Positions 1-64,000 of a stretch of DNA of 64,000 nucleotides are shown in pieces. Position 1 is the first letter of the stretch, and every line of letters begins with the position of its first letter. The notes under the pieces were generated by a model. The model worked only from the letters and a program-made list of their open reading frames with translations, had not been told where the DNA came from and searched no databases. Origin of the DNA: Candidatus Buchananbacteria bacterium (GTDB lineage Bacteria; Patescibacteriota; Patescibacteriia; Buchananbacterales; UBA6539). The DNA is taken from positions 11,974 to 75,973 of the forward strand of contig JBAYLH010000004.1 in NCBI GenBank assembly GCA_041664165.1, in the 5' to 3' direction. A program made the position numbers and the translations under genes.

Positions 1-974
1 AACTTCGGCTATAAGTCGGGGTATATTTAGTTAGAACCCGGCCATAACGAACTTTGGCTTCATTGGCGTAGCCAATAGCATGGCCAGTGCCGGAGTCAGG
101 TACGCCAGCGACAATGTCAATTTCAACACTGTCTCTTTTGGCCAAAGCTGCCCCGCAGCGGTAACGAACCGTTTCAACCTGTTTGCCTTCATATTCGGCG
201 GCCGGGTAACCAGTATAAATCCAGAAGAAACAACAAATGCGGCAGTTGCACTTATCTCCTTCCTGGAGAACTCTTGGTCCAGCTTCGGTGATTTCTAGAA
301 TTTCTCCAGGCTTGAAACAGCGCGTTGGCTGATATCCAAGGTTATACAAGGCACAACTTTCCGTGGTAATGGCATAACCGCCGGGTTTTTCGCCGAAGCA
401 AAGTGGACTGACACCATAACGATCACGGGCAGCAATTAAGCGGCCATCTTCAGCCAAAATCATCAGCGATATCGAGCCGTCGATCTGTGACCAAAGATTA
501 TTGATGCCGGTAACGAAGTCCTGACCTTGGCAGATTAACCGGGCGACAACTTCGGTGCTGTTGATTTTCGTGCCGTTAGTTCCAATCAGTGGTGCTGTTT
601 GGCGTAGTCTTTCAACTAGTTCTTCCAGGTTATTGATTAAACCCATAGTGACGATGGCAAAAGTGCCAAAGGCAGAGTCAACGATTACCGGTTGGGCATC
701 ATGGTCGGAAATAACCCCAATGCCGAGCTTGGCGTCTTTGACTGGATTGCCAAATTTGAGGGTATTCGTTAAAGTGGTGATGTCTTTTTCGAAACGATCC
801 TTAAATTGGGCACCGGCGCTAATATCATGAATCTTGCGCCAGAGTTGGCCGCCGGTTACAAAAGTCATTCCAGCCCGTTGGCTTCCTAAATGGGAATGAT
901 AATCCGTTCCATAAACGACATCCAGGATACAAGTTCTGGTATCTTGATGTGAAACACCAAAGATTCCACTCATC
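1..974 (-). CDS. purF: amidophosphoribosyltransferase-like protein (class II glutamine amidotransferase N-domain + PRTase domain); gene continues beyond window start (C-terminus missing)
   Basis: Minus-strand translation from ATG at 974 gives MSGIFGVSHQDTRTCILDVVYGTDYHSHLG..., and further on a PRTase-type motif VAGVPDSGTGHAIGYANEAKVRYG. AAGGAG lies 8 nt upstream of the ATG. The plus-strand track ORFs 80..298 and 555..830 are antisense shadows of this gene. Confidence 0.6.
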
Positions 975-1024
975 GTTTTTCTCCTTGTCCTTTACCTGAT
1001 TACGTTAATGCCAAAAGTGAAAAG

Positions 1025-1056
1025 AGCGAGTTCCCTCGCGCTGGTATTTTACTGCT
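1025..1056 (-). terminator. putative rho-independent terminator downstream of the 1075..2565 gene
   Basis: On the minus strand GCGAG-GGAA-CUCGC hairpin followed by a U-rich tract (UCUUUUCACUUUUGG). Confidence 0.4.
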
Positions 1057-1074
1057 TTAATTTTTAGCTGTCAA

Positions 1075-2565
1075 TCAAAGTAATTTGGAAATATAGTAAT
1101 CAACCGGAGCAAACTCATCAGTTAAAATTTTAACCCCAGCATCAATTTTAATTTCATTTGTCCATAAATGACTGACTAATTCTTTTTGGATATCCGATGA
1201 CTTATCCAGCAGTTCTTGTTTAGTCAGCCGGCTTTGATTTTTTGAAGCGATAATAACTATATTCTGACTTTTTTCAGTATTCGTACCGTCATAGTAATGA
1301 GCGGGAAAAATATAGATTTGTGGAAAGAATTGTTTCAAAGTAAGGTATTCGGCCTGAAAAAAAATTGATTTTTCGCCACTCAGCGAAGAAATCAAATTTA
1401 AAACCAAAATACCATTATCCGACAAAGACTGATAAATTTTTTCGACGGTTTCTTCGGTGGTCAGCTGAAAAGGAATTGAGTAATAAGAAGCAAAAGCGTC
1501 GCCGTAAATGATATCGTAAGTAGTTTTGTTTTGGTTCAAAAATAGCCGGCCGTCTTGGTGATAAATTTTTAGTCGCGGGTCATCGGCTAGCTGAAAATAT
1601 TTTTTCGCCACCTCGGTTACTTTCGGGTCAATTTCCACTACGGTCATTTCGGCTTCAGGGTAGCGGCTTAAAAAATTAACCGGTGCGACATAAGCGCCGC
1701 CGCCCAAAGTTAAAGCCTTTTTTATCTGCGGCTGAAAAAGATTATCTAAAAGGTAAAACTGTTCATATTTAGAAAATAAATTTGGCGAATTTTTGTAGAT
1801 GATTGAATGAGTCTCGGTTGCTAAGTATAAAATCCGGATCGGTATCTTGTCAGTGCCATAAAATTTATCAGCGACTCGGATGTGGTTATAAGCGCTGTCG
1901 GTTTCAAAAATGTAGGGCGAAGGGATGGTTTGAAAAATTAGCCAAACTAAGCCAATAAAAACCAAGGCCGCAATTTTTAGTTTAAATTTGCCGGATAAAA
2001 GCGAGCTTAAAATTAAAATTAAGCTCAAGCCGAAAAGGATTTGAGTGCTGCCGAAAGCGGGAATTAAATAAAACCCGGCCAAAAAAGTGCCGGCAATACT
2101 GCCCAAAGTTGACAAAGCATAGAGATTTCCGGCGACTTCCCCGGAACCTTGAATATTTTCGATTTTTAGCCTGATCGCATAGGGAGAAACCATGCCTAAA
2201 ATTACGCTCGGTAAGGCAAAAAGCAGTAAAGTTGCTGAAATTGAGCCAAATTTTACCCCCTGAGCCATGGCAAAATTTAAGACCGGCTGTTTGATTAAAG
2301 TGATTAGTAGAATCGAGATGCCGCCAAAAAATAAAATTTTAGCTAAAATCGACAGTTGGGGATTTTTTTCTGAAATTTGCCCGCCTAAATAATAGCCGAG
2401 ACTCAAGGAACCCAAAATTATGCCAATCAGCGAAGCCCAAACAAAAATTGAAGTTCCCAAGTAAGGCGCTAGAATTCTTGAGCCGATGAGTTCTAAAATC
2501 ATCACCGCCGCGCCGGAGACAAAGATAATCGCATTAAGGCTTTGATTTTTATATTTTTCGTTCAT
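1075..2565 (-). CDS. spermidine synthase-like (polyamine aminopropyltransferase family) protein fused to an N-terminal polytopic membrane domain
   Basis: 496-aa ORF. The N-terminal ~200 aa are hydrophobic helices. The C-terminal half has a PABS-type motif LGGGAYVAPVNFLSRYPEAEMTVVEIDPKVTEVAKKYF. Confidence 0.7.
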   Translation of the reverse strand: MNEKYKNQSLNAIIFVSGAAVMILELIGSRILAPYLGTSIFVWASLIGIILGSLSLGYYLGGQISEKNPQLSILAKILFFGGISILLITLIKQPVLNFAMAQGVKFGSISATLLLFALPSVILGMVSPYAIRLKIENIQGSGEVAGNLYALSTLGSIAGTFLAGFYLIPAFGSTQILFGLSLILILSSLLSGKFKLKIAALVFIGLVWLIFQTIPSPYIFETDSAYNHIRVADKFYGTDKIPIRILYLATETHSIIYKNSPNLFSKYEQFYLLDNLFQPQIKKALTLGGGAYVAPVNFLSRYPEAEMTVVEIDPKVTEVAKKYFQLADDPRLKIYHQDGRLFLNQNKTTYDIIYGDAFASYYSIPFQLTTEETVEKIYQSLSDNGILVLNLISSLSGEKSIFFQAEYLTLKQFFPQIYIFPAHYYDGTNTEKSQNIVIIASKNQSRLTKQELLDKSSDIQKELVSHLWTNEIKIDAGVKILTDEFAPVDYYISKLL

Positions 2566-2598
2566 TATTAGGTTATTAATTTCAACAGTTGCTATTTT

Positions 2599-3717
2599 TT
2601 ATGCCGCGCCGGAGAAAAAAATGGTTAAAATGATGATTATTAAAATTAAAATAATCGCCAGCAGCAGAAAAATCATTTTGATTTTATTGGTTTTATCTTT
2701 GAACCGATAAACTAAAACCAAGCCAATCGCCAAAGCGATCATAAATAAGGTCAATAAAAGCAAGGCAATAACTTTGCCTTTTGATTGCAGAAAAAGAGAA
2801 GTAATGCCGAAAGCCGTAGTTAGAAAATAGAGAAAAACTACCGCTTGCCTTTGGGTCAAGCCGATGTCTAAAAGTCGGAAGTGAAGATGCTTGGCGTCCG
2901 GTTTGGTCGGCGACGAGCCTTGCCAGATTCGGCGGCCAATAACCCAGATGACGTCTAAAATCGGTATGCCCATAATTAAAAGCGCGGTGGCAATTTTTGA
3001 ACCGGAAATAATCGCCAAAATCCCCAGCATGAAGCCGCAAAAAACGCTGCCGCCTTCGCCGAGAAAAATTTTTGCCGGATGCCAGTTAAAAGCCAAAAAA
3101 CCCAGGCAGCTGCCGGCTAAAATTAAAGCTAAAACGGAAGTGCCAGATCCGGCAACATCCCAGGATAAACTGACGATAAAAATAATCAGCGAGCCGATCG
3201 CGGTGACGCCGGCGGCCAAACCGTCCAGTCCGTCTAAAAATTTTGTCGTATAAACCATGCCCAGCAGCCAAAAGAAAGTGAGAAATAAACCCAGTTCGAC
3301 TGGGAATTTTAAAACGCCGCCCAAAGGGTTAGTGATGAATTGAATTCTGACGCCGGCCGCGATTACCAAAATAATCGCCATAAGCGGAAAAATAAACTGC
3401 CGGCTCGGCTTTAAGCTATACTTATCGTCAAGAAAACCGCCGATCATTAAAATTAAGCCGGCGGCTAAAATCGCTAAAATATGGAGGTTAGTGATTTTGG
3501 CATCGCTAATGTAGCCAAAATACCAAAAAATAACGGTCGTAACCGTAAAGGCTAAAAAAACCGCCAAACCGCCAAGCAGCGGAATCGGTTTGGAGTGGAT
3601 TTTACGCGGCGCCGGGGAATCAACAATTTTATTGGTCTGGGCGATAATTCTGATCAGCGGCGTAAAAAATAAGGCAAAAATTGTCGCCAGAAAAAACGGG
3701 GCTAAATAAAACGTCAT
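2599..3717 (-). CDS. polyprenol-phosphate HexNAc-1-phosphate transferase, glycosyltransferase family 4 (MraY/WecA family)
   Basis: 372 aa, ~10 TM segments. Motifs DDKYSLKPSRQF and DGLDGLAAG typical of MraY/WecA-type phosphosugar transferases. Confidence 0.75.
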   Translation of the reverse strand: MTFYLAPFFLATIFALFFTPLIRIIAQTNKIVDSPAPRKIHSKPIPLLGGLAVFLAFTVTTVIFWYFGYISDAKITNLHILAILAAGLILMIGGFLDDKYSLKPSRQFIFPLMAIILVIAAGVRIQFITNPLGGVLKFPVELGLFLTFFWLLGMVYTTKFLDGLDGLAAGVTAIGSLIIFIVSLSWDVAGSGTSVLALILAGSCLGFLAFNWHPAKIFLGEGGSVFCGFMLGILAIISGSKIATALLIMGIPILDVIWVIGRRIWQGSSPTKPDAKHLHFRLLDIGLTQRQAVVFLYFLTTAFGITSLFLQSKGKVIALLLLTLFMIALAIGLVLVYRFKDKTNKIKMIFLLLAIILILIIIILTIFFSGAA

Positions 3718-3729
3718 TATTTTTTCTTA

Positions 3730-6483
3730 TTATATTTCAGAGGCTTTGATAATCCTAATTTTGCCGCCGGCATCCAAAGAAACAGTGTCACGGCGATTAA
3801 TCTGGCCGGCAATTAAAAAATTGGCTAGCGGATCTTGAACTTTTTCCTGAATTAACCGGCGCAAAGGCCGGGCGCCGAATTCCGGGTCAAAGCCTTCGCT
3901 GGCTAATTCGGCCAAGGCTTGAGGGGAAGCGATTAAACCAATCCCCTTTTCGGAGAGATTTTTTCGGACTTTATTAAGCATTAAGCTGGCAATTTTTTGG
4001 ACGTCTTCCAGGCTCAGCGGTTTAAAGACAATTACGCCGTCAAACCGATTTAAAAATTCCGGCCGGAAGTACTGATTTAATTCCTTTTCAATCAGCGTTT
4101 GTTTGATTTGTTCAAGCGGAATATTTTGTTTGACCATTTCCTGAATTGATTTGGTGCCGGCATTGGAAGTGGCGATGATAATTGCGTTAGTAAAATCAAT
4201 CGTTTTCCCGCCGCTGTCAGTCAGCCGGCCGTCATCCATAATCTGTAAAAAGATATTTAAAATGTCAGGGTGAGCTTTTTCGATTTCATCAAGTAAAACC
4301 AAGGCAAATGGATTTTTTCGGACGGCTTCGGAAAAATAGCCGCCTTCTTCGGTCGTGCCGATTAAACGGTTAATACTGTTTTTTTCCTGATATTCGGACA
4401 TATCCAGCCGAATCATATTCTCTTCCGCGCCAAAATAAACTGCCGCCACGGTTTTAGCCAGTTCGGTTTTACCGACGCCGGTCGGTCCCAAAAAGAGTAA
4501 ATTAACGATTGGCCGTTTGAGATCGCGCATTTCGGCTCTGGCTCGCCGCAGACTGGCCGCCACCATGGCCACGGCTTCTTGCTGGTCAACCATTCTTTCG
4601 TGAATTTTATCTTCCAAATTAAGCAATTTTTCCGACTCTTCCTCGGTGATTTTGGTCAGCGGAATATTGGTTTTTTCCGAAATAATTAAAGCTACGTCGT
4701 TGGCGGCAATTAGAGAATTTTTCCCTTTTTGGTCGTGAGATCTAGCGGCGACTTCCTGCATAATCTGAATCGCCTTTTCCGGCAAAAAGCGGTCATGCAA
4801 ATAGCGGTCAGAAAGTTTTACCGCTTCTTCGATGGCATCGTAAGAGAAAAAGACCTGATTATGATATTCAATGGCGCCGGCTTTGGCTTCTAAAATTTGA
4901 ATGGCTTCGTTGCCGGAAACTTCTTCAACATTGATTTTTTCCAAGGAATTATCAAGCGAGCTTTTGCCTTCAAGGTAGCGGTGATAATCGCCGGGGGTAG
5001 TCGTGGTTAAGCACAAAATTGAATTATTAGCCAAAGCCTGAGCTAAAACATCCGCCAAATCAATACTGCCCTGCCGGCCGGCGGTAATGCCGATCATATT
5101 ATGAATATCGCCGATATATAAAATTATATTGCCGGATCGCCGAATTTCACTGAGGATTATTAATAATCGCTGCTGGGCTTCGGCCGGGCTGACGCCGCTG
5201 ACTAATTTGGCAACGCTTAAGCTGACTAAGCGCTTATCTTGCAAAAATTTCGGGACGTTTTCTTCGACCATGCTTTGAGCTAAGCCTTCGATGATGGAAT
5301 TTTTTCCGACGCCGGGGTTGCCGACTAAAATTACGCTGCGCCGGGTGCCGCCGGACATGATATTGAAAATGGATGCGATTTCTTTTTCCCGGCCGACGCA
5401 GGGCACTAAATAGCCGGCCTGGGCCAGTAAAGTCAAATCTTGGCTGAAAGTATCCAAAGCCGGCGTGGCAATCGCGGTCATTGACCGATTCATGGTATTT
5501 TTCGGCCGCAAGCCGGCTCGGCCTCGGAAATGCTGCCAGTTTTCCCGCAGCTGCCGCCTGATCCGTAGCCAGGCGATGACATTGGTAATTTTATCCAAAG
5601 TGATGTCGATATCGTAAAGCACTTCCTTAACTTCGTTATCTTGATTAGCCAAAGCTTCTAAAAGTTCGGTGATGTCAACTTTTTTTTGCCGCAGCTGGTA
5701 AGCCAAAAAATAGGCTTGAAAGATTATTTCTTTGATTTTATTGCTTAAAATCGCCGGTAATTCCGATTTTAGCGGCTGCTTCGCCAAAATTTTGGCAATT
5801 TTAGATTTTAAAGCCGAAAAAGAAACCCCAAGCCGGGAAAAAATTATTTGCGTCTGCTCAAAAGTCAGCAAAGCGACCAAAAGATGAATGGGATTAGTTT
5901 TTTCGTCATCGTAGCGGTTGGTTAACTGCCAGGCTTTAGTGATGGCCAAACTGGCTTCAGGGGTAAAATAAGGAGTGATATCGATTTTTTTATTTTTCGG
6001 CAATTGCTTGAATTCTTGCCAGCTGATCGGTTTTAAAATCAAATTTTCCGCCTCGAATTTTCTTTTTGGAATATGCTTGATTTTTTCCAATTCTCTTTGA
6101 AAGCGATAAAACAGGTAGCAATTGGAAAGCATGGAAAGCCAGAAAATAAAAAGTTGCCAGTTATGGATTAAAAAAACATACCAAACCGGAATTTTTTGTT
6201 CCACGGCGGCAAATAAAACCCAGCCAAACATTAAAACTCCCAAAACGCCAAAAAGGATTAAAGTCAAATTAATAACGTTTTTGACGAATAATTTGACTTG
6301 ATCCTGGGTAATCTGCAAGAAGTTGATTTTTTTGCCCCAATAAATTATTTCGCTGCCGGTCCAGGCGACTAAACCCAGCCCGTCGCACTCAATGCAGTTT
6401 TTTCTGTCAATTTTGCCGTTGCCTTGGCAATTAGGGCAAACTAAAATTTGCAGCTGTGATTTTTCCGGTTTGACTTCCGCCAT
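3730..6483 (-). CDS. ClpC/ClpB-family AAA+ chaperone ATPase with N-terminal Cys4 zinc ribbon and two transmembrane segments
   Basis: 917 aa. N-terminus CPNCQGNGKIDRKNCIECDGLGL, then hydrophobic helices. Two AAA modules with Walker A motifs GNPGVGKNS and GPTGVGKTELAK, plus Clp_N-like repeats. Confidence 0.75.
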   Translation of the reverse strand: MAEVKPEKSQLQILVCPNCQGNGKIDRKNCIECDGLGLVAWTGSEIIYWGKKINFLQITQDQVKLFVKNVINLTLILFGVLGVLMFGWVLFAAVEQKIPVWYVFLIHNWQLFIFWLSMLSNCYLFYRFQRELEKIKHIPKRKFEAENLILKPISWQEFKQLPKNKKIDITPYFTPEASLAITKAWQLTNRYDDEKTNPIHLLVALLTFEQTQIIFSRLGVSFSALKSKIAKILAKQPLKSELPAILSNKIKEIIFQAYFLAYQLRQKKVDITELLEALANQDNEVKEVLYDIDITLDKITNVIAWLRIRRQLRENWQHFRGRAGLRPKNTMNRSMTAIATPALDTFSQDLTLLAQAGYLVPCVGREKEIASIFNIMSGGTRRSVILVGNPGVGKNSIIEGLAQSMVEENVPKFLQDKRLVSLSVAKLVSGVSPAEAQQRLLIILSEIRRSGNIILYIGDIHNMIGITAGRQGSIDLADVLAQALANNSILCLTTTTPGDYHRYLEGKSSLDNSLEKINVEEVSGNEAIQILEAKAGAIEYHNQVFFSYDAIEEAVKLSDRYLHDRFLPEKAIQIMQEVAARSHDQKGKNSLIAANDVALIISEKTNIPLTKITEEESEKLLNLEDKIHERMVDQQEAVAMVAASLRRARAEMRDLKRPIVNLLFLGPTGVGKTELAKTVAAVYFGAEENMIRLDMSEYQEKNSINRLIGTTEEGGYFSEAVRKNPFALVLLDEIEKAHPDILNIFLQIMDDGRLTDSGGKTIDFTNAIIIATSNAGTKSIQEMVKQNIPLEQIKQTLIEKELNQYFRPEFLNRFDGVIVFKPLSLEDVQKIASLMLNKVRKNLSEKGIGLIASPQALAELASEGFDPEFGARPLRRLIQEKVQDPLANFLIAGQINRRDTVSLDAGGKIRIIKASEI

Positions 6484-6485
6484 GG

Positions 6486-6860
6486 TTAGAATAAGCCGAT
6501 AAAATTATTAAATATTTCATAGCCGATTATGACTGGCAAAATCAACCAAAACAAAAACAGGCAAAAAATCAGTATGGCCCAGACAAAAAGCAGAATCGTC
6601 CGGGCGATAATCTGAACGAGACGGATAAAAAAACTGATAATTCGGCCTTCAATGTCATATTGGCCGAACATCGGCGTAAAAAGATTTTTTGCCCAAACCG
6701 CCAGGCCAAGCCGTTCTTGCTGACCCTCAATTTCATTAAGGCAGTAAGCAGCGGTTTTAATCAGTCCCTTGGTGTACCACCAAATCGGCCAATACAAAAT
6801 ATCGCCGATTAAGTCGATAGCGACGTACTTGAAGCTGGTAAAGGCGAGGTTATTTGTCAT
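6486..6860 (-). CDS. hypothetical small membrane protein (operonic with the ClpC-like gene, 2-bp gap)
   Basis: 124-aa ORF; C-terminal 60 aa strongly hydrophobic; it ends 2 bp before the ClpC-like start. Confidence 0.5.
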   Translation of the reverse strand: MTNNLAFTSFKYVAIDLIGDILYWPIWWYTKGLIKTAAYCLNEIEGQQERLGLAVWAKNLFTPMFGQYDIEGRIISFFIRLVQIIARTILLFVWAILIFCLFLFWLILPVIIGYEIFNNFIGLF

Positions 6861-6927
6861 ATTTTAGTTAGTATCTTGACATTAATTATAACATAAAATT
6901 ATTTAAATAAAAATATGAGTTGAAGAT

Positions 6928-7144
6928 AAAAAAAAGAGCCCGCTTTGATGTATCCATACATTTAGGCAGGCTAGAAATGTTTCTGCATTGTTGCTTGGGG
7001 CCTCAAGTTTTAAGAGCTGACAAATCGGCATGCCTGCCTTGTCCTCCCAAGATAGGAGGAAACGACTCAGCTGAGTCTCTTTTGCCGCTCATTGCATGGG
7101 CAGGGGTACGCCATTTGGCGCTACCCGGGCAGAACATTTCGTGG
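6928..7144 (-). ncRNA. candidate structured small RNA of unassigned identity (6S-like long-hairpin architecture), ~215 nt
   Basis: GC-rich island in AT-rich intergenic DNA. Minus-strand TTGACA and TGnTATAAA promoter elements lie upstream. 5' segment CGAAAUGUUCUGC pairs with 3' segment GCAGAAACAUUUC; several internal perfect hairpins (GACUCAGCUGAGUC; CCUCC-UAUCUUG-GGAGG). Ends in hairpin AGCCUGC...GCGGGCU followed by U8. Only spurious ORFs (track 6920..7147). Confidence 0.4.
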
Positions 7145-7151
7145 TGATAAC

Positions 7152-7178
7152 TTTATATCAAAAATGAATATCTGTCAA
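7152..7178 (-). promoter_or_regulatory. putative sigma70-type promoter for the 6S-like RNA candidate
   Basis: Minus strand TTGACA, 15-nt spacer, extended -10 TGaTATAAA; the predicted start coincides with the paired 5' end of the RNA. Confidence 0.3.
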
Positions 7179-7180
7179 CT

Positions 7181-7504
7181 TTAAGTAATCGCGAAAAGTT
7201 TGTTAAATTCTTTTTTTATCTCTTCTTTTATCCTTTCTTCGGAAAAAAAAGTCGTAACAATTCCCGGCAGATCGCTTTCGCCGATTACTTCTTGGTCGGT
7301 TACAATAACCGTTCCGGAAAAATCAATCGTCAAAAATAGCTTTTCAACCGTGAACGAAAAACGCATGAAATTATCTTGCCAGCTTTTTTGCGGGTCAACT
7401 ACCGTCAGACCGGAAAAATTTCTGCCAATCAGTTCGTTGAGTTTATCGTCAATTTTTTGAATTGCCCCGGCTTGAGTGGTTTGGTGCAAAAGCGTGAGTT
7501 TCAT
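7181..7504 (-). CDS. hypothetical protein (107 aa)
   Basis: The track ORF 7181..7774 overlaps the upstream lipoprotein gene in another frame. An internal start MKLTLLHQTTQAGAIQKIDDKLNELIGRNF at 7504 sits 28 nt after the lipoprotein stop and is preferred. No recognisable family. Confidence 0.45.
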   Translation of the reverse strand: MKLTLLHQTTQAGAIQKIDDKLNELIGRNFSGLTVVDPQKSWQDNFMRFSFTVEKLFLTIDFSGTVIVTDQEVIGESDLPGIVTTFFSEERIKEEIKKEFNKLFAIT

Positions 7505-7532
7505 ATTTTTTATAATTATTAATGACAATTCT

Positions 7533-8081
7533 TTACTTATACCACTGGCACTCTTCTGCCACGCAGCCGCAGCTAACGCCATATTTTGTCTGGTCGTAGC
7601 AATCCGTCCATTCGCAAGTGCTGACTTCGCCGTTATTGGCCAAACCACAAATTTGGCCGGAGCAACCGGTGGCAGCGCAATCGGCATCAGTCTGGCATTT
7701 AGCTTTAGTTGAACGGCCGCAAAAGCCATTAAGATTAGTGGTAATTTTTTCCGCCTTGTTGTCTTGGCAATCAATGGCGCAGTTACATTTATCTTCTTTA
7801 TTTTTTACATCACAAACGCCATTGCCGCAATTGCTGCAGACGCCGATATCGCCTGGAGGGTTTGAGGCCTTACAATCGCCATTGTAACCAATATTATACA
7901 TCGGTTTTAAGCTGCCGCAGCAAGTAGCAGGTAAAAAATCATCATTCAGCCTCGTTTGTTCCCCTTCTTTGGCACAAACATCGTTACTCGCTTGATTATT
8001 ATTTATAATTGGTTTTTGAGTGCAACTGCTTAAAATGAATAAGCTGATGATAAAAGCAGAAAGCAAAAATGTTTTTTTCAT
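7533..8081 (-). CDS. cysteine-rich secreted lipoprotein
   Basis: 182 aa. Lipobox LSSC after a hydrophobic signal peptide. About 20 Cys in the mature part in CxC/CxxC-like spacing (CSNCGNGVCD, CNCAIDC, CGCVAEEC). Confidence 0.6.
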   Translation of the reverse strand: MKKTFLLSAFIISLFILSSCTQKPIINNNQASNDVCAKEGEQTRLNDDFLPATCCGSLKPMYNIGYNGDCKASNPPGDIGVCSNCGNGVCDVKNKEDKCNCAIDCQDNKAEKITTNLNGFCGRSTKAKCQTDADCAATGCSGQICGLANNGEVSTCEWTDCYDQTKYGVSCGCVAEECQWYK

Positions 8082-8183
8082 AATTTTTCTTTTTTAATCG
8101 CCTGCCTAATTTCAGACATTAAAGTTAAATAAAAACTAAGATTATTCAGCGTTGCCAATCTCATGCCTAGCGGCTCGTTAGTA
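8079..8183. repeat. direct repeat copy 1: duplicate of the tgt 3' end (~105 bp, 3 mismatches relative to copy 2)
   Basis: cataattt(t/c)tc(c)ttttttaatcgcctgcctaatttcagacattaa(a/g)gttaaataaaaactaagattattcagcgttgccaatctcatgcctagcggctcgttagt; on the minus strand it encodes a Tgt C-terminal remnant ...NEPLGMRLATLNNLSFYLTLMSEIRQAIKKEKL*. Confidence 0.85.
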
Positions 8184-8348
8184 TTGAGATTTCTTCCTTC
8201 TTATTACCATACCGACAATACCAATAATAACCGCAAGTAGCCCTAGTAGTTGGCCGCCAGGGCTATCGTCATATTCACCGTATACAAACATAAACACCCC
8301 AAACAATATGACGATAATTAATCCCGCTTTAGACTTATACCACTTCAT
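8178..8348 (-). CDS. small two-helix membrane protein (56 aa) in the segment inserted between the two tgt-tail repeat copies
   Basis: MKWYKSKAGLIIVILFGVFMFVYGEYDDSPGGQLLGLLAVIIGIVGMVIRRKKSQY*. Its ATG overlaps the tgt stop (TTATGA). Below the 60-aa track cutoff. Two hydrophobic helices and a basic tail. Confidence 0.4.
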   Translation of the reverse strand: MKWYKSKAGLIIVILFGVFMFVYGEYDDSPGGQLLGLLAVIIGIVGMVIRRKKSQY

Positions 8349-9487
8349 AATTTCCCTTTTTTAATCGCCTGCCTAATTTCAGACATTAAGGTTAAATAAA
8401 AACTAAGATTATTCAGCGTTGCCAATCTCATGCCTAGCGGCTCGTTAGTGTGGAAAAGGTGATGCAAATAAGCTTTGGAGTATTGTTTAAGATTAGTTTG
8501 GTTAATTGGCGAAAAGTCTGATTTATATTTGGCATTAGTGATGTTGATGGTTTTATAGAATTTATCATTCTGAGGCCGAAGGCCGAAGAATCTCTGAGAT
8601 CCTTCCCTTTCGCTTCGCTTATGATCAGGATGACGACGAGAAGGTTGACTCCATAAATACAGCCGGCCATGCCTGGCCTCCCGGGTCGGGATGACGCAGT
8701 CAAACATATCAATCCCCTGTTTTACCGCGGCGACGATTTCTTCCGGCCTTCCCAATCCCATTAAGTACCTTGGTTTGTTTTCCGGTAAAAACGGCATGAC
8801 CCAGTTCAAAATTTCTCTCATTTTTTCCCGCGGTTCACCGACAGCCACCCCGCCAATGGCATAGCCGTCAAACTCAAGGGCGGTAATTTCTTTGGCTGAC
8901 TTTAGCCTCAAGTCTTTGTAGATTCCGCCCTGGATTATCCCGAATAATTTTTGATTTTTCGTTTTGAAGCTTTTTTGGCAGCGGCCAGCCCAGCGGGTGG
9001 TTCTTTCCATGGCCAGCTTAACTTTTTGTTTGGCCGCCGGATAGCCGATAACGTCATCAAAAGCCATGGCGATGTCAACGCCGAAGTCTTTTTGAATTTG
9101 CATTGACAATTCCGGAGTTAGCAGATATTTTTTGCCGCTGGTTGGATCGGAAAATTCTACGCCGGCTTCGGAAATTTTTCTCAAATTAGCCAAAGAAAAA
9201 ACCTGAAAGCCGCCGGAATCAGTTAAAATCGGTCCCGGCCAATTCATAAACCGATGCAGTCCGCCGGCTTTTTTAATCAGCGAATTGCCCGGGGACAGCA
9301 TTAAATGATAGGTATTAGCCAAAATAATTTCCGCATTGAGATTTTGCAGCTCGTCAGCCGCTAAATTTTTTACCGCCCCTTTGGTGGCAATCGGCATAAA
9401 AAAAGGACCATCAATATCGCCGTGCGAGGTTGCGAGCTTGGTTAGCCTAGCTTTGGTGCGGGTAGATTTTTTTAAAACTTTAAACAT
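8345..9487 (-). CDS. tgt: queuine tRNA-ribosyltransferase
   Basis: 380 aa. Motifs LTDSGGFQVFSL, GIIQGG, FDCVIPTR, SKAYLHHL. The last ~35 codons lie in repeat copy 2. Confidence 0.85.
   Translation of the reverse strand: MFKVLKKSTRTKARLTKLATSHGDIDGPFFMPIATKGAVKNLAADELQNLNAEIILANTYHLMLSPGNSLIKKAGGLHRFMNWPGPILTDSGGFQVFSLANLRKISEAGVEFSDPTSGKKYLLTPELSMQIQKDFGVDIAMAFDDVIGYPAAKQKVKLAMERTTRWAGRCQKSFKTKNQKLFGIIQGGIYKDLRLKSAKEITALEFDGYAIGGVAVGEPREKMREILNWVMPFLPENKPRYLMGLGRPEEIVAAVKQGIDMFDCVIPTREARHGRLYLWSQPSRRHPDHKRSEREGSQRFFGLRPQNDKFYKTINITNAKYKSDFSPINQTNLKQYSKAYLHHLFHTNEPLGMRLATLNNLSFYLTLMSEIRQAIKKGKL
8346..8450. repeat. direct repeat copy 2 (the authentic tgt 3' end)
   Basis: Near-identical to 8079..8183. 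Confidence 0.85.
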
Positions 9488-9496
9488 TGATAATAA

Positions 9497-9556
9497 AATA
9501 AGAAAATAAAAAATTAAGAAATTAATTTATTTTCTTATTTTCTTAATTTTTTATTT
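9497..9556. terminator. AT-rich long inverted repeat between the DUF11-like gene end and the tgt start (likely terminator)
   Basis: aagaaaataaaaaattaagaaattaa / ttaatttattttcttattttcttaattttttatttt form a near-perfect palindrome. Confidence 0.35.
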
Positions 9557-9562
9557 TTGGGC

Positions 9563-11473
9563 TTACTCGGTAATGTCGATAACTAAGCCTCGGCCGCCGC
9601 CAATTTGATCATCTTCTAAATTTGAGGTTATGGCCTGTCCGGTTTTAGTAATTTGAGAATTATTGGTCTTGTCGGTTGCCGTCAGGGTAGTTTGATCGGT
9701 CAAAATCAGTAGTTTTCTCACCTGCTTTTTAGTCGGTATAACGGAAATATCAAACCAGCAGTTCAAATCGGAAAAACTTTTATTGGCCGGGATTTTATTG
9801 ATTGTCCAGCTGATTGTCCGATCCTTAGAATTATATTTGATTTCACCGGCTTTGACATAAAATTTATTTTCCCAGTTTACGCCGTCAGGCAATTTAGTGC
9901 TGACTTCAACATTATTAACTTCATGAAGGCTGTTGGCGATTGACCAATAAATTCTGAAAGTTGTTTTTTGACCGACTACCGGCGGCAGTGGTCCGGTTCC
10001 GACCGCCAGGTTGTCATCGTCAAAATAGCGGCCTTCATTTTTTAATTCAATGTCCGTGTTGATATTATTTACGATTTCATTGCTGCTGACTTTCAGGTCG
10101 GTAACCGCCAGGTCGCCAATTTTTTCAATGCTGGCAGCCGATTTGCTTTTGACCTGCAAATTAGCCTCGCTCAAATTGACTTGATTAGCGTCTTTGACTT
10201 TAATTGAGAAATCAATCGTGCCAGAATCAAGCGGCTTGACTACATCAAGCTGGGAAATCTGGTCTTTATTCCAGGTAATTTGATTATCTTTGACTAAGCC
10301 GGCGTGTTTATCGTCTAAATTCGACCAATCCAAAATATTAGAGTCTAAAGCGATAGCAAAAGAAACATTGCTTAAATCTTTATCGCCTAAATTTTTATAG
10401 ACAATGGAATAAGTCAGGGTCTGGCCGAAACTAATCGGCTGGCCTTGATTGGAACCGTTGATAATCAAGTCGACGCTTAGGCCCGGCTGGATAATTTCGG
10501 TGGTAATTGATTTTTCCTGTTGAACCGAAAATTCATCGGAATCGGGCTTTAAAAAACCGATTTGAATCGAGAAATTCGGCTTAGTATTTTGGGGGTCATT
10601 CAAATAGCCGCCAGTGATGCTGAGTTCGCCTTCCTGGTTTTTACCCAAAGTGTCAATTAGCCATTCATTATTTAAGCTGCGGGCGTCGGCGGCTTGAACG
10701 GTCGGCTGAGGAGTTGCCTCTTGAAAGACAAAGTTGCTTGGATAGTTGGCAACAATTTTTACTTTGGTCAAATCCTGGCTGGAATTATTGCGATAGGTTA
10801 TTTTGTAAGTTACCTTTTTCTCCGGCAAAATTTGCGATGGGCCGTCCAGGCTGATTTCTAAAATTGACGAGGTAACTTGGCTGCTGAACGAAGCCGTATC
10901 TTTAAAAACTGAGCTGAAATTTTTTGGCTGAAATGAAGCGGTGGCATTGATGGTTTTGATTGAACCGACTTCGCCGATTAATTTTCCTTTGATTTCAATT
11001 TGGCCGCTGGCACCCACCCCTAAAGTTCCCAAATTCCAAGCCGTATTGAAGTCATTGGCCGGGGCCGGTTGGGCGGAAATAAATTCAAAATTATCAGGAT
11101 AGCGAAAAATTATTTCAACATTATCCAAGGGGACATTTTCGACATTTTTATAATTTAAAACATAAACTACTTCGTCGCCGGAGGCAATGCTTTGCTGACC
11201 CTGTAATTCGAGTTTGATGCTGCCGCCCGAAAAATTTTTATTTTGATTAAAGATGACAAAGCCCAGCCAGCTAATCGCCGCTAAAATTAAAACCACGGCA
11301 ATAAAACTGAAAAAAAACATTTTAAACCGGCTTTTTCTCCTCACGTCCAGATGGGAAATGTCGGGCAGGCTGCCGTCTTGGTTGCTGTAAATTTTCATTA
11401 AATCCTTTTGGACTGACGATCCGTCTCGGCCGTCAGCTTCTTTTTTGAGTTGTTTTAAGCGGTTGGATTTCAT
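9563..11473 (-). CDS. membrane-anchored surface protein with repeated beta-sandwich (DUF11-like) domains
   Basis: 636 aa. N-terminal TM helix (FFFSFIAVVLILAAISWLGFVIF). Repeated ~100-aa modules rich in N/S/T/Q. Confidence 0.55.
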   Translation of the reverse strand: MKSNRLKQLKKEADGRDGSSVQKDLMKIYSNQDGSLPDISHLDVRRKSRFKMFFFSFIAVVLILAAISWLGFVIFNQNKNFSGGSIKLELQGQQSIASGDEVVYVLNYKNVENVPLDNVEIIFRYPDNFEFISAQPAPANDFNTAWNLGTLGVGASGQIEIKGKLIGEVGSIKTINATASFQPKNFSSVFKDTASFSSQVTSSILEISLDGPSQILPEKKVTYKITYRNNSSQDLTKVKIVANYPSNFVFQEATPQPTVQAADARSLNNEWLIDTLGKNQEGELSITGGYLNDPQNTKPNFSIQIGFLKPDSDEFSVQQEKSITTEIIQPGLSVDLIINGSNQGQPISFGQTLTYSIVYKNLGDKDLSNVSFAIALDSNILDWSNLDDKHAGLVKDNQITWNKDQISQLDVVKPLDSGTIDFSIKVKDANQVNLSEANLQVKSKSAASIEKIGDLAVTDLKVSSNEIVNNINTDIELKNEGRYFDDDNLAVGTGPLPPVVGQKTTFRIYWSIANSLHEVNNVEVSTKLPDGVNWENKFYVKAGEIKYNSKDRTISWTINKIPANKSFSDLNCWFDISVIPTKKQVRKLLILTDQTTLTATDKTNNSQITKTGQAITSNLEDDQIGGGRGLVIDITE

Positions 11474-11481
11474 ATTTTAGT

Positions 11482-13920
11482 TCATTTGGCTAAAGCGGCG
11501 CCATAAAATTGATCAGTATTAAGTTTGGCTTTGAAACTGACCCCGCTATCGTCGCTGGCAAGGTCAGGCGGAAATTTTGCCAATGGTTTCAAGCCATTAT
11601 TCAGCTTGAGGTAGCTGCTTAGGTCAGACCCCAGGCTGCCAGCTTGTTTTTGAGCCAGCAAGCTGTAGTAGAAGGTATTTTGGCCTTCCAGGGCGATTTT
11701 AAACGGCAGGCGGTATTTAATAGTAACGGACTGGATTTCTCCCGGCTTGAGCTGAAGCCAGTTGCCAAAAACGGTTTTGCCGCTTTCTTTGTAAATATCA
11801 GTATCGGTTTTTTCATCTTTGGTTTTTTCGGTTTCAACGCTAAGCAAATCGCTATCGGACTGGTACTCTGGCAGCGGGCTTTCAAAAAATTTGGCCATTG
11901 GTTTTTTAAAGCCAGTCGCGGCCAATAAGGTGCTGCCCAGCGGAACATAAAATCTGACATAACTATTATTTTGAACGCCGGTAAAAATGTTTTCGCCGGA
12001 AGTACCCGTATGGCGCCGGGTGACTTTAACGGTATCAATTATCGAACCATCGGACTGAACCTCGGCGGCGTGTTCGATTGTTTCCTTGACGACGCCGTCG
12101 GTTTTGCCGCCGGCCAAGTTGGTGTGGACAACGGAAAGGTAGTCGCTGTTAGTTTTTTTAATTTCGCCGGCCCAGCCTAAATCGGTTATTAATTTTTCAG
12201 TTTGATAATCATTAAAATAAATCAAAAGCTGTTTTTCATTCAAACTGCTTTTAAAGACCTCAAAAAGCTTTTTTAAATCAGCGCCATCGGCCGAAAACAG
12301 CTTGTTTAGGAGAATTGGGGCTAAATCGGCAATAAATTGTTTCGGTTTATTTTCTTTTTTATCATACTCAATCTCGACGATTTTTTGGGTTTCAGCGACA
12401 AAATTTTGACTGGTAATATCGCGGCCGTACTCCGGCATCGGAATCGGCCCGAAAATAGCGAGCAATTTTTCCATTACCGTTGAAGTCAAGGTGATGACGC
12501 CGTCAACGCTTGGTCCGCTGGCATTTTGGTAAAACCACTCGATTTTTTTGGCCGTGGTCGGAAAATCCGGCCACCAGTTGGCATCCTGAAATTCCCACCG
12601 CGAATTAATCAGATGCAGCGGTTCGGGCGAGATGACTTTTGGCACCAAAGCGCCTTGCAAATCATAAGTGCCGCCGGGCGGGATGTCTAGTTTTTTAATT
12701 TCGCCTTGATCAATATCAGCCAAGGCAAAGCTGCCCATAAATCCGCCGCCGCCGCGCAACTCATTGTTATTCAAAAAAATTACCAGATAGCGTTGCCATT
12801 GATTTTGGCCTAAAATTTTTAACAAAACGGTATTAAGGTCATAAAGCCCTTTCAAGCCGGATTCGATTTTTGGCAAATCCGCCAAAACTTTGGTAAAGGT
12901 TTCGCGGTGTTCGGCCGGCAGATCGTTAACTTTGATGCTTTGGATTTTAATTTTAGCCTCGTTAAATTTATTTATCGCCGTTTTTAAATCCCCCTGAAAA
13001 CCAGCCAAAGATTCGTAGTAGCCTTTTAAGTTTTTGCCGTCGATTATTTTTTGGCCGCCAGAAATCAGGATTTGGCCGGTTTCGGCAATAATTTGGCCGG
13101 CGGAAAGCAAGGCTAAACCGGAGCTGACGGACCGATTTTGGTCGGGCAGCAGTTTTAAAATGTCGCTGCTCAAAAGATTCAAGTCGTTGATTTCTTTTTG
13201 GGCGGAAATAAAATTATTTTTTGCCTGGCCAAATGAGGCATTGGCGCCGTTTAAATCAAAATCAGTAACGGCTTGTTCCCCTTGTTTGAGATTTTCAATC
13301 GCTTCGTTGGTCAGGAGCAAAACCCGGTCTTTGGTATCCTGCAAATCTTCATAGTAAGTAAAAGCCTGAAGTGGCAGGATTAAAACGATTGCCATCAGGA
13401 TAAAAACGGCTACCTTTTTATGCCAGTTTGTCGGAATTTGAAGACTGGAAATTTGGATATAACTGGGTTTGGCAAAAATATCTTCAATTTCTTGTTCCTC
13501 AAATGAAGATATTGTCTTTTTGAGTTCGCCTGATTTTTCGACTTGATCTTCTTTTGGGGGTTGTTCGGCTAATGGTTTTTTTAACGAAGCAACCATTAAA
13601 TTTTTGCTGCCGATAAAATCAACGCAGATTTTATTATTATTTTTTTTGGGTGGCATTTTAGGCGGCTTGATCTGGCTAATCGGTTCCGATTTAGGCTTAG
13701 CCGTCGAAGCTAGAAGATTTTTTTCAAACAGCTCTTGATAGGGATTTTTGAGATTAACAATATGAGCCGACCTGATTTTTTGGCCTAATTCAATATTCAG
13801 CGAAATTTCTGGTTCGCTTTTTGACTCTTTTAATAAATTATCATCTGATAATCGCTTCCGGCCGAGCCTTTTGGCGGAGGTGATAATTTTTTTTGCTTTT
13901 TCTTTTGATTTTTGAGGCAT
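11482..13920 (-). CDS. DUF4012-family membrane protein (polysaccharide-locus associated)
   Basis: 812 aa with an internal TM helix at ~aa 170. Central motif QRYLVIFLNNNELRGGGGFMGSFALADI resembles the DUF4012 signature (N.ELR.TGGF.GS). Confidence 0.6.
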   Translation of the reverse strand: MPQKSKEKAKKIITSAKRLGRKRLSDDNLLKESKSEPEISLNIELGQKIRSAHIVNLKNPYQELFEKNLLASTAKPKSEPISQIKPPKMPPKKNNNKICVDFIGSKNLMVASLKKPLAEQPPKEDQVEKSGELKKTISSFEEQEIEDIFAKPSYIQISSLQIPTNWHKKVAVFILMAIVLILPLQAFTYYEDLQDTKDRVLLLTNEAIENLKQGEQAVTDFDLNGANASFGQAKNNFISAQKEINDLNLLSSDILKLLPDQNRSVSSGLALLSAGQIIAETGQILISGGQKIIDGKNLKGYYESLAGFQGDLKTAINKFNEAKIKIQSIKVNDLPAEHRETFTKVLADLPKIESGLKGLYDLNTVLLKILGQNQWQRYLVIFLNNNELRGGGGFMGSFALADIDQGEIKKLDIPPGGTYDLQGALVPKVISPEPLHLINSRWEFQDANWWPDFPTTAKKIEWFYQNASGPSVDGVITLTSTVMEKLLAIFGPIPMPEYGRDITSQNFVAETQKIVEIEYDKKENKPKQFIADLAPILLNKLFSADGADLKKLFEVFKSSLNEKQLLIYFNDYQTEKLITDLGWAGEIKKTNSDYLSVVHTNLAGGKTDGVVKETIEHAAEVQSDGSIIDTVKVTRRHTGTSGENIFTGVQNNSYVRFYVPLGSTLLAATGFKKPMAKFFESPLPEYQSDSDLLSVETEKTKDEKTDTDIYKESGKTVFGNWLQLKPGEIQSVTIKYRLPFKIALEGQNTFYYSLLAQKQAGSLGSDLSSYLKLNNGLKPLAKFPPDLASDDSGVSFKAKLNTDQFYGAALAK

Positions 13921-13967
13921 CTAAATATTAAAAAGTAATAATTGAGATTACCTTATTATAACACAAA

Positions 13968-15086
13968 TTAAGTAGTTTCGTAAATTTTTAGAGTTTTCTC
14001 GGCGCAGGCCGGCCAATTAAATCTTTTAATCTGATTTAAGCCTCGGTTTTTTAAATTAATATACAATTCCTGATCGGTTAAAACCCGATTGATTATTTCC
14101 GCCATTTCCGCCGGATTATTTGGGTTAAAATAAATAGCGCTGTCCTGCAAAATCTCCGGCAGACTCGTGGAATTTGAGGCGACAACCGGCGTGCCGCAAG
14201 CCAATGATTCCAGCGCCACTAAGCCGAAACCTTCGCAAAAAGATGGCAAAACAAAAATTTCAGCCGCATTATATAGCAATGGCAGATCAAAATCTTGAAT
14301 AAAGCCGGGTTGGATAATGTCGGTTTTAAACGGTGAATTAACAATCGCCAGGCTAATTTCCGGATAGCGCGGGTCTGGTCGGCCGCCTAAAACCAGCTGG
14401 TAGTCAAGCCGGTACCGGGATTTAACTAAATTGAAAGCCTTGATTAAATTCGGCAAATTTTTATGGTCACGCCAAACGCCGGTATAAAGAATAAACGGCT
14501 TGGTGATGTTATAAGCTTTTTTTGCGGCTAAAATTTTATTTTGATCATTTATTTCTTTATATTCCGGGCCGATGCCGAGATAAATCACTTCGATTTTTTC
14601 CGGCCTGACTTTAAAAAATTTAAGCAGATTGTCTTTGGTATGATTTGACACGGTAATGATTTTTTTCGCCCTTTTAATTCCCTGTCCAAAAACCAGATTA
14701 TAGCCTAATTTTTTAATGACTGACTTTTTGACGTTTGGCCCCGGAAAAAAATAAGGCGTAATGTCATGGATAGTAACAATAAATTTTTTGGGGTAAAGCA
14801 GCGGCACGTTGAAATGGGGAAAATGAACCAAGTCCAGATTGTATTGCAATAATTTTTTCGGCATTTCAAACTGTTCGGCCAGGCTATACCAGCGGCAATT
14901 CACTCTGATTTTTTTGATCCGCTCATTGGGCGGGGTAAATTCGGAATAGCCCGGTTCGCGCATAAATAAAAAATATTCGTTGGTTTTATCCAATTCAAAA
15001 AGCTGATCGGTCAAATTTTTGACATAAACGCCAATCCCCGTTGTTGATTTGGCGCCGTACATTCTGGCATCAATTCCAATGCGCAT
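13968..15086 (-). CDS. glycosyltransferase family 4
   Basis: 372 aa; EGFGLVALESLACGTPVVASN (GT4 E-x7-E region). Confidence 0.8.
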   Translation of the reverse strand: MRIGIDARMYGAKSTTGIGVYVKNLTDQLFELDKTNEYFLFMREPGYSEFTPPNERIKKIRVNCRWYSLAEQFEMPKKLLQYNLDLVHFPHFNVPLLYPKKFIVTIHDITPYFFPGPNVKKSVIKKLGYNLVFGQGIKRAKKIITVSNHTKDNLLKFFKVRPEKIEVIYLGIGPEYKEINDQNKILAAKKAYNITKPFILYTGVWRDHKNLPNLIKAFNLVKSRYRLDYQLVLGGRPDPRYPEISLAIVNSPFKTDIIQPGFIQDFDLPLLYNAAEIFVLPSFCEGFGLVALESLACGTPVVASNSTSLPEILQDSAIYFNPNNPAEMAEIINRVLTDQELYINLKNRGLNQIKRFNWPACAEKTLKIYETT

Positions 15087-15095
15087 AGAAAAAAA

Positions 15096-16247
15096 TTAGG
15101 AATTATTCTCCAATTTATGGTTTGTCGTCCCCGACTCGATAATTTTTAAAATCTGCTCCGCCGCCGACCGCCAATTAAATTTTTTGGCTTGGACAAATCC
15201 CCTTTCCTTAAGCAAATTTTTCAATCTTTCATCGGCTAAAAATTGATTGATTACTGTCGCCAGTTCATTGAAATTATTCTGGTCGATTAAAAGTCCGGCA
15301 TTGCCGACCGATTCAACCAGTGCCGAATTAAAGCCGCTGATAACCGGCGTGCCACAGGCCATGGCTTCCAGCGGCGGCAAACCAAAGCCCTCATAAATCG
15401 AGGGATAAACAAATAATTTGGCTAAGCCATAAAGCGCCGGCCGATCAGATGAATCAACGTAACCCAAAAATTTAATCCGGTCTTTGGCTGGTGATTTTTG
15501 CCAAAGCTGGTAAATTTTTTGGTATTTCCAGGCCGGACTGCCGGCAATTACCAAATGAACCGACTGGTTAGTAACTTTTTCAAAGGCTAAAATCAAGCTT
15601 TCCACGTTTTTTCTCGGTTCCAAATTTCCTAGGTAAAAAATGTAATCATTGGGCAGCTTAAACTTATTTTTAACTCTTGCCTTCTCCGATTCGGCGATTG
15701 GCTTGAAAAATAGGTCATTAACGCCGTTATAAACCACTTTAATTTTTTCCGGCGGAATTTGATAGAATTTGATAATATCGTTTTTGGTATTTTCGGAAAT
15801 GGCAATAATGACATCCGAATTTTGGCAGAGTTTTTTCGGCGCAATCAGGCTATGCCAAATCTTTTTTTTGGCCGTAAAAAATTCCGGATAGATTTCAAAG
15901 GAAAGGTCGTGGACGATTAAAATCTTTTTGCAGTCTCCGGAAAGGTTGGAAAACAAAAAACTCGGCGTCAAAAAAACGTCAACCCCGCCGATTAATTTGT
16001 CAATTTCGGCCACTTTCAAAAGCCGCAGCGACAAGTTAAAAATTTTATTGGGATAATTAAAGCCTTTGTCGGTTACGTTAGGATAATTAAACTCCGGCAC
16101 TTTTGATTTTTTTGACGAATTATAAAATAAAAAATATTGATTTCGGGAATCAATTTTAAATAAATTGGAGACTAGGTTGTATGTGTATTCGCTGATGCCG
16201 GAGTATTGCTTTTCCATCAGACAGCGAATATCAATGCCGATTTTCAT
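15096..16247 (-). CDS. glycosyltransferase family 4
   Basis: 383 aa; EGFGLPPLEAMACGTPVISG. Confidence 0.8.
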   Translation of the reverse strand: MKIGIDIRCLMEKQYSGISEYTYNLVSNLFKIDSRNQYFLFYNSSKKSKVPEFNYPNVTDKGFNYPNKIFNLSLRLLKVAEIDKLIGGVDVFLTPSFLFSNLSGDCKKILIVHDLSFEIYPEFFTAKKKIWHSLIAPKKLCQNSDVIIAISENTKNDIIKFYQIPPEKIKVVYNGVNDLFFKPIAESEKARVKNKFKLPNDYIFYLGNLEPRKNVESLILAFEKVTNQSVHLVIAGSPAWKYQKIYQLWQKSPAKDRIKFLGYVDSSDRPALYGLAKLFVYPSIYEGFGLPPLEAMACGTPVISGFNSALVESVGNAGLLIDQNNFNELATVINQFLADERLKNLLKERGFVQAKKFNWRSAAEQILKIIESGTTNHKLENNS

Positions 16248-16250
16248 AGT

Positions 16251-17405
16251 TTAAAAGCCGCATTTAATCTGGGAATTTTTTAGTTTTTGCCATTCGCTCT
16301 CGATCAATTCTCTGATTTCTTTTTTGAATCTTTCCGTACTGAATTGTTCGGCGTAATCTTTAATTTTAATCGGATTGTAATCTTCGGGTTTGAAGCGGAC
16401 AATCGCATCGGCCAAAGCTTCCCAGGTCTGTTCGTCAAAAAATTTGCCCGTTTGGCCTTCGACGACGGTTTCGCAGGCACCGCCGGCGGCTAAAGCGATA
16501 ACCGGCCGACCGCAGGCCATTGATTCAACCGCCGTGATGCCAAAGTCTTCGATTTGTGGATGGACAAAGGCAATTGCCTCGCTGTAGAGCTTGGCCAGTT
16601 CGGTTTGGCTAATTTTGCCCAAAAATTCAATATTTTGCTTGGCCAAGTTTTTAAGATTTTTTTCCTCCGGCCCGGTGCCAAAAATTTTTAAAGGGATGCC
16701 CAGCCGGTTAAAAGCTTTAATGGCAATATCAAATCTTTTATAAGCGACCAGCCGGCCGCCGGTTAAAAAGTATTTGCCGACAGCGGGTGAAATTTGAAAA
16801 TTATTAGTATCGACTGGCGGGTGGATAATTAGGCTGTCCCGGCGATAATATTTTTTTATCCGATCGGCAACGTTTTTCGAATTAGCGATGAAATAATCAA
16901 CCCTTTGAGCAGACAGCTGATCCCAAATCCGCAGCTGGTTTAAAATCAGCGGAATAATTTTTTTTATCAGCCGGTTATATTTCAACTCTTCAACGTAGCG
17001 GTGGGTGTCCGACCAAAGATAGCGGGTTGGGGTATGGCAATAGCAAAAGTGAAGCGTATTTGACCGGGTGATTATGCCTTTGGCCATGGCGGAACAGCTT
17101 GATAAAACCACGTCATAATCCATCAAGTCGTAACTTTCCGTGGCGGTCGGCATCAACGGTAAAAACCATTGATAATGTTTTAGCGCGGCCGGCCAATTCT
17201 GCAGAAAAGAAGTCCTAATGTCTTTATCCTTGAAAATTTGGCCGAGTTTTTCCCGATCATAAAGCAAGGTGTAAGTCGGCGCCTCGGGCCACATTTCTAA
17301 AAACACCTGCAGAACTCTTTCGGCCCCGCCCTCTTGGATTAAATGGTCATGAATTAAAGCTACCTTCATCCCGTTAGAGGCCTGCTCGGCTAGAAATTTT
17401 TCCAA
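16251..17405 (-). CDS. glycosyltransferase family 4
   Basis: 384 aa; EDFGITAVESMACGRPVIALAAGG. Confidence 0.8.
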   Translation of the reverse strand: MEKFLAEQASNGMKVALIHDHLIQEGGAERVLQVFLEMWPEAPTYTLLYDREKLGQIFKDKDIRTSFLQNWPAALKHYQWFLPLMPTATESYDLMDYDVVLSSCSAMAKGIITRSNTLHFCYCHTPTRYLWSDTHRYVEELKYNRLIKKIIPLILNQLRIWDQLSAQRVDYFIANSKNVADRIKKYYRRDSLIIHPPVDTNNFQISPAVGKYFLTGGRLVAYKRFDIAIKAFNRLGIPLKIFGTGPEEKNLKNLAKQNIEFLGKISQTELAKLYSEAIAFVHPQIEDFGITAVESMACGRPVIALAAGGACETVVEGQTGKFFDEQTWEALADAIVRFKPEDYNPIKIKDYAEQFSTERFKKEIRELIESEWQKLKNSQIKCGF

Positions 17406-17483
17406 CGGAGCAGGTGTTAATTATTAATAATATAAATCCGATATAATCATAATCAGTCATATAATTATTGCCTCTGACGGGAT

Positions 17484-18917
17484 TCATTCGGTTTGCCTCC
17501 TTTTAATAATCGCACCCGGCGTTTTAAAAATTATCTGCAAATCCAAGGCTAACGACCAATTTTCAATATAGTAAGTGTCAAGTTTGATTTCTTCCTCAAA
17601 ATCCAAATCCGACCGGCCGGAAACCTGGGCTAAGCCGGTAATCCCCGGCCGAATGGTTAAAACTTTTTTATGGTGCCGCTGGTATTTGGTAACTTCTTCG
17701 AGTTCATGCGGCCGCGGCCCGACTAAGCTCATCTTGCCGATTAAAACAATAAAAAGTTCAGGCAGCTCATCAATACTGAAACGTCTGATAATTTTTCCAA
17801 TCCTGGTAATTCTCGGATCATTTTTAAATTTCATCATCGGCGAGCCATCCCGTAAATTTTTTTGTTGGGCTAAAAATTCCGGATCAAACCGGTATTGATG
17901 GGCATTTTTAATCATTGATCGAAATTTAAAGTACGAAAAAGGCTTGCCGAATTGGCCCGCTCTTTGGTAAAGAAAAAATACCGAGCCGGCTGAATCTAGC
18001 TTAATCGCCAGCGCGGCCAGCAACATTACCGGCGAGGTTAGAATAATTAAAATGATTGCGCCGACAAGATCAAAAGTTCTTTTATAAATCCGGCCCCAGC
18101 CGTCAAGCCGGGTTTTTTTTACTTCGACTACCGGCATGCCGGCGTAAGTTACTACCTCTAAATTAGTCAGCTGAGTGCCTAATAAATCAGCAGTATATTT
18201 AAAATCCAAATGGTACTCGTTGGCTAAATTGATTAAATCGATAGTTTGTTCCGTATTGGCGTTAGGATTAACTTCAATAATTTCATCAACCGAGTCGGTC
18301 TCGGCCATCGCTTTAATTTTTTCGGCAATCGGCGAGCTAAAATCCGAAAATTGAGCCACGACCCGATAACCCAATGATTTATGGTCGGTAAATTCTCTAA
18401 TCAATTCTTTAGCCACTTGGCCGTTACCGATAATTGCCAGCCGGTGAACGCCAAAGCCGAATTTATAGGAAAATTTTTTACTGGTTCGAATAATTAATCT
18501 TTCCAGGCTGACAAAAATGATGGCCAAAACCCAGACGGCGATGATAATAAAACGGGAATCAAATAAAAAACGGGAAAAAACCATAACGGCTAAAACCAAA
18601 GCCAGGCCGGCGGAGCAAGCGACAAAAACCCGGCCGAGCTCCTCCCGTAATTTTTTAGTGCCGCCGATGGTATAAAGGCCGGCTAAACCAAAAATTGCCA
18701 CCCAGCAAAGTCCAATAACTAAAGTCAAACTGAAGTAATCTTTGAAAGGTAAATTAAAAATTACCGGCCTGACATTTTGCACGATTGGCAAAAAGCGGAT
18801 AAAATAAGCGGCAATGGCGGCAAAAATTAAAGCCAGATAGTCAAGCGGCGGCTTCACCGCGACAAATATCAATTCGGAACGTTTCATTTGATAAGTTAAT
18901 ATAAAGCGATAAAGCAA
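17484..18917 (-). CDS. polyprenyl glycosylphosphotransferase (bacterial sugar transferase, WbaP/CpsE-like priming enzyme)
   Basis: 477 aa, N-terminal TM helices. C-terminal KRTFDLVGAIILIILTSPVMLLAALAIKLDSAGSVFFLYQRAG ... DELPELFIVLIGKMSLVGPRP. Confidence 0.8.
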   Translation of the reverse strand: MLYRFILTYQMKRSELIFVAVKPPLDYLALIFAAIAAYFIRFLPIVQNVRPVIFNLPFKDYFSLTLVIGLCWVAIFGLAGLYTIGGTKKLREELGRVFVACSAGLALVLAVMVFSRFLFDSRFIIIAVWVLAIIFVSLERLIIRTSKKFSYKFGFGVHRLAIIGNGQVAKELIREFTDHKSLGYRVVAQFSDFSSPIAEKIKAMAETDSVDEIIEVNPNANTEQTIDLINLANEYHLDFKYTADLLGTQLTNLEVVTYAGMPVVEVKKTRLDGWGRIYKRTFDLVGAIILIILTSPVMLLAALAIKLDSAGSVFFLYQRAGQFGKPFSYFKFRSMIKNAHQYRFDPEFLAQQKNLRDGSPMMKFKNDPRITRIGKIIRRFSIDELPELFIVLIGKMSLVGPRPHELEEVTKYQRHHKKVLTIRPGITGLAQVSGRSDLDFEEEIKLDTYYIENWSLALDLQIIFKTPGAIIKRRQTE

Positions 18918-18990
18918 ATAAAGCGATGAGCGAGATAAAGATTTTTATGAGTATAGAATAACAAAAATTTAAGTAAAAATCAACCTGACC

Positions 18991-19019
18991 TTGACAAGCT
19001 CAAATTTTTATGTTAATAT
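18991..19019 (+). promoter_or_regulatory. sigma70-type promoter of rnpB
   Basis: TTGACA (18991-18996), 17-nt spacer, TAATAT (19014-19019); G19027, 7 nt downstream, is the first nt of the predicted P1 helix. Confidence 0.5.
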
Positions 19020-19026
19020 AAATTTT

Positions 19027-19820
19027 GTCCAAGTAAGCTAGATGATCGCCCCCCACTTTCTATGTTCTATGTGTATGTTCTAAAACTTAATAACGGCAAA
19101 TTGTATTTCGGATATACTAGCGACCTTCAGCGTAGAATTAAAGAGCATACTAACGGTGAATCAACCTTTACAGCGAGTTGCAGGCCATTAAAATTAGTAT
19201 ATTACGAAGCCTATAACTCAAAAGAGGATGCCCAAAAAAGAGAAAAAGTATTAAAACAGTTTAAGGGTAGCTATGGTCATTTGAAAAAACGCATCCAAAA
19301 AAGTATTGATAGAAAATAGAAATTAGAAAGTGGGGGGAGGAAAGTCCGAACACCACTAGCGGTAGCTCCTAACGGGAGCCGAGAGCAACAAAAGAATAGA
19401 AGCGCTTAAGACTTCTGGACTTTTGCCAAGCTTAGGGCAAGTGCAACAGAAAATATACCGCCCCCCACCTTCTGTTCAACATTAGTGATTTAAAATCACT
19501 TAAGTGAGCGAGGCGGTTCCGCCTTACTATATTCATTGATCTAAAAGATGATGACTAGAAGGTGGGGGGTAAGGTTGAAAACGTGGGCCCGCCTTCGCGC
19601 GGGATAATCCGCTTCGCCATCTTGGCTTCGGCGGAAAAAGTAAGAGCCCACGCACGACAGACTGGTGACAGTCGGTGTGGTAAACTCCTGCCTGGTGCAA
19701 TGCCAAATTTGGTCGGCAGCACGAGCCTAATGGCAACATTAGGCCAAGATAGATGATCATCTCCCCCACTTTTTTAAAAAATGGGGGAACAGAATTCGGC
19801 TTACCGGCTTGCTTGGACAA
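19027..19820 (+). ncRNA. rnpB: RNase P RNA (bacterial type) with large insertions in P3, P12 and J2/4
   Basis: P1 GUCCAAGUAAGC (19027-) pairs with GCUUGCUUGGAC (19807-19818). P2 AGAUGAUC pairs with GAUCAUCU. P4 5' strand AGGAAAGUCCG at 19338. Conserved AGUGCAACAGAAAAUAUACCGCC, GUAAGAGCCCACGCACG, GGUAAACUCCUGCC...GCCAAAUUUGG, and P4 3' strand ACAGAAUUCGGCUUA at 19790. These match the E. coli M1 RNA landmarks recalled from memory (GGAGGAAAGUCCGG, GUGCAACAGAGAGCAAACCGCC, GUAAGAGCGCACC, GGUAAACUCCACC, ACAGAACCCGGCUUA). Confidence 0.8.
19062..19319 (+). CDS. GIY-YIG nuclease-family small protein (YhbQ/UPF0213-like), encoded inside the rnpB P3 loop
   Basis: 85 aa MFYVYVLKLNNGKLYFGYTSDLQRRIKEHTNGES...; pattern YVYVL..NGKLYFGYT.DL.RR..EH matches the GIY-YIG core. 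Flanked by CCCCCCACTTTC (19049-19060) and GAAAGTGGGGGG (19326-19337). Confidence 0.65.
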   Translation: MFYVYVLKLNNGKLYFGYTSDLQRRIKEHTNGESTFTASCRPLKLVYYEAYNSKEDAQKREKVLKQFKGSYGHLKKRIQKSIDRK

Positions 19821-20025
19821 TAAAAAATATCTCTTTTGACGAGGTATTTTTTGTTTGCTAAAATTAATTTGTCCTGGCAGCTGTTACTTCGGTAAGTTAG
19901 AGGTAATAATTGCTGCTGCGATGCAATGCCGCCAGTGAGTAGGCAACCAAGCTGCTTAGTTTTATGCGGTTAGAGCTGAATTTCGGCTCATCAAGGTTGT
20001 CAAAACCAAACTCTGCCTGATTAGG

Positions 20026-20058
20026 TGAGCTCCAAGCTTCTGGCGGCTCTTTTTTTTA
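20026..20058 (+). terminator. possible terminator downstream of rnpB (the T-run overlaps the rnhA stop)
   Basis: Imperfect GC hairpin GAGCUCC...GGCGGCUC followed by TTTTTTTT. Confidence 0.3.
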
Positions 20059-20481
20059 TTTTAATGCTTCATCAATGGCTTCATTAACCAGCTTATCCGC
20101 CAGTTTATTGTCGGTTCGATAGATATGAGTATATTTGACTTTTTTAAATCCGGTCGCCAAATTCCAGGCTTTGACAAATAAAATCGCCAAGTCGGCATTT
20201 TTTACTTTATATTTTTGGCTTAATTGCTGCTGAACTAATTCGCTGTCCAAAAAGACATCAACTTCGGCAGCCCCTAGTTCTTTGGCTTTTTCCAGTCCCA
20301 AAATTACCGCCTGATATTCCGCCTGGTTATTGGTAGCATGGCCGATAAATTTTTTGTACGTTAAAATCTTGTCGTCGTATTTTAAAACGACGCCAATTCC
20401 CGCCGGGCCAGGATTACCCCGGGCGCCGCCGTCAGTATATAAAATTATTTTAACCATATATTTGCCAAAGGTTAATGCCAC
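20056..20481 (-). CDS. rnhA: ribonuclease HI
   Basis: 141 aa; ILYTDGGARGNPGPAGIGVVL ... NNQAEYQAVILGLEKAKELG ... DSELVQQQL. Confidence 0.8.
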   Translation of the reverse strand: MALTFGKYMVKIILYTDGGARGNPGPAGIGVVLKYDDKILTYKKFIGHATNNQAEYQAVILGLEKAKELGAAEVDVFLDSELVQQQLSQKYKVKNADLAILFVKAWNLATGFKKVKYTHIYRTDNKLADKLVNEAIDEALK

Positions 20482-21094
20482 TATTGAGGATCATTCTAAC
20501 GGCAAAATAGAATAATATCAAGGCCATAAAGTTATAAACTATTCTCACAATTTTTTGATTAGTTAAAACTTTTTTGAATCGAGAAAAAATATAAACAATA
20601 ATCATAGTAGCCACGAGCCAGCCAAATTCAAAAATAAGTAGAAAAAGCCATTGGCCAAAAAATAAAATTTTATTTGCCTCAAAGGCCAAGGGGACACAAA
20701 TAGTTACCCAAAAAAGCCAAAATGAGCCGTTAAGCAAAGTTAAAATAAAGATTTTTTTAAAAGTAAAAACCCTTGCCCCATTATCAGTAATTGAATTAAT
20801 CTTTGAAACTTGCCAGGCCAGGTAGATTAGAAAAAATCCGCCGAAGAGGGCGGTAAAATAAAAAATCTGTGGCGATGGATTGAGAGAAAAAACTACGGCT
20901 AAAACAACAATCGCTACCATTGATTCGGCGATCAATCCCCAGAAAATTGTTTTGAGGCTTTTAACAAACCCTAATCGCAATGATTCTGAACAGCAAGAGA
21001 TAATTAATGGGCCGGGATTGGCTCCGCCAATTAAACCAAGAACAAAAATACTCAGTATTTCACCTAAAATTTTATTTAGCATATTTAAAGACAT
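20450..21094 (-). CDS. LysE/RhtB-family amino-acid exporter-like membrane protein
   Basis: 214 aa, 6 predicted TM helices, N-terminal GANPGP motif. Overlaps rnhA by 32 nt. Confidence 0.55.
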   Translation of the reverse strand: MSLNMLNKILGEILSIFVLGLIGGANPGPLIISCCSESLRLGFVKSLKTIFWGLIAESMVAIVVLAVVFSLNPSPQIFYFTALFGGFFLIYLAWQVSKINSITDNGARVFTFKKIFILTLLNGSFWLFWVTICVPLAFEANKILFFGQWLFLLIFEFGWLVATMIIVYIFSRFKKVLTNQKIVRIVYNFMALILFYFAVRMILNSGINLWQIYG

Positions 21095-21101
21095 AAAGAA
21101 A

Positions 21102-21154
21102 GTAGGTTGGTAGGACGGTAGGAGGTAGGAAATATTTTGTTCCTACTAACCTAC
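21102..21154 (-). terminator. long hairpin at the recJ 3' end (terminator or attenuator-like)
   Basis: GUAGGUUGGUAGG ... CCUACUAACCUAC (13 bp with one G-U), followed on the minus strand by a U-rich tract; it overlaps the recJ stop codon and lies 30 nt upstream of the LysE-like start. Confidence 0.35.
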
Positions 21155-22872
21155 TTCTTGTTAATTCTCAAATCGACAATCTTTAGCTGCAACTCCCGGT
21201 TGCCATTCCATTCATTAACATCCACTTCGAAAATCATATCAACTTTATCCCCCACCTTTAATTTCGCACACCAATCACCAAAACAAAAACCAATGGTTTT
21301 GCGGATTATCGGCGTGGTATGTTTAACCATCAGCCGGAGATGTTTGCCATCCTGGCCCAAAGTCTGCATTTCCGCGACCGTCAGATTTTGCGCCAGAAAC
21401 CGCGGCTTGGGATTGCCTTCACCGTAAGGCGGAAATTTTGCCAATTCCTCAAATAATTCCCAATTAACCTGCTCTAGTTTTATTTCAGCGTCAATCTCTA
21501 AAATCGGCTTAAGATCTTTGCCGGTTAGTTCCGCTTCGGCTAATTTAGTCATGGCCTGGATAAAAAGTTCAAGGCTCGGTTCATCTTTAAGGGTAAAGCC
21601 AGCGGCCTGGCCATGACCGCCATAACGGGTTAAATACTGGTCGCATTTTTGAATCGCTTCGATAATATTAAATTCAGGGATACTTCGACCGGAGCCGATA
21701 ATTTCGCCGTTGTAGCGGCTGATTACCAAACTCGGGCGGTTAAATTCATCGGTAATCCGGCCAGAAACTAAACCGACAATTCCGGTCGGCCAGTCCGTGC
21801 CGACAATGGCCAAAAATTTTTGGTCTTTAACCGAGCCTAAGATTTCCTTGGCCGCCGCCGTAATTTTTTCCGTCAGCTGCTGGCGCTGAGTATTGGTTTG
21901 GTTTAATTCTAAAGCTAATTTTTGAGCTTCCTCTACTTGGTCGGTAATCAAGAGTTGATAGGCCGAACTGGCGTGGTTGAGCCGGCCGGCCGCATTGAGC
22001 CGCGGCGAGATTTGCCAGCCAACCACTCGTTCGTCAATCACGGTCAAGTTATTACTCATTTTTTCAATTAATTTCAAAAGGCCGAGCCGCTTGGTTTTTT
22101 GCAAAACAATTAAACCGTACTTAACTAAAATCCGATTTTCGGCAAGCAACGGCTGCATATCGGCAATGGTGGCAATTGCCACTAAATCCAACAGCCATTT
22201 TTCAAAACCGGTCTCGAGCTGATTGACCTTAAAATCCTTTTGCTTTTTGGTAATCGCCTGGGCTAGTTTAAAAGCCACGCCGCAGCCGCATAAACCCCGG
22301 AAGGGATAGGTTTCTTTTTCAACATTCGGATTGATAATAGCAAATGCCTCGGGTAAAATTTTTGGCTGGTGGTGGTGATCGGTAACAATCACTTCTACCC
22401 CTTTTTGATTTAGCAAGTCGATTTCTGTTTTATTGGAAACACCGCAGTCAACCGTAATCAATAATTTTGTCCCTTTGGCGGCTAATTCGGTTACCGCCTC
22501 AATATTTAAACCATAGCCTTCGGTTTCCCGGTAAGGGATATAAACATCAGGCTTGCCGCCCAAACCCCGTAAAAGCTCAACGAGTAAAGCCGAGGAGCAT
22601 ACCCCGTCAGCGTCGTAATCGCCGTAAACAACGATTTTTTCTTTGTTTTCTATAGCCGTTAAAATCCGATTGACAGCCTTTTCCATCTCAGTAAATAAAA
22701 ACGGATCAGAAAGATTTTTTTCGTATTCCGGGTTTAAAAAATCGTCAATGTTTTGCTGAACATTCAGTCCTCGGTTAAACAGCAGCTGCAAAACAATCGG
22801 ATTAATTTCGGGAAAATGGTTGAAATCCGACTCTGCCAACCCTGGTTTTACTTCCCATTTTTTTTCTAGCAT
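21151..22872 (-). CDS. recJ: single-stranded-DNA-specific exonuclease RecJ
   Basis: 573 aa; DHH motifs VVYGDYDADGVCSSALL, ITVDCGVSN, VIVTDHHH; C-terminal OB region. Confidence 0.85.
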   Translation of the reverse strand: MLEKKWEVKPGLAESDFNHFPEINPIVLQLLFNRGLNVQQNIDDFLNPEYEKNLSDPFLFTEMEKAVNRILTAIENKEKIVVYGDYDADGVCSSALLVELLRGLGGKPDVYIPYRETEGYGLNIEAVTELAAKGTKLLITVDCGVSNKTEIDLLNQKGVEVIVTDHHHQPKILPEAFAIINPNVEKETYPFRGLCGCGVAFKLAQAITKKQKDFKVNQLETGFEKWLLDLVAIATIADMQPLLAENRILVKYGLIVLQKTKRLGLLKLIEKMSNNLTVIDERVVGWQISPRLNAAGRLNHASSAYQLLITDQVEEAQKLALELNQTNTQRQQLTEKITAAAKEILGSVKDQKFLAIVGTDWPTGIVGLVSGRITDEFNRPSLVISRYNGEIIGSGRSIPEFNIIEAIQKCDQYLTRYGGHGQAAGFTLKDEPSLELFIQAMTKLAEAELTGKDLKPILEIDAEIKLEQVNWELFEELAKFPPYGEGNPKPRFLAQNLTVAEMQTLGQDGKHLRLMVKHTTPIIRKTIGFCFGDWCAKLKVGDKVDMIFEVDVNEWNGNRELQLKIVDLRINKK

Positions 22873-23080
22873 ACCCTGTTAGTAACTGGCTTAATGATTA
22901 GGTAAAATTTGGCGCCGTTAGGTTATTTCTAACGGGACGTAGGAAATTATTTTACCATTTACTTTGGCTTAATTCAAATTTTAGCTGCCAATATTTTTGG
23001 CGATTTTAGCCAAAATTTTGACGGTTTATCCAAAATGAGATAAAGTAAATTAAGCTTTTAGCTCTAATTGATTAAATTAT

Positions 23081-23182
23081 ATGACCAAGGCAAAAAAAAG
23101 ATGGCAAAAAGTGGTCTGGTTTTTCGTGGCAATTGCCACCATTTTTTCAATGGTAATTTGGACAATTGGCATCGGGCTTTGA
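23081..23182 (+). CDS. speculative 33-aa single-TM peptide
   Basis: MTKAKKRWQKVVWFFVAIATIFSMVIWTIGIGL*, lying before the bidirectional terminator. No SD. Kept at low confidence; the overlapping track ORF 23068..23358 runs through the terminator and antisense into lepA and is rejected. Confidence 0.2.
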   Translation: MTKAKKRWQKVVWFFVAIATIFSMVIWTIGIGL

Positions 23183-23204
23183 TTTTTTACTCACTGATTA
23201 AAGC

Positions 23205-23240
23205 TAAAAAAATACCCTTGGCTTCAAGGGTATTTTTTTA
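23205..23240. terminator. bidirectional rho-independent terminator (lepA 3' end)
   Basis: AUACCCUU-GGCUUC-AAGGGUAU, perfect 8-bp stem, A7 upstream and U7 downstream. Confidence 0.7.
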
Positions 23241-25013
23241 TCGTTTTAAAACCGCCAAGAAAGCTTCGGGCGGAATATCAACTTTACCCTGTCCCCTGGC
23301 CATCATTTTCTTTTTACCTTTCTTTTGTTTTTCCAAAAGTTTTCTTTTTCGAGTATAATCGCCGCCGTAAAGCTTGGCGGTAACATCTTTGCGCAAAGCC
23401 GACAAATGTTCGGCCGCAATTACCCGGCCGCCGATTGAAGCCTGAATTTTAATCATAAACATCTGGCGGGGCAAAGTTTCCTTCAAAGATTGGACAATTT
23501 TTCGGCCGAGGTAGTAAGCTTCGTCTTCATAAACCAAAGAGCTTAAGGCCTCAACTTTTTCTTCGGCGACTAAAATATCAAGCCGGACAATATCAACCGA
23601 CTCGTAGGCTAAAAAATCATAATTCAAAGAGGCATAGCCGGAGGAAACGCTTTTCAGCTTATCATAAAAATCAACCAGCAAAGCGGTTAAGGGAACATGG
23701 TAGTGCAAAACCGCAATGCTTTCATCCAGGTATTCCGTATTCAAATAAATTCCCCGTTTAGCCGAAACCAGCTGCATGATGCCGCCGAGATACTCTTTGG
23801 GCGAAAAGATGTCAACTAGCATTATCGGTTCCAAAGTCTTTTCAATCATTTCCGGCTTGGGCAGCTCTTGAGGGCTGTGAATCACTATGTCCTTGCCATT
23901 TTTTAGTTTAATTTGATAAGCAACGCTGGGGACAGTAACGACTAGCTCAAGGCCATATTCCCGCCTTAGCCGCTCCTGAACAACTTCCAAATGAAGCAAC
24001 CCCAAAAAACCGCAGCGAAAGCCAAAGCCTAAAGCCGAAGAATTTTCCGGTTCATAAATTAAAGCGGCATCGTTAAGTTTTAATTTTTCGATGGCTTCTC
24101 TTAATCTTGCATATTGGTCGCCTTCCTTGCAGAATAAACCGGCAAAAACCATCGGCTTAACTTCTTTATAACCCGGCAGCGGCAAAACTTGGCTGAGCGC
24201 GGTAGTAATCGTGTCGCCGACTCGGCAATATTGAATCTCTTTTAAGCCGGTAACAATATAGCCGATTTCGCCTGACTGGAGTTTTTCGGTTTTAACGAAT
24301 TTCGGACTGAAATAGCCGACCTCTAAAACTTCCGACGTTTTTTTGGTTGATAAAAAATTGATTTTATCGCCGACTTTGATTTCGCCGTCGACGACTCGGA
24401 CTTCAGCGATAATGCCTCGGTATTCGTCGAATTTTGAATCAAAAATCAAAGCCCGGATCGGTCGATTCAAATTCGGCTGGGGCGGCTTGACTTTAGAAAT
24501 AACCGCCGCCAAAATTTCCGCTACGCCTTGGCCGGTTTTAGCTGAGACTAATAAAATTTCTTCAGCTTGGCAACCGACCAGCTGGCAAATTTCGTGTTTA
24601 GTTTTTTCCACTTCCGCGTTTGGCAAATCGATTTTATTAATCACTGGAATAATGGTTAAATCCTGTTCAAGCGCCAGATAAAGATTGGCAACGGTTTGCG
24701 CCTGGACTCCTTGAGTGGCGTCAACCAAAAGAATCGCCCCTTCGACGGCCGCCAAACTTCTCGATACCTCGTAGCTGAAATCAACGTGACCGGGAGTGTC
24801 AATCAAATTGAGCTCGTAATTTTGCCATTTCATCCGCACCGGCGTCAGTTTAATCGTGATTCCCCTTTCCCGTTCGATATCCATCTGGTCTAAAATCTGT
24901 TCTTTCATTTCCCGCCCCGAAATCGTGCCGGTCAATTCTAAAAAACGGTCCGCCAAAGTGGACTTTCCGTGATCGATATGAGCAATGATGCAAAAATTTC
25001 TAATTTTATCCAT
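23238..25013 (-). CDS. lepA: elongation factor 4 (LepA)
   Basis: Start taken at MDKIRNFCIIAHIDHGKSTLADR (matches canonical LepA N-termini). The track start at 25040 adds MNTNPLLKF. G-domain and C-terminal LepA domain present. Confidence 0.9.
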   Translation of the reverse strand: MDKIRNFCIIAHIDHGKSTLADRFLELTGTISGREMKEQILDQMDIERERGITIKLTPVRMKWQNYELNLIDTPGHVDFSYEVSRSLAAVEGAILLVDATQGVQAQTVANLYLALEQDLTIIPVINKIDLPNAEVEKTKHEICQLVGCQAEEILLVSAKTGQGVAEILAAVISKVKPPQPNLNRPIRALIFDSKFDEYRGIIAEVRVVDGEIKVGDKINFLSTKKTSEVLEVGYFSPKFVKTEKLQSGEIGYIVTGLKEIQYCRVGDTITTALSQVLPLPGYKEVKPMVFAGLFCKEGDQYARLREAIEKLKLNDAALIYEPENSSALGFGFRCGFLGLLHLEVVQERLRREYGLELVVTVPSVAYQIKLKNGKDIVIHSPQELPKPEMIEKTLEPIMLVDIFSPKEYLGGIMQLVSAKRGIYLNTEYLDESIAVLHYHVPLTALLVDFYDKLKSVSSGYASLNYDFLAYESVDIVRLDILVAEEKVEALSSLVYEDEAYYLGRKIVQSLKETLPRQMFMIKIQASIGGRVIAAEHLSALRKDVTAKLYGGDYTRKRKLLEKQKKGKKKMMARGQGKVDIPPEAFLAVLKR

Positions 25014-25057
25014 AAATTTAAGTAATGGATTAGTATTCAACCCCGCACCAATTCAAA
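24981..25057. repeat. direct repeat copy 1 (authentic lepA 5' end plus ~45 bp upstream)
   Basis: agcaatgatgcaaaaatttctaattttatccataaatttaagtaatggattagtattcaaccccgcaccaattcaaa. Confidence 0.85.
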
Positions 25058-25160
25058 TCATTAGAACCCAACTTTAAAAATAAGTAAGCTACTAGGCGGC
25101 TTCGCACGCAAGAATTAACGGATTTATTTTAAAATCTTTTGCGGAATTTGGTGCGGGGTG

Positions 25161-25237
25161 AGCAATGATGCAAAAATTTCTAATTTTATCCATAAATTTA
25201 AGTAATGGATTAGTATTCAACCCCGCACCAATTCAAA
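25161..25237. repeat. direct repeat copy 2 (duplicate of the lepA 5' end), 180 bp upstream of copy 1
   Basis: 77/77 identical to copy 1. Minus strand gives a 42-codon chimeric ORF (25092..25220) MNTNPLLKFMDKIRNFCIIAHPAPNSAKDFKINPLILACEAA*. Confidence 0.85.
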
Positions 25238-25266
25238 CTAGCAGAAGTTTTTAGTGTTTTACTGAT

Positions 25267-26874
25267 TTAGGTCAGCTTGTCTTCTTCGACTATGGCTTCG
25301 GCGATAACCGGCCGCTTCAAAAATTTCTTTTTGAATGAATTAATGAATATTTCCAGTTCTTCGCTTTTAAGCAGCCAGCAGATGAGAAAATAAGCCGCTA
25401 AACCGACGGCGGTGGCGGCAATGGTCTGAGTGGCGACGCCGACAAAAGTCTGCAAACCCATTATTTTTTCAATCGGGTATTTGACGGCCTGAGCCGTGAT
25501 GGCCAGCATAAAGGTCGCCGTCATTATTTTTATCAAAGAAGCCGCAATTTTTTCTCCATCTAGCTTACCTAATCGGTAATGTAAAATCAAGACCAGCAAA
25601 AGCAAGTTTAAAATATTGGCCAAAGAAAAAGCTAAAGCCAGGCCGGAAACGCCGAATGGCTCAATTAACATTAATGACAGGATGATATTAGCGAAGGCCG
25701 CGATCAAACCGACATAAAAAGGCGTTTTACTGTCGCGCTGGGCGTAAAAAGCCCGAACTAAAACTAAAACTAGCGACTGGGCGAATAAGCTGAAAGCGAA
25801 AAGCGAAAGGGTTTCCAAAGTTAAAACCGTATCTTCCCAGTTAAAGCGGCCGGTGCCTAAAACCACTCTGACGATTTGCGCCCGCAAAATAATTAAAAGG
25901 GCTGAAGCCGGCAGTACAAAAAATAAAATCTGCCGGGAAGCCAAAGAAACCGAATCAATAAATTTCTTTTTGTTATTGGCTAATTCGGAAAAAGTCGGAA
26001 AAGCGGCAATGGCAAAAGAAACGCCAAAAAGGCCCAAAGGAAAACTTTGGATATTATTGGCTAAATTAAAAATAGTAATACTGCCGACAGCCAGAGTTGA
26101 ACCGATAATGGTAACGACTAAAAAATTTATTTGGGAAATTATCAAGCCGAAAGTCCGAGGCACCATCATTTTTAAAATTTCCCTCAAGCCTTTATCGGTC
26201 AGATCGAAAATCAGCTTATAACGGTAACCCAAAGAAATAACCATTGGAATTTGGATTAAAAGATGCATTAAAGCGCCCAAAACTACGCCCCAAGCTAAAC
26301 CATAAATTCCCCAGTACTTGGTAAAATACAAAGCTCCAATAATAATGCCGATGTTATAGAAAACCGGGGCAATTGAATAAATAAAAAATTTTTTAAACGA
26401 CTGCAAAACGCTGCCGATTAAGCCGGAGAGACCCAAAAAAATCGGGCTCAAAAACATAATTTGGGTCAGAGTCGTCGTAATTTTCAGTTCGGCCGACCCA
26501 AAACCGGGAGTAATTATTTTGACCAGCCAAGGTGCCAAAACGACAAAAAGACCGGAAATTATAATTAAAGCGACAAACATGACATTCAAACAAATATTGG
26601 TCAGCCGCCAAGCTTTTTCTTTGTTATTCAGGTAGCTGGTAAAAATGGGAATAAACCCGGCCGACAAAGCGCCTAAAACCAGCAGATTAAAAATTAAATC
26701 CGGAATCCGGAATGCCGCGTAATACATATCCAGCTCGGCGCCGGCCCCGAATTCGCCCGCCAAGACGCGGTCTCGCAAAACTCCGAGCAGCCGGGAAACC
26801 AAAGAAGCTGCCCCTAAAATTATGGCAGCCGAAGTGATGGTTTTTGATTGGCTGTTGAATATTTTTTTTAGCAT
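25267..26874 (-). CDS. murJ: lipid II flippase MurJ (MviN family)
   Basis: 535 aa, ~14 TM helices; N-terminal AIILGAASLVSRLLGVLRDRVLAGEFGAGAELDMYYAAFRIPD. Confidence 0.8.
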   Translation of the reverse strand: MLKKIFNSQSKTITSAAIILGAASLVSRLLGVLRDRVLAGEFGAGAELDMYYAAFRIPDLIFNLLVLGALSAGFIPIFTSYLNNKEKAWRLTNICLNVMFVALIIISGLFVVLAPWLVKIITPGFGSAELKITTTLTQIMFLSPIFLGLSGLIGSVLQSFKKFFIYSIAPVFYNIGIIIGALYFTKYWGIYGLAWGVVLGALMHLLIQIPMVISLGYRYKLIFDLTDKGLREILKMMVPRTFGLIISQINFLVVTIIGSTLAVGSITIFNLANNIQSFPLGLFGVSFAIAAFPTFSELANNKKKFIDSVSLASRQILFFVLPASALLIILRAQIVRVVLGTGRFNWEDTVLTLETLSLFAFSLFAQSLVLVLVRAFYAQRDSKTPFYVGLIAAFANIILSLMLIEPFGVSGLALAFSLANILNLLLLVLILHYRLGKLDGEKIAASLIKIMTATFMLAITAQAVKYPIEKIMGLQTFVGVATQTIAATAVGLAAYFLICWLLKSEELEIFINSFKKKFLKRPVIAEAIVEEDKLT

Positions 26875-28040
26875 AGTTTGGCGGTTTGTTCGGCGATCAT
26901 TAATTCTTCGTTAGTCGGAATTACTAAATTTTGAGCTTTCGGCCATGATTTTTTGAAATCTTTCATCACCAATCTTCTGACATCGGCATTTCTTTCGCCG
27001 GTGCCAGCGGTAAAAATAACATAATCAACGCCGCCCATCAGCGTGGCGTAATTGCCTAAATAGCGCAAAATATTATAGGTAAACATTTTCAAAGCCAGCT
27101 TGGCCAATTTTTTTTCTTTTTGGTTAAATTTTTTGGGCGGAGTATAACCAGGAATTTTATAGCCCGCGGCAATCATGATGTCGCGCATGTCGTTACTGTA
27201 GCCGAAAATTCCCAAAAGGCCGGATTTTTTATTAAGAATTTCTTCAACTTCGTCAATATTCAAACTTAATTTTTTCATTAAAAAGAAAGCAACTGACGGA
27301 TCCAAATTGCCGCTTCGGGTTCCCATCATTAAACCCTCCAGGGGTGTAAAGCCCATTGAAGTTTCTATTGCTTTGCCATATTTAGTAGCCGTAACGGAAC
27401 AGCCGGAACCAAGATGGCAGGTAATTAATTTTAGCTTAGTCAATGGTTTTTTCAGTTTTTCCGCCGCGGTAATGGCGACATACTGATGGGATATGCCGTG
27501 AAAACCATAGCGTCGAATGCCGAAATCCAAGTAATATTTATAAGGAATCGCGTAAAAATACGCATAATCGGGAATAGTTTTATAAAAGGCCGTATCGAAA
27601 ACCGCCACATTTTTAATCTTAGTCATGGTTTGCAGGCAAGTTTTGATGCAGGCAAGATTAACCGGGTTATGAAGCGGCGCGAGCTGGCTAAAATTTTCCA
27701 GTTTAGGCAGATTTTTTTGGGTAATCACGGTCGGCTCGGTAAAAAGATTGCCGCCATGAACTACCCGATGGCCGATAATTTTTATCTTTTTCTTCCAGTG
27801 GTTTAAATGAGTCAAGACGATCTGCAAAGCCTGGTTATGGTCAGTAATCCCTTCCGGATAATTTTTCATCACCATTCTTTTTGAAGAATTTTCCGAAATA
27901 CTGATAAAAGAACCGGGCAAGCCGATTTTTTCAACAATTCCCGAAACGGCAATACTAAAATCGATTTCGTGAAAAATTTTAAATTTTAGAGTCGCCGAAC
28001 CGGAGTTGATAACCAAAATATACTGTTTTAGCTTGGCCAT
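26868..28040 (-). CDS. ackA: acetate kinase
   Basis: 390 aa; ILVINSGSATLKFKIF, RVVHGG, CHLGSGCSV, LEGLMMGTRSGNLDP. Confidence 0.85.
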   Translation of the reverse strand: MAKLKQYILVINSGSATLKFKIFHEIDFSIAVSGIVEKIGLPGSFISISENSSKRMVMKNYPEGITDHNQALQIVLTHLNHWKKKIKIIGHRVVHGGNLFTEPTVITQKNLPKLENFSQLAPLHNPVNLACIKTCLQTMTKIKNVAVFDTAFYKTIPDYAYFYAIPYKYYLDFGIRRYGFHGISHQYVAITAAEKLKKPLTKLKLITCHLGSGCSVTATKYGKAIETSMGFTPLEGLMMGTRSGNLDPSVAFFLMKKLSLNIDEVEEILNKKSGLLGIFGYSNDMRDIMIAAGYKIPGYTPPKKFNQKEKKLAKLALKMFTYNILRYLGNYATLMGGVDYVIFTAGTGERNADVRRLVMKDFKKSWPKAQNLVIPTNEELMIAEQTAKLC

Positions 28041-28147
28041 AGCTGACTGAAATTAGTCTAATTTAGATTTAACAATCATGGCAACCACCACGCCGATAAA
28101 AATTACGATTAGCACAAACCACATTTGTCCGCTGTTCATATATTTTA

Positions 28148-28720
28148 TTAAATTATAAGTTCGCCTTTAGCGGCTTCGGTAATGCCCGCCGCGTTAGCTT
28201 CATCGGTATCAAGATGAATTCTTGGCTTAAAATTCGGATTAACCCTGACCAAAACCTGGTGAAGCGTCAGGCTCCGCCGGCCGGGAATTTTAACGGAAAT
28301 CAGCCGGCCGTCAGTCAGCTTTAATTTTTCAGCGGTTTTGGGATCAGTATGAAAATGCCGCTGGGCAATGATTAAAGCGCAGCGCGAAACTTTGCCCTTG
28401 GGACCGATGATTTCAGCTATCAAACAGCTGCCGGCCTTTTGGGGACAGGTGCACTCGACTACCGGCGGCTTGACTTTCAAATGATAAGCTTCGGTTTGGG
28501 AAATTTCCACCTGGGTATTTTTTCTTTCCGGCCCTAAAATCCTGACATTTTCTAAAATTTTTCCGCCGACTTTTATCTTTACCATTTCTCGGCAGGCAAA
28601 CTGCCCGGTTTGCGATAATGATTTAATCGGCGTTAACTTGTAATTTGAGCCATAAATAGCATCCAAATCAACCCGAGAGATATGGCAATGATGGGCGGAA
28701 ATTTCAATAATTACTTTCAT
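28148..28720 (-). CDS. PduL/EutD-type phosphate acyltransferase (phosphotransacetylase)
   Basis: 190 aa; SAHHCHIS, LSQTGQFAC, VRILGPERKNTQVEISQTEAY, RHFHT, HLDTDEANAAG, consistent with the two-repeat PduL fold. Confidence 0.65.
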   Translation of the reverse strand: MKVIIEISAHHCHISRVDLDAIYGSNYKLTPIKSLSQTGQFACREMVKIKVGGKILENVRILGPERKNTQVEISQTEAYHLKVKPPVVECTCPQKAGSCLIAEIIGPKGKVSRCALIIAQRHFHTDPKTAEKLKLTDGRLISVKIPGRRSLTLHQVLVRVNPNFKPRIHLDTDEANAAGITEAAKGELII

Positions 28721-29745
28721 ATTTTTTGTTTAAATGATTTTAATTTTTCCTCTAATTCCTGACGTGAAAGCAAACCATTTTGAGCCCCAACTTCAGTTAA
28801 GACCGAAGCGCTATTAATCATCCCCCATTTCAAAGCCTTGCCAATATCAGTTTTATTAATGATTAATCCGGCTAAAAAGCTTGAACCAAAAGCATCGCCC
28901 ACCCCGGTAGTATCCAAAACTTTAGCTTTAAAAATATTTTGGCGATAAATTTTTTTGCCGTCATAAGCCCAGGCGCCTTTTTTGCCGCCGGTAATTACCA
29001 CGATTTTTGGTCCCCATTCGTGTAAAATATTCAAAAGATAGACCGGCTGATTCAAAAAATTAGGATTTCGCCGGCCCAATTTAACACCCGACAAAACTAA
29101 TTCGATCGCTTCGTCCTTATTTAAAATTAAAACTTGAGTTTGCTCCAAATAAACCGCTAAAGCTTTTTTACCGGCCGCCAGCTGCAAATTTCCCGGATTC
29201 CAGGCGATTTTAGTCTGGTTTTTCGAGGCTGACTTGAAAATTTCTTTTAAAGCGACGACCCAGTTTTTACCTGATAAAGAAGTAAGATAAAACCAATGGC
29301 TGGCCGGCGCTCCTAATTTTGAAGCGTTAATTGAAAGCATTTCGTTAGCGCCGCGGGAAGAAAAAACAATGTGTTCCCGGTCTTTTTTGTCGGTCGCAAT
29401 AATGAAAGAAAAGCCGCTGTGATTTTTATTGTCTAGCTGAATCAAGCCGGTATTAACTTTCTGTTTTTTCAGGTTATTAACAATTTCCCTGCCGATTTCA
29501 TCCCGGCCGATTCGAATGATAGCGGCCGTCTTGAAGCCGAGTTTGGAAAACGAAACGGCTGAATTGGCCGCCCCGCCGCCGAAATTTAAATAGACTTCCT
29601 TGGCATTGATTTTTCCGCCATATTCAAAAGCTAGCATTTTCGGCGTGGCTAAATTTTGGGGGGTGGAAAAAATTTTTCCCTGATCGGTATAAAAGGTAAA
29701 ATCCTTAACCGCGCCGCCGATGGTAATTATATCTGATTTAATCAT
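28717..29745 (-). CDS. PfkB-family carbohydrate kinase (ribokinase-like)
   Basis: 342 aa; GGAVKDF, GGGAANSAVSFSKLGFK, DTTGVGDAFGSSFLAGL. Confidence 0.75.
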   Translation of the reverse strand: MIKSDIITIGGAVKDFTFYTDQGKIFSTPQNLATPKMLAFEYGGKINAKEVYLNFGGGAANSAVSFSKLGFKTAAIIRIGRDEIGREIVNNLKKQKVNTGLIQLDNKNHSGFSFIIATDKKDREHIVFSSRGANEMLSINASKLGAPASHWFYLTSLSGKNWVVALKEIFKSASKNQTKIAWNPGNLQLAAGKKALAVYLEQTQVLILNKDEAIELVLSGVKLGRRNPNFLNQPVYLLNILHEWGPKIVVITGGKKGAWAYDGKKIYRQNIFKAKVLDTTGVGDAFGSSFLAGLIINKTDIGKALKWGMINSASVLTEVGAQNGLLSRQELEEKLKSFKQKI

Positions 29746-29760
29746 AGCCTTGATAAATTA

Positions 29761-31317
29761 TTATTTTTCATTTTTAGCAATTGGCAGGCTGAAATAAAAA
29801 GTCGATCCTTGCCCCAAAACGCTGGTAAACCAAATATCCCCTTGGTGGAGATTAATAATCGATTTAGTGATATATAAACCCAAGCCAGTGCCTTCGGTTT
29901 CTGATTTTAAGACTTTCTTGCTGCGGAAAAATCGGGTGAAAAGTTTCTTTTGGTCGGCCGGCGAAATTCCAATGCCGGTATCGGCAACGGCAATGACCAA
30001 GTAGCCGTTTTTATTCTTAGTATAAGAAGTACTGGCGGTAATTAGCTCGGCGGTTTGCTTTTTAATTTTTTCGCCGGTAGTTTTTTCAACCGAAATGATT
30101 ACCTTGCCGTTTTCTTTGGTATATTTAATCGCGTTGGAAACTAAATTAGTGATTACCTGAGCCACCCGGTTGCCGTCAGCGATCACCGGCGGCAGCGAAC
30201 TTTTTTTGTTCTGCCACTCGATTGCCACTTTCTTTTTTGCCGCTTCGGCCGAAAACCCGGTGATCACGTCGGAAATTATGGTTGAAATTTTTATTGGTTT
30301 TGACTCGATCTCGAATTTGCCCTCTTGCAGTTTGGCCAGATTCAAAAGATCACGGACTAAAATCAATAATCTTTCATTACCGCGATAAACCTGATCAATT
30401 AATTCCAGCTGCTCGTCGTTTAATTTACCCGATTTTTGGCTTTTTAACATTTCCAGGCTCCACTTGGTAATGCCGAGCGGCGCTTTAAGTTCGTGAACGG
30501 TAATTGAGACAAATTCTCTTTCCTTTTTTAAAACTTCTTCCGGTTTTTCTTTGAGCCCGTTATTAGAATGGTTAAATTGATTTTCTCCAATCGGCAGGTA
30601 TAAAGAAAAGACGGTTTTAATATTTTTTTGGCTGGTAAACTCAATTTTACCGCCGCTAGCCTCGATTATTTTTTTGGCGAGGTATAAATCTAAACCCAGC
30701 CCTTCGGTTTGGGCTTTCATCGCATTGCTGCCCCGAAAAAATTTGGTAAAGACCAAGCTGAGCTGGTTCGGTGGAATGCCGATGCCATTATCTTGAATTT
30801 CAAACAATAAATAATCTTTGGCTTTTTTTAAGCTAATTTTAATTTTACCCTTAGCCTGGCTGTATTGAATTGAATTATCAATTAACGAACTGATAATTGA
30901 CTCAAGATAAGGTGAATCAATATAAGCCTTGGGCAGATTATCGCCGGTTTTAAAACTAATCAGGCAATTTGAGGCCGCCGCAAACTCTTGGCAATTCACC
31001 AGGGCATTTTTAATCATTGCCGCGACGTCGACAAATTGAGGCGTTAACTGAATTCCTTTTTCCTCGAAATCAGCCACGCGAAGCAAATCGCCGACCACTT
31101 TAACCATGAATTTGTTACTCTGGTAAGCTCCCTGAAGTGTTTCCCGCTGCTTGTCGGTTAATGGCCCCAATTTACCGCTTAAAACATTATCCAACGACCA
31201 GCGAATCGCCGAAATCGGCGTCCGGAGCTGATGCGAAGCGATGGTGATAAAATCACTTTTTATTTCTTCGATCTTACTGGTTTTTCCGACTGAACTTTCT
31301 TTTTTGATCTTTGGCAT
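29761..31317 (-). CDS. soluble sensor histidine kinase with two tandem HisKA-HATPase_c modules
   Basis: 518 aa, no TM. H-boxes ASHQLRTPISAIRW and HELKAPLGITKWSLEML. Two G-boxes DNGIGIPPNQ...GLGLDL and DTGIGISPADQ...GTGLGLYI. Confidence 0.7.
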   Translation of the reverse strand: MPKIKKESSVGKTSKIEEIKSDFITIASHQLRTPISAIRWSLDNVLSGKLGPLTDKQRETLQGAYQSNKFMVKVVGDLLRVADFEEKGIQLTPQFVDVAAMIKNALVNCQEFAAASNCLISFKTGDNLPKAYIDSPYLESIISSLIDNSIQYSQAKGKIKISLKKAKDYLLFEIQDNGIGIPPNQLSLVFTKFFRGSNAMKAQTEGLGLDLYLAKKIIEASGGKIEFTSQKNIKTVFSLYLPIGENQFNHSNNGLKEKPEEVLKKEREFVSITVHELKAPLGITKWSLEMLKSQKSGKLNDEQLELIDQVYRGNERLLILVRDLLNLAKLQEGKFEIESKPIKISTIISDVITGFSAEAAKKKVAIEWQNKKSSLPPVIADGNRVAQVITNLVSNAIKYTKENGKVIISVEKTTGEKIKKQTAELITASTSYTKNKNGYLVIAVADTGIGISPADQKKLFTRFFRSKKVLKSETEGTGLGLYITKSIINLHQGDIWFTSVLGQGSTFYFSLPIAKNEK

Positions 31318-31344
31318 ATCTAAAATTATAGCATAAATTTTTCA

Positions 31345-31390
31345 AACATAAAACCCCCGGCTAGTCAGAGCCGGAGGCATAAAACCTGCA
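31345..31390 (-). terminator. terminator downstream of the CAP-domain gene
   Basis: Minus strand CCUCCGGCUCUGACUAGCCGGGGG then UUUUAUGUUUG. Confidence 0.45.
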
Positions 31391-31402
31391 ATAATCTTCA
31401 TT

Positions 31403-32503
31403 TTACAAAATTAAAATATTACTCGCCACCTGCTCAACAAAATGAAATTTTACTAAAATCATTGCTAAGAGCAAAGCGATCAAGGCGACGCTTTGCAAAA
31501 TAACCGAAGGATGCTGAATGTCAATCCGGATAAAAATATTTAAAATTAAAGAAATTATCATAAAAATCAAAAAGGCAATAAAGAAAATGTTTGAGTACTC
31601 AATGACAAAATCAATTAACTTTCTCGTATTATCAGTTGTAACCGTTATCACCCCCTCATTATTGGGTAAAAGGCTGCCGGGTAGGCCATTCTCGCTAATA
31701 TTGACATTATCATCAATGTTTTGTTCCCCGGCTACTTTTGGTTTTTTGACCGTTTCTTCGGGCGTTATCTTTGGTTTAGCCGTTACCGGTTGTTCGACCG
31801 GCTTACCAGCCGCAAGCGAGCTCAGATCCTTTCTCTGAGTACCAAAAAATTCAACTAACAAAGTCGTTCGGTGGCCGGAAAGCTGGCCGCTCAAAACAGC
31901 AACGCCGATTTCCTTGTATTTATTATTCAAAATATTGCGCCGGTGAGTCGGGCTTTTCAAGAAAGCTTCGGAAACATCTTCGGCATTGGTAAAATCCATA
32001 GCGAGATTTTCGCCCGCGTAAACGTAGTCGTATTCCGATCGGTCAATCCATTGCCAGGGTTTTTTGCCTTCCGGCGTATCGTGGGCAAAGTAATTGCGGT
32101 TAATCATGTCTTGTCCCTTTAGCTCGGCAAATTTAACCAAAACAAAATTTTCTTTTAACGGTTCTACTCCGGCTTCCACTCGCGATTTATTGACTAAAGA
32201 GATAATATTTTTGGAAATTATGGCTGAAAGCTGAGCCGGCGTCGGATAAGTAAAAAATAAAAAACCGGTCACTATTACTTTGACTAAAATGGCGGCAACG
32301 GCAAAATTAATCAGGCTTTTTGACCTTAAAACTTTCGGCTGGTGATTGTTGCCCGAATAAGGAATAAAGAGATCTTTGAGCAAATTGGCTGAATCACGAA
32401 AAAACCGGGGAAAGTTTTCTTGACCCCGAGATAATTCTTTAATTTCCCGCTTTTGACCGGCAAAGAATTTATGCCACTTGGATTGTTTTTTAGAATTAAA
32501 CAT
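31403..32503 (-). CDS. CAP (SCP/PR-1-like) domain protein, membrane-anchored
   Basis: 366 aa. N-terminal [15 protein letters not shown] motif, then a TM helix. CAP core NRNYFAHDTPEGKKPWQW...GENLA...SPTHRRNIL..YKEIGVAV; C-terminal TM anchor. Paralogue of 55834..57735. Confidence 0.65.
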   Translation of the reverse strand: MFNSKKQSKWHKFFAGQKREIKELSRGQENFPRFFRDSANLLKDLFIPYSGNNHQPKVLRSKSLINFAVAAILVKVIVTGFLFFTYPTPAQLSAIISKNIISLVNKSRVEAGVEPLKENFVLVKFAELKGQDMINRNYFAHDTPEGKKPWQWIDRSEYDYVYAGENLAMDFTNAEDVSEAFLKSPTHRRNILNNKYKEIGVAVLSGQLSGHRTTLLVEFFGTQRKDLSSLAAGKPVEQPVTAKPKITPEETVKKPKVAGEQNIDDNVNISENGLPGSLLPNNEGVITVTTDNTRKLIDFVIEYSNIFFIAFLIFMIISLILNIFIRIDIQHPSVILQSVALIALLLAMILVKFHFVEQVASNILIL

Positions 32504-32609
32504 AGTGGTCTGAATTCAACTGTTTTATTATATCATAAGATGATAACTTTGTCAAACAAATCTACAAAAAATGGCTAATTTTAGATAATTTTTTAACTAA
32601 AAACTAGGT

Positions 32610-33860
32610 TTACTCGTCATTAAAAGGCGAAAAATTTTCTGGCATGTCCAAAATTGGCCTTTTTTTTCTGAAGCCGGAAAGCAAGATCAAAGCTAAAAAT
32701 AAGGTAACCAAGAGCCAAACCGTCAGCCAGCATTGCGGATAGCCCATGGCTAACGGCACGATGATGATGATTGATACCAGCCACCAAAGTTTTTTAGCTA
32801 AAGAGTTAGCGGTTCTTTGGCCATAAGTTCGTAAAATGGCGATTACGACTGCGTTTAAAATAAATATCAGCCAAATGGCGGTTTGGCAATTTTGAGGCTG
32901 GCTGTCCTGAGCTTTGCCGGCGGCAACTTGATTGTTATCTTTTGACTCATTAAATTGTTTCTCTCCCAAAACATTGGTTTCAGTCTGAACGCCATTAGCC
33001 AGGATGTTGCCTTGGTATTTAGTAATTTTTTCGCCCAAAACCGCCGGATTGTTATTTGATAAAGCGGCATTTTGTCCGGTTGATTTTGCCATCGTAAAAT
33101 TCAGCTCTGAACTGAAAATTCTTGCTGCCCCGCGCCATTGCTTCGGATCCGCCAAGCTTACTATTCGATAATAATAGGTAGCACCCGGCCTCAAACCGGT
33201 TAGAATAACCGAGTGATAAGTCATTGTCTCAAAATTAAAACCAGACGATAACGGGTAATTAAGGTTATTATCAGTTAAAGAAAGCTGGTTACCGGTTTTT
33301 GATGATTCGCCAAAGACAACCTGACTGGTGGCAGCGTGCGTCGTAAACCAAATAATTTTGATTGAATCTGCCGAAAGATAATTAACCGAAATATTAGAAA
33401 TCAAAAGCATCGGCCCAAATCCCCTTTCCGGCCGGCTAATCTGATAAGCGGCAATGTTTAAATTTAACCTGGCTGCCGGTTTCAATCTAACCAAAAAATC
33501 GGTTGTTTTGACCGGTTGCCAGCCATTAGGCAGTTTAACTTTAACCTGGTAATTGCCGGCGGCTTCAAGCAAGCCAAAATAATAATAGCCAGCATCGTCA
33601 GTTTGACTGGTTTTAACCAAATTTTGTCCCTGATATAAAGCGACGGGAAATCCGGCGGCTCCTTTTTCGCCAAGGTCTAAAATTTTGTTAAGGTTTAAAT
33701 CTTCAAAAACCAATCCGGAAATTGAGCTCAAACCTTGAGCTGAAACCGGTGCCAGGCAATAGCCGAATAAACCGCCAAAAATTAACAACAAAAACAACCC
33801 TAGCTTAGCAGAGTTGTTTTTATTCCCTCCAAAGCGGAAAAAACTCATTTCTAAAGACAT
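32610..33860 (-). CDS. secreted/anchored protein with SdrD/Cna-B-like fold domain and FN3-like domain
   Basis: 416 aa. Signal/TM N-terminus; GLVFEDLNLNKILDLGEKGAAGFPVALYQGQNLVKTSQTDDAGYYYF...GNYQVKV (Cna B-type). Two C-terminal TM helices. Confidence 0.5.
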   Translation of the reverse strand: MSLEMSFFRFGGNKNNSAKLGLFLLLIFGGLFGYCLAPVSAQGLSSISGLVFEDLNLNKILDLGEKGAAGFPVALYQGQNLVKTSQTDDAGYYYFGLLEAAGNYQVKVKLPNGWQPVKTTDFLVRLKPAARLNLNIAAYQISRPERGFGPMLLISNISVNYLSADSIKIIWFTTHAATSQVVFGESSKTGNQLSLTDNNLNYPLSSGFNFETMTYHSVILTGLRPGATYYYRIVSLADPKQWRGAARIFSSELNFTMAKSTGQNAALSNNNPAVLGEKITKYQGNILANGVQTETNVLGEKQFNESKDNNQVAAGKAQDSQPQNCQTAIWLIFILNAVVIAILRTYGQRTANSLAKKLWWLVSIIIIVPLAMGYPQCWLTVWLLVTLFLALILLSGFRKKRPILDMPENFSPFNDE

Positions 33861-33876
33861 AACTAATCAATTTTAT

Positions 33877-34953
33877 TTATTTTGCTTTTAGGCCGCCGCC
33901 AGTATAGCGATTTGAAGCATTCCATAAAAACCAGCCATTACCCCCGGCCTCATCACTGGCCCGAATTTGAGTCCTGATCATTTCCGGCGTGTATTTTGTC
34001 CCCAAGTCAAAAGCTTGCAGCCATGGTCGGAGCTTCGTTTGGCTGGCTTCGAATTTGTCTTTGACCCGGATCAAACTGCGATAAATTACCTCATAAGGAT
34101 GCTCCGCTGGATTGGCGAATTTTTCAAACCCGGCCGGATAATGGGAAGGATAAACCATCGGACAAATATAGTCAAAATTGTTAATCGCATCCTCAAACCG
34201 CTGGCCGATGTTCAAGCCGTCGGAACGCCACAAAACCATGCCGAATAAGTCAGCGGAAGTGATGATCGGATAAAATCTAAGAGTTTGATGAACGTATTGA
34301 TAAAAATCGGCCATTGCTTTGGCCTTGCCTTCATAAGTGGCATTGTCTAAATTAGCATAGACAATTTGTTTAATATTGCCGTCGGACGGAAAACGAATGT
34401 AATCAAAGTTTACCTCGTCAAAGCCGATTTCAGCCGCCGCTTTAGCTAAATCTAAGTTATAGTCCCAAACTAGCTTTTGGGTCGGATCAACCCAGGAAAG
34501 CCCCTTAAAATCATGCCAAATGCCTCCTCCTGCGGTCTTTAAAGCAATGTCAGGCCGTTTTTCCGCCAAATAGGGATCTTGAAAAACGGCAATCCGGGCG
34601 ATGGTGTAAATCCCCTTTTGTTTCAGCTCTTTCAGCCACTCGGCTAAATCGGGAATTCGAACCTCTTCGGACTTAATTTCGTCGGCTAGCGGAATGGCTG
34701 TTTCAAAAAAAATTTTACCGCTATAGTCTTTGATGTCAATTACCACCGAATTAAGCTCGGTTTTTTCGATTAAATCAACCAATTCCTGCCGTCTTGATTT
34801 TGAACCGGCGGTATAGGCAGTCAGGTAAATTCCCTTACTTTCAATTTTTTCCGGCTTGCTGACAACCTGATAGCTGGAATTATTCAGCGCTAAGACAAAA
34901 GAAAAAAACAGAATTGACGTCAGAGTCAGCAAATTGACTAAAGTAACTAGCAT
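33877..34953 (-). CDS. putative secreted glycoside-hydrolase-like TIM-barrel protein (DUF4015/GHL-type), tentative
   Basis: 358 aa with signal peptide; GIYLTAYTAGS...VVIDIKDYSGKIFFE...IYTIARIAVFQDPYLAEKRPDIALK. Confidence 0.4.
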   Translation of the reverse strand: MLVTLVNLLTLTSILFFSFVLALNNSSYQVVSKPEKIESKGIYLTAYTAGSKSRRQELVDLIEKTELNSVVIDIKDYSGKIFFETAIPLADEIKSEEVRIPDLAEWLKELKQKGIYTIARIAVFQDPYLAEKRPDIALKTAGGGIWHDFKGLSWVDPTQKLVWDYNLDLAKAAAEIGFDEVNFDYIRFPSDGNIKQIVYANLDNATYEGKAKAMADFYQYVHQTLRFYPIITSADLFGMVLWRSDGLNIGQRFEDAINNFDYICPMVYPSHYPAGFEKFANPAEHPYEVIYRSLIRVKDKFEASQTKLRPWLQAFDLGTKYTPEMIRTQIRASDEAGGNGWFLWNASNRYTGGGLKAK

Positions 34954-35023
34954 ATATAGCTATTTTAGCATAGTTTAGCTAAAGAAAAAGACCGCTTGAA
35001 AATCGAAGCATTTTTTGGTCAAA

Positions 35024-35260
35024 TTATTTTAGCGGCGATTTTGATTTAGCCAGCAAGACCGCGCTTAGACCAAAGGCAATGGTGAAAAAAATTGCGCCGT
35101 AAAAGCAGGGCGTTAAGAATGGATTTTTTACCCCGACCGCGCAGCCAAAAGTGCCAGCGGTTTGGTTCAGCCAGTTAGCCAATTCAACAAAAAAATTAAC
35201 CCAGGCAAAGCTGACGCCGGCCAAAAGGATGACAAATTGGGTGATAATGATTTTGCGCAT
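35024..35260 (-). CDS. hypothetical small membrane protein
   Basis: 78 aa, three hydrophobic segments. Confidence 0.4.
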   Translation of the reverse strand: MRKIIITQFVILLAGVSFAWVNFFVELANWLNQTAGTFGCAVGVKNPFLTPCFYGAIFFTIAFGLSAVLLAKSKSPLK

Positions 35261-35272
35261 AATTTTTTAAAA

Positions 35273-37033
35273 TTATTTAATAAAGCCGCCGGCCTGTAAC
35301 TTCCATAAATACCGGTAAATGCCTTTTTCTTTGACAATCAATTGGCGATGGGTGCCTTGTTCAACAATGCCGCCGCGGTTAATGACAATTATTCGATCCA
35401 TCATTTTAATCGTTGAGAGCCGGTGGGCAACGGCAATCACTGTTTTGCCGGCCATCAGTTTTTCCAAAGCATCTTGGATTAATTTTTCCGATTCCGAGTC
35501 CAAACTTGAAGTCGCTTCGTCCAGGATTAAAATCGGCGCATTGCGCAGAATTGCCCGGGCAATGGCGACCCGCTGGCGTTCGCCGCTGGAAAGTTTAACT
35601 CCCCTTTCGCCGACATAGGTTTGGTAGTTATCGGGCAGGCTGCTGATGAATTCATGGCAATGAGCCAGTTTAGCCGCGGCAATAACCTCGTCGTCTGATG
35701 CCTCGGGCCGGCTATAGCGGATATTATCCATCAAGCTTCGGTGAAATAAAATCGGATCCTGGGGCACTAAGCTGATATTTTGCCATAAACTTTCCTGAGT
35801 TGTCCGGCTGATGTCTTGATTGTCAACCAGAATCTGGCCGGCGGTAACATCATGCAGCCGAAGCAAAAGCCGGATTAAAGTAGTCTTGCCGGCGCCTGAT
35901 GAACCGACCAGCGCCAAATGCTCTCGCGGCATAATTTCTAAATTAAAATCCTTCAAAACCGCTCTGGTCTCATGATAATAAAAATCAATATTTTTAAATT
36001 CAATTTGACCGTTGGCAACTTTTAAACCTTTGGCGCCGGGAATATCATTTATTTCATAAGGCGTATTTAAAATTTCGGTCATTTCGGAGGCATCGGCCAG
36101 CCGTTCATAAATTTGCCGGGTAATTTTACCGAAATCCCAAACCCGATTAATAATATTGACCAGATAGGCTTGAATCAAGACAAAATCGCCGACCGTTAAA
36201 ATGCCTTTTTGCCAAAGCTTAACCGCCAGATAAAAAATCCCAATTTCCAAACAAATCGTCATAAACCCCTGGAAAGCTTCAAATAAACTGTCCAAATCCC
36301 AGGTAAACTTCCGCAGCCGGCGCAGTTCTTCGTTAACATTGAAAAAACCCTTAATTTCCCGGCGGTAGCCGTTAAAAAGCTTAACGGCATTATGGTTAGT
36401 CACGCTGTCGGCTAAAAAGCCGGTGGTTTTGGTTTCCGCCGCACTGCGCAAAAGATCGTATTTTAATTTGTAGCCGGTGAAAACAGCATTAATGCCCAAA
36501 AAAACCAGCACCCAAAGCAATATCCCAAATCCCAGGTAAACATTCCGAGTAAACAAAATAATGGCGATGGTGGCGATATTGACAAACAACGTCAGCAGAT
36601 TCCAAATTATCCGGTCGGCGATGGTTTCAAAAGCGCTGCTGTACCACTTTACTTTTTTAACTAGCGACCCGACGAAATTATTGCTGAAAAAGGCGTAAGA
36701 ATGATTAAGGAGATAAGCGAAGCTGCTATTAGACAAATCCGTCATTATTTTAGCTTCAAAATAATTGGCGCAAATCGTGGCAAGCCGCCAGAAAACCCAG
36801 CTTAAAAGTTCCAGGCCGAAAATGACGGTTAAAATAGCAATTAAACTTTTGGCAATTAAGCCGGCCGGCGAACCGCTAGTCAAAACATCAAAAAAATTCT
36901 TATAGTACAAAGGGATGACGACGTTCAAAATTGACGCAGCGATAACCGAGACTAAAATAAAAAAGCCCGAAGTTTTATGCTTCAGTGATGCCAAAAAGTA
37001 AGCTTTCAGGGTTTGCCGGGCATTACTTTTCAT
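35273..37033 (-). CDS. ABC transporter, fused permease/ATP-binding subunit (type I exporter, MsbA-like)
   Basis: 586 aa; six N-terminal TM helices; Walker A GSSGAGKTT, signature LSSGERQRVAIARA, Walker B ILILDEATSSLD. Confidence 0.8.
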   Translation of the reverse strand: MKSNARQTLKAYFLASLKHKTSGFFILVSVIAASILNVVIPLYYKNFFDVLTSGSPAGLIAKSLIAILTVIFGLELLSWVFWRLATICANYFEAKIMTDLSNSSFAYLLNHSYAFFSNNFVGSLVKKVKWYSSAFETIADRIIWNLLTLFVNIATIAIILFTRNVYLGFGILLWVLVFLGINAVFTGYKLKYDLLRSAAETKTTGFLADSVTNHNAVKLFNGYRREIKGFFNVNEELRRLRKFTWDLDSLFEAFQGFMTICLEIGIFYLAVKLWQKGILTVGDFVLIQAYLVNIINRVWDFGKITRQIYERLADASEMTEILNTPYEINDIPGAKGLKVANGQIEFKNIDFYYHETRAVLKDFNLEIMPREHLALVGSSGAGKTTLIRLLLRLHDVTAGQILVDNQDISRTTQESLWQNISLVPQDPILFHRSLMDNIRYSRPEASDDEVIAAAKLAHCHEFISSLPDNYQTYVGERGVKLSSGERQRVAIARAILRNAPILILDEATSSLDSESEKLIQDALEKLMAGKTVIAVAHRLSTIKMMDRIIVINRGGIVEQGTHRQLIVKEKGIYRYLWKLQAGGFIK

Positions 37034-37047
37034 AAAAATAAAAAAAG

Positions 37048-37302
37048 TTAAAACCCGATATTTAAGCGCGAGAGTTTCTGCGCCATGCCCATCTGGGCTT
37101 TACCCAAAGCTTCGTTAACGCATTTTTTAACCGCCGGCCCCTGGCTTTCAACCGGTAAATCCGGATTTAAAATAATTGACTCAACTTTCAAATCGCCGGT
37201 AGCAATTACTCTGATGCCTTGATACTCGGCCTCGTACTGTTCGCTTTTGGCCTGATCCTGCAAGGCTTTGAGCTGGCCTAATTGTTTTAGCTTGTCTAGC
37301 AT
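37048..37302 (-). CDS. ybaB: nucleoid-associated protein YbaB/EbfC
   Basis: 84 aa; conserved position directly downstream of dnaX; GIRVIATGDLKVESIILNPDL...VNEALGKAQMGMAQKL. Confidence 0.7.
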   Translation of the reverse strand: MLDKLKQLGQLKALQDQAKSEQYEAEYQGIRVIATGDLKVESIILNPDLPVESQGPAVKKCVNEALGKAQMGMAQKLSRLNIGF

Positions 37303-37324
37303 AGAGCTATAAATTATTTCTATT

Positions 37325-37350
37325 TATATTAATTAAGGTGGCGCAGAACC
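37325..37350. repeat. 26-bp direct repeat, copy 1 (tatattaattaaggtggcgcagaacc)
   Basis: Exact copy at 37684..37709. Confidence 0.8.
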
Positions 37351-37446
37351 CTAGCTACGTAATTTCATCCCATTTTTACCGCCACGGGAAATCGTCCCGA
37401 TTCAAGATCGGGATCCCGACTTCCTTATTTTATAAAAAATATTTAT

Positions 37447-37527
37447 GTACGTCGGGAAACCCCGATTACCAGAGCCCCGCCTCCGCTAACGCTCCGGCGG
37501 GCGGGCAGAATCTGGCGTCTCCCGACG
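37447..37527 (-). other. degenerate tRNA-Gln-derived fragment (anticodon arm only) with a 30-nt GC-rich insertion in the anticodon loop, closed by a 9-bp outer helix
   Basis: Minus strand GACGUCGGGA-GACG-CCAGA-UUCUG[CCCGCCCGCCGGAGCGUUAGCGGAGGCGGG]GC-UCUGG-UAAUCGGGGUU-UCCCGACGU. The CCAGAUUCUGGCUCUGGUAAUCGGGGUU portion is identical to the intact tRNA-Gln. D and T arms are absent. Confidence 0.4.
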
Positions 37528-37627
37528 TCGCCATTATTTATTTTGCCTTGGTGGCGAGTCGGGATGCCGACTTTTTTTAATATAAAATTGGAAACGTCGG
37601 CACTACACTTAGCCACAAAACTCGGGG

Positions 37628-37644
37628 ACAGGGAGTCCCCGCCC
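37628..37644 (-). repeat. 17-bp copy of the tRNA-Gln 3' end (ACUCCCUGUCCCCGAG)
   Basis: Exact repeat of 37751..37767, same orientation, 107 bp downstream of the tRNA 3' end. Confidence 0.7.
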
Positions 37645-37683
37645 GAACCTCCCTAATGGTAAGCATGGCGGGTGCGCCCTTTT

Positions 37684-37709
37684 TATATTAATTAAGGTGG
37701 CGCAGAACC
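37684..37709. repeat. 26-bp direct repeat, copy 2
   Basis: Exact copy of 37325..37350. Confidence 0.8.
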
Positions 37710-37750
37710 TTGATTGACGGAGCCCTTACCTTGATTAATAGTATCCAATT

Positions 37751-37821
37751 CTCGGGGACAGGGAGTCGAACCCCGATTACCAGAGCCAGAATCTGGCGTC
37801 CTACCATTAGACGATCCCCGA
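37751..37821 (-). tRNA. tRNA-Gln (anticodon CUG)
   Basis: UCGGGGA-UC-GUCU-AAUGGUA-GGAC-G-CCAGA-UUCUGGC-UCUGG-UAAU-CGGGG-UUCGACU-CCCUG-UCCCCGA-G. U1-A72 and G73 as in bacterial tRNA-Gln; G18G19 and T-loop UUCGA present; CCA not encoded. Confidence 0.75.
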
Positions 37822-37949
37822 GAATTGGATACTATATTTTCTAAAAATCTTTTGAATACCTGGCCATAACAGGTTAAACATTAGACCTGCCTGTCGGCAG
37901 GCAGGCGATCCCCCGAGTTTTGGGGCTAAACGATTAAATTTAATCTATA

Positions 37950-39541
37950 TTATTCAACCAGCTGACCGCCGAAAGACTGCAAAACATTATCAATTGAATC
38001 CTGGCTGGTTTTGGCTTCCGCCAAGGTAGCCACTTCGACTTTCTCTTCGGGCAAATCTTTAACCACGGCCGTTCTGACTATCAGCTGAACGCCGAAAACA
38101 TCGCGCAAAACCTGTTCTAAAATCAGGCGATTTTTATTATCATTAACTCGCTGCTGGTGGAATTTATGGCGAAAGCAGACTTCCAAAATACCGTCTTCGC
38201 CGACAGTTGACGGCTGGGAAATTCTCAAAGTTGAAGCCAGGCTTTGGTTATATTTTTTTAGGCAAATCAAAACTTCCTCCCATTTTTCCTTGACCTGGTC
38301 CAAAGTTAATTTGACTTTAGCGATTGGTATTTTCGGAGTTTCTTTTTCCGGCTCTTTTTCTTTCACTTCCGACTCTTCGATTTTCAAAATCGGCTCGGTT
38401 TTTAGACCCGATCCCCCGCCGCCTTGCGGCTTATCATCGGAATGGCTATCGTCGCCAATTATTTCCAAAACCGCCAACTCCAGCGGCAGCTGTAAAATAT
38501 CGGCAAACTTTAATTCCTGTTTTTTTACTAAAATAATTTCAATGATCTTAATTAGAAATTCCAGGGAAATTTGGCTGGAAACTTCAATCGCTCTTTTTTC
38601 CAAATCCTTACTCAAACCGCCGGTGAATTCATTAAGTTGGCTGCTGACTTTCATCAGCAAAATTTTTCTTAAAACTTCGATTAAATCGCCGGTAAATTTA
38701 TCCAAATCAATCCCCTCGGAAACCAAGCGGTTGATTAAGCCGATCGCGCCGGCCGAATCTTTCCGGTTTAAAAATTCAATGAATTCCAGGACTAAATCAA
38801 ACCGGGAACGGGGCAAAACTAATTCGGCTTGTTCGGCCGTAATTTCCTTGTCGCCCAAAGATAAGATCTGACCCAGCAGGCTTTCCGCATCGCGGATGCC
38901 GCCTTCGGCGTAGTAAGCGATATTTTCTAAAATCGACTGGCTAACGACCTTGCCTTCTTTTTCAGTGATAAAATTCAGCCGCTTGGCGATCTCAAGCTCG
39001 GAAACTTTGCGAAAATCAAAATGCTGGCAGCGAGAAATAATCGTTTGCGGCACTTTATAAATTTCCGTGGTCGCTAAAATAAAAATGGCATGAGCCGGCG
39101 GTTCTTCCAAAGTCTTAAGTAAGGCATTAAAAGCCGAAATTGACAGCATGTGGACTTCATCGATAATGAAAACTTTGAATTTCCGGCTGGTCGGCGTAAA
39201 TCGGGAATTATTAATGATATTTTCCCGGACGTTGTCAACGCCGGTGTGCGAAGCGGCATCAATTTCAATATATCCAAAGACCGGGCCGCCATCATTTCCT
39301 GGCAGGAATCGCAGACATTGCAAGGCTCGCTTTCGTTCGGCTGGCGATTTGAGCAATTCACCGCTTTGGCCAAAAGCCGCGCCGTCGTGGTCTTGCCTAA
39401 GCCGCGGGGACCGGAAAATAAATAAGCATGAGCGACTTTGCCGGTTTCCAGCTCGCTTTGCAAGGTAGTTTTGATATGGTTTTGACCGACCACTTCCTTA
39501 AAGGTTTGCGGCCGGTATTTGCGGTATAAAGCCAAGGACAT
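37950..39541 (-). CDS. dnaX: DNA polymerase III subunit gamma/tau; reading frame interrupted (apparent -1 shift near 39281..39300) inside the N-terminal ATPase domain
   Basis: Frame A (39541->) MSLALYRKYRPQTFKEVVGQNHIKTTLQ...GPRGLGKTTTARLLAKAVNC...CNVCDSCQEMM. Frame B continues NDGGPVFGYIEIDAASHTGVDNVREN...FIIDEVHMLS...ISRCQHFDF. The switch falls in the GC run ccgggccgcc. Confidence 0.8.
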
Positions 39542-39620
39542 AAAAGATTTTTACTGCTATTTAGAATAATCTGCAGCAACTAAAATTTTAACCCATTTTT
39601 TGACTTTTTGCAAGCGAAAA

Positions 39621-39997
39621 AAATGGCAAAAAAAGACCCGGGAGAAACTGGTTATATAAGTTACCGTTACTCTCCGGGTCGCATGCCCCTTGGCATATTA
39701 GGATGGGTGTATGGTCGCCCACTTACGGCGACCGGTAATAGTTGAATGAAACGCCGGAGACCGGCAGCGGGCATTACGCGAAAAAAACCGCATAACAACT
39801 CCCCTAAAATTTTTAACCCAGCAAGTTGCTGGAGGTTGATTGGGGCTACCTCCACTCTAGCCCTCACCTACGTCGCTTCATAAAACATTCCTCCTTGGTT
39901 ACCCGCCCTTATATTCTCATCCTTTGAAACTGAATGCTTTCCGGCCTTAAATTTGATGTGGCTTAGCCACGGCCAGGGCATTCCAGCAAAAGATGGT
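39621..39997 (-). ncRNA. candidate structured RNA (~375 nt) of unassigned identity between rplY and dnaX; SRP RNA considered but signature not confirmed
   Basis: GC-rich block with own promoter (minus-strand TTGACA) and strong terminator (GACCCGG(G)AGA...UCUCCGGGUC + U7GCCAU7). Many perfect local hairpins (GGUCGCC-GUAAGUG-GGCGACC, GGAGGU...ACCUCC, CCAGC-AAGUU-GCUGG, GUGGC-UAA-GCCAC). Contains AAGGAGG-N8-AUG AAG CGA CGU AGG UGA mini-ORF. Confidence 0.4.
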
Positions 39998-40002
39998 AAT
40001 AC

Positions 40003-40033
40003 CATTATTTGATTAAATGACAAAATTTGTCAA
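40003..40033 (-). promoter_or_regulatory. putative promoter of the structured RNA candidate
   Basis: Minus strand TTGACA followed 17-19 nt later by AAATAAT/ATAATG. Confidence 0.3.
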
Positions 40034-40046
40034 GCGGTTTGGCCGC

Positions 40047-40075
40047 CAAAACTAAAACCCCCGAGTGCCGGGGGC
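40047..40075 (-). terminator. rho-independent terminator of rplY
   Basis: Minus strand CCCCCGGCACUCGGGGG then UUUUAGUUUUGG. Confidence 0.6.
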
Positions 40076-40101
40076 TTTAATTATTTGAGGTTGGGTTATT
40101 A

Positions 40102-40761
40102 TTATTCCTCGGTTTTTTCCGCGGTTTCTTCTTTACCTTCAACTGCCGGCAATTCAGTTTTTTCCGGTTTGCTTTCCAAATCAGTCAATTCCTTTTCGCT
40201 TCTTGGCTCCTGAACCAAAGCGATAACGTCGTTAGGAATATTCAAAACCGTTATCCCTTCTGGGATTTTGATGTCAGCAACGTGGATAGAGTTATCGAAA
40301 GTCTTCAAAATTGACAAATCAACTTCAATTTCATGAACCAAGTACTGCGGCAGGCATTCAACATCCAAAGAATCGATATTAGTGACCAAAGTGCCGCTTA
40401 GCTCCTTAACGGCCGGCGCTTCATTGATAAATTTAAGTTCAATTTTTGTATGCAGCTTTTCATCCATTTTGATTTGATGGAAATCAACGTGCATAATTCG
40501 GTTGTTGACCGGGTCAAGCTGGTAATCCTGGATTAAAATTTTAACCGGCTTGGAGTCGTCAATAACCAAATCAACCAAAGTGCTTTCGCCGGCTTGGGTT
40601 AAAACTTTTTGAAAAACGGGATAGTCAACTGATAAATTAATCGGTTTAATTTTGTGACCATACAAAACTGCCGGAATTTTTTCCTGTTTCCGCAATTTGC
40701 CGACTTTTTTGCCGGTTTCTTTTCGGGTGGTGGCTTTTAGGATTGTTGCTGAACTTGTCAT
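40102..40761 (-). CDS. rplY: 50S ribosomal protein L25 (Ctc form)
   Basis: 219 aa; L25 N-domain followed by a Ctc C-terminal extension rich in E/K. Confidence 0.8.
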   Translation of the reverse strand: MTSSATILKATTRKETGKKVGKLRKQEKIPAVLYGHKIKPINLSVDYPVFQKVLTQAGESTLVDLVIDDSKPVKILIQDYQLDPVNNRIMHVDFHQIKMDEKLHTKIELKFINEAPAVKELSGTLVTNIDSLDVECLPQYLVHEIEVDLSILKTFDNSIHVADIKIPEGITVLNIPNDVIALVQEPRSEKELTDLESKPEKTELPAVEGKEETAEKTEE

Positions 40762-40785
40762 AACTTTATTACCAATTCTATAGCT

Positions 40786-41136
40786 TTAATATTTAAAATT
40801 AACAAAATGATCAATCAAAACTTTATCTTTATTTAAAAGCTGCTCGTGAACTTCAATGACGTCATCGCAGGTTATCGGCTTGGCTGATTTGAATCTGATC
40901 ACGTCATCGCTAGTCAAATCAGTAACTAAGCCGACCGAACTGATGCCTGAGCTGCTGACCGTTACTACCGCCAAAACGGCAGCCTGGCAATGCCGGCAAC
41001 GGATATAAAACAAATGGGCATTATCGCTTTCTTCCAAAACTCTGGCTTCAACCGGATCGTAACGCAAATTGCAGACCGGGCAATGAGTAACCAAACTTGA
41101 GCCGTCATTAAATAAATTGGAAAGTCTGTCCTCCAT
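40786..41136 (-). CDS. hypothetical zinc-ribbon protein (CPVC...CRHC)
   Basis: Start moved to MEDRLSNLF (41136) because a TTGACA-17-TATATT promoter (41150..41178) lies between the track start (41196) and this ATG. Confidence 0.5.
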   Translation of the reverse strand: MEDRLSNLFNDGSSLVTHCPVCNLRYDPVEARVLEESDNAHLFYIRCRHCQAAVLAVVTVSSSGISSVGLVTDLTSDDVIRFKSAKPITCDDVIEVHEQLLNKDKVLIDHFVNFKY

Positions 41137-41149
41137 AAAATACTTTAAC

Positions 41150-41178
41150 AATATAGCTAAAATTTTGATTTTTGTCAA
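41150..41178 (-). promoter_or_regulatory. sigma70-type promoter (TTGACA-17 nt-TATATT) giving a near-leaderless transcript for the zinc-ribbon ORF
   Basis: Direct sequence match to the consensus, correctly spaced upstream of the ATG at 41136. Confidence 0.4.
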
Positions 41179-41258
41179 TCCCGCGATATAAACCAATCAT
41201 TTAAGCTAAATAATTCAAATTGACGATGAATATTACCGGGCTCGGCTCGCCGTGAATC

Positions 41259-42362
41259 TTAATTGCGGTTTCTGATAATCATGCTTTCAACCATGCCGAT
41301 TAAAATCAGGCAGACAACCAGAAAGCTCCCGCCGTAGCTCAAAAAAGGCAGAGAAATTCCCGTTACCGGCACGATGCCGATATTCATGCCGATATTAATC
41401 ATAATCTGACTGAAAAACAAAGCCGAAACGCCCAAAATAAACAACTGGGCGAAACTATCTTTCATTGATTTTACCGCTTTAATCAGACGGTAAAAAATTA
41501 CGCCCAAAAAAAATAAAACTAAAATTACGCCCAAAAACCCCAGCTCTTCGGCAATGACGGCAAAGATAAAATCGGTTTCGGCCGCCGGCAGAAATTTCAG
41601 CTGGCTTTGCGAACCGAAGCCGAGCCCCCGGCCAAAAAGACCGCCGGCGCCAACCGCCGTTACCGCCTGCCGGACATGATAGCCGCGGCCGTAAGGATCA
41701 AGCGCCGGGTTGAAAAAAGTCAAAATCCGGTCTCTTTGATAGGTTTGAAAAAGAAAAAGCCAGGCAACTAAAGCCGCCAAAGCCAAGCCGCCGGCCAAAA
41801 ACAGCAGGTGCTGCTTTTTCGCTCCGGCAAACACCAGCATAAAAATCCAGATTAAAAATAAAATAATCGCCGAACCGAAATCAGGCTGAAAAATTACCAG
41901 TAAAAAAAACCCGCCGGTGATTAAAGCCGATAAGGCAAAGTTTTTAAATTGCTTTATTTCCAGGATTTTTTTACTTAAAAACCAGGCCAAAAAAGCAATT
42001 AAAGCGATTTTAGCCAATTCAACCGGCTGAAAATTTATTCCCATTAGCGAAAACCAGCCGGTGGTGCCGCGGATAGTTTTGCCTAAAAACAAAACCGCGA
42101 CTAAAGTTACGGCCACGGCAATATAAATAAAGTAGCTATAATCCTGCCAAATCCGATAATCCAAAAGACTGATTAAAAAAAGCAGGCCTAAGCCGATTAA
42201 GGCAAAGACAATCTGCTTTTTAAAATTCAAAAAATCCGGGTTTGCGGAACTGACCGAAATACTGTAAATCGCGGATAAGCCGAAAGAAACCAATAAGGCA
42301 ACTGCGCCAAACAGCATCCAATCAAAACTCTTTAAAGCCGCGAATAATCTTTTAAAAAACAT
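41259..42362 (-). CDS. SEDS-family peptidoglycan glycosyltransferase (FtsW/RodA)
   Basis: 367 aa, 10 TM helices, FtsW/RodA/SpoVE-like conserved loops. Confidence 0.75.
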   Translation of the reverse strand: MFFKRLFAALKSFDWMLFGAVALLVSFGLSAIYSISVSSANPDFLNFKKQIVFALIGLGLLFLISLLDYRIWQDYSYFIYIAVAVTLVAVLFLGKTIRGTTGWFSLMGINFQPVELAKIALIAFLAWFLSKKILEIKQFKNFALSALITGGFFLLVIFQPDFGSAIILFLIWIFMLVFAGAKKQHLLFLAGGLALAALVAWLFLFQTYQRDRILTFFNPALDPYGRGYHVRQAVTAVGAGGLFGRGLGFGSQSQLKFLPAAETDFIFAVIAEELGFLGVILVLFFLGVIFYRLIKAVKSMKDSFAQLFILGVSALFFSQIMINIGMNIGIVPVTGISLPFLSYGGSFLVVCLILIGMVESMIIRNRN

Positions 42363-42370
42363 AAGAATTG

Positions 42371-44062
42371 TTACGCTCCGTTACGGACAAAAGTGATTAC
42401 TTTCTGACCCTCAATTAATCCCGACCTGACTTCAACCATACCTTCATCGCCTTTCAAGCCAAGGATAACTTCAACCGTTTTAGGATTGTCATTTTCTAAA
42501 ATTTGAACGATTTTTTTGCCATTTTCTTCCTTAACCGCCCGTAAAGGAATAAATAAAACGTCATTAATTTCGGCGGTTTTAACCGTAATATTGGCCGTCA
42601 TACCGGGTTTAATCTTTTCAACTACTGATTTGACGCTATCTGGCTGGTCTTTTTCAAAAGCGACCGTTACCCGATAATAGATCACGTCCTGAATTTCCGT
42701 TTGTGCCGGATTAATGGTCGTAACCGCGCCGCTGAATATATCGTCGCCGGTAAAGGCATCCAAAGTAATACTGACTTTGTCGCCGACGCTGATTTTGACA
42801 ATATCCGATTCCGGAATATCAACTTCAATTTCATAATTTTCCGCCGCCAGCATCTTAATCACCGGCTCGGTCAAATTGGTCTGTTCGCCGACCGAATAAG
42901 GCGTATCGGTAATCACGCCGGCAATCGGCGCTTTAATAATCGTTTCGTCGTATCGAGCCGCGGCCAAATCAAGGCTCGACTGGGCTTTGGCCACCTGCGC
43001 CTGGTATAAAGAAATGTCTTCCGGCCGGGCCGGGGCTTTTTTAAAATCTAAATTGGCCTGAGCCTGGGCTAAATTATTTTCCGCGGTTTTGACGTCATTT
43101 TCCGCGGCATTAACCTTGGTTTGGTAATTAAGCTTGGCGTCGGCCAAAGTTTGCTCGTCAGTATGGATGGTGGTGAGACTGGTATTAGTGGTTGTTCTTT
43201 CGGTATTAATATCGGTTTTTAAAGCGTCCAAATCCGTTTGAATCAGATTTGAGTTGATAATGACATAATCAAAAAGTTTCGATAAATTATCCAGAGTTTG
43301 ACTGACTTGGCTTAAGGCCGATAAGGTTTTATTAATCGCCGAATCAACTTTTGTAATATCGCTGTTATTGAGATTAGCTTCGCTATAGGCTAATTCCGCC
43401 CCGTCGATCATGCTTAATGAAATATTATATTGGTTTTCAACATCCTGCCGCAGCTGGGTATTGGAAGTTAAAAAATAATTCGAACTATTTTTGAAATTAA
43501 GCGTATCGTAAACTTTTTGAATCGAAATATTAGCCTTAGTTATCGCCGAATTAGCGTCAACCAGACTGCCTTGTTTTTCGTTTTGGAGCGCCTGGCTATA
43601 GGTTTGTTTGGTATTATCTAAGTCAGACTGAGCGTTAGCTAAATCGGTTTTAGATTTTTCAAACGCCGCCTGAGAAACCGCAACATCCTGAGTCGTAGCG
43701 CCGATTTTAATTTTTCCCAAATTAGCCAATGCCTGGGCTAAATCGGCTCTGGCGCTATTGACATTAATCGCCAAATCATTGGCCTTGAGCTGGGCTAAAA
43801 TTTGATCCGCTTCGACTTTATCGCCGGTTTTTACTTTCAGAATTGCCAGCTGGCCGGGATTTTTGAAATTTAAGCTGATTTCCGAGGCTGATTTGACTTT
43901 ACCGGTCGCTGAAACCGTCTGGCTGATAGTGCCGCGCTTAACCTCCTGGGTAACATACTCAACTTTTTTGCCCGAGCTGGCAAATTTAAAATAAGCGCCG
44001 ATAGCGATAATCAAAATAACGACAACGGCCCAAAAAATCTTAGACTTAAGTATTTTTTTCAT
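42371..44062 (-). CDS. HlyD-family periplasmic adaptor (membrane fusion protein) with very long coiled-coil
   Basis: 563 aa; N-terminal TM anchor; biotinyl-lipoyl-like half-domains flank a ~300-aa coiled coil; C-terminal beta-barrel-like region. Confidence 0.6.
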   Translation of the reverse strand: MKKILKSKIFWAVVVILIIAIGAYFKFASSGKKVEYVTQEVKRGTISQTVSATGKVKSASEISLNFKNPGQLAILKVKTGDKVEADQILAQLKANDLAINVNSARADLAQALANLGKIKIGATTQDVAVSQAAFEKSKTDLANAQSDLDNTKQTYSQALQNEKQGSLVDANSAITKANISIQKVYDTLNFKNSSNYFLTSNTQLRQDVENQYNISLSMIDGAELAYSEANLNNSDITKVDSAINKTLSALSQVSQTLDNLSKLFDYVIINSNLIQTDLDALKTDINTERTTTNTSLTTIHTDEQTLADAKLNYQTKVNAAENDVKTAENNLAQAQANLDFKKAPARPEDISLYQAQVAKAQSSLDLAAARYDETIIKAPIAGVITDTPYSVGEQTNLTEPVIKMLAAENYEIEVDIPESDIVKISVGDKVSITLDAFTGDDIFSGAVTTINPAQTEIQDVIYYRVTVAFEKDQPDSVKSVVEKIKPGMTANITVKTAEINDVLFIPLRAVKEENGKKIVQILENDNPKTVEVILGLKGDEGMVEVRSGLIEGQKVITFVRNGA

Positions 44063-44200
44063 ACTTTAAATGCTTAATAATTACCCTAGTATTATATAAC
44101 TTTTTACCAATTTTTTCAAGTTTTTTCCATACAGTTTTTTCCATAACTTAACCGAGCAGAAAGTTAACCTCCTAAAAAATTAGTTTAGACAAAACAAAAA

Positions 44201-44227
44201 ATACTCTATTTCTAGAGTACTTTTTGC
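44201..44227. terminator. bidirectional terminator hairpin
   Basis: UACUCUA-UUUC-UAGAGUA flanked by A-run and U-run. Confidence 0.5.
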
Positions 44228-44265
44228 TATTTGAGCCTTTGGTAACCGTTTTCGAACCTCTATTC

Positions 44266-46113
44266 TTAGTTTACTATCTGGTAGCTGGAAATTGTTTCAT
44301 AATCAACATTGAATATTTTCTTGCCCTGATAAGCATTGTCAGGACTTGGCACCGTAGCGATATGTTTAAGAGTCTGGCCGGCGACTTCATAAATTTTCCA
44401 ATCCGGCGTCTTGAGCAAACTCCCGTCGGCGTATTTTTTTACCCCCAAAACCTGGCCGCCGGTTTCAATCGTCGGCAAAGGGCTGAAATAAGCCGCCAAA
44501 TCATCGTCGCTGATATTATAAATCGTTTTACCGGCATACCGGTTTAATTCAGCTAAACCGGTAATTTGTCGCGGGGATTGATTTTCAATGATATAAATTT
44601 TTCTGTTTGGAGTTCGAATCAACGCCCCGTCGGCGTATTTTTTTACCCCCAAAACCTGGCCGGGGACTGAAACTTTTTTATCAGTATATTGAGCCAACAC
44701 GCCATAATCAACGTCATAGATTCTTTTGCCGTTTAATTGATTATCTGGGCCTGCAATCGTATCAAGGTATAATAGCTTGTCATTTTGGACTAAATAAACT
44801 TTCCAGTCGCGAGTCCGCAATAAAGTGCCGTTGGCGTATTTTTTTACCCCCAAAACTTTTTCGCCGGAATTTACCCCTTGATTCTGGTAATAGTTGAAGG
44901 ATTCATTATCAATATTATAAATTTTTTGGCCGGCATAATAATTTTCACTGGCAGCCAGGGTGGCAACATGCCGAATTGTCTGGTCTTCAATAATATAAAC
45001 TTTGCCATCGGCTGTTCTGACGATTGTGCCAACCACGTATTGTTTGACGCCTAAAACTTTACCCGTCGTATCCGGGTGGCTGCCGGTATAATTTAAGCCT
45101 AAATAATTATCAATGGTCCAAAAATCGACATTATTAATCTTTTGCCCTTCATAATTATCTATTAATTCCTGATGAGTGCCGATATAACGAAATTTTTGAT
45201 TTTCAACCCGATAAATTCGCCAGTCGCAAGTTCGCAGCAATTGGCCGTCTCTAAACGTTTTCAGCCCAAAAACCGGATTTTGAGTGTAGCTATAAATGAC
45301 ATTGAAATCAACATCAAAAACCGCCGAGTCATTGTAAGTTCTTTGGCTTAGAGGAATTTTTTTGGAAACATCGACGGCTTTTTGATTTTCGATCTGATAA
45401 AGCTGGCCGTCGCAGGTCCTCAAGTAAGAACCATTAGCATATTCTTTGACGCCTAAAACTTCCGGGCCATAGTGGCAGCGGTCATAAGTTTCAAGAATCG
45501 GCGGCAAGCCCGGCGCATTAATCACGGCAAAAGTACCGATATCATTAACGGCAAAAATAGTTTTATTATCAACATCAAAAATTGCCTTTTGGCCTAAAAC
45601 CCATTGACTGTTATTATTCAAAAAATAAATTCCCAGGCTAGTCAAGTCGGCCGGCAAATTGGCAATGGTTAAATTAACGTTAAGATTCTGCAAAAAATTG
45701 CCGCTTAAATTATTGTTCCGGTCTTTGGCCGACAAATTAAAAATTTTACCGCCGATAATTGCATTCTGACTATCGCAGGGCTGATTGGTCGAATCAAGGC
45801 CGACATAATTTACTTCAAAGATAGTGTAGTCTTTAACCGCTAAAGGCGGGATTTCTAATTCCAATAAAATATCATTGCCTGATCGCCGAATTAACTTACC
45901 ATTGCGATATTGATCCGGAATCACTAGCCAATTATTAATCGCCGTTATCGGCTCTAAAATAGTACTTCCGCCCCCGCCGCCGCCATAGCCAAAAGCGATG
46001 TGGTTATTTAAAAATTCACCGGCGCCAAAATTGCCGGACAAATAGACAATGGCTAAAACCGCCAAGCTGCCTGCTGAAATATTGAATTTTGAGCGTTTAA
46101 GCAATTCAAACAT
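44266..46113 (-). CDS. secreted repeat protein (six tandem ~60-aa VLGVKxYxxG...RTxDxKxY repeats)
   Basis: 615 aa; N-terminal signal/TM; repeats e.g. QVLGVKKYADGSLLKTPDWKIYEVAGQTLKHI. Confidence 0.55.
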   Translation of the reverse strand: MFELLKRSKFNISAGSLAVLAIVYLSGNFGAGEFLNNHIAFGYGGGGGGSTILEPITAINNWLVIPDQYRNGKLIRRSGNDILLELEIPPLAVKDYTIFEVNYVGLDSTNQPCDSQNAIIGGKIFNLSAKDRNNNLSGNFLQNLNVNLTIANLPADLTSLGIYFLNNNSQWVLGQKAIFDVDNKTIFAVNDIGTFAVINAPGLPPILETYDRCHYGPEVLGVKEYANGSYLRTCDGQLYQIENQKAVDVSKKIPLSQRTYNDSAVFDVDFNVIYSYTQNPVFGLKTFRDGQLLRTCDWRIYRVENQKFRYIGTHQELIDNYEGQKINNVDFWTIDNYLGLNYTGSHPDTTGKVLGVKQYVVGTIVRTADGKVYIIEDQTIRHVATLAASENYYAGQKIYNIDNESFNYYQNQGVNSGEKVLGVKKYANGTLLRTRDWKVYLVQNDKLLYLDTIAGPDNQLNGKRIYDVDYGVLAQYTDKKVSVPGQVLGVKKYADGALIRTPNRKIYIIENQSPRQITGLAELNRYAGKTIYNISDDDLAAYFSPLPTIETGGQVLGVKKYADGSLLKTPDWKIYEVAGQTLKHIATVPSPDNAYQGKKIFNVDYETISSYQIVN

Positions 46114-46146
46114 AAGTCTTTGGTTAGGTAAAAATAGTCTCTTATC

Positions 46147-47820
46147 TTACAATGAAATCCGATACAAAGTCAAGTCTTCTTTTTCCAATACTTTTTTAAG
46201 AAACGAAGAATTAATCAAATCAAGCGGCGGATTATTTTTCAAAGCCGCCAAGTCATGGCTTAAAATTACATACTTAATCCCCTTGCTGGCTAGCTCTTTT
46301 GCCTGCCAATCAGGGTCTTTTTGGCTGAAAATTATCGTCTGAATTTCATTGGCTAGTTCGTTTCCGCCTTGGCTGAAAATTTCACCAATTTCCATATTTT
46401 CGCCGATAATAACTTCCCGGTCAAAAAATTCCTTGGCCGGATTCAAGGTAATCAATTTTTGGTTAAAGCCAAGCGATAGATACTGATGCCAGGGTAAAAA
46501 TAGAACTTTAAAGTCCGACTGGTCATCATTTAACAGCTGATTAGTTTGCTGCCAGCTGGCTGGAAACCAGACTGGTTTGAGCTGCCGGCTGAATCCGCCC
46601 CAGATCGGATAAGTATATAAAATCGGAATCAAAAAAACCAAAGCAATAAAATATTTTAATCTGGCAGCGAATTTATTGCTTAATTTTTCCAAAACAACAT
46701 AAAGGCCGAAAGCGGCAAAATAACTATAGCTCAAGCAAAGCAGACCGCTCCATTTCTCCGTATCGCGAAAACCCGGCCAAAACCACAGCTGGTTAAATAG
46801 AAGTTGGTTAAAGCCTTTAAAAATAGTTTCCCCGACGCCGCAAGAAAAAATAAACCCTAATATCCCGCAAAGTAAAAAAAATACAGTTTTTTCTTTTGCC
46901 GGCCGCTTCAAGCTTTGGCAGATGCCAAAAGCGACTAAGCTCAAAATGACCGCCAGCAAGCCGACCCAAAAATAAAAATTATCTTTCGGCCATAAAAAAT
47001 AATCGACCCAGGGCTGAGCTTCGCCCCAAAAACCGTACAAAGCTAAAACATTTAAAACCGTACCTAAGTGTTGATCGGAAGCGGTTTTAAAAGCCTGCCA
47101 ATTTTTTTCATCAAAACCGATAACTACCGAGTTATCGAAATTGGCGATAAAAGGCAAGAGCCAATACAAGCTAAAAACCAAAAGACTGACGCCGACCATT
47201 GATAATTTAATCACTGAATTTTTTACTAGGTTTTTATTTTTTAAATTGGCCATCAGATAATATAAGGCGTAAATAAAAATAACAACCGAAGCAATTGCCA
47301 AAAAATGAATTGAAAAAAGGCTGATTAAAAACAGCCAAAAAAACAGCCAAAAAGCATTTTTATAATCCGGATTTTGGAAAAATCGAATCAGATAAAAACT
47401 TAAAGCCGGCAAAAAAGCATAAGCAAAAAGCAATGGCCACTGGCCGGCTAAAAATCGTTCGTAAACAAATGGCGTGGCAGTGTAAAAAATTGCCGCCCAA
47501 AAAGCTAAGCCGTATTTTTTTGGCGCCGGCAAAAATCGATAGCTTAAAAAACCAATCAGAAAAAATAGGCAAAAAATCATTACTTTTTCAATTACCCAGC
47601 CGGGCAGCAAATAATTGGCAAAATTTAAAACATATTTTAAAAGTAAAGTATTATGGGGCATCCCGGCGCCGAAAAGCACTTTAAGCTTAGGGACAAAAAT
47701 CATATCCAAACTTAAAATATACCCCGGCAAAAGCATTTGCCAAGAGATCAGAACCGAAACCAAAGCAAAAAATAAGCCGGCTAAAATATTTTTATTGGAT
47801 TGTTTAGTTGTATCTTTCAT
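46147..47820 (-). CDS. large polytopic membrane protein, possible GT-C-type glycosyltransferase (tentative)
   Basis: 557 aa, more than 12 predicted TM helices; sits in a locus with a GtrB-like GT2 and two further GT2s. Confidence 0.45.
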   Translation of the reverse strand: MKDTTKQSNKNILAGLFFALVSVLISWQMLLPGYILSLDMIFVPKLKVLFGAGMPHNTLLLKYVLNFANYLLPGWVIEKVMIFCLFFLIGFLSYRFLPAPKKYGLAFWAAIFYTATPFVYERFLAGQWPLLFAYAFLPALSFYLIRFFQNPDYKNAFWLFFWLFLISLFSIHFLAIASVVIFIYALYYLMANLKNKNLVKNSVIKLSMVGVSLLVFSLYWLLPFIANFDNSVVIGFDEKNWQAFKTASDQHLGTVLNVLALYGFWGEAQPWVDYFLWPKDNFYFWVGLLAVILSLVAFGICQSLKRPAKEKTVFFLLCGILGFIFSCGVGETIFKGFNQLLFNQLWFWPGFRDTEKWSGLLCLSYSYFAAFGLYVVLEKLSNKFAARLKYFIALVFLIPILYTYPIWGGFSRQLKPVWFPASWQQTNQLLNDDQSDFKVLFLPWHQYLSLGFNQKLITLNPAKEFFDREVIIGENMEIGEIFSQGGNELANEIQTIIFSQKDPDWQAKELASKGIKYVILSHDLAALKNNPPLDLINSSFLKKVLEKEDLTLYRISL

Positions 47821-48568
47821 TGGTAATGTCGATAAAAGCCAGCAAATTAATCACTAATAAAATTATGACAAAAGCGGAAAACCGGAAGTAGCTGCCGTTA
47901 ACCGATAAATTAAAGCCAGTGACGCTCAAATAGATAAAGACGACGGCCAAGTTGATAGTGGCAATAAAGATATTATTTTTTTGCTTCCCCCAGTTTTTTA
48001 ACGAGGTTTTAAGCTTAGCCGAAAAATTTCGGTTTTTAAAGCTAACCGATTTATCAGCTCTCGACGTTTTTTCGCCCTTAACGGAAATTACAAACGAGAT
48101 TATGTTTATCAAGGCTAAGACCAAAAAAAGAATAATAAAGCGGTAATAATTTTGTTGGTTTGGCAATTCAGCGCCAAAAAGCAACAAATAAACGATAACC
48201 ACGAAAATATTGCCAAAACTTGGCCAAAGGCGGTTATTGATAAAAATTTTTCGCCGGTTTTTTGCCGATTGGGTAACTAGCTCAGTTTTTGATTTTACCG
48301 TCTCGGCAAATTTTTGCGGCTCGGTTTTGAACTCGAACATCCGGGCTGTCGTCGCCATTAATAAAAATAAATAAATCCAGACTGCAAAAATTTCGGCTAG
48401 ATTATAGTTAGCAAAAATTAGGGCAACCAGGCAGCCGCCCAAAGAAATTAAGCCTAAGCAAGAAGCTAACAATGCTTCCCGATCGAAATTTTTAAATATT
48501 TTTTTAATTTTTTCTGGCATAAAACAGCAAAAAGATGAATAAGGCCGCGCAACCGCCGAAAATAACAT
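47804..48568 (-). CDS. hypothetical polytopic membrane protein
   Basis: 254 aa, ~7 hydrophobic helices. Confidence 0.45.
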   Translation of the reverse strand: MLFSAVARPYSSFCCFMPEKIKKIFKNFDREALLASCLGLISLGGCLVALIFANYNLAEIFAVWIYLFLLMATTARMFEFKTEPQKFAETVKSKTELVTQSAKNRRKIFINNRLWPSFGNIFVVIVYLLLFGAELPNQQNYYRFIILFLVLALINIISFVISVKGEKTSRADKSVSFKNRNFSAKLKTSLKNWGKQKNNIFIATINLAVVFIYLSVTGFNLSVNGSYFRFSAFVIILLVINLLAFIDITNERYN

Positions 48569-50645
48569 CAGTCAATCGGTTAAAACTATTTTCCATCGTT
48601 AAATCAAGATCATAGCTGCCGTCACTGTTTTTTTGGCACCGAAATTTTTCCTCACATAAAACCTTGGCGTCAATCCACCAGCCATTGTCATAATTATTAA
48701 TTTGGAAATGATTAGCTTCGGCAATTGATTTACGATCAGCCGAATAAATCTTCCAGGTTTGACTGTATTTTTTGGGATAAACCAATAGAAATGGATTCTT
48801 GATTCCCTGCAAACTAAGCTGATATTTCCAAACATTAATCGGCTTGGCGGTTAAAGACTCCGGCCTAATTTTTTCGATATTATTTTTGGCATATAGATAG
48901 TAGCTATAAATTCCTTTCGGCGCAAATTCAGAAAGTTTCACGTTATCATACAAATCAACAATATTTTTCGAGCCATCCGAAGGGGCGTAAAAATAAAGCT
49001 GAAATGTGTCAACATTATTCACATCCGAGCTGACAATGGCTTCAAAGGTGTGCCACTGATTATCGGTAGCTTCAAAAGATTCAAAATTATCTTGGTTTTT
49101 ACCGGCTTCATTTTTAAAATTATAATAATACTGGACTTTTCCGCCTTCTAAATTTTTATAATCGAAAGCCAATTTATAAAGCTTGTCATTTTCAATTTTG
49201 ACCGGAAAAGACCGCAAGGTACAGGCAAAATGGTTATTGGAAAAAAGCTGAAGCGCATTTTTTCCCGCCGTGGCGTCCGAAACGATGGCTGAACCGATTT
49301 GGGGCCGGCCGGGAAGATAATTGCTGCAATCAGACACTTCGTTTTCCCATAAACCAGCTTCAAAAGACGGGTTGAAATCTTTTAACAAATTAATATCCGA
49401 GCCAAGATAGCTAAACGAATTATTCCCGCTTTTTAAGGTCAACCAGTTACTAAGGCCAAAATTAGCCGGGAAATCCGACCTAGAAATAGCAACCTCTCGC
49501 TCGGAAACAAAAGCAATTAATCTGACATTATCATATAAATTAACGACATTTTTCGAGCCATCCGATGGGGCATAAAAATAAAGACTGAAACTGTCAACAC
49601 CTTGAATCTGAGGAATAATAACGTTACTGAAGGTGTGCCACTTAAAATCAGCAACATTAACCAGGCCGAATTTTTCCTGCAACTGGTCGGAACCATTTTT
49701 AAAATTATAATAATACTGGACTTTTCCACCTTCTAAATTTTTATAATCGAAAGCCAATTTATAAAGCTTGTCATTTTCAATTTTGACCGGAAAAGACCGC
49801 AAGGTACAGGCAAAATGGTTATTGGAAAAAAGCTGAAGCGCATTTTTCCCCGCCGTGGCGTCCGAAACGATGGCTGAACCGATTTGGGGCCGGCCGGGAA
49901 GATAAGCCGAACAATCAGCCGCCGTTTTTTCCCATAGACCGGCTTCAAAAGAAAAGTTGTCATTTTCCAATAAATTCTTGCCGATTGAGTGGTAAAACCT
50001 GATTTTGTTTTTGAATAAATCAGCCAAAGACGTGCTTGAGTCGTTTTGATAAGTTGAAAAATCAACTACCAAATCCCCGATTTTAATCAGGCTGTTTGCC
50101 TCAACGTCAGTAACGGTAAAAATCACGACATCATTTAATTTGATACTGCTGCCATTCAAGTCCAGTCTTTGACCGGGCAAAATAAAGTTGACTTTTTTGC
50201 CGGCCAAATCGTATTGAATTTTTAAAATACTGTTTTCGTTGACATCAGCTTTAAACTCAAAGGGCAAATTGAAACTAAAGCTATTTATAAACTCAGAAAA
50301 ATTAAACGAGTAATCGCTGAAAATTTTTAAATAGATATTTTCTGCCCCGGTCAAGAGCGGACTTATATTTTTAGCCAGATTAATACCGGCGTTATTAATT
50401 ACCGCCGCTTTTTGGCCGGCCGCTTGGTTTTTTTTAATGTCAGTCAGCAAAAATTCAGAATTAACCGATTTCGATTGATTATTTTTTTGATCGGTAAAAA
50501 CCAAAGAAACGCTGTCGGCAACATACGGCTGATAGCCAAAATTAATATTTTTTTTATAAAAACCCACCAGCAGATAAGAACTGACAAAAATCAGCAATAT
50601 GACCGCCAAAGCTCCTGGTTTAATTTTTAATTTTTTAGCTTTCAT
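48504..50645 (-). CDS. surface-anchored protein with two tandemly duplicated beta-sandwich (carbohydrate-binding-like) modules
   Basis: 713 aa, N- and C-terminal TM anchors; 195-aa internal repeat with a 77-aa stretch identical between the copies. Confidence 0.55.
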   Translation of the reverse strand: MKAKKLKIKPGALAVILLIFVSSYLLVGFYKKNINFGYQPYVADSVSLVFTDQKNNQSKSVNSEFLLTDIKKNQAAGQKAAVINNAGINLAKNISPLLTGAENIYLKIFSDYSFNFSEFINSFSFNLPFEFKADVNENSILKIQYDLAGKKVNFILPGQRLDLNGSSIKLNDVVIFTVTDVEANSLIKIGDLVVDFSTYQNDSSTSLADLFKNKIRFYHSIGKNLLENDNFSFEAGLWEKTAADCSAYLPGRPQIGSAIVSDATAGKNALQLFSNNHFACTLRSFPVKIENDKLYKLAFDYKNLEGGKVQYYYNFKNGSDQLQEKFGLVNVADFKWHTFSNVIIPQIQGVDSFSLYFYAPSDGSKNVVNLYDNVRLIAFVSEREVAISRSDFPANFGLSNWLTLKSGNNSFSYLGSDINLLKDFNPSFEAGLWENEVSDCSNYLPGRPQIGSAIVSDATAGKNALQLFSNNHFACTLRSFPVKIENDKLYKLAFDYKNLEGGKVQYYYNFKNEAGKNQDNFESFEATDNQWHTFEAIVSSDVNNVDTFQLYFYAPSDGSKNIVDLYDNVKLSEFAPKGIYSYYLYAKNNIEKIRPESLTAKPINVWKYQLSLQGIKNPFLLVYPKKYSQTWKIYSADRKSIAEANHFQINNYDNGWWIDAKVLCEEKFRCQKNSDGSYDLDLTMENSFNRLTDVIFGGCAALFIFLLFYARKN
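49108..49319. repeat. intragenic direct repeat copy A (~212 bp)
   Basis: More than 98% identical to 49693..49904 (offset 585 bp = 195 codons). Confidence 0.85.
49693..49904. repeat. intragenic direct repeat copy B
   Basis: See copy A. Confidence 0.85.
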
Positions 50646-53040
50646 GACGCCTCGTTTTAATTATTTCTAAAATGCTCAGCAAAATCAGAAGTAAAAAAGT
50701 TAGCCCGGAAACCGTCAAAGTCAGCGAATAAGGCATTTGTTTTTCAAAATAGATCATTAAATAAAGTTCATCACCGGCCTGATAATCCCGAGGAATATCT
50801 CCGGGGGCGATTAAAAAAAGATTTCCGATAATGTTGCCTTTGAAATGATTTTCCGGCTTAAGATATTTTTTGGCGATAAGGCCGAAATCAGCATAGTCAA
50901 AAGACGTGCTAGAAAAATGACAGCGGCGGTTTTCGGTCGTCTCAAAATTTTCCCAGGCCGTCTGGCATTCGACATTATCCCAATCTTTTTTGTCAATAAA
51001 ATAGACCCGCCAATTATCAGAAAAAGTTTGATTGAACTGCAATAAAAACGGGTAAGCCTTATTAACATTCAATTTCAAATAATACTTGTTGGCATTATCC
51101 GCGGCCGCTTTATAGGAAACATAGGGACTATTAAGAGAAAAATTGATGTCTTTAATGGAATTGACGCTATTTAATTCCGACTTGCTGAGTAAAACCGGCT
51201 TTTGTTCGATATTTAATTTATCATTATAAAAATTATTCACATCCAGGCCTAAAATATTTTTTGGACAATAAATAAAAAAATCGTAATTGTCGGCTCCATT
51301 GAACCGATAATGGGTAAAATTATTATTCTGCTCGGCGATATAAAAATTTGCCTGCCGGCTAAGCTGATTTTTGATTTTCAAAGAATTATTTTCTAAATTT
51401 AAAACCTGATAGGTATCAATATTTTTGTCGGCGTTCACAACGTCATGAAAAATAAAAATATTTTTGAGATTAAAAATTGCCAAATTATTAATATTTATTT
51501 GGCCTAAATTATCGTAAATCTCGTTGTAGAACCGGACAAAGTCATTATCAACTAGCCTCAAATTCGGAACGATCAAGCTTTCGTATTTTGTGTAAAAAAA
51601 AGAATTTAGGTCTAGATAATATGGCGCCCAGTTAAACTTCAGCCAATGATAAGGAGCAAAAATCGTTGCCTCCGAGAAAGTATAACTATTTTTACTAATC
51701 AAATCCGATTGATAACCGGCCGGTATATTGCTGACTTTTTTAAAACCATAATGACCCGATAGAAATGGCAATAAATTAACCGCCAGATAAATAACGATCA
51801 AAAAACTAAAAATTTTAACTTTTTTTCCGGGCCGCTCAAGTTTAGACAAGCTGCCAACCAGGATAACGACCAAAAAAGAGTAGAACAGGCTTTGGCTAAA
51901 TTGTAAAAACCCGTAGTCGTTATATAGAAAAACAAAAATCGTCTTATTGAGATGGGAAAAAATATTAAAAGAAGTAAAAAAAGCCAAAGTGTTTAAAAGA
52001 AAAATTAAACAAATTAAAATAATAATTCTCAAACCGCTTTTGTTTTTTAGCCAGATTAAGGCGGCTAGCAACAGGCCGATATTAAAAGCAATCTGAACCG
52101 TTTTAAAAAATTCAAAGCGGCCGGACGCCGCAAAATTATCGGCAAAACCGGGAATTCCCAAATGATTGTAAAAAAAACTTAAAGCTGACGGGGTGAAACC
52201 GCCGGGATGGGAAAAAGAATTAGTAAAAGATTGTTTAAAGTTGTAATTAGCCTGTTCAAACTTGCTAAAAGCATCCTGGTAATTACTGACGATGCTATCG
52301 GAACTGGCCAAGGAAGGAAAACTGGTGGTTAAAATCGGACTGGCGCAGAGACCGAAGACCAGAGAAAAAAAGAGCCAGCGGGATAAATTAAAATATTTTT
52401 TATCATAAAAAACCCAGATAATCGCCAACAGAGAAAAAATAATAATCGGAATTAACCGCAGATAAGAAAACAGATAGACGCCAAAAAAAACCGAGACTGC
52501 TAAATTATGCACCTTCCCCTTTTCCAGATAATTCAGAAAAAAATAGCAAAAAATAATAAATGATACATAAACATAACTAATCGTAAAAAGAGTGGCAACC
52601 AGGAGCGAAAACGGATTAAAAGCTAAAAATAAAGCTCCCAGCCCGATACTTAGATCACTAGCATCGGGCATTAATTTTTTCAGTAGTTTTTGGCCGAAAT
52701 AAAAACCTAAAAAATAATACAAAAAGTAATAAATAATTTGGCCTAAATCCGAACCAAAAATCGAAGTTAGTAAAAGCTGATAAAAAGAAATAATTAAATG
52801 GGCGAAACTCATGGCGGAATTATCAAAACCGAAATAAAACCCGTCAGTTCTGACAAATTGGCCGAGTTTGGACAAAGCGAGTCTTTTCGCCTGCAAAACA
52901 CTATCGTAATAAAAACCGCTGTCGGCAAAGGCCCAAATTCCCCGCTGGAAAATTAAAAATGACATGGCGATAAAAGCAAAAATCAAAAACCAAATCCAAT
53001 GCCACTGAGATTTAATAATATTTTTTAGCTTATCGGTCAT
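50635..53040 (-). CDS. large polytopic membrane protein, possible GT-C/YfhO-like glycosyltransferase (tentative)
   Basis: 801 aa, about 14 TM helices in the N-terminal 450 aa, large C-terminal extracytoplasmic domain. Confidence 0.45.
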   Translation of the reverse strand: MTDKLKNIIKSQWHWIWFLIFAFIAMSFLIFQRGIWAFADSGFYYDSVLQAKRLALSKLGQFVRTDGFYFGFDNSAMSFAHLIISFYQLLLTSIFGSDLGQIIYYFLYYFLGFYFGQKLLKKLMPDASDLSIGLGALFLAFNPFSLLVATLFTISYVYVSFIIFCYFFLNYLEKGKVHNLAVSVFFGVYLFSYLRLIPIIIFSLLAIIWVFYDKKYFNLSRWLFFSLVFGLCASPILTTSFPSLASSDSIVSNYQDAFSKFEQANYNFKQSFTNSFSHPGGFTPSALSFFYNHLGIPGFADNFAASGRFEFFKTVQIAFNIGLLLAALIWLKNKSGLRIIILICLIFLLNTLAFFTSFNIFSHLNKTIFVFLYNDYGFLQFSQSLFYSFLVVILVGSLSKLERPGKKVKIFSFLIVIYLAVNLLPFLSGHYGFKKVSNIPAGYQSDLISKNSYTFSEATIFAPYHWLKFNWAPYYLDLNSFFYTKYESLIVPNLRLVDNDFVRFYNEIYDNLGQININNLAIFNLKNIFIFHDVVNADKNIDTYQVLNLENNSLKIKNQLSRQANFYIAEQNNNFTHYRFNGADNYDFFIYCPKNILGLDVNNFYNDKLNIEQKPVLLSKSELNSVNSIKDINFSLNSPYVSYKAAADNANKYYLKLNVNKAYPFLLQFNQTFSDNWRVYFIDKKDWDNVECQTAWENFETTENRRCHFSSTSFDYADFGLIAKKYLKPENHFKGNIIGNLFLIAPGDIPRDYQAGDELYLMIYFEKQMPYSLTLTVSGLTFLLLILLSILEIIKTRRHES

Positions 53041-53863
53041 GATAAATTGCTTTCTTGTATAAACCTTCGAACCTTTGCCGCTGCCGGCCGGAAAACAACA
53101 CTCCGACGAGTAGCTGAAGATAAATTAAAATATGCTGTTTTAAGCTTAAGTCTAGCTTGAATGTCTTGATGGTTTCTTTTCTTAAGCGGAAAGCTTTCCA
53201 AGCGTTAGTTTTAGCCTGATGAGCCGTCGAACCGGAGTGATAACGGTAAAACAATAAAAATTTATTAACATTAGAAATTTTGTATCCTGAATAGACGACT
53301 CGATACCATAAATCAAGATCTTCGAGGTATAAATAATTTTGGCGGTAAGCACCGACTTTTTTGATCACCGATTTCCGAAACATCACGGCCGGGTGGACAA
53401 CTGGCAAATAAATAATCAATTCCTTTTTAATTGTTTCCGGATCAACTAGCTTGGTTCGATAGTCGATTTTTTTGTCATTTTCATCGATGATTTTAACAAA
53501 ACTGCCGACCACGGCAATCTCGGGATAAAATTTCAAAAAATTAAACTGCTCGAAAAAACGATTTCTAACCGCAATGTCATCGCCGTCCATCCGGGCGATA
53601 ATTTCCGCTTTGGCGGTTTTTAAACCGTAATTCAAGTTATGAACAATCCCCTGGTTATTTTCATTTTTAATATAGATAATTCTCGGGTCAGCCAAATACT
53701 TTTTAACAACCCGATCCGAGCCATCGGTTGAAGCGTCATTAATTAAGATCAGCTCAAAATCGGAAAAAGTCTGATTTAAAATACTTTCGATCGCTTTGGT
53801 CAAAAATAACTGGGCGTTATAGAAAGGCATGATCACTGAAATTTTTGGCGTAATTTCCGGCAT
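53030..53863 (-). CDS. glycosyltransferase family 2
   Basis: 277 aa; VIMPFYNAQLFLTKAIESILNQTFSDFELILINDASTDGS; DGDD motif. Confidence 0.8.
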   Translation of the reverse strand: MPEITPKISVIMPFYNAQLFLTKAIESILNQTFSDFELILINDASTDGSDRVVKKYLADPRIIYIKNENNQGIVHNLNYGLKTAKAEIIARMDGDDIAVRNRFFEQFNFLKFYPEIAVVGSFVKIIDENDKKIDYRTKLVDPETIKKELIIYLPVVHPAVMFRKSVIKKVGAYRQNYLYLEDLDLWYRVVYSGYKISNVNKFLLFYRYHSGSTAHQAKTNAWKAFRLRKETIKTFKLDLSLKQHILIYLQLLVGVLFSGRQRQRFEGLYKKAIYHDR

Positions 53864-53865
53864 AA

Positions 53866-54723
53866 CTAATTTTTATTTCTGAATAAATTAAATATTGCGA
53901 CCCGAAAACGGGCGGGAAGAAGGTAAAGCGTCAGCCACTGAAAAAAATTATATAAAAAATCAAAACCGGAAAAATGATAAGCTTGATTATCCAAAAACTG
54001 CCGACGGATTTTCAAAGTATTTAATTCAAGATTTTTTAATTTCTGGTAAGTAATCGAATTTTTTTGCTGGCGGTATTTTAAAATTACTTCCGATAAATTC
54101 GCAAATTGGTAAAATTGGCCGATTCTAAAGGCTAATTCCAAGTCTTCGGCGACCGGCAATTGCTCATTATATAAGCCGATTTTGACAAAAACTTCCCGGG
54201 TAATCATGGCGGCCGGCTGAGCCACCGGCGAATAACGAAATATTTTTTTTCTTAATTCCGAATCTAAGGCTTGATATTTACGAACACTGATAACTTTACC
54301 GTCGGCAAAAAATTCGAGCCAGCCGCCGCAGATTCCAACCTTCGGGCTACTAAGCATTAATTGATATTGTTTTTCCAGCCGCCTTGGCCGGGAAACGTCA
54401 TCAGCATCTTGCCAGGCCAAATATTTTCCCTTCGCCAAACTGACTAATTTGTTCCGATTGGCCGGGATGCCTAAATTAAATTTATTTTTAAAAACAACGA
54501 TCCTTGAATCTTGAGCGGCGAATCTTTGAATAATCGGCCAAGTCCCGTCAGTTGAAGCATCGTCAATAATAACGAACTCAAAATTAAAAAAAGTCTGGTT
54601 TAAGACACTTTCAATTGCCTCGGCGATATAAGATTCGGAATTGTAGGCCGTCATTAGAACTGAGACTGCCGGAGTTTCGGACATATAGATTTTACCGGTT
54701 AAAATTTTTCTTTTCTCTGACAA
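53866..54723 (-). CDS. glycosyltransferase family 2
   Basis: 285 aa; VLMTAYNSESYIAEAIESVLNQTFFNFEFVIIDDASTDGT; QDADD. Confidence 0.8.
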   Translation of the reverse strand: MSEKRKILTGKIYMSETPAVSVLMTAYNSESYIAEAIESVLNQTFFNFEFVIIDDASTDGTWPIIQRFAAQDSRIVVFKNKFNLGIPANRNKLVSLAKGKYLAWQDADDVSRPRRLEKQYQLMLSSPKVGICGGWLEFFADGKVISVRKYQALDSELRKKIFRYSPVAQPAAMITREVFVKIGLYNEQLPVAEDLELAFRIGQFYQFANLSEVILKYRQQKNSITYQKLKNLELNTLKIRRQFLDNQAYHFSGFDFLYNFFQWLTLYLLPARFRVAIFNLFRNKN

Positions 54724-55645
54724 TGTATAGTGGCCGATTCATCGCTTCGCTTTGGATACTGCCAATATACAAAGCAATTAGGCCGAGGCAGCTCAAAATT
54801 ATGCCGGTCATAAATAAATTAATTACCGCCAAAATCGCCGACCCGGAGAAATTAAATCCCGTCACATCGCCTAGAATGTATTTATCGATAAAAATAAATA
54901 AACCCAGCGGCCCGGAAAACAAAATTATTAATACCCCTAAATAGCCGGCAAATTTCAAAGGAAAAAGGCTATGGGAAATAAAAGCTGAAACTGACAAATG
55001 CAAAAGCTTCAACCGGTTGTAAGAAGCTTGGCCGTTAGCCCGTTGGTTTGGCGTAAAATAAATATAGTCTTTACTAAAACCCAGCCAGTCTAAAAGCCCG
55101 CGGGCAATTCGGCCGTGTTCGGTAAACCGGTTAAATTCGTTAATGACTTTTCGGTCGATTAAACGGAAATCGGTTGCCCGAGCCGAAATTTTTGTCTCGC
55201 CGATGAAATCCATAATTTTGTAAAAGGCCAAAGAACCAACTTTTTTGATTAAACCAGAGCGCTTACTTTTTTCTCTGACGCCGATAACCATCTCCGCCCC
55301 GGCTTGCCATTTTTCAACAAACTGAGGAATTAATTCAACGGGGTGCTGCAAATCAGCGTCAATAATTATTGCCGCCTCGCCCTTGGCATTATGCAAACCG
55401 GCGGTAACGGCGATTTCCTTGCCGAAATTACGGGAAAAATCTAAATAGCTTACCCGGCTGTCAATCTTTGTTAATTCATTAATTTTTTCAAGACTTTGAT
55501 CAATTGAACCGTCATTAACAAAAATAATTTCATAACTAAAACCCGAGCCTAACCGGTTCAGCTCAGGCATCAAGGCTTGATAAATTAACGGAATATTATC
55601 CTGTTCGTTGCAAATCGGGATAATAATAGAAAGTAATTTATTCAT
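54692..55645 (-). CDS. polyprenol-phosphate glycosyltransferase (GT2, GtrB/DPM1-like, C-terminal TM pair)
   Basis: 317 aa; SIIIPICNEQDNIPLIY...IFVNDGSID...IIIDADLQHP; two C-terminal TM helices. Confidence 0.75.
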   Translation of the reverse strand: MNKLLSIIIPICNEQDNIPLIYQALMPELNRLGSGFSYEIIFVNDGSIDQSLEKINELTKIDSRVSYLDFSRNFGKEIAVTAGLHNAKGEAAIIIDADLQHPVELIPQFVEKWQAGAEMVIGVREKSKRSGLIKKVGSLAFYKIMDFIGETKISARATDFRLIDRKVINEFNRFTEHGRIARGLLDWLGFSKDYIYFTPNQRANGQASYNRLKLLHLSVSAFISHSLFPLKFAGYLGVLIILFSGPLGLFIFIDKYILGDVTGFNFSGSAILAVINLFMTGIILSCLGLIALYIGSIQSEAMNRPLYIVREKKNFNR

Positions 55646-55770
55646 AAATATTAATAAAATGGCTTAATTTGGATAAAATTTAATTGATATCTTAACTCGA
55701 TTGAACCAGATAATATATCAAAAAACTGCTTAAAAGTCAATAGCGACAATATTTGCGACAATATTTGATT

Positions 55771-55805
55771 TAAAAAACAAATACCCGACGCTAGCTAGCG
55801 GGTAT
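55771..55805 (-). terminator. terminator downstream of the CAP-domain gene 55834..57735
   Basis: AUACCCG-(ACGCUAGCUAG)-CGGGUAU hairpin; minus strand followed by UUGUUUUUU. Confidence 0.5.
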
Positions 55806-55833
55806 TAATTTCCCTCCGATAATCATAAATTTT

Positions 55834-57735
55834 TTAAATAATAATCAAAATCGCGACTAGAGTAATAAACCCTAAAGTTGATAAAATAAGATGAGGATAT
55901 TGTTTTTTAATTTCAATAAAAATACTAAGCAACAAAGAAATCACGGCAACAACTAAAATAATTTCATAATACCAGCTGGAAACATCAAAAATCAGCTCAA
56001 CATTTTTTAGCGGATATGATTTAATAAATAAGTATTGCTTGATCAGCGAAGGCTTGACCGGAATAATATTTTCCCAGCCCAAATCAATAGTCTCGGCATT
56101 GCCATACTTGTCCTCAACCGTTAAGCTGGGCAAAGTAATGGTATCAAAAACTTTATTTTCAATATTTTTGTAAACTATCATCTGGCCTTCCCATTCTTGA
56201 AAGCCGCCCGATTCCGATTCGGCCGGCGCTAAAGCAATCCGATAATTATCAAAATTAACTTCCGCTTTAACCGCATCGGAGTTTAAATAGACTATTGCTT
56301 TGATAATCTTATCGGCTTGGTTGGTCGGCGAGACTAAAACCACTTTGCTTTTCTGTAAATCAATTTCCGGCGGCGTGCCGTCAACCATTAATTCATAAAT
56401 CGCTGAACTACTATTTTGTTCACCCTTAATCGCGGTAAACTTAATTTTTTGTTCGCCGCCCGGAAAGCTGACTGAAAAATCAAAAAAATCGCTTTGCCAG
56501 GATTGACGTTTAGCCATTTCGACGCCATTACTATAAAGCGTTACTGTTTCCGCTTTCGGTGCGTAAACGATGAATTTAACCGCTTCATTAATTCCGGCCG
56601 AATTACTGCTTGAAAAAATCATCACCGGCGCGGCTAAAACTTCCTTAATCTCCGGCTGAACCGGCAAAGGCTGTTCTAGTGGTTTTACCGGCGCGGCTAA
56701 AACTGCTTTAACCTCAGGTTTGACTGGTAAAGGTTTTACTACCGGTTTTGCCGGCAGGGTTTGATTGATATTTGCCGGTATCGGTTTCACTGCCACTTTT
56801 GCCGGCGGCGGCACTGGCGCCGGTTTAGCTACATTAGTATTAGTTTTTTGCTCGCTTAAAACATTAGCTGGTTTATTCACCGCCGCATTAACTAGTTGGA
56901 TATTGGTATTAGTTATCGCTGGTTCCGGCTTGACTTGAACTGACGGTTCAACCGGTTTTTCGTTTTCCCGCCAATTACCCGCGCTCGGAGCGGCAAGATA
57001 CTGAGCCACCAAGGTCGTATCGTGCTGATTATAATTGCCGGAAATCATGCCAACGCCAATTTCGGAAAAATCCGGATCAATCAAATTGGCATAATGAGTT
57101 TTGCTTCTCGTCCAGGCCGCCACCACTTCATCGGCGCTGGCAAAACCCATGGCTAAATTTTCCCCGGCCACATCGTATTTATAGCCAATGTTGGCAATCC
57201 AATCGGCTAAATCCTTGTTATCCGGTCCGATATGAGCAAAATATTGATTAATTAGCATGTCTTGAGCCTTGGCAAAAGCGGCTTGGTCTAATAGACTGCT
57301 TTCTTTGACTATCGGCACTTTTAAATTCTGTCTGATCCGATTGGTTAATTCAACGACTCTTCGGCTTTCTTGAACCATTAAATTCGGAGTTAGCCAGGCA
57401 CCGGCCGGAAAAAACAAAACAAAGCCGGTAACAACGGCTTGAACCAGCAAAACCGCCACGGTATAAAAAAGCAGCCGGCGCGGCCTTAAAATATAAGGCT
57501 GATAATTGTTGCCGGCATAAGGAATGAATAAATCTTTTAAATCAAGCGGGTCTAACGGATTACGGCCCTGTTTAACTTCGTCGCCATCGGAAACTCCGTC
57601 TTGATCAGTATCGGGATTATTAGGATCAGTCCCGTAGATATTGATTTCTTCATAATCAGTCAAACCATCCTTATCGCTGTCAATATTCAATAAGTTGATA
57701 TAAACTGGTGATTTTTTTCCTTTATTTCTACTCAT
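55834..57735 (-). CDS. CAP (SCP/PR-1-like) domain protein with N-terminal thrombospondin-type-3-like Asp-rich repeats, proline-rich linker and C-terminal TM anchor
   Basis: 633 aa; [12 protein letters not shown]...[17 protein letters not shown]; [15 protein letters not shown] + TM; CAP core [10 protein letters not shown]...GENLA...[16 protein letters not shown]; tandem KP(L/V)PV(K/Q)PE(V/I)K repeats. Confidence 0.65.
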
Positions 57736-57797
57736 TTAAACCTGGTTATTAATGATATTTTTATTAAATCATAATTTAACAAATTTGTCAAATTTTT

Positions 57798-57841
57798 AAA
57801 AAAAAGACCTCTGGAAATTCTTTTTGGGAATCACCAGAGGC
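57798..57841 (-). terminator. rho-independent terminator of the high-GC lipoprotein gene
   Basis: Minus strand GCCUCUGG...CCAGAGGUC then U8. Confidence 0.6.
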
Positions 57842-57882
57842 GTAATTGAATTACTTTTGTCCGCAATCCTCCTTTGAGCGGA

Positions 57883-60800
57883 CTAGTGTTGGCGGATGAC
57901 GCTTTGAACCGCCAAACTGTGCGGAATTTCCGGTGGCGTGGTCTGCGCTACCGGGTCATGGCCGCAAAGCGGAACAGATTCACCATTGGCCACCAGAAAC
58001 GCCATGATATCGGTCGCATTGGCATCACTGGAAACCGTGACGATGTTGCACGCCCAACTTCCGTCGGCATTGATCGTCGTCAGCGGGGTCTGCCAGGCGG
58101 GTTTGATGCTCCAGAGAGTGGTCACCTTGATGTATACGGCGATCTTGAACATTGCCGGATCCACGCCGGTTACTACGCCCTGTAGCGAGCCGTTGACGGC
58201 ACCATAAGGCGGTACCGAGGTGAACATAATCCTCGGCGTCCGGTCGACCCAAGCCCGAGCCAAAACCTGCGAATCAGGGATTGACGGCGGGGCTTCGGTG
58301 CCGATGAGTTCCGGCGCCGTAACGTTATTGGCGATCAGAAATGCCAGAATCTCGCCGGCATACTGATCGCGCCCACCTGTAACAATGTTGCACGCCCAGG
58401 TCCTATCGGGGTTGGGAATCGTATAGCGACTCCCGCCGAAGTCCGGCTTGGTCCACCAACGCTTGACGCCGGCATCATCAGCCACGCGGATATAAACGGC
58501 AATCCGCGCCGCTGCCGGATCAATATTCCGGACGTTACCCTGGAGCGAGAAGTCCTCCACATTGCCGAACTCCGGAATGTGGCGGTTAAAGTCAATCGTC
58601 GGCAAGCCGGCTGGGTTGACCGTAACATGGACTACCTGCGAAGCGAAGTTCCCCGAGCTGTCGGTGAGCTTCACCGTGATCGTGGTATTCCCCGCCGTGG
58701 TTTTGGCCGTAACCGTCATCTTGGTTCCCACAATGGAAACCGTGATTAGGCCGCTGTCAAAACCAGTCGCTGACCAAACCGGCGCCGGGTCATAGCTGTC
58801 CGAACCAGCCAAGGTGACTTCAACGGAAGCCTCCTGGTCTAGCGTGATGTCGGCAAGCGGGTTAATAATCGGCCTAGTCGTATCGACGACATACACCGTT
58901 CTCGTCTTCGGTACGGCAACATTGCCAGAACCGTCATGAACGTTGTACGTCAATGCGTGTTGGCCGACGTGATGGATATCGACGGTGCCGGTAATAACTA
59001 TGGCTGCCGTCAAATTGCCATCATTGTCATCGGTGGCGGTTGCTCCGGGATCCGTATATTGCGCCGCGGAATTAACCTCCACAGTTTGCGGATTTTGTCC
59101 CAAAAGCGTAATCACCGGCGGCGTCGTATCCGCAGCGCGAACCACATGAACGACCCGAGTCGCTGTTGCCGTGTTGCCGGCCGCATCAGACACCGTATAG
59201 GTAATCGTGTAATTACCGACCACCGAAGTATTCACCGTGCTGACATAGGTAATGTTGGTGCTAATGTCGCCGTCATAGTTGTCGACGGCATGTGCTCCCA
59301 GGTGTGGATATGAGCCAGAACCAACCAGCACGGTATCCGGGTTATAACCCAAAATCGTAATGACCGGTGGCGTGGTGTCCGTAGCGCGAACGACGTGAAC
59401 CATGCGCGTTACCGGCATGGCTGAGTTACCGGCGGTATCGCTGACGTTGTAGGTCAGCACATAGTTGCCGATTACGGTCATGTTGACCGTACCAGCAACC
59501 ACGATCCGGCTCGTGATATTGCCATCGACATCGTCGGTGGCGGTTGCACCCGGGTCACTGAAATGGGATGCGGAGTAGACCTCGACAGTCATTTCCGCCG
59601 TTCCCAATCTGGTGATAACCGGCGGGATGATATCTCTGCCAACACCACGGTTAACCCAGACGTACGCCACGGCGCCGAAATCTTCCGGCGTCGGCAACGT
59701 TGTCTGACCGTTTAAGGTGGGCACTACGCACCAGAAAGGCACCAGGTAGGCCCAGATTTCGGTCGCGTTCTGATCGTTACCGCCTGTCGTAATGTCACAG
59801 GCCCAACGACCGTCGCTACCGATATCGCTTAGCGGGTTTCCAAACGATGGTTTAGTCCACCACCCGCCGCCGACACGCTCGACTACGGCCACTCGGAATA
59901 GCTCCTGATGGATGCTGGAAGCCACGCCTTTAAGAATACCTTCCGTATCGCCGTAAACTGGCACATACGTGAAGGCGATCAGCGGCACACGGCTAATAGC
60001 GACCGACGCAACCGCGTCATCAAGGCACGGAATATCACCGCCGCAAACCGCTTTGGTCGGCCTGATCTCGCAGGGAACAGAAGTTCCCACAGGAACCAGA
60101 TATGCGATAACTTGCGATGCCCTCTCATCGTCAGGCATCATCGTGATGTCGCACGACCAGGTCCCGTCGGTATTTACTAGTACCAAGACACCACAGTTCG
60201 GTTTCAAGTGCAGGACACCATCTACTTTTTTAATGTAAACGGCGACGCGGTAATTGCCGAGCTGAGCCGACGGAATTCCGGTAATGACTCCGTGAGCCAT
60301 ACCATTCTGGTCGCCGTAGGCCGAAACCTCAGTGAAGTTAATGCTACCGTTGGTATCGTAGTCGCCATGATCAACCGGCACTCTCACCGCGTATGCCGAG
60401 GCCAAAGTACCAGCGACGTACGGCTGCTGCCCAATTGAAGTACTAGGCAGCACTGCTGTCTTGGGAACGACTACGGCCAGATACTGATCGGCCAAATGGT
60501 CGCTACCGCCCGTGGTCACATCGGTTCCCCAGTTACCGCCGATAATCGGCGTAAAACCGGCTTGGCCGTAACCTGGCTTGATATACCAAACACCTTGGTA
60601 AGACAGGTAGACGGCGACGGCATAGTTACTGAGCTGGTCAACCGGAACGCCGGTAACCACCCCGTACAAGATGCCGTTAAGATCGCCGAATTCCGGAACA
60701 TCCGTGAATCTGATGTTCACGTTTTCGACTGTTCCGGGTTGACCAGGAATGGGATCGAGAAATACCTCCGCCGGCACAAACTGCCGCGGCGGTACCTCGT

Positions 60801-61344
60801 TGGAAATCCCAGTCACCCTGACTTTGTAGGTGCCGGGGTCGAGGTTTTCGAATACGGCAAACAGATAGGCTCCGTCGCCGTGAACAATTTCCATTGTCTG
60901 CACCCTCGCCGTCACCGAGGTAACATTGAGTTGGTGTGACATCGCGTACGCGTATGGAAGCGGAAAATACCGCCCCTGATAGTCATACACATAGTAACAT
61001 CCTTGGAACCAGTAAACGGGCTGATTTTGATAATTCATGTCCACGCGATGAAGCGTGACATTTTCCACGACCCCGAATTGGGTCGTGTATACCGCGTCCT
61101 CGGGCATCCATTGCCCGGCCGCGGAGAGGGACATCAGTTGGAACGTCACCTTCTGGACGTTGTCGTTTTTGACAAACGCCCGCGCGTCCCAGGTGCCATC
61201 AGGCCGCTGAACCGTATCCGCTTCGTAATCAAAAGCCGGAGCCGGTGTTACTTGTTGAACCGGCGGGCAGCCCGGAAGCACACCCGCGACGATAAACATC
61301 ATCGCCAGTAACACTGTCATTCTCAGTATCTTCATCTTGGTCAC
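57883..61344 (-). CDS. giant secreted repeat lipoprotein (five ~90-aa repeats + three Ig-like/DUF5011-like domains); compositionally foreign (high GC)
   Basis: 1153 aa. Lipobox VLPGC. Repeats of the form F(T)xVPxYGxxxGxLxGVxxG...AVYIxV...WxxKP...WACNIVTGG...AFLVAN; PPVIT...DPGATATDDxDGN(I/L)T modules x3. The ORF is ~58% GC against ~40% flanks. AAGGAG SD 9 nt upstream. Confidence 0.7.
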   Translation of the reverse strand: MTKMKILRMTVLLAMMFIVAGVLPGCPPVQQVTPAPAFDYEADTVQRPDGTWDARAFVKNDNVQKVTFQLMSLSAAGQWMPEDAVYTTQFGVVENVTLHRVDMNYQNQPVYWFQGCYYVYDYQGRYFPLPYAYAMSHQLNVTSVTARVQTMEIVHGDGAYLFAVFENLDPGTYKVRVTGISNEVPPRQFVPAEVFLDPIPGQPGTVENVNIRFTDVPEFGDLNGILYGVVTGVPVDQLSNYAVAVYLSYQGVWYIKPGYGQAGFTPIIGGNWGTDVTTGGSDHLADQYLAVVVPKTAVLPSTSIGQQPYVAGTLASAYAVRVPVDHGDYDTNGSINFTEVSAYGDQNGMAHGVITGIPSAQLGNYRVAVYIKKVDGVLHLKPNCGVLVLVNTDGTWSCDITMMPDDERASQVIAYLVPVGTSVPCEIRPTKAVCGGDIPCLDDAVASVAISRVPLIAFTYVPVYGDTEGILKGVASSIHQELFRVAVVERVGGGWWTKPSFGNPLSDIGSDGRWACDITTGGNDQNATEIWAYLVPFWCVVPTLNGQTTLPTPEDFGAVAYVWVNRGVGRDIIPPVITRLGTAEMTVEVYSASHFSDPGATATDDVDGNITSRIVVAGTVNMTVIGNYVLTYNVSDTAGNSAMPVTRMVHVVRATDTTPPVITILGYNPDTVLVGSGSYPHLGAHAVDNYDGDISTNITYVSTVNTSVVGNYTITYTVSDAAGNTATATRVVHVVRAADTTPPVITLLGQNPQTVEVNSAAQYTDPGATATDDNDGNLTAAIVITGTVDIHHVGQHALTYNVHDGSGNVAVPKTRTVYVVDTTRPIINPLADITLDQEASVEVTLAGSDSYDPAPVWSATGFDSGLITVSIVGTKMTVTAKTTAGNTTITVKLTDSSGNFASQVVHVTVNPAGLPTIDFNRHIPEFGNVEDFSLQGNVRNIDPAAARIAVYIRVADDAGVKRWWTKPDFGGSRYTIPNPDRTWACNIVTGGRDQYAGEILAFLIANNVTAPELIGTEAPPSIPDSQVLARAWVDRTPRIMFTSVPPYGAVNGSLQGVVTGVDPAMFKIAVYIKVTTLWSIKPAWQTPLTTINADGSWACNIVTVSSDANATDIMAFLVANGESVPLCGHDPVAQTTPPEIPHSLAVQSVIRQH

Positions 61345-61564
61345 TCCTTTTCTTTTGTGCCGTCATTGGCACGTTGGACTCAACCTTGCACCCTCAACAA
61401 ACGCTAAAACCGCCTCATTGGCGGTTCTCATAGCTAACTTTTAGTTTTTCCTTTTTCTCCTTTACTCATACTCATCAAATTGTCAAGCTACCATCCGCAT
61501 CAATCAGCCTTTTATTTTACGCTAATTTTAGTTGTTTTGTCAAGTTAAAGTCTTGTTAAGCTAA

Positions 61565-61600
61565 TAACAAAAATTCTCTGATTTAAGAGAATTTTTGTTG
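61565..61600 (-). terminator. terminator downstream of the 61617..61955 gene
   Basis: AAAAAUUCUCU-GAUUUA-AGAGAAUUUUU, perfect 11-bp stem, U-rich 3' side on the minus strand. Confidence 0.5.
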
Positions 61601-61616
61601 ATTTGATTATTAAATT

Positions 61617-61955
61617 TTAGTCCTTGGTAATCTTACCCAAAACAAACATGATTATTGACAAAACAAGACTGAATAACAGCGCCCATAAAAACCCGGCCAC
61701 TTTAAATCCGGGCACAATCGCGCCAGTCAGCATTACCAAAGCGGCATTAATCACCAAGGTGAATAAGCCAAGCGTCAAAACATTAATCGGCAAAGTCAGG
61801 ATTACCAAAACCGGTTTCAAAATCGCGTTAAGCAAACCTAAAATCAAAGCGGCCACCAGCGCGGCGAAAATATCAGTAATCGCAATACCAGGCAATAAAT
61901 AAGCCGTGATAATAACGGCCAAAGTTGCCACTAACCATTTGAGTAAAAATTTCAT
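61617..61955 (-). CDS. small four-helix membrane protein (DUF360/holin-4-like family, tentative)
   Basis: 112 aa; four hydrophobic helices; LPGIAITD...LKPVLVILTLPINVLTLGLFTLVINA. Confidence 0.4.
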   Translation of the reverse strand: MKFLLKWLVATLAVIITAYLLPGIAITDIFAALVAALILGLLNAILKPVLVILTLPINVLTLGLFTLVINAALVMLTGAIVPGFKVAGFLWALLFSLVLSIIMFVLGKITKD

Positions 61956-61965
61956 ATATTTAAAA

Positions 61966-63213
61966 TTAATTTAAGCCGATAATTGAAGAAAAAACCAAAA
62001 CCACGGTCGCGGCGATGATGCCAAAAATTGTCGCCCAAGAGATTAGATTATCAAACCAGCTATTAACTTGTTCGCCCATAATCCTTTTATTATTAATAAT
62101 CAGCATCACGAAAATTAGAATAAACGGCAGTAAAATTCCATTGACATCCTGGGATAAAATCATAATATTGATTAAAGAAATTTTGGGAATAATGACGATT
62201 AGCGCCGGAATTAAGATGCTGGCGGCAATAATTGAATAAAAGGCCTTGGCATCTTTCCACTTCGTATTAAAACCATATTCCCAGCCAGCGGCCTCGCAAA
62301 TCGCATAAGCCGTGGCCGTCGGTAAAATAAAAGCCCCTAAAACCGAGGCGGCAAATAAGCCAAAAGCGAATAAGACCTCGGCTAAATGTCCGGCTAGCGG
62401 CTCAAGGGCAATGGCGGCATCTTTGGCGTCGGTAATTCTGATGCCATGTTGGTATAAAGTTGCCGCCGTACAAATAATAATAAAAAAACTGACAATGTCA
62501 GTGATAAAAGCGCCCAGATAAACTTCCGCTTTTTCCGCCTTGTAATGTTTAATTTCCAAACCCTTGTCGACCACGTAAGACTGAATAAAAAACTGGCCCC
62601 AAGGAGTAATCGTGGTGCCAATTAAAGCAATCATGGTGAGTAAAAACGGCGTCGTCCATTCAAGAGTCGGCTTGAACATACTCGCAAAAGCCTGGCCGAA
62701 ATCGGGTTTAATAATAAAACCGTTGATAATGTAAACAATGTAAAAGGCCGAAAAAATCAAAAAAATCTTTTGCGTCGTTTTGAAAGAACCTTTGTACAAA
62801 ATAAACCAGATGATAAAAGCGGCAATCGGCACGGCGACATATTTGGAAATTCCTAAAATTGAAAGCGAAGCGCCAATCCCGGCGAATTCGGCCGTCATTG
62901 TTCCTAAATTGGCAATTAGCATGGTAACCATGGCAAAGGCGGTCCAGCGAACGCCGAAATTTTCCCGAATGATCCCGCCCAAACCCTGGCGCGTTACCAG
63001 CCCGATTCGAATTCCCATTTCCTGAGTTACCGCCAAAGAAAAAGTGATCAGTAAAAGCACCCAAAGCATTTTGGTGCCGAAATGGGCGCCGACAATCGAA
63101 TAAGTGGTAATGCCGCCGGCATCATTATCAGCATTGGCGGAAATAATACCGGGGCCAACCACGCTAAAGAAAAATAATAATTTTATCCAGTTGCGCCGTA
63201 ACTTTTTTTTCAT
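61966..63213 (-). CDS. NRAMP/SLC11-family transporter with non-canonical metal-site residues (DPGN->DAGG; MPH->LPT)
   Basis: 415 aa, ~11 TM. GPGIISANADNDAGGITTYSIVGAHFGTKMLWV aligns to MntH [33 protein letters not shown]. TM6 GAFILPTATAY aligns to GATVMPHAIYL. Confidence 0.65.
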   Translation of the reverse strand: MKKKLRRNWIKLLFFFSVVGPGIISANADNDAGGITTYSIVGAHFGTKMLWVLLLITFSLAVTQEMGIRIGLVTRQGLGGIIRENFGVRWTAFAMVTMLIANLGTMTAEFAGIGASLSILGISKYVAVPIAAFIIWFILYKGSFKTTQKIFLIFSAFYIVYIINGFIIKPDFGQAFASMFKPTLEWTTPFLLTMIALIGTTITPWGQFFIQSYVVDKGLEIKHYKAEKAEVYLGAFITDIVSFFIIICTAATLYQHGIRITDAKDAAIALEPLAGHLAEVLFAFGLFAASVLGAFILPTATAYAICEAAGWEYGFNTKWKDAKAFYSIIAASILIPALIVIIPKISLINIMILSQDVNGILLPFILIFVMLIINNKRIMGEQVNSWFDNLISWATIFGIIAATVVLVFSSIIGLN

Positions 63214-63227
63214 AATAAAATCGAGTT

Positions 63228-64000
63228 TTAAGCCTGAGGGGCAAAAGTTCTCATCACGTCGTCAATATAGACAACGCCCAAAAGCCGCCGTTTTTTATCC
63301 AAAACCACCGCCGTAAACAAATTGTATTTAGTCATAATATCGACAATCTCGGTAAATTTTTGGTTTGGTTTTAAAATTGACGTGGCGGGAAACAGTTTTA
63401 ATAATTCTTTAAGATTTTTTTCGGGTTCGGAAATAATCAGCCGCCGCAAAGAAACGGCTCCGTAAAAATGCTGGTCAACGTCAGTAACGTAAATATACAA
63501 AATCGAACGAAACTTCGGCGAAGCTAATTTAATTTCTTCAATGGTTTGTTTTACCGTCCATTCCGGCCGAACCGTCATATAATCCAAACTCATCAAGCCG
63601 CCGGCCGTATCGTCGGGATAAGAAATCAAACTTTCGACTTCTTGCGCCACTCCCGACTGCAATTGCGACAGATAAGTTTTTACTTCTTCTTTGGATAAAG
63701 TCTTCATCAAATCGACCACCTCATCGATTGACATCTGGGATAAAATCTTAGTCACTTGCTCGGGACTTAAAAACTTCACCATGTTTTTTTGAAGGCGCGG
63801 ATCCACTTCTTCAAAAACTTTGGCGGCTCTTTTTGCATCCAAAGAAGTAACCAGCTGGCTGCCTTGTTTAATATTCAAATCCTCGATAATATTGGCCAAA
63901 TCGGCCGGATGAAGTCTGTTCAAATCTTTGGAACCAATGTCTAATTTTAAAACTCCTTTAACCGGCTGAGTTTCGCGCCAGTCGATTAAATGAACTTTAA
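63228..64000 (-). CDS. MgtE N-terminal domain + CBS-pair protein lacking the MgtE transmembrane channel domain; 5' end beyond window
   Basis: ORF is open to the window edge (…KVHLIDWRETQPVKGVLKLDIGSKDLNRLHPADLANIIEDLN…). MgtE_N-like helical region, then two CBS motifs, stop at 63228, 14 nt before the NRAMP-like gene. Confidence 0.6.
   Translation of the reverse strand, partial: KVHLIDWRETQPVKGVLKLDIGSKDLNRLHPADLANIIEDLNIKQGSQLVTSLDAKRAAKVFEEVDPRLQKNMVKFLSPEQVTKILSQMSIDEVVDLMKTLSKEEVKTYLSQLQSGVAQEVESLISYPDDTAGGLMSLDYMTVRPEWTVKQTIEEIKLASPKFRSILYIYVTDVDQHFYGAVSLRRLIISEPEKNLKELLKLFPATSILKPNQKFTEIVDIMTKYNLFTAVVLDKKRRLLGVVYIDDVMRTFAPQA

Follow-up and report, generated by a model that had tools for sequence, protein, structure and literature searches.

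Islands of deviating base composition in bacterial genomes are routinely taken as signs of recent transfer. The stretch of DNA analysed here (64 kb; referred to as the window) contains such an island consisting of a single gene, and the initial annotation had proposed that this gene was recently acquired from a high-GC donor. The question raised by the locus is whether its sharp GC step records a transfer or reflects a property of the gene itself. We favour the second answer: the island is probably a resident, anciently conserved gene of Buchananbacteria-like CPR bacteria, which encodes a surface lipoprotein and whose GC content is kept by a gene-specific force. The locus is a clean counter-example to the routine interpretation. 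The same island, confined to one gene, is retained at the same position in genomes with GC3 values from 0.19 to 0.45, and the flanking genes serve as internal controls. Either an unrecognised local force sets the base composition of one gene, or the gene has been exchanged in an unusual manner.

Base composition of the island gene

In windows of 400 nt, the GC content rises from 0.37–0.39 to 0.54–0.585 between approximately 57800 and 61400, and then returns to 0.36–0.43. This is the single stretch in the 64 kb with at least 50% GC over more than 500 nt. The island gene has a GC content of 0.559 (GC1/2/3 of 0.58/0.46/0.64; GC3 0.638 before rounding), compared with 0.335–0.452 (GC3 0.32–0.51) for the remaining 38 ORFs of the window. 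That the GC jump is confined to one ORF, as initially described, is borne out by both the windowed values and the gene-by-gene comparison; a similar GC content was found in none of the other 38 ORFs. The dinucleotide difference δ* amounts to 273, compared with 45 ± 12 for host segments of equal size. In composition and codon usage, the gene is indeed as atypical as expected of a recent genomic island.

The nature of the codon bias had been misjudged, however. The initial annotation considered a usage rich in GCC, CCG and GGC to be unlike that of every other gene, but host genes likewise favour GCC (0.45), GGC (0.59) and CCG (0.55). At four-fold sites, the GC content of the island gene (0.67) is within the host range (0.61 ± 0.07, maximum 0.75). 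It is at two-fold sites that synonymous usage truly deviates (0.54 versus 0.28 ± 0.04 in the host). In addition, 47% of the residues are A, G, P, T or V, and the protein is poor in K, E, L, I and F. When recalculated with host codons, the GC content of the island is 0.511 (observed, 0.559; host genes, 0.412). For the orthologous island at locus L001 (see below) it is 0.401 (observed, 0.545; host genes, 0.303). In the window, about two-thirds of the GC excess is due to amino acid composition, and the remainder is a true synonymous shift at two-fold sites. GC3 is even along the gene and equal at conserved and variable residues.

Gene boundaries and expression signals

Counted from its first GTG, the ORF spans 57883..61344 on the minus strand and has 1153 residues, which is the length initially given for the single gene. 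The ORF is confirmed, but the likely product, judged from the start region, has 1150 residues and begins with the ATG at 61335, so that the coding sequence comprises 57883..61335 (minus strand; stop codon at 57885–57883). An independent gene call (P0227) has the identical start at ATG 61335, and the identical protein is found in public data (P0001/P0227) under an NCBI name which designates it a Candidatus Buchananbacteria protein. A Shine–Dalgarno (SD) sequence, AAGGAG, is present as annotated (61349–61344, minus strand), 8 nt rather than 9 nt upstream of the ATG.

A promoter of the form TTGACA-18-TAAAAT is located at 61514..61543 (minus strand), and its −35 region, CTTGACAAA, is invariant in four of four orthologous loci. 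It is followed on the same strand by a 5′ leader of about 178 nt (61336..61513) of intermediate GC content (0.44), which contains the SD and a terminator-like hairpin (61428–61406). The overall fold of the leader is unremarkable (z = −0.45), and a comparison with Rfam gave no match. An intrinsic terminator on the minus strand (57798..57841) consists of a stem-loop (57841–57807) and a U8 tract; the terminator region of 88 nt folds with −26.8 kcal/mol (z = −3.5). Host-type signals around a single gene, which had been described initially, are present. With its own predicted promoter, SD and terminator, the gene is by all appearances monocistronic. It would be transcribed alone: a near-consensus promoter precedes a long leader, and a strong terminator closes the unit.

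These signals also bear on the possibility of an assembly chimera, in which a high-GC fragment would have been joined into a low-GC contig. Only the abrupt change in composition speaks for it. An intact ORF with host-type promoter, SD and terminator spans the island. A JGI contig (L002) shows 100% identity in a stretch of 8257 nt which includes both junctions. The identical protein is encoded on further Logan/ENA contigs, the longest of 178 kb, and five other loci from metagenomes have the genes in the same arrangement. A chimeric join, already denied by the initial annotation, is hardly credible.

This layout of a monocistronic gene, whose strong promoter is conserved and whose transcript has a long leader and ends at a strong terminator, resembles that of genes for S-layer and other major envelope proteins. 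The product shares with these proteins that it is a large secreted β protein rich in T, V, G, A and D. However, a Pfam search revealed no SLH domain, and in place of this or another known anchor the protein has a putative lipobox. If the product were a major envelope or S-layer-like protein, its codons and amino acids might be tuned for translation or cost. This would agree with the near-consensus conserved promoter of the monocistronic gene, its long 5′ leader and strong terminator, and with the preference for C-ending codons in two-fold pyrimidine families (AAC, TTC, TAC, ATC, GAC). Moreover, in particles that are mass-produced, GC can increase when amino acids of lower cost are selected, according to one report (PMC7360931), which fits the same explanation. 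On the other hand, G-ending codons (CCG, ACG, GTG, CTG, AAG, GAG) are raised just as much, and conserved residues do not have a higher GC3. Highly expressed genes for ribosomal proteins and chaperones stay at host GC3 in the same genomes (ribosomal protein L25 in the window; DnaK and L31 at locus L008). Expression-linked selection as the cause of the island is thus unlikely.

Conservation of the locus in diverged genomes

Four strong and two weaker (L010, L053) orthologous loci were found, all of them metagenomic. Directly downstream of the island gene lies a gene of host-like GC content (0.416; 55834..57735, minus strand) for a membrane protein of 633 residues which combines TSP3 repeats with a CAP domain. 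This arrangement is seen in the window, L001, L008 and L009, while in L053 two small genes separate the pair. Neighbouring genes in the window code for Nramp, MgtE, a PF04020 protein, CAP and GT2 proteins. Protein identity among the loci is 35–40% for the island protein, 54–67% for the TSP3/CAP protein and 61–67% for the GT2 proteins. Third-position identity at conserved four-fold codons is 0.36 (0.27 expected), and flanking genes are equally close to saturation. The shared synteny together with the comparable divergence suggests that the gene has descended vertically in CPR lineages.

The host genomes of the orthologues range from about 30 to 45% GC. GC3 of the island gene compared with that of its host is 0.64 versus 0.45 in the window, 0.61 versus 0.19 in L001, 0.72 versus approximately 0.44 in L008 and 0.58 versus approximately 0.30 in L009. 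The effect is weaker in L010 (0.47 versus approximately 0.33) and L053 (0.46 versus approximately 0.30). Between the window and L001, four-fold-site GC differs by about 0.45 for flanking genes but by 0.09 for the island gene. Codon usage of the L001 island correlates with that of the window island (r = 0.77) rather than with that of its own host (r = 0.17). Dinucleotide signatures of the island genes are also alike among orthologues, a similarity which is confounded by their common T/V-rich protein composition. The composition of the flanking genes has tracked each host; that of the island gene has not. Because the GC-rich shift is common to the orthologues whatever the GC content of the host, it points to a gene-specific force and not to a remnant of recent transfer.

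An adhesin gene which had recently come from a high-GC donor and was not yet ameliorated would account for the sharp GC step limited to one gene and for the δ* of the island. Many bacteria which carry its repeat domain (see below) are GC-rich, for example Anaerolineae and Acidobacteriota, which would also fit. This reading is contradicted by the gene being at the same locus, with the same CPR-type promoter and again GC-rich, in no fewer than four deeply diverged genomes, and by synonymous sites which are as saturated as those of the flanking genes. In the window, two-thirds of the GC excess stem from amino acid composition, which also argues against it. Among 5.8 billion clustered proteins, and likewise among 1.84 billion representatives, full-length homologues were confined to CPR-like contexts; a scan of viral contigs revealed no viral relative, and a donor scan of genome and metagenome contigs nothing beyond CPR-like contexts. 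The protein search which had been suggested for naming the donor lineage consequently yielded none. Neither integrase nor transposase genes are among the genes of the window, the sole tRNA of the window (37750–37822) is away from the island, and the island flanks contain no direct or att-like repeats. Recent acquisition, the central proposal of the initial annotation, is very improbable.

Like classical genomic islands, the locus has a sharp compositional step, unusual codon and dinucleotide usage, and a surface protein as cargo. In contrast to these, it consists of a single gene, is kept in distant relatives and has not drifted towards host composition. As a recent genomic island it was rejected: instead of a patchy distribution, the gene is found beside the TSP3/CAP gene in L001, L008, L009 and L053; signs of mobility (integrase or transposase, adjacent tRNA, flanking repeats) are missing at the locus; and the above searches revealed no donor lineage with a closely similar gene.

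Transfer could also have been recurrent, with the gene at this locus repeatedly replaced from a GC-rich reservoir. The copies would then be young in their present hosts, those in L010 and L053 being older and partly ameliorated. GC-rich Buchananbacteria, which might form such a reservoir, appear to exist: numbers in NCBI strain names, which we take to be GC percentages by naming convention, suggest Buchananbacteria with about 56% GC. The GC3 excess differs by locus (+0.13 to +0.42), the leaders are of intermediate GC, and protein divergence is greater for the island gene than for the genes beside it, all of which would fit repeated replacement. However, the same searches revealed no orthologue in a GC-rich genome, and the gene is compositionally foreign in every host seen. 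There are no integration scars, and at synonymous sites the gene is as diverged as the genes which flank it. Homologous recombination has identity requirements, and flanking proteins with about 55–67% identity between lineages are presumably too diverged for homologous replacement. We consider recurrent import quite unlikely, while the island composition may still go back to a reservoir or an ancestor rich in GC.

A proposed gene-specific force on base composition

For the resident gene which we favour, the GC content would have two layers: an amino acid composition typical of extracellular β-sandwich proteins, and a gene-wide move to G/C-ending synonymous codons which is common to the orthologues. 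Selection on the transcript and biased gene conversion are candidates for the force behind it. In its specific form our proposal is tentative, and somewhat short of an even chance: the main surface or attachment gene of a CPR clade would have kept about 55% GC (GC3 approximately 0.6–0.7) through saturating divergence while the genomes drifted between 30 and 45%, perhaps by selection on its transcript, perhaps by GC-biased conversion at a hot spot of recombination. If true, a sharp GC island of one gene in a host-attached bacterium with a reduced genome would be the mark of a long-lived adhesin or contingency locus rather than a scar of transfer, and the CPR clade would be a tractable natural experiment on what determines base composition locally in bacteria.

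GC-rich adhesin or antigenic loci are known from reduced genomes, namely the P1 operon with RepMP elements in Mycoplasma pneumoniae, MgPa/MgPar in Mycoplasma genitalium and vls in Borrelia. They resemble the island in that the main surface or attachment gene of a small-genome, host-attached bacterium is markedly GC-richer than the genome, which is a stable feature rather than a trace of transfer. There is no sequence homology, however, and these loci recombine with dispersed partial copies, whereas neither similar DNA nor translated similarity to the island gene was found elsewhere in the 64-kb window, nor cassettes in the related loci. A reverse transcriptase domain, as in diversity-generating retroelements (DGR), is also missing among the ORFs of the window. 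The candidate assignments as cassette-based antigenic variation locus or DGR target were rejected for the 64-kb window, which has neither partial copies nor a reverse transcriptase.

Domain architecture of the island protein

The protein begins with a signal peptide (61267..61335, minus strand), MKILRMTVLLAMMFIVAGVLPG, of the form MKILRM...VAGVLPG, which is followed by Cys-23, the lipidation site predicted from the sequence. G22-C23-P24 is invariant in comparison with P0002, and Cys-23 is aligned in all four orthologues (LPGC, LVGC, SPGC, MTGC). The Pro at position −2 of the lipobox is atypical with respect to the pattern [LVI][ASTVI][GAS]C. These features suggest lipid anchoring at Cys-23 of a multidomain surface protein whose signal peptide ends in LPGC, in agreement with the initial description as a lipoprotein (LPGC). 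Neither Lgt nor LspA was seen among the ORFs of the 64-kb window.

All further domains are likewise encoded on the minus strand. Residues 24–205 (60721..61266) form an N-terminal domain which, according to the alignment, is restricted to this orthologue group; its AF2 model is all-β (pLDDT 65). It has no meaningful fold match in the PDB and no match in Pfam or NCBIfam. Then follow three repeats recognised by a repeat profile, R1 (residues 206–325, 60361..60720), R2 (329–448, 59992..60351) and R3 (449–565, 59641..59991), the last being the top-scoring stretch. Next are three Ig-like modules, of which the first (571–650, 59386..59625) and the second (656–733, 59137..59370) are Pfam matches to PF16403 and the third (739–817, 58885..59121) is of PF16403/HYR type, with its best stretch at 745–819 in the numbering of the 1153-residue ORF. 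Residues 821–908 (58612..58875) probably represent a further Ig/cadherin-like β domain, judged from sequence character; it is kept in the orthologues, and nothing there exceeds the Pfam threshold. Two more profile matches, R4 (909–1030, 58246..58611) and R5 (1031–1150, 57886..58245), complete the protein.

Membership in PF16403 (Bact_surface_Ig-like, formerly DUF5011) is supported by 162.7 bits (gathering cut-off 27; E = 2e-48) over three stretches, in line with the three Ig-like modules first noticed. These tandem PPVIT...DGN(I/L)T modules also match the Ig domains of Moritella Chitinase 60 (PDB 4mb3; E = 1e-9). The three tandem Ig-like modules are what the protein has in common with PF16403/HYR surface proteins such as this chitinase. 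Unlike in these, the modules make up only about 22% of the protein, the rest is unmatched in Pfam, NCBIfam and the PDB, and there is no catalytic domain. A sequence match for the N-terminal domain or the five repeats was obtained in none of the three databases, and Pfam and NCBIfam revealed no catalytic domain, as had been stated before.

In the resulting order (signal peptide with Cys-23, clade-specific β domain, three β-sandwich repeats, three PF16403 modules, one Ig-like domain, two repeats), the PF16403 modules are probably rigid spacers which hold out the other domains. The product would be a non-catalytic, lipid-anchored, multivalent adhesin of lectin type or an envelope protein, and its probable partner is the neighbouring conserved TSP3/CAP membrane protein. 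The role as adhesin, which the initial annotation also proposed, is putative.

The repeat domain and its relatives

The initial annotation had counted five repeats of about 90 residues; the profile matches five stretches, each of about 95–120 residues. The AF2 model of R5, based on an alignment of 65 sequences, is a β-sandwich (pLDDT 90.2, pTM 0.85). No PDB fold matched this model with E < 0.01, and the best resemblance to a carbohydrate-binding module (CBM), 8wae, is weak (TM approximately 0.5, E = 0.07). A model of the domain is absent from the Pfam and NCBIfam libraries. The repeat has matches in about 2000 representative proteins, which are spread over Bacteria and Archaea.

The commonest partner domain is GH17 (19 of 66 multidomain relatives), with GH16 in two. 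In these other proteins, the repeat domain is located directly C-terminal of a GH17-like barrel or beside a GH16-like ExDxE region. It thus is a non-catalytic β-sandwich appended to glycoside hydrolases, as is characteristic of CBMs, although searches of Pfam, NCBIfam and PDB folds did not assign it to a described CBM family. Since this β-sandwich is often fused to GH17/GH16 glucanases, its co-occurrence with them suggests that it binds glycan. Like the CBMs of GH17/GH16 β-1,3-glucanases, it is a β-sandwich of about 95–120 residues which stands beside GH17/GH16 in other proteins. In contrast to these, the island protein has five copies and no enzyme, and there is no significant match to a solved CBM fold; binding is putative. 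If true, the five repeats would define a new and widespread glycan-binding module. The island protein is a strong candidate for the surface molecule by which episymbiotic CPR bacteria would bind glycans of the host or matrix.

Across 38 named genomes, the GC content of the repeat domain tracks that of the host (r = 0.88). A single-domain copy in a Nealsonbacteria genome has a GC3 of 0.23. The domain is also found as a small secreted protein.

GC-rich island confined to a single gene

The mean GC content of the window is about 41%. At about 57800–61400 windowed GC rises to 0.54–0.585 and falls back to 0.36–0.43 beyond, which bears out the jump over one ORF described in the initial annotation; this is the sole stretch longer than 500 nt at 50% GC or above in the 64 kb. 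The step matches a single ORF on the minus strand (57883..61344; hereafter the island) with a GC content of 0.559 and GC1/2/3 of 0.58/0.46/0.64. Similar GC is found nowhere else in the window, as none of the other 38 sizeable ORFs (GC 0.335–0.452, GC3 0.32–0.51) exceeds 0.452.

The first in-frame start of the island ORF is a GTG which overlaps the Shine–Dalgarno sequence. The likely start is the ATG at 61335, giving a protein of 1150 residues, and a separate gene call for the same protein on other contigs (P0227) has the identical start. Host-style signals were confirmed at both ends: a promoter, TTGACA-18-TAAAAT (61543–61514, minus strand), the AAGGAG sequence, and a terminator consisting of a stem-loop followed by U8 (57841–57798, minus strand). 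The AAGGAG-to-ATG spacing is 8 nt, not 9 nt as described initially.

The island is not an artefact. JGI contig L002, from a separate data set, matches the window with 100% identity along 8257 nt that include both GC boundaries, and the identical protein is also encoded on additional Logan/ENA contigs, which reach 178 kb, in agreement with the earlier view that no chimeric join is involved. NCBI names the protein as originating from a Candidatus Buchananbacteria MAG (CPR/Patescibacteria). The remainder of the window is an ordinary CPR chromosome, with genes for ClpB, TGT, RecJ, LepA, MurJ, FtsW, acetate kinase, DnaX, ribosomal protein L25 and many glycosyltransferases, all on the minus strand. 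The upstream neighbour of the island (61617–61955, minus strand) encodes a small membrane protein with four transmembrane segments that matches PF04020 (‘phage holin 4_2’); it adjoins Nramp and MgtE genes, and there are no other phage-like features in the vicinity.

Orthologous loci in other CPR genomes

Three contigs carry strong orthologues of the island gene. L001 encodes P0002 (1156 residues, 40% identity to the window protein), L008 encodes P0084 (1044 residues, 36%) and L009 encodes P0091 (1156 residues, 40%). GC3 of the island gene exceeds that of its host in each case: 0.64 versus 0.45 in the window, 0.61 versus 0.19 in L001 (GC 0.545 versus 0.30), 0.72 versus about 0.44 in L008 and 0.58 versus about 0.30 in L009. 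Two weaker relatives with a different N-terminal domain, P0086 (L010, 1225 residues) and P0229 (L053, 1063 residues), have GC3 values of 0.47 and 0.46 in hosts of about 0.33 and 0.30. Pairwise identity among the four strong orthologues is 35–40%, compared with 54–67% for the neighbouring TSP3/CAP proteins and 61–67% for the GT2 genes. The number of Ig modules and the presence of the fifth repeat (R5) vary among orthologues.

The order of the downstream genes in L001 is that of the window (TSP3/CAP protein, three GT2 glycosyltransferases, two large membrane proteins), whereas the upstream neighbours differ. L053 also shares the downstream order, with two small genes intervening. In L008 and L009, the island gene is located between hrcA-grpE-dnaK-dnaJ and the TSP3/CAP gene. 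Family members directly downstream of hrcA-grpE-dnaK-dnaJ occur in three CPR genomes, the third being a Nealsonbacteria genome (L006, 6001–6519) with a single-domain member of host-like GC. The gene may have occupied this site ancestrally.

All four loci share a promoter of the form CTTGACAAA, a 17–18 nt spacer and TAAAGT or TAAAAT, followed by a leader of 180–250 nt (promoter and leader regions: window 61336–61600, L001 9840–10126, L008 9661–10000, L009 2017–2324). The leaders are of intermediate GC (0.38–0.44). The window leader contains a terminator-like hairpin (61428–61406) and might act as an attenuator or stabilise the mRNA. As a whole it folds no better than shuffled sequence, and an Rfam search of the island and its flanks, leader included, gave no match.

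Three side observations concern relatives. P0229 contains a perfect 51-nt duplication (L053, 10511–10618) in its acidic EGEGEIPTEGE linker, indicating recent small-scale repeat turnover. L001 encodes a second, unrelated lipoprotein of 189 residues (4827–5393; …ILTGCP…) with GC and GC3 of 0.45 in a genome with a GC3 of about 0.19; neither the window nor the other loci yielded a homologue. The inverse case is seen in L011 (3400–7500), where a three-repeat family member lies in a lipoprotein-gene cluster of just 46–52% GC in a genome of about 60–63% GC (GC3 about 0.75).

Age and origin of the island

The initial annotation proposed recent horizontal acquisition of a surface repeat protein from a high-GC donor. 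The surface repeat lipoprotein reading is reasonable; recent transfer is not supported, since the locus is deeply conserved, synonymous saturation is like that of the flanks, and neither a donor nor mobility features were found at the island. At conserved residues of the island proteins from the window and L001, four-fold third positions agree in 36% of cases versus 27% expected from base frequencies. For the pooled flanking genes the values are about 34% versus about 25%, a near-saturation equal to that of the island. Four-fold GC is about 0.45 apart between the flanking genes of the two genomes and just 0.09 apart between the island genes. Codon usage of the two island genes is correlated (r=0.77), compared with r=0.17 for the L001 island and its own host.

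Protein searches, from which a donor lineage had been expected, returned full-length homologues solely in CPR-like contexts in the databases searched. A scan of GTDB genome contigs with an alignment of two orthologues found no relatives, so that the window's genome must be absent from that collection; the same alignment returned the L001 contig alone from a metagenome scan. Viral contigs, scanned with the repeat domain and with the whole protein, contained no relative.

An older import that has not yet ameliorated does not account for the composition either. Judged from residual four-fold identity, the window and L001 are separated, as a rough estimate, by about 1.5 substitutions per site. By our own two-state arithmetic, itself rough, any initial disequilibrium should at this distance have decayed to less than about 10% of its size, which would place GC3 of the L001 island at most at about 0.26, compared with 0.61 observed. 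It is implausible that the gene was inserted at this position four to six times independently and gained the same promoter each time, and homologous replacement between lineages is, we infer, unlikely at a flanking-protein identity of only about 60%. A GC-rich reservoir as the source of the gene is the residual alternative. Candidatus Buchananbacteria strain names in the NCBI taxonomy carry numbers from 33 to 56 which resemble GC percentages and presumably follow such a naming convention; if so, they suggest that the group spans about 33–56% GC, including lineages at about 56%. The island itself is a deeply conserved single-gene compositional island, which is more unusual than recent horizontal transfer.

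Composition of the GC excess

Codon usage rich in GCC, CCG and GGC had been regarded as unlike that of every other gene. This does not hold, as four-fold families of the host are already GC-rich (GCC 0.45, GGC 0.59, CCG 0.55). GC at four-fold sites is unremarkable (0.67 in the island versus 0.61 ± 0.07 in host genes). The difference lies in the two-fold sites, with 0.54 versus 0.28 ± 0.04, about 6 SD apart. Host codon usage in the window is strongly two-sided, four-fold families being GC-ending and two-fold families AT-ending; in L001 both classes are AT-ending.

In the island protein, 47% of residues are A, G, P, T or V, versus 21–40% in other genes. K, E, L, I and F are under-represented, and N, Y and R show no shift, so that the composition resembles an extracellular beta-sandwich rather than the outcome of generic GC pressure. 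When the amino acid sequence is re-encoded with host codon frequencies, GC of the window island is 0.511, versus 0.559 observed and 0.412 in host genes. About two-thirds of the window GC excess is therefore due to protein composition and one-third is synonymous. On host codons the L001 island would have a GC of merely 0.40.

The protein sequence does not by itself force high GC. In 38 named genomes, GC of the repeat domain tracks that of the host (r=0.88, slope 0.69), and the single-domain Nealsonbacteria gene is fully host-like with a GC3 of 0.23.

Maintenance of high GC

GC3 is flat along the island gene and takes the same value at conserved as at variable residues, and G-ending codons are raised as much as C-ending codons. 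Selection for translational accuracy was rejected because GC3 does not differ between conserved and variable codons and because ribosomal protein and chaperone genes (L25, L31, DnaK, GrpE) have GC3 at the host level. Other beta-rich surface proteins of the window (DUF11, SdrD_B and the second CAP protein) are also at host GC. Recent intragenic gene conversion has little support as the driver, the repeats within the gene being at most 78–83% identical over 78–199 nt and hence old at the DNA level. This leaves a gene-wide bias towards GC with bounds that are roughly those of the transcription unit. It could be caused by selection acting on the transcript or by biased conversion, the surface gene being recombination-active in the latter case.

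The GC-rich adhesin loci of mycoplasmas are probably the nearest parallel. The literature on GC-rich genes in CPR and on the GC content of Mycoplasma adhesin genes yielded no usable statement.

Architecture and possible role of the protein

The initial description of the protein content was essentially borne out: the signal peptide ends in LPG|C, five repeats (of about 95–120 residues) are present together with three Ig-like modules, which matched PF16403 in HMM searches, and domain searches detected no catalytic domain. The signal peptide (Cys-23) is followed by a clade-specific all-beta domain, repeats R1–R3, the three PF16403 modules, one additional Ig-like domain, and R4–R5. The PF16403 modules are related to the Ig linkers of Chitinase 60. 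The N-terminal all-beta domain was modelled with a pLDDT of 65 and had no match in the fold search, and a profile search with its alignment (A6) scored nothing.

The repeat is confidently modelled as a beta-sandwich (pLDDT 90). Among solved structures it has no significant relative, and neither Pfam nor NCBIfam has a model for it. The repeat is present in about 2000 representative proteins, spread across Methanoperedens, Methanosarcinales archaea, Chloroflexota, Acidobacteriota, Planctomycetota, Verrucomicrobiota and several CPR groups. It also occurs alone, in secreted proteins or lipoproteins of 125–175 residues. The commonest partner is a GH17-like barrel, directly followed by the repeat (19 of 66 proteins). 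An archaeal protein from Methanoperedens (P0003, L003/L015; 906 residues) starts with one repeat copy, 44–47% identical to R3–R5; in the subsequent region a GH16-like ExDxE motif (EMDIEF) was read by eye, and Pfam gave no match there. The co-occurrence with GH17-like and GH16-like regions, together with the standalone secreted copies, suggests a glycan-binding module. The island protein may then act as a multivalent adhesin or envelope protein of lectin type that the Ig spacers hold off the membrane, and might be functionally tied to the conserved TSP3/CAP membrane protein and the adjacent glycosyltransferase cluster.

The window encodes two CAP-domain (SCP/PR-1-like) proteins (31403–32503 and 55834–57735, both minus strand). 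The latter, directly beside the island, also has TSP3 calcium-binding repeats, a Pro-rich linker and C-terminal transmembrane segments.

All of the 40-odd real ORFs of at least 150 residues in the window (1–64000) are on the minus strand, an extreme co-orientation over 64 kb. Among them, dnaX (37950–39541, minus strand) is represented by two ORFs that overlap in different frames, one of 155 residues (39074–39541, minus strand) with the N-terminal part of DNA_pol3_delta2 and one of 468 residues (37950–39356, minus strand) with the remainder. A frameshift, a sequencing error and programmed frameshifting are possible explanations of this split.

Follow-up and report, generated by a model that had tools for sequence, protein, structure and literature searches.

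An NRMT-type transporter gene and its MgtE-like partner gene with tandem PRC barrels in Candidatus Buchananbacteria

Two neighbouring genes in the 64,000-nucleotide stretch of Candidatus Buchananbacteria DNA analysed here (the window) are the local copy of a published unit, composed of a gene for an NRMT (NRAMP-related magnesium transporter), a member of the SLC11/NRAMP family, and a gene for an MgtE-like partner protein. That the locus is an NRMT plus conserved partner operon is almost certain. Our favoured explanation, which we regard as probable, is that the operon serves Mg2+/Mn2+ uptake and that the partner acts in trans as a Mg2+ sensor. The initial annotation had suggested that an MgtE-type module and an NRAMP-related transporter with altered specificity, possibly for Mg2+ (NRMT), form a two-gene unit, and this is supported by the similarity score, the metal-site signature and the locus survey presented below; that the partner regulates the transporter is our inference.

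Both genes are read from the minus strand, with the partner gene upstream (Table 1); the 14-nt co-directional spacer had been measured exactly in the initial annotation. The transporter (NCBI MFA6382041.1) is annotated as 'divalent metal cation transporter'. The partner is 404 aa long in full (NCBI MFA6382042.1), its first 148 codons lie past the window end, and the complete gene was found on the parent contig (L001:295-1509). Downstream of the transporter gene lies a holin-like gene that is probably co-transcribed with it at this locus; as a member of the conserved unit it was rejected, because among 22 genome loci it is kept only in the closest relative (L003, 90% identical). A hairpin past the last gene possibly marks the end of the transcription unit.

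Table 1. Features of the partner-NRMT locus, in window coordinates
Feature	Position	Strand	Evidence and remarks
Hairpin, 15-bp stem, past last gene	61565..61600		Consensus scan only
112-aa membrane protein, Phage_holin_4_2 family	61617..61955	minus	Pfam E 8.6e-33; 10 nt downstream of NRMT
NRMT-clade SLC11/NRAMP transporter gene, 415 aa	61966..63213	minus	Pfam Nramp E 3.5e-91
L297-P298-T299	62317..62325	minus	Pairs with EleNRMT 'VLPLTTAF' and a later DraNramp helix
TM6 motif G199-T200-T201-I202-T203-P204-W205 (canonical GAxxMPH)	62599..62619	minus	Aligns with EleNRMT G-T224-T-I-A227-P-W229 and DraNramp GATVMPH
TM1 motif N30-D31-A32-G33-G34 (canonical DPGN; Asn to Gly34)	63112..63126	minus	Aligns with EleNRMT N54-D55-A56-G57-G58
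Intergenic spacer, 14 nt	63214..63227	minus	Partner stop TAA 63228-63230 to NRMT start ATG 63211-63213, by sequence
Partner gene, C-terminal 256 codons	63228..64000	minus	Frame open to window edge
CBS pair, full-length residues about 285-400	63243..63590	minus	Pfam CBS
MgtE_N domain, full-length residues 177-278	63609..63914	minus	Pfam PF03448 E 2e-25; aligns with T. thermophilus MgtE residues 25-126
End of second PRC-barrel domain, full-length residues 149-170	63933..64000	minus	Pfam PRC; remaining tandem PRC region off-window

The Pfam Nramp profile (PF01566) spans the whole transporter (profile positions 1-357 of 357). Closeness to the NRMTs was judged by bit scores against solved relatives. 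The top PDB match is EleNRMT (7qia, E 1.5e-102, 347 bits), the Mg2+ transporter of Eggerthella lenta (PDB 7QIA/7QIC/7QJI/7QJJ; Ramanadane et al., eLife 2022, PMC8806188), to which the protein aligns end to end with 43% identity over 403 ungapped positions. The next match, 10ky, reaches 74 bits, and NRAT 38 bits. With the canonical H+-coupled Mn2+/Fe2+ transporters of the MntH/NRAMP type (DraNramp, ScaDMT, EcoDMT) the protein shares the SLC11 fold and the TM1 aspartate, but similarity to them is just 52-62 bits (DraNramp 62, ScaDMT 52). The NCBIfam models likewise stay far under their cut-offs (MntH 108 vs 430; Nramp 62 vs 272.5). By similarity and by the published NRMT signature, DxxG in alpha-1 and TxxA/T in alpha-6 (PMC8806188), the transporter is thus an NRMT.

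The residues of the metal site agree with this assignment. The change of the TM1 motif DPGN to DAGG, with glycine in place of asparagine, had been read correctly in the initial annotation, and D31 and G34 are close to invariant across the NRMT clade. The TM6 motif had been misaligned: LPT (residues 297-299), proposed as the equivalent of MPH, is rejected as such, since alignment places it in a later helix. The real unwound segment of TM6, I198-G-T-T-I-T-P-W205, pairs with 'IGTTIAPW' of EleNRMT and 'IGATVMPH' of DraNramp. Compared with canonical NRAMPs, where the motif is AxxMPH, TxxTPW is found, that is, Thr200 replaces alanine, Thr203 methionine and Trp205 histidine. Neither of the two alpha-6b histidines found in proton-coupled NRAMPs is present, because the segment TPWGQFFIQSY, in which W205 takes the place of the first of them, contains no histidine. 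The argument that loss of methionine and histidine speaks against Mn2+/Fe2+ selectivity was therefore built on misplaced residues, yet the corrected ones lead to the same conclusion. All residues probed by mutation in EleNRMT are kept (D55 as D31, G58 as G34, T224 as T200, and Q379 of alpha-10 as Q355), and tryptophan stands at the first TM6b histidine position in both proteins. At the former methionine position Thr203 corresponds to Ala227 of EleNRMT, which fits the published alternative TxxT. The combination DGTT was present in 21/84 clade representatives and in 51/101 surveyed loci, and DGTT/W is a common signature of the clade.

The partner is composed of two PRC-barrel domains, an MgtE_N domain and a CBS pair, in this order. 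The initial annotation had recognized the MgtE_N domain and the CBS pair and the lack of transmembrane helices, all of which stand, but had missed the two PRC barrels. These occupy an N-terminal region of about 170 residues; the full-length partner matches Pfam PRC (PF05239) with 27.3 bits (cut-off 21.2), the two halves match separately with 19.3 and 15.7 bits, and the domain was matched in 41/43 family members, with the partner from Eggerthellaceae scoring 45.4 bits. The whole set of PRC, MgtE_N and CBS occurs in 82/82 partners with a visible N-terminus. The most conserved element of the partner is not the MgtE part but the second PRC barrel, with D95, Q97, D100, R108-D111, D127, R135, R136 and W155 close to invariant.

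The C-terminal 230 residues of the partner align with the N domain and CBS pair of Thermus thermophilus MgtE (2YVX/2ZY9; cytosolic domain 2YVY). Similarity to the cytosolic domain 2yvy is evident in both sequence (phmmer E 7e-31) and structure searches (Foldseek E 6.7e-17); the alignment stops at T. thermophilus residue 252 and the partner terminates four residues further on. Similarly, the full MgtE model TIGR00400 matches at positions 27-249 of 450 (138 vs cut-off 232.75). The partner lacks any hydrophobic segment (maximum 19-residue Kyte-Doolittle score 1.09), and alignment and hydrophobicity agree that the plug helix and the five-helix membrane domain of MgtE are missing from its 404 residues. 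It is not an MgtE channel but, in contrast to T. thermophilus MgtE, a separate soluble protein with two additional PRC barrels, encoded beside a carrier of LeuT fold. Three of six tested acidic residues of the MgtE sites Mg4-Mg7 are kept, as judged by alignment: those of Mg4 (D91, D247) and Mg6 (D95) are D240, D395 and D244 (conserved in 41-43 of 43 family members), whereas the inter-subunit sites are changed (Mg5 D226 to N and D250 to R; Mg7 E59 to K). The partner thus appears to keep only the intra-subunit Mg2+ sites of MgtE. Most ATP-contact residues differ too: Y170 and R187 are kept as Y316 and R333, but D188 is replaced by R or W (R here), N203 by K and F227 by an invariant leucine. In T. 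thermophilus MgtE, mutation F227A abolished ATP binding.

Whether the pairing recurs in other genomes was surveyed at 101 distinct NRMT loci from CPR, Eggerthellaceae, high-GC and other lineages (43-100% identity), and the partner was found upstream on the same strand in 95 of them. A search of genome contigs with the single protein retrieved only CPR relatives (67-90% identity); the wider search employed a 16-sequence alignment as query. In 90 related loci the median spacer between the two genes is about 9 nt, 65 of these loci have a spacer of at most 30 nt or a gene overlap, and in 21 the genes do overlap. A Paraeggerthella ortholog, 91% identical to EleNRMT, likewise has a PRC-MgtE_N-CBS gene in front. 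The Eggerthellaceae partner carries an added C-terminal TM helix, which the CPR partner lacks. Fusions of partner and NRMT were not found among the best 150 representatives, the longest protein being 562 aa.

Of 16 related loci scanned, one (L033) has an M-box, the Mg2+ riboswitch, in front of the partner gene and an NRMT gene of the DGTT/W signature (144.7 bits), in agreement with Shin et al. 2014 (PMC4072509). At the locus described here, neither an M-box nor any other Rfam element was detected (L001 1-3500, E<=1).

The pairing as such has already been reported, under the term 'mgtE-nramp operons', by Shin et al. (2014, PLoS Genet, PMC4072509). The operons of their NrmT group, Ca_c0685 of C. 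acetobutylicum and Acp2976/Acp2977 of A. capsulatum, have the same order, with a homologue of the MgtE cytoplasmic domain directly upstream of the Nramp-related gene. The riboswitch is absent from the A. capsulatum operon, as it is here; in C. acetobutylicum the partner is split, whereas here it is a single gene. The text of that paper makes no mention of the PRC-barrel part, and the structural paper on EleNRMT (PMC8806188) does not mention the partner. Later publications on the partner were searched for, and nothing past Shin et al. 2014 was retrieved. Mg2+ transport has been shown only for EleNRMT and CabNrmT; unlike the former, the transporter described here comes from a Patescibacteria MAG. 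In the sole published test of such a partner, that of A. capsulatum was co-expressed with its NrmT, and rescue of a Mg2+ transport defect stayed unchanged (PMC4072509).

By analogy with EleNRMT, which is uncoupled, the transporter would most likely import hydrated Mg2+ (and Mn2+) with the membrane potential as driving force and no coupling to protons, and Mg2+ is probably its physiological substrate. The soluble partner would be a trans-acting cytoplasmic Mg2+ sensor that docks on the NRMT and restrains uptake once cytoplasmic Mg2+ is sufficient. In the MgtE channel, this restraining job is done by the covalently attached N/CBS domains. A gating role for the partner comes close to an even chance without reaching it, and we propose only tentatively a detachable Mg2+-sensing gate that would bind the LeuT-fold NRMT on its cytoplasmic side, probably through the highly conserved second PRC barrel, and shut uptake at high Mg2+. 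The match to EleNRMT, the kept metal-site residues, the gene pairing, the M-box at L033 and the acidic residues D240, D244 and D395 all favour the operon-wide explanation; the additional TM helix of the Eggerthellaceae partner is consistent with membrane association of the partner, and the uncoupled transport of EleNRMT and its instability when purified alone with the need of a gate. Counted against it are the ineffective co-expression of the partner from A. capsulatum with its NrmT, which acted mainly as a Mn2+ importer (PMC4072509), the changed Mg5, Mg7 and key ATP-site residues together with the absence of the plug helix, the signal transmitter of MgtE, and the lack of both an M-box at this locus and a fusion among the representatives inspected.

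A transporter that mainly imports Mn2+ as a transition-metal importer, like A. capsulatum NrmT, with a partner whose role is unrelated to Mg2+ gating, is a rather unlikely alternative. NrmT of A. capsulatum, encoded with a partner gene and without riboswitch, gave full rescue of a Mn2+ transport mutant, and rescue of a Mg2+ transport mutant only at millimolar Mg2+ (PMC4072509); EleNRMT binds Mn2+ more tightly than Mg2+ (Kd about 100 uM and about 400 uM, respectively), and the present locus also lacks an M-box. However, Thr200 is kept and the equivalent residue is needed for Mg2+ transport by EleNRMT, an M-box controls the DGTT/W NRMT of L033, and the soft methionine ligand, source of transition-metal selectivity in canonical NRAMPs, is missing here. 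Instead of a Mg2+-dependent brake, the partner could help the NRMT to assemble, to stay stable or to reach the membrane, or could activate it, as the instability of EleNRMT alone in detergent and its difficult reconstitution might suggest; the tight, often overlapping gene linkage also suggests stoichiometric co-production, and it is the PRC barrel, not the Mg2+ sites, that is most conserved. We consider this quite improbable: EleNRMT alone transports in liposomes, NrmT proteins are functional in heterologous hosts even when the partner is left out, and supplying it brought no gain (PMC4072509), and a pure chaperone role would leave the conserved D240, D244 and D395 at the MgtE Mg2+ sites unexplained. 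Within the window alone, the upstream frame does resemble an MgtE gene that stops before the TM domain, and could be taken for a decayed or mis-assembled fragment that neighbours the NRMT by accident. This is refuted by the same intact architecture at the 95 loci, by the identical pair in two independent assemblies, and by the parent contig, where the part 5' of the CBS pair encodes PRC barrels, not the MgtE transmembrane helices that the initial annotation had considered there.

Our results mostly confirm known biology, as the NRMTs and the 'partial MgtE' next to them have been on record since 2014 and the structure of an NRMT since 2022. To these, the survey adds that the pairing is close to obligatory across phyla that are far apart, with the reduced Patescibacteria genomes among them, that the partner carries tandem PRC barrels of which the second is its most conserved element, and that only the intra-subunit Mg2+ sites appear to be kept. 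These points supply concrete residues and constructs for the question whether a separate sensor gates an uncoupled Mg2+ carrier. If the partner indeed acts as a gate, a transporter of unrelated fold would have come under the control, in trans, of a regulatory module reused from the MgtE channel, and the structures and kinetics published for EleNRMT would show no more of the native system than its unregulated half.

The transporter encoded in the window (NCBI MFA6382041.1, "divalent metal cation transporter", from a Candidatus Buchananbacteria MAG) is covered from end to end by Pfam Nramp (E 3.5e-91) and scores far under the cut-offs of both NCBIfam models, MntH (108 bits, cut-off 430) and Nramp (62 bits, cut-off 272.5). 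Alignment with canonical and Mg2+-type NRAMPs, proposed in the initial annotation, places it with the latter: among all PDB sequences its top match is EleNRMT (7qia), the NRAMP-related Mg2+/Mn2+ transporter (NRMT) of Eggerthella lenta, with E 1.5e-102 and 347 bits over 403 gap-free residues (43% identity), canonical NRAMPs reaching 74 bits at most. TM1 reads N30-D31-A32-G33-G34, the DAGG sequence noted initially. The "LPT" (residues 297-299) then taken for the MPH motif of TM6 corresponds to "VLPLTTAF" of EleNRMT, part of a later helix, and is rejected; the real TM6, G199-T200-T201-I202-T203-P204-W205, stands opposite TM6 of EleNRMT (G-T224-T-I-A227-P-W229) and DraNramp (GATVMPH). With TM6 so corrected, the metal-site signature is DxxG/TxxT, an exact fit to the published NRMT motif "DxxG-TxxA/T" (Ramanadane et al. 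2022, PMC8806188).

The EleNRMT residues whose importance mutation has demonstrated (D55, T224, Q379, and G58 in the double mutant T224A/G58N) are all kept, as D31, T200, Q355 and G34. Thr203 differs from the A227 opposite it, threonine at this former Met position being common in the NRMT clade: 84 full-length sequences (82 representatives, the window protein and EleNRMT) include the site types DGTA/W (20), DGTS/Y (15), DGTT/W (12) and DGTT/Y (9). In contrast to canonical H+-coupled NRAMPs, the transporter has neither TM6b histidine. EleNRMT transports Mg2+ and Mn2+ uncoupled, via a widened site admitting the hydrated ion (Ramanadane et al. 2022, PMC8806188); by analogy, the window transporter would do the same.

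The partner (NCBI MFA6382042.1, "CBS domain-containing protein", from the same MAG) is encoded 14 nt upstream in the same direction, as initially described. Its reading frame is still open at base 63998; an exact-sequence look-up located the gene pair, with this gene complete, on two contigs, one of 177.8 kb (ENA) and one of 9 kb (JGI). The initial description, MgtE_N plus CBS without TM domain, was right about the TM domain; it came from a truncated view, and the full 404 residues add PRC barrels. The PRC match (27.3 bits, Pfam cut-off 21.2) is shared by 41 of 43 family members, and the two N-terminal halves each match PRC on their own. MgtE_N (residues 177-278) and a CBS pair follow, the last 230 residues aligning with the cytosolic domain of Thermus thermophilus (Tt) MgtE (E 7e-31). 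With the AlphaFold2 model (mean pLDDT 79.8, pTM 0.48), Foldseek ranks MgtE cytosolic domains first (E 6.7e-17). The protein ends about four residues past the one aligned with Tt residue 252; compared with T. thermophilus MgtE, it therefore lacks the plug helix and TM domain; hydrophobicity of any 19-residue stretch peaks at only 1.09.

Features of the window locus and of related loci (L001, parent contig of the window; other L numbers, loci retrieved by similarity)
Feature	Position	Strand
Transporter (NRMT) ORF, 415 aa	61966-63213	minus
Intergenic spacer, 14 nt	63214-63227	
Partner ORF, incomplete	end at 63228	minus
Partner, full length, 404 aa	L001:295-1509	
Phage_holin_4_2 protein, 112 aa, four TM	61617-61955	minus
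Hairpin, 15-bp stem	61565-61600	
Ig-like/HYR surface protein, 1153 aa	57883-61344	minus
Class A RNase P RNA (bacterial), 497 nt	19323-19819	plus
Partner of EleNRMT ortholog, 450 aa	L025:3644-4996	
M-box Mg2+ riboswitch	L033:2424-2593	
FemAB-family gene in place of upstream partner	L010:300-1289	
CsoR/RcnR-type metal-sensing repressor before NRMT in place of partner	L102:3155-3523	
Partner downstream of NRMT	L069:5339-7345	opposite to NRMT

The pairing recurs in other genomes, a check proposed in the initial annotation. Loci from genomes (22), metagenomes (80) and two Eggerthellaceae were searched with HMMs from the partner family, and in 95 of 101 distinct NRMT loci (NRMT identity 43-100%) the partner gene precedes NRMT on the same strand, within 300 nt in 92 cases. 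It is missing from this place in L010, L102 and L069, each with 1300 nt or more of sequence upstream; in three others the upstream sequence is too short for a judgement. Spacers are short (median about 9 nt), the genes overlap in 21 of 90 loci, and the PRC region is present in all 82 loci with a visible partner N-terminus. The EleNRMT ortholog (91% identical) has its partner 4 nt upstream; this Eggerthellaceae protein, the only one of 95 with a C-terminal tail of at least 22 residues, carries an added hydrophobic TM helix (KD 2.59) missing from CPR partners. Four MAGs labelled "uncultured Gammaproteobacteria" encode NRMTs 71-77% identical to the window transporter, with the partner in L009, L012 and L019 and without it in L010; these labels are probably wrong.

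Such pairs are not new: the initial interpretation, a two-gene unit of an MgtE-type cytosolic module and an NRAMP-related transporter of altered specificity, possibly for Mg2+, was correct, and Shin et al. (2014, PMC4072509) had already named them mgtE-nramp operons, some of which have M-box riboswitches upstream. An M-box (144.7 bits) directly precedes the pair on L033, a high-GC metagenome contig whose NRMT shares the DGTT/W site of the window transporter, whereas an Rfam scan found neither an M-box nor another Rfam element at the window locus. Shin et al. left the role of the partner unknown and do not mention its PRC barrels; the 2022 EleNRMT structural paper (PMC8806188) does not mention the partner, and our searches of the literature turned up nothing more recent about it.

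As to its surroundings, the Phage_holin_4_2 gene, starting 10 nt past the NRMT stop and followed by the hairpin, is probably co-transcribed with NRMT; it is retained in the closest relative only. The Ig-like/HYR gene (54-58% GC with sharp edges, genome about 41%) is on both assemblies of the organism and absent from the relative L003 (NRMT 90% identical); it was apparently acquired recently and in this lineage only. All 31 ORFs of at least 300 aa in the window are on the minus strand, and cumulative GC skew falls steadily across it (1-64000). RNase P RNA (141 bits) sits on the other strand from every large ORF; it exceeds its 367-position model and so must have sizeable insertions.

An uncoupled, potential-driven Mg2+ carrier would require a brake. 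Cytoplasmic Mg2+ closes both CorA and MgtE. As a sensor acting in trans, the partner would be the natural candidate, because it is close to obligatory and translationally linked, is membrane-anchored in one lineage, and keeps the intra-subunit N/CBS Mg2+ sites. Of the MgtE residues named in PMC5882242 and PMC5529423, those of Mg4 (Tt D91, D247) are retained as D240 and D395 (41-43 of 43 members) and that of Mg6 (Tt D95) as D244 (43/43), together with Y170 and R187 of the ATP site. Against a sensor or brake role stands the loss of Mg5 (Tt D226, D250; here N, R), Mg7 (E59; K) and the other ATP-site residues (D188, N203, F227; R, K, L), as does co-expression of the Acidobacterium capsulatum partner, which made Mg2+ rescue no better (Shin et al. 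2014, PMC4072509).

Among 78 distinct partners, 17 residues are conserved in at least 95%, and 11 of them (D95, Q97, D100, R108, V109, N110, D111, D127, R135, R136, W155) lie in the second PRC barrel (residues 91-155, in the off-window part), the best conserved part across phyla, above the MgtE-like domains; of the mapped Mg2+/ATP-site residues only D244 reaches this level. The partner may contact the transporter through its PRC barrels, in place of the absent plug helix. Loop 98-105, with pLDDT below 50 in the model folded alone, would, speculatively, fit a surface ordered only upon binding. The window locus belongs, as a case from Patescibacteria, to a known operon type, to whose biology the concentration of conservation in the second PRC barrel is a small addition.
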